Shown here: positions 1 through 19,589 of the stretch, piece after piece | How positions within the stretch are numbered: the stretch's first letter is position 1 | Layout of the letters: each line of letters opens with the position of its first letter | NCBI GenBank assembly: GCA_020536535.1 | Contig: JAHLWZ010000184.1 | Span: 12,209-31,797, forward strand | Direction of reading: 5' to 3' | Length of the DNA: 19,589 nucleotides | DNA from: Pelomyxa schiedti | Taxonomy: Eukaryota > Protista > Evosea | Translations under genes and position numbers: made by a program | The notes under the pieces: model-generated | Database searches by the model: none | What the model saw: only the letters and a program-made list of their open reading frames with translations | What the model was told of the DNA's origin: nothing

Positions 1-19248: not shown

Positions 19249-19589
19249 GTATCAAATAAAAACCCACCGGGAATGAACCTTTGTTATCTCGCCAGGCGCG
19301 ATCGGGTACACCCTGCCCCGGAACAAGTTGGCCCCCGAGCCCGCGCACGCCCCGGCCAAGTTGGCGCCGGGGCCGCGGCCCAGGTCGGCGCCGCGCTGCT
19401 CGTGCGCCCACGCCACCCGCCCGGCGTCCGAGGCCACCACCGCGCCCTCGTGCACCCCGCCGCGCGCCGACTCCACGCGGTACCCGCACGCCGTGGCGCC
19501 GCCGGGGAGCCCCACCGTCATGACACCCCCCACGCACCGCGGCAGAGACACAACCGCTGGGCTCGGAGGGGGAGATGGAGAGGGAGAGG
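19249..19589 (-). other. Abrupt very GC-rich segment (roughly three-quarters G+C by eye) carrying a partial high-GC3 ORF. It runs off the window end; it is either the 3' end of a neighbouring gene or foreign / misassembled DNA.
   Basis: Minus-strand frame: ...MTVGLPGGATACGYRVESARGGVHEGAVVASDAGRVAWAHEQRGADLGRGPGANLAGACAGSGANLFRGRVYPIAPGEITKVHSRWVFI*. Almost every codon ends in G or C. The two other frames give Arg/Pro- or Gly/Arg-rich nonsense, as expected if this frame is the coding one. Composition changes within ~20 nt at ~19260 from AT-rich to GC-rich. Confidence 0.3.

What the first reader, a model, noticed from the sequence alone, without database searches (positions are those of the whole stretch)
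19249..19589. Sharp compositional break to ~75-80% GC with a high-GC3 ORF at the window edge
Everything upstream is moderately AT-rich with AT-rich introns. From ~19260 the sequence becomes extremely GC-rich within a few nucleotides. One frame, on the minus strand and running off the window, shows bacterial or GC-rich-algal style codon usage and a non-repetitive, enzyme-like amino-acid sequence (GLPGGATACGYRVES...VHEGAVVASDAGRVAWAHEQ).

This is unlike the window's other GC islands (6890-7600, 9380-9620, 13920-14060), which are low-complexity. Possibilities are a horizontally acquired gene, an assembly chimera or contaminant join, or the extremely GC-biased 3' exon of a neighbouring gene.
Basis: seen in the sequence. 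Interest (0 to 1): 0.55.

Follow-up and report, generated by a model that had tools for sequence, protein, structure and literature searches.

The report
GC-rich first exon of amoeba gene
The very GC-rich block at the window edge is the first coding exon, already annotated, and 5' flank of a gene of the amoeba Pelomyxa schiedti; other genes in the window also turn GC-rich at their 5' ends, so it is most likely native DNA, not a bacterial transfer or contaminant.

Summary
The compositional break is real. GC rises from 0.33-0.35 to 0.80 within about 30 nt near 19260-19295. The minus-strand frame has GC1/2/3 = 0.74/0.64/0.96 (permutation p<1e-5).

The window comes from Pelomyxa schiedti, whose genome is 46.5% GC. 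A full HMMER scan of 1.84 billion proteins found one true match, GenBank KAH3765894.1 (1131 aa). Its first 81 residues are exactly this ORF (ATG 19521 to 19279). The model splices it in phase through a 208-nt AT-rich GT-AG intron to the long ORF at 19070.

So this is the 5' exon of a gene inside the window. It is not a 3' exon, and the ORF need not run off the edge.

No prokaryotic, viral, plasmid or metagenomic relative exists at protein or DNA level. The known symbionts are 33-55% GC.

The same signature recurs in the window:
- The ankyrin ORF has GC3 0.90 for about 110 codons, then 0.53.
- The AAA-ATPase first exon is 70% GC, followed by a 34%-GC intron.

Best reading: a native GC step at the 5' end of the gene, bounded by the first intron, as described in grasses. 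An amplification or assembly chimera and a mis-called exon cannot be excluded without reads.

The parts
19522..19589 (-). 5' flank or 5' UTR of the gene. It is CT-rich on the minus strand (CCTCTCCCTCTCCATCTCCCCCTCC...), GC 0.71, and continues past the window edge.
   Evidence: GC3 in the ORF frame is only 0.59 here, against 0.96 downstream of the ATG. Assignment as UTR or promoter is inferred, not shown.
19279..19521 (-). Exon 1 (81 codons, MTVGLPGG...PGEITK) of KAH3765894.1. GC 0.78, GC3 0.96, CpG observed/expected 1.17.
   Evidence: Translates exactly to residues 1-81 of P0001. Periodicity permutation p<1e-5. Composition.
19071..19278 (-). Intron 1: 208 nt, GTTCAT...AAAAG, phase 0, GC 0.33.
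   Evidence: Boundaries derived by fitting P0001 to the window. Splicing rests on the public gene model only; no RNA evidence was seen here.
17436..19070 (-). Exon 2 (545 codons). Ordinary composition: GC 0.44, GC3 0.41. Ends with a 40-aa SNW/SKIP motif.
   Evidence: Fisher test of GC3 in exon 1 versus exon 2: p = 1e-23.
15835..17391 (-). Exons 3 and 4 with the stop codon (17391-15952 and 15912-15835, separated by a 39-nt intron). A 44-nt intron lies at 17392-17435. Exon 3 holds the SF1/BBP-type KH domain.
6910..7240 (+). Comparison case: the 5' part of the ankyrin-repeat ORF 6890-8890. GC 0.67 and GC3 0.90 for about 110 codons, then GC3 0.53 in the rest of the same uninterrupted ORF.
9381..9575 (+). 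Comparison case: first coding exon of the AAA-ATPase gene. GC 0.70 starting at its ATG, followed by an intron of about 160 nt with GC 0.34.
   Evidence: A weak MIT-domain match (E = 0.013, below Pfam's cut-off) spans my hand-made exon 1-2 join.

Best explanation
The block is native Pelomyxa schiedti DNA. It is the first coding exon (19521-19279, minus strand) and the adjoining 5' flank of the gene annotated as KAH3765894.1.

The exon encodes an 81-residue N-terminal extension rich in Gly, Ala, Arg and Val, with no recognisable domain. In the public gene model it is spliced in phase through a 208-nt AT-rich intron to the rest of the protein.

The extreme composition is a GC step at the 5' end of the gene. 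In the stretch upstream of the first intron, third codon positions are saturated with G/C. First and second positions are held back by the protein code. The intron and all later exons keep the genome's usual 33-45% GC.

Shown: the composition, the codon periodicity, the identity with the public gene model, the absence of foreign relatives, and the recurrence in the window.

Inferred: that the exon is really spliced and translated, and what causes the step. Candidate causes are GC-biased gene conversion or another GC-raising force near the promoter, a CpG-island-like unmethylated state, or selection on the 5' part of the mRNA.
For: - Identity: phmmer against 1.84 billion proteins gave one true hit, P0001, at 99% identity (E = 2e-44). 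Query residues 23-105 align to its residues 1-83.
- Source: P0001 is KAH3765894.1 of Pelomyxa schiedti. That genome is 46.53% GC, matching the window's 0.457.
- Gene model: exon 1 translates exactly to residues 1-81. The intron is GT-AG and phase 0 on both sides.
- Coding signature: GC1/2/3 = 0.74/0.64/0.96, p<1e-5; G at 45 of 81 first positions. The signal starts at the ATG and fades 11 nt before the donor.
- GC3 profile: 1.00 in codons 1-60, falling to 0.40 from codon 91.
- Recurrence, ankyrin ORF: GC3 0.90 for about 110 codons, then 0.53, in one uninterrupted ORF.
- Recurrence, AAA gene: exon 1 GC 0.70, then an intron at 0.34.
- Recurrence, ORF starting at 13921: also begins in a GC island.
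- Published P. schiedti proteins: 3 of 12 sampled (Tom40, Tom60, MPPa) have N-termini with 41-59% Gly/Ala/Arg/Pro against about 24% further along. P0001 has 54% against 23%.
- No foreign match.
- Symbiont genomes are 33, 50 and 55% GC.
- Two of the four Leu codons are TTG. From my own knowledge, TTG is rare in high-GC bacteria.
- Known analogue: step changes in GC at introns, with the region upstream of the first intron the richest (PMC4684703).
Against: - The genome comes from multiple-displacement-amplified single cells assembled with SPAdes --sc, from polyxenic cultures. Chimeric joins are a real risk, and no reads could be inspected.
- Splicing of exon 1 to exon 2 rests on an automatic model (Augustus/PASA/EVM).
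- The 208-nt intron is longer than the 39-90 nt introns seen elsewhere in the window.
- Exon 2 has its own ATG at 19049-19051.
- The exon 1 peptide has no homologue outside this gene, so conservation cannot confirm translation.
- At 78% GC and GC3 0.96 it is more extreme than the other islands (67-70% GC).
- A regional force such as gene conversion does not easily explain a 33%-GC intron immediately next to the exon.
- Generality rests on one window and 12 proteins.
Confidence: 0.68

Rival explanations
1. The region is a native GC-rich promoter or 5' UTR island (CpG-island-like), but it is not translated. The gene predictor recruited a chance open frame as exon 1, and the real start is the ATG at 19049-19051 (Met88 of the model).
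For: - At 78% GC nearly every frame is open.
- Exon 2 has its own ATG five codons in.
- Intron 1 is unusually long, at 208 nt.
- The peptide has no homologue or domain.
- CpG observed/expected is 1.17 against 0.63 in the rest of the window.
Against: - Untranslated DNA should not place 50 of 53 A/T bases at codon positions 1 and 2, nor show G at 56% of first positions.
- The periodicity begins at the ATG and is in phase with exon 2.
- The ankyrin ORF shows the same signature in sequence continuous with an ankyrin-repeat reading frame.
Confidence: 0.13
2. The block is an amplification or assembly chimera. A fragment of a high-GC organism (culture bacterium or reagent contaminant), or of another part of the Pelomyxa genome, was joined to this scaffold near 19285-19295.
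For: - The DNA was amplified by multiple displacement from single cells of a polyxenic, polyeukaryotic culture, assembled with SPAdes --sc and then decontaminated by binning and BLAST.
- The step is very sharp and lies at the window edge.
- The codon usage looks like that of a high-GC bacterium.
Against: - No relative in one genome per 185,579 prokaryotic species, in JGI metagenomes, in viral contigs, in plasmids or phages, or in 1.84 billion protein representatives.
- The known symbionts are 33-55% GC.
- The block begins at an ATG and ends next to an in-phase donor.
- Two or three other gene 5' ends in the same 19.6 kb show the same kind of step. Independent chimeras would not produce that.
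Confidence: 0.1
3. The block is the 3'-terminal exon of a different, upstream gene on the minus strand. That gene would end at TGA 19252-19254, with AATAAA about 10 nt downstream. The stretch 19071-19251 would then be intergenic, not intronic.
For: - The frame is open from the window edge to TGA 19252.
- An AATAAA follows the stop on the minus strand.
- A CT-rich tract followed by CAG at about 19557-19589 could be read as a splice acceptor.
Against: - GC3 drops to 0.59 upstream of ATG 19521.
- Introns in this window are AT-rich and lack pyrimidine tracts, unlike the 71%-GC CT-rich tract.
- The last 9 codons before the TGA are AT-rich and non-periodic.
- The other GC islands of the window lie at 5' ends of genes, not 3' ends.
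- The public model uses the block as exon 1.
Confidence: 0.05
4. The block is foreign DNA, bacterial or from another GC-rich source, that was captured and turned into a new 5' exon.
For: The composition is far from the host's: 78% against 46% GC.
Against: - No donor-like sequence was found anywhere.
- Recurrence of the pattern at other host genes, at least one with eukaryotic domains (ankyrin repeats).
Confidence: 0.04

Closest known systems
GC steps at the 5' ends of plant genes, bounded by introns (rice and other grasses; Ressayre et al. 2015, PMC4684703)
   Same: - The coding region upstream of the first intron is much richer in G+C, mainly at third codon positions.
- The change is a step at the intron, not a smooth gradient.
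- The amino-acid composition shifts along with it (for this locus).
   Different: - The organism is an anaerobic amoebozoan with 46.5% GC overall. No such pattern is reported for it: no paper in the library holds both 'Pelomyxa' and 'GC-rich'.
- GC3 is practically saturated (0.96-1.00).
- Only a few genes were seen here, so genome-wide generality is untested.
- In the ankyrin ORF, GC3 falls without any visible intron.
GC-rich first exons and CpG islands at vertebrate promoters
   Same: - The block is over 200 bp, with GC 0.77 and CpG observed/expected 1.05-1.17 against 0.63 in the rest of the window.
- It overlaps the presumed 5' end and first exon.
- In human genes GC content is highest in first exons (abstract of PMC7181179).
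   Different: - Nothing is known here about DNA methylation in Pelomyxa.
- The island is very short.
- In two other genes of the window the GC rise starts at the coding exon, not in the upstream flank.
Bacterial gene acquired by horizontal transfer
   Same: High GC and G/C-ending codons that look foreign against the host background.
   Different: - No prokaryotic homologue.
- Only 81 codons long.
- Joined by a spliceosomal intron to ordinary host coding sequence.
Chimeric contigs from multiple-displacement amplification of single cells
   Same: The assembly method makes such chimeras possible, and the junction is abrupt.
   Different: The junction coincides with gene structure (ATG, in-phase donor), and the pattern recurs at other genes in the window.

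Membership tests
5' GC step bounded by the first intron (GC-rich first coding exon) | GC3 of the coding region upstream of the first intron is far above that of the later exons. | tested here: met
   GC3 is 0.96 in exon 1 and 0.41 in exon 2 (Fisher p = 1e-23). The sliding profile falls from 1.00 to 0.40.
5' GC step bounded by the first intron (GC-rich first coding exon) | The change is a step at the intron, and the intron is itself GC-poor. | tested here: met
   Exon 1 GC 0.78, intron 1 GC 0.33, exon 2 GC 0.44. The fall begins 11 nt before the donor.
5' GC step bounded by the first intron (GC-rich first coding exon) | The pattern recurs across genes of the same genome. | tested here: inconclusive
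   Seen in the ankyrin ORF (GC3 0.90, then 0.53) and in AAA exon 1 (GC 0.70), and weakly at the ORF starting at 13921. Also 3 of 12 published P. schiedti proteins have GARP-rich N-termini. The whole genome is not available here.
5' GC step bounded by the first intron (GC-rich first coding exon) | The exon is really transcribed, spliced and translated. | not testable with these tools
   Only the public automatic model (KAH3765894.1) and codon periodicity support it. No RNA or peptide data are at hand.
CpG island (length over 200 bp, GC over 0.5, CpG observed/expected over 0.6) | The three sequence criteria. | tested here: met
   19279-19589: 311 nt, GC 0.765, CpG observed/expected 1.05. The rest of the window is at 0.63.
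CpG island (length over 200 bp, GC over 0.5, CpG observed/expected over 0.6) | An unmethylated island in an otherwise methylated genome. | not testable with these tools
   No methylation data.
Horizontally transferred prokaryotic gene | Significant homologues in prokaryotes, closer than any eukaryotic one. | tested here: not met
   There is no hit other than the gene itself among 1.84 billion representatives. Nothing was found in GTDB genomes, JGI metagenomes or viral contigs. The alternative plus frame also has none.
Contaminant or chimeric join | The foreign part matches a contaminant or symbiont genome. | tested here: not met
   An exact 26-mer is absent from the genome and metagenome collections. 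Plasmid and phage searches gave only chance-level short hits. The symbionts are 33-55% GC.
Contaminant or chimeric join | No consistent read support across the junction. | not testable with these tools
   Reads and the rest of the scaffold could not be reached. All encoding-contig look-ups failed.
VIT domain upstream of a VWA domain (a lead from memory) | A match to the Pfam VIT or VWA profile spanning the exon 1-exon 2 junction. | tested here: not met
   No VIT or VWA hit at E<=10 in Pfam or NCBIfam, and nothing in PDB sequences. The single-sequence AlphaFold model is unusable, pLDDT 33.
Pentapeptide repeat protein (suggested by three GA[ND]L motifs) | A five-residue period and a Pfam pentapeptide match. 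| tested here: not met
   The motifs are spaced 8 and 11 residues apart (24 and 33 nt). No Pfam hit.

The most novel reading that the evidence does not exclude
Pelomyxa schiedti, an anaerobic amoebozoan not known for heterogeneous base composition, may carry a genome-wide, grass-like GC3 step bounded by the first intron. Third positions would be almost saturated with G/C in the stretch upstream of the first intron in a subset of genes. That would point to promoter-proximal GC-biased gene conversion, and hence meiotic-type recombination, or to a CpG-island-like promoter state in Archamoebae.
Probability: 0.3. Interest if true: 0.5.

Novelty: new member of a known kind. Interest (0 to 1): 0.25.

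Why it matters
For this locus the result is mainly a clean-up. A block that looks like a bacterial transfer or a contaminant is an annotated host exon, so it should not be counted as lateral gene transfer.

The wider point is modest but testable. If abrupt, near-saturated GC3 at the 5' ends of genes is general in P. schiedti, three things follow:
- Composition-based screens for decontamination and lateral transfer would be biased. This assembly was itself binned by tetranucleotide composition.
- Many predicted proteins would carry Gly/Ala/Arg/Pro-rich N-termini, which confuse predictors of organelle targeting. That was the main aim of the published genome paper.
- It would give a handle on recombination or methylation in a lineage where neither is characterised.

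Tried and rejected
- Word-indexed protein searches found nothing: the minus frame, the neighbouring ORF and the plus frame sharing the same period. That tool did not return even the gene's own record, so its silence counts for little. The exhaustive HMMER scan is the meaningful test.
- The four other hits (E = 1e-9 to 4e-4) are giant repeat proteins matched through Gly/Ser/Thr-rich repeats. I rejected them as homologues.
- Searches with the exon peptide in prokaryotic genomes, metagenomes and viral contigs gave pattern hits only; none was confirmed by tblastn.
- An exact 26-mer was absent from the genome and metagenome collections.
- blastn against plasmids and phages gave only chance-level short matches driven by composition.
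- Rfam found nothing. The bacterial promoter and terminator scan was uninformative.
- No copy of the block exists elsewhere in the window at DNA or protein level, so it is not a repeat element.
- Extending the sequence beyond 19589 failed. P0001 and four ORF variants are not on record in the look-up of encoding contigs.
- The pentapeptide-repeat idea was rejected on motif spacing.
- The VIT-domain idea, recalled from memory, has no support from Pfam, NCBIfam or PDB.
- AlphaFold without an alignment gave pLDDT 33, so no fold search was run.
- The plus-strand reading (Pro/Ala/Arg/Thr-rich, GC1 below GC2, no ATG) was rejected on codon-position pattern and lack of any supporting gene model.

Full report
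**The observation**

The last 300 nt or so of the window differ sharply from the rest.
- GC is 0.35 in 19000-19248 and 0.80 in 19290-19540. The switch falls within about 30 nt around 19260-19295.
- No other 250-nt stretch of the window exceeds 0.69.
- At this composition an open frame is not evidence of a gene: five of six frames are almost open.

What is informative is a strong three-base period.
- In the minus-strand frame ending at TGA 19252-19254, the core has GC1 0.74, GC2 0.64 and GC3 0.96.
- Only 3 of 53 A/T bases sit at third positions. None of 100,000 shuffles reached this amplitude.
- One plus-strand frame shares the same period, but it has GC1 below GC2, no ATG, and a Pro/Ala/Arg/Thr-rich product.
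- The minus frame has G at 45 of 81 first positions and 68% purines there, the usual coding pattern.

**What organism and what gene**

- The window is eukaryotic. It carries ankyrin repeats, an AAA ATPase with a Vps4-type C-terminus, and an SNW motif. From the ORF translations I also read an EF-1-gamma-like gene. Introns are 39-90 nt.
- An exhaustive HMMER scan of 1.84 billion representative proteins with the 111-aa frame gave one real hit, P0001 (1131 aa, 99% identity, E = 2e-44). Query residues 23-105 align to its residues 1-83.
- The other four hits are weak matches to giant repeat proteins.
- P0001 is GenBank KAH3765894.1, 'Branchpoint-bridging protein [Pelomyxa schiedti]', seen on one contig of 31,797 nt.
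- The published P. schiedti assembly is 46.53% GC, matching the window's 0.457.

**Anatomy**

Fitting P0001 to the window gives the following model.

| Part | Coordinates (minus strand) | Notes |
|---|---|---|
| Exon 1 | 19521-19279 | 81 codons, MTVGLPGG...PGEITK |
| Intron 1 | 19278-19071 | 208 nt, GTTCAT...AAAAG, phase 0 |
| Exon 2 | 19070-17436 | |
| Intron 2 | 17435-17392 | 44 nt |
| Exon 3 | 17391-15952 | |
| Intron 3 | 15951-15913 | 39 nt |
| Exon 4 | 15912-15835 | includes the stop codon |

- GC is 0.78 in exon 1, 0.33 in intron 1 and 0.44 in exon 2.
- GC3 is 0.96 in exon 1 against 0.41 in exon 2 (Fisher p = 1e-23).
- The sliding GC3 profile is 1.00 over codons 1-60 and 0.40 from codon 91.
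- The periodic signal begins at the ATG. The 22 in-frame codons between the ATG and the window edge have GC3 of only 0.59.
- The signal fades 11 nt before the donor.
- Upstream of the ATG lies a 71%-GC tract that is CT-rich on the minus strand and runs to the window edge.

The ORF therefore need not run off the window. The block is the first exon of the gene lying inside the window, not a 3' exon of a neighbour.

**Is it foreign?**

Nothing suggests a donor.
- Prokaryotic genomes: no relative of the peptide in one genome per 185,579 species.
- Metagenomes and viral contigs: none.
- Word-indexed protein database: none in either candidate frame.
- Exact 26-mer: absent from the genome and metagenome collections.
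- Plasmids and phages: only chance-level matches driven by composition.
- Symbionts: the three characterised endosymbionts of P. schiedti have 33.1, 49.9 and 54.8% GC.
- Function: no Pfam, NCBIfam or PDB match. The peptide is 53% Gly/Ala/Arg/Pro, so 'enzyme-like' is not supported.
- Copy number: the block has no copy elsewhere in the window.

**The block is not unique in the window**

A scan of GC by codon phase shows one other place where one phase reaches about 0.9, at 6900-7260.
- That stretch lies in the frame of the 666-codon ankyrin-repeat ORF 6890-8890. Codons 8-117 have GC1/2/3 = 0.60/0.52/0.90, and the remaining 512 codons 0.52/0.43/0.53.
- It is non-repetitive.
- The first coding exon of the AAA-ATPase gene (9381-9575) is 70% GC starting at its ATG. 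An intron of about 160 nt at 34% GC follows, then ordinary exons.
- A weak MIT-domain match spans my hand-made join of its exons 1 and 2. It is below Pfam's cut-off (E = 0.013).
- The ORF starting at ATG 13921 also begins in a milder GC island.

Outside the window, 3 of the first 12 sufficiently long P. schiedti proteins listed in the genome paper's supplement have N-terminal 80-residue stretches with 41-59% Gly/Ala/Arg/Pro. These are Tom40, Tom60 and MPP-alpha. Further along they have about 24%. P0001 has 54% against 23%.

GC-rich 5' coding ends therefore look like a recurring property of this genome.

**Mechanism**

The most economical reading is a native GC step at the 5' end of the gene.
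- Upstream of the first intron, some GC-raising force has driven synonymous sites to saturation.
- Non-synonymous positions are held back by the protein code.
- The intron stays AT-rich.

This is the pattern described for plant genes. [quoted passage not shown] In human genes, too, GC content is highest in first exons (abstract of PMC7181179).

The block also meets the sequence criteria of a CpG island: 311 nt, GC 0.765, CpG observed/expected 1.05 against 0.63 for the rest of the window.

Which force acts in Pelomyxa is inference only. The 33%-GC intron directly next to the exon is not easily explained by a purely regional process.

**What remains open**

- The assembly comes from multiple-displacement-amplified single cells of a polyxenic culture. 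It was assembled with SPAdes --sc and annotated automatically. A chimeric join and a mis-called first exon are both legitimate rivals.
- Against a chimera: the junction coincides with gene structure, the pattern recurs, and no source was found.
- Against a non-coding island: the codon periodicity, in phase with exon 2.
- I could not obtain reads, transcripts or the scaffold beyond 19589.
- A structure prediction without an alignment was useless, pLDDT 33.
- Exon 1 plus the start of exon 2 resembled, from memory, the core of a VIT domain ahead of a VWA-like 'WDCSSS' motif. No profile search supports this, so it stays an unconfirmed lead.

**Verdict**

The block is an already annotated first exon of a P. 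schiedti gene and is most likely native (confidence 0.68).

Horizontal transfer is not supported. A chimera cannot be excluded without reads.

Interest is low to moderate. The locus itself is ordinary once identified. A possible genome-wide, near-saturated 5' GC3 step in an archamoeba is not mentioned in the literature I could search, and it would be worth a simple genome-wide check.

Noticed in passing
window 15835-19521 (minus strand): The gene model KAH3765894.1 is a mosaic:
- About 490 aa of unknown sequence with a 'WDCSSS' motif that looks VWA-like by eye but has no profile support.
- Then a 40-aa SNW/SKIP motif (PF02731, E = 2e-16) inside the same uninterrupted ORF 17355-19064.
- Then an SF1/BBP-type KH domain (PF22675, E = 4e-23).
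- Then about 400 aa of unknown sequence.
The name 'Branchpoint-bridging protein' reflects only the KH piece. Fragments of two splicing-factor genes embedded in a third gene are odd. This could be domain shuffling or an assembly or annotation artefact.
   Followed up: partly
window 6843-7240 (plus strand): The GC3-rich start of the ankyrin ORF has no in-frame ATG before 7111. A 4-nt first exon 'ATGG' at 6843-6846, a 63-nt intron, and an acceptor ...cacag|GTCACACC at 6909/6910 would restore a start in frame. This is a guess from the sequence.
   Followed up: no
window about 13520-13620 (minus strand): The EF-1-gamma-like gene seems to begin with a 9-nt first exon (ATGTCGATG|gtgcgt), followed by an intron of about 90 nt before ...NLICTADDLRGQKALIAAKYAG. 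This gene has high GC3 (about 0.8) along its body as well.
   Followed up: no
window 10690-11800 (plus strand) and 15913-17435 (minus strand): Introns here are very short (39-90 nt). Donors are weak (GTTTxx, GTTGCG) and there is no pyrimidine tract. The first introns of two genes are longer (about 160 and 208 nt) and very AT-rich (0.33-0.34 GC).
   Followed up: partly
window 19055-19066 and 19284-19295 (plus strand): Two near-identical 12-mers, TTATCTCCACAG and TTATCTCGCCAG, look like plus-strand splice acceptors. The second sits at the composition break (19284-19295), overlapping the last 7 nt of exon 1 (19279-19290); the first (19055-19066) lies just inside the start of exon 2. No plus-strand gene model fits them, and it is probably chance.
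   Followed up: partly
window 1-600: Both strands carry long open frames through a simple repeat, giving (Lys-Thr/Ala-Lys)n on one strand and (Phe-Val/Ala-Phe)n on the other. This is low-complexity sequence with strong AT skew at the window start.
   Followed up: no
whole window: CpG observed/expected is 0.63 over the bulk of the window but 0.9-1.2 in the GC islands at the 5' ends of genes. This would fit CpG depletion by methylation outside the islands, which is untested.
   Followed up: partly
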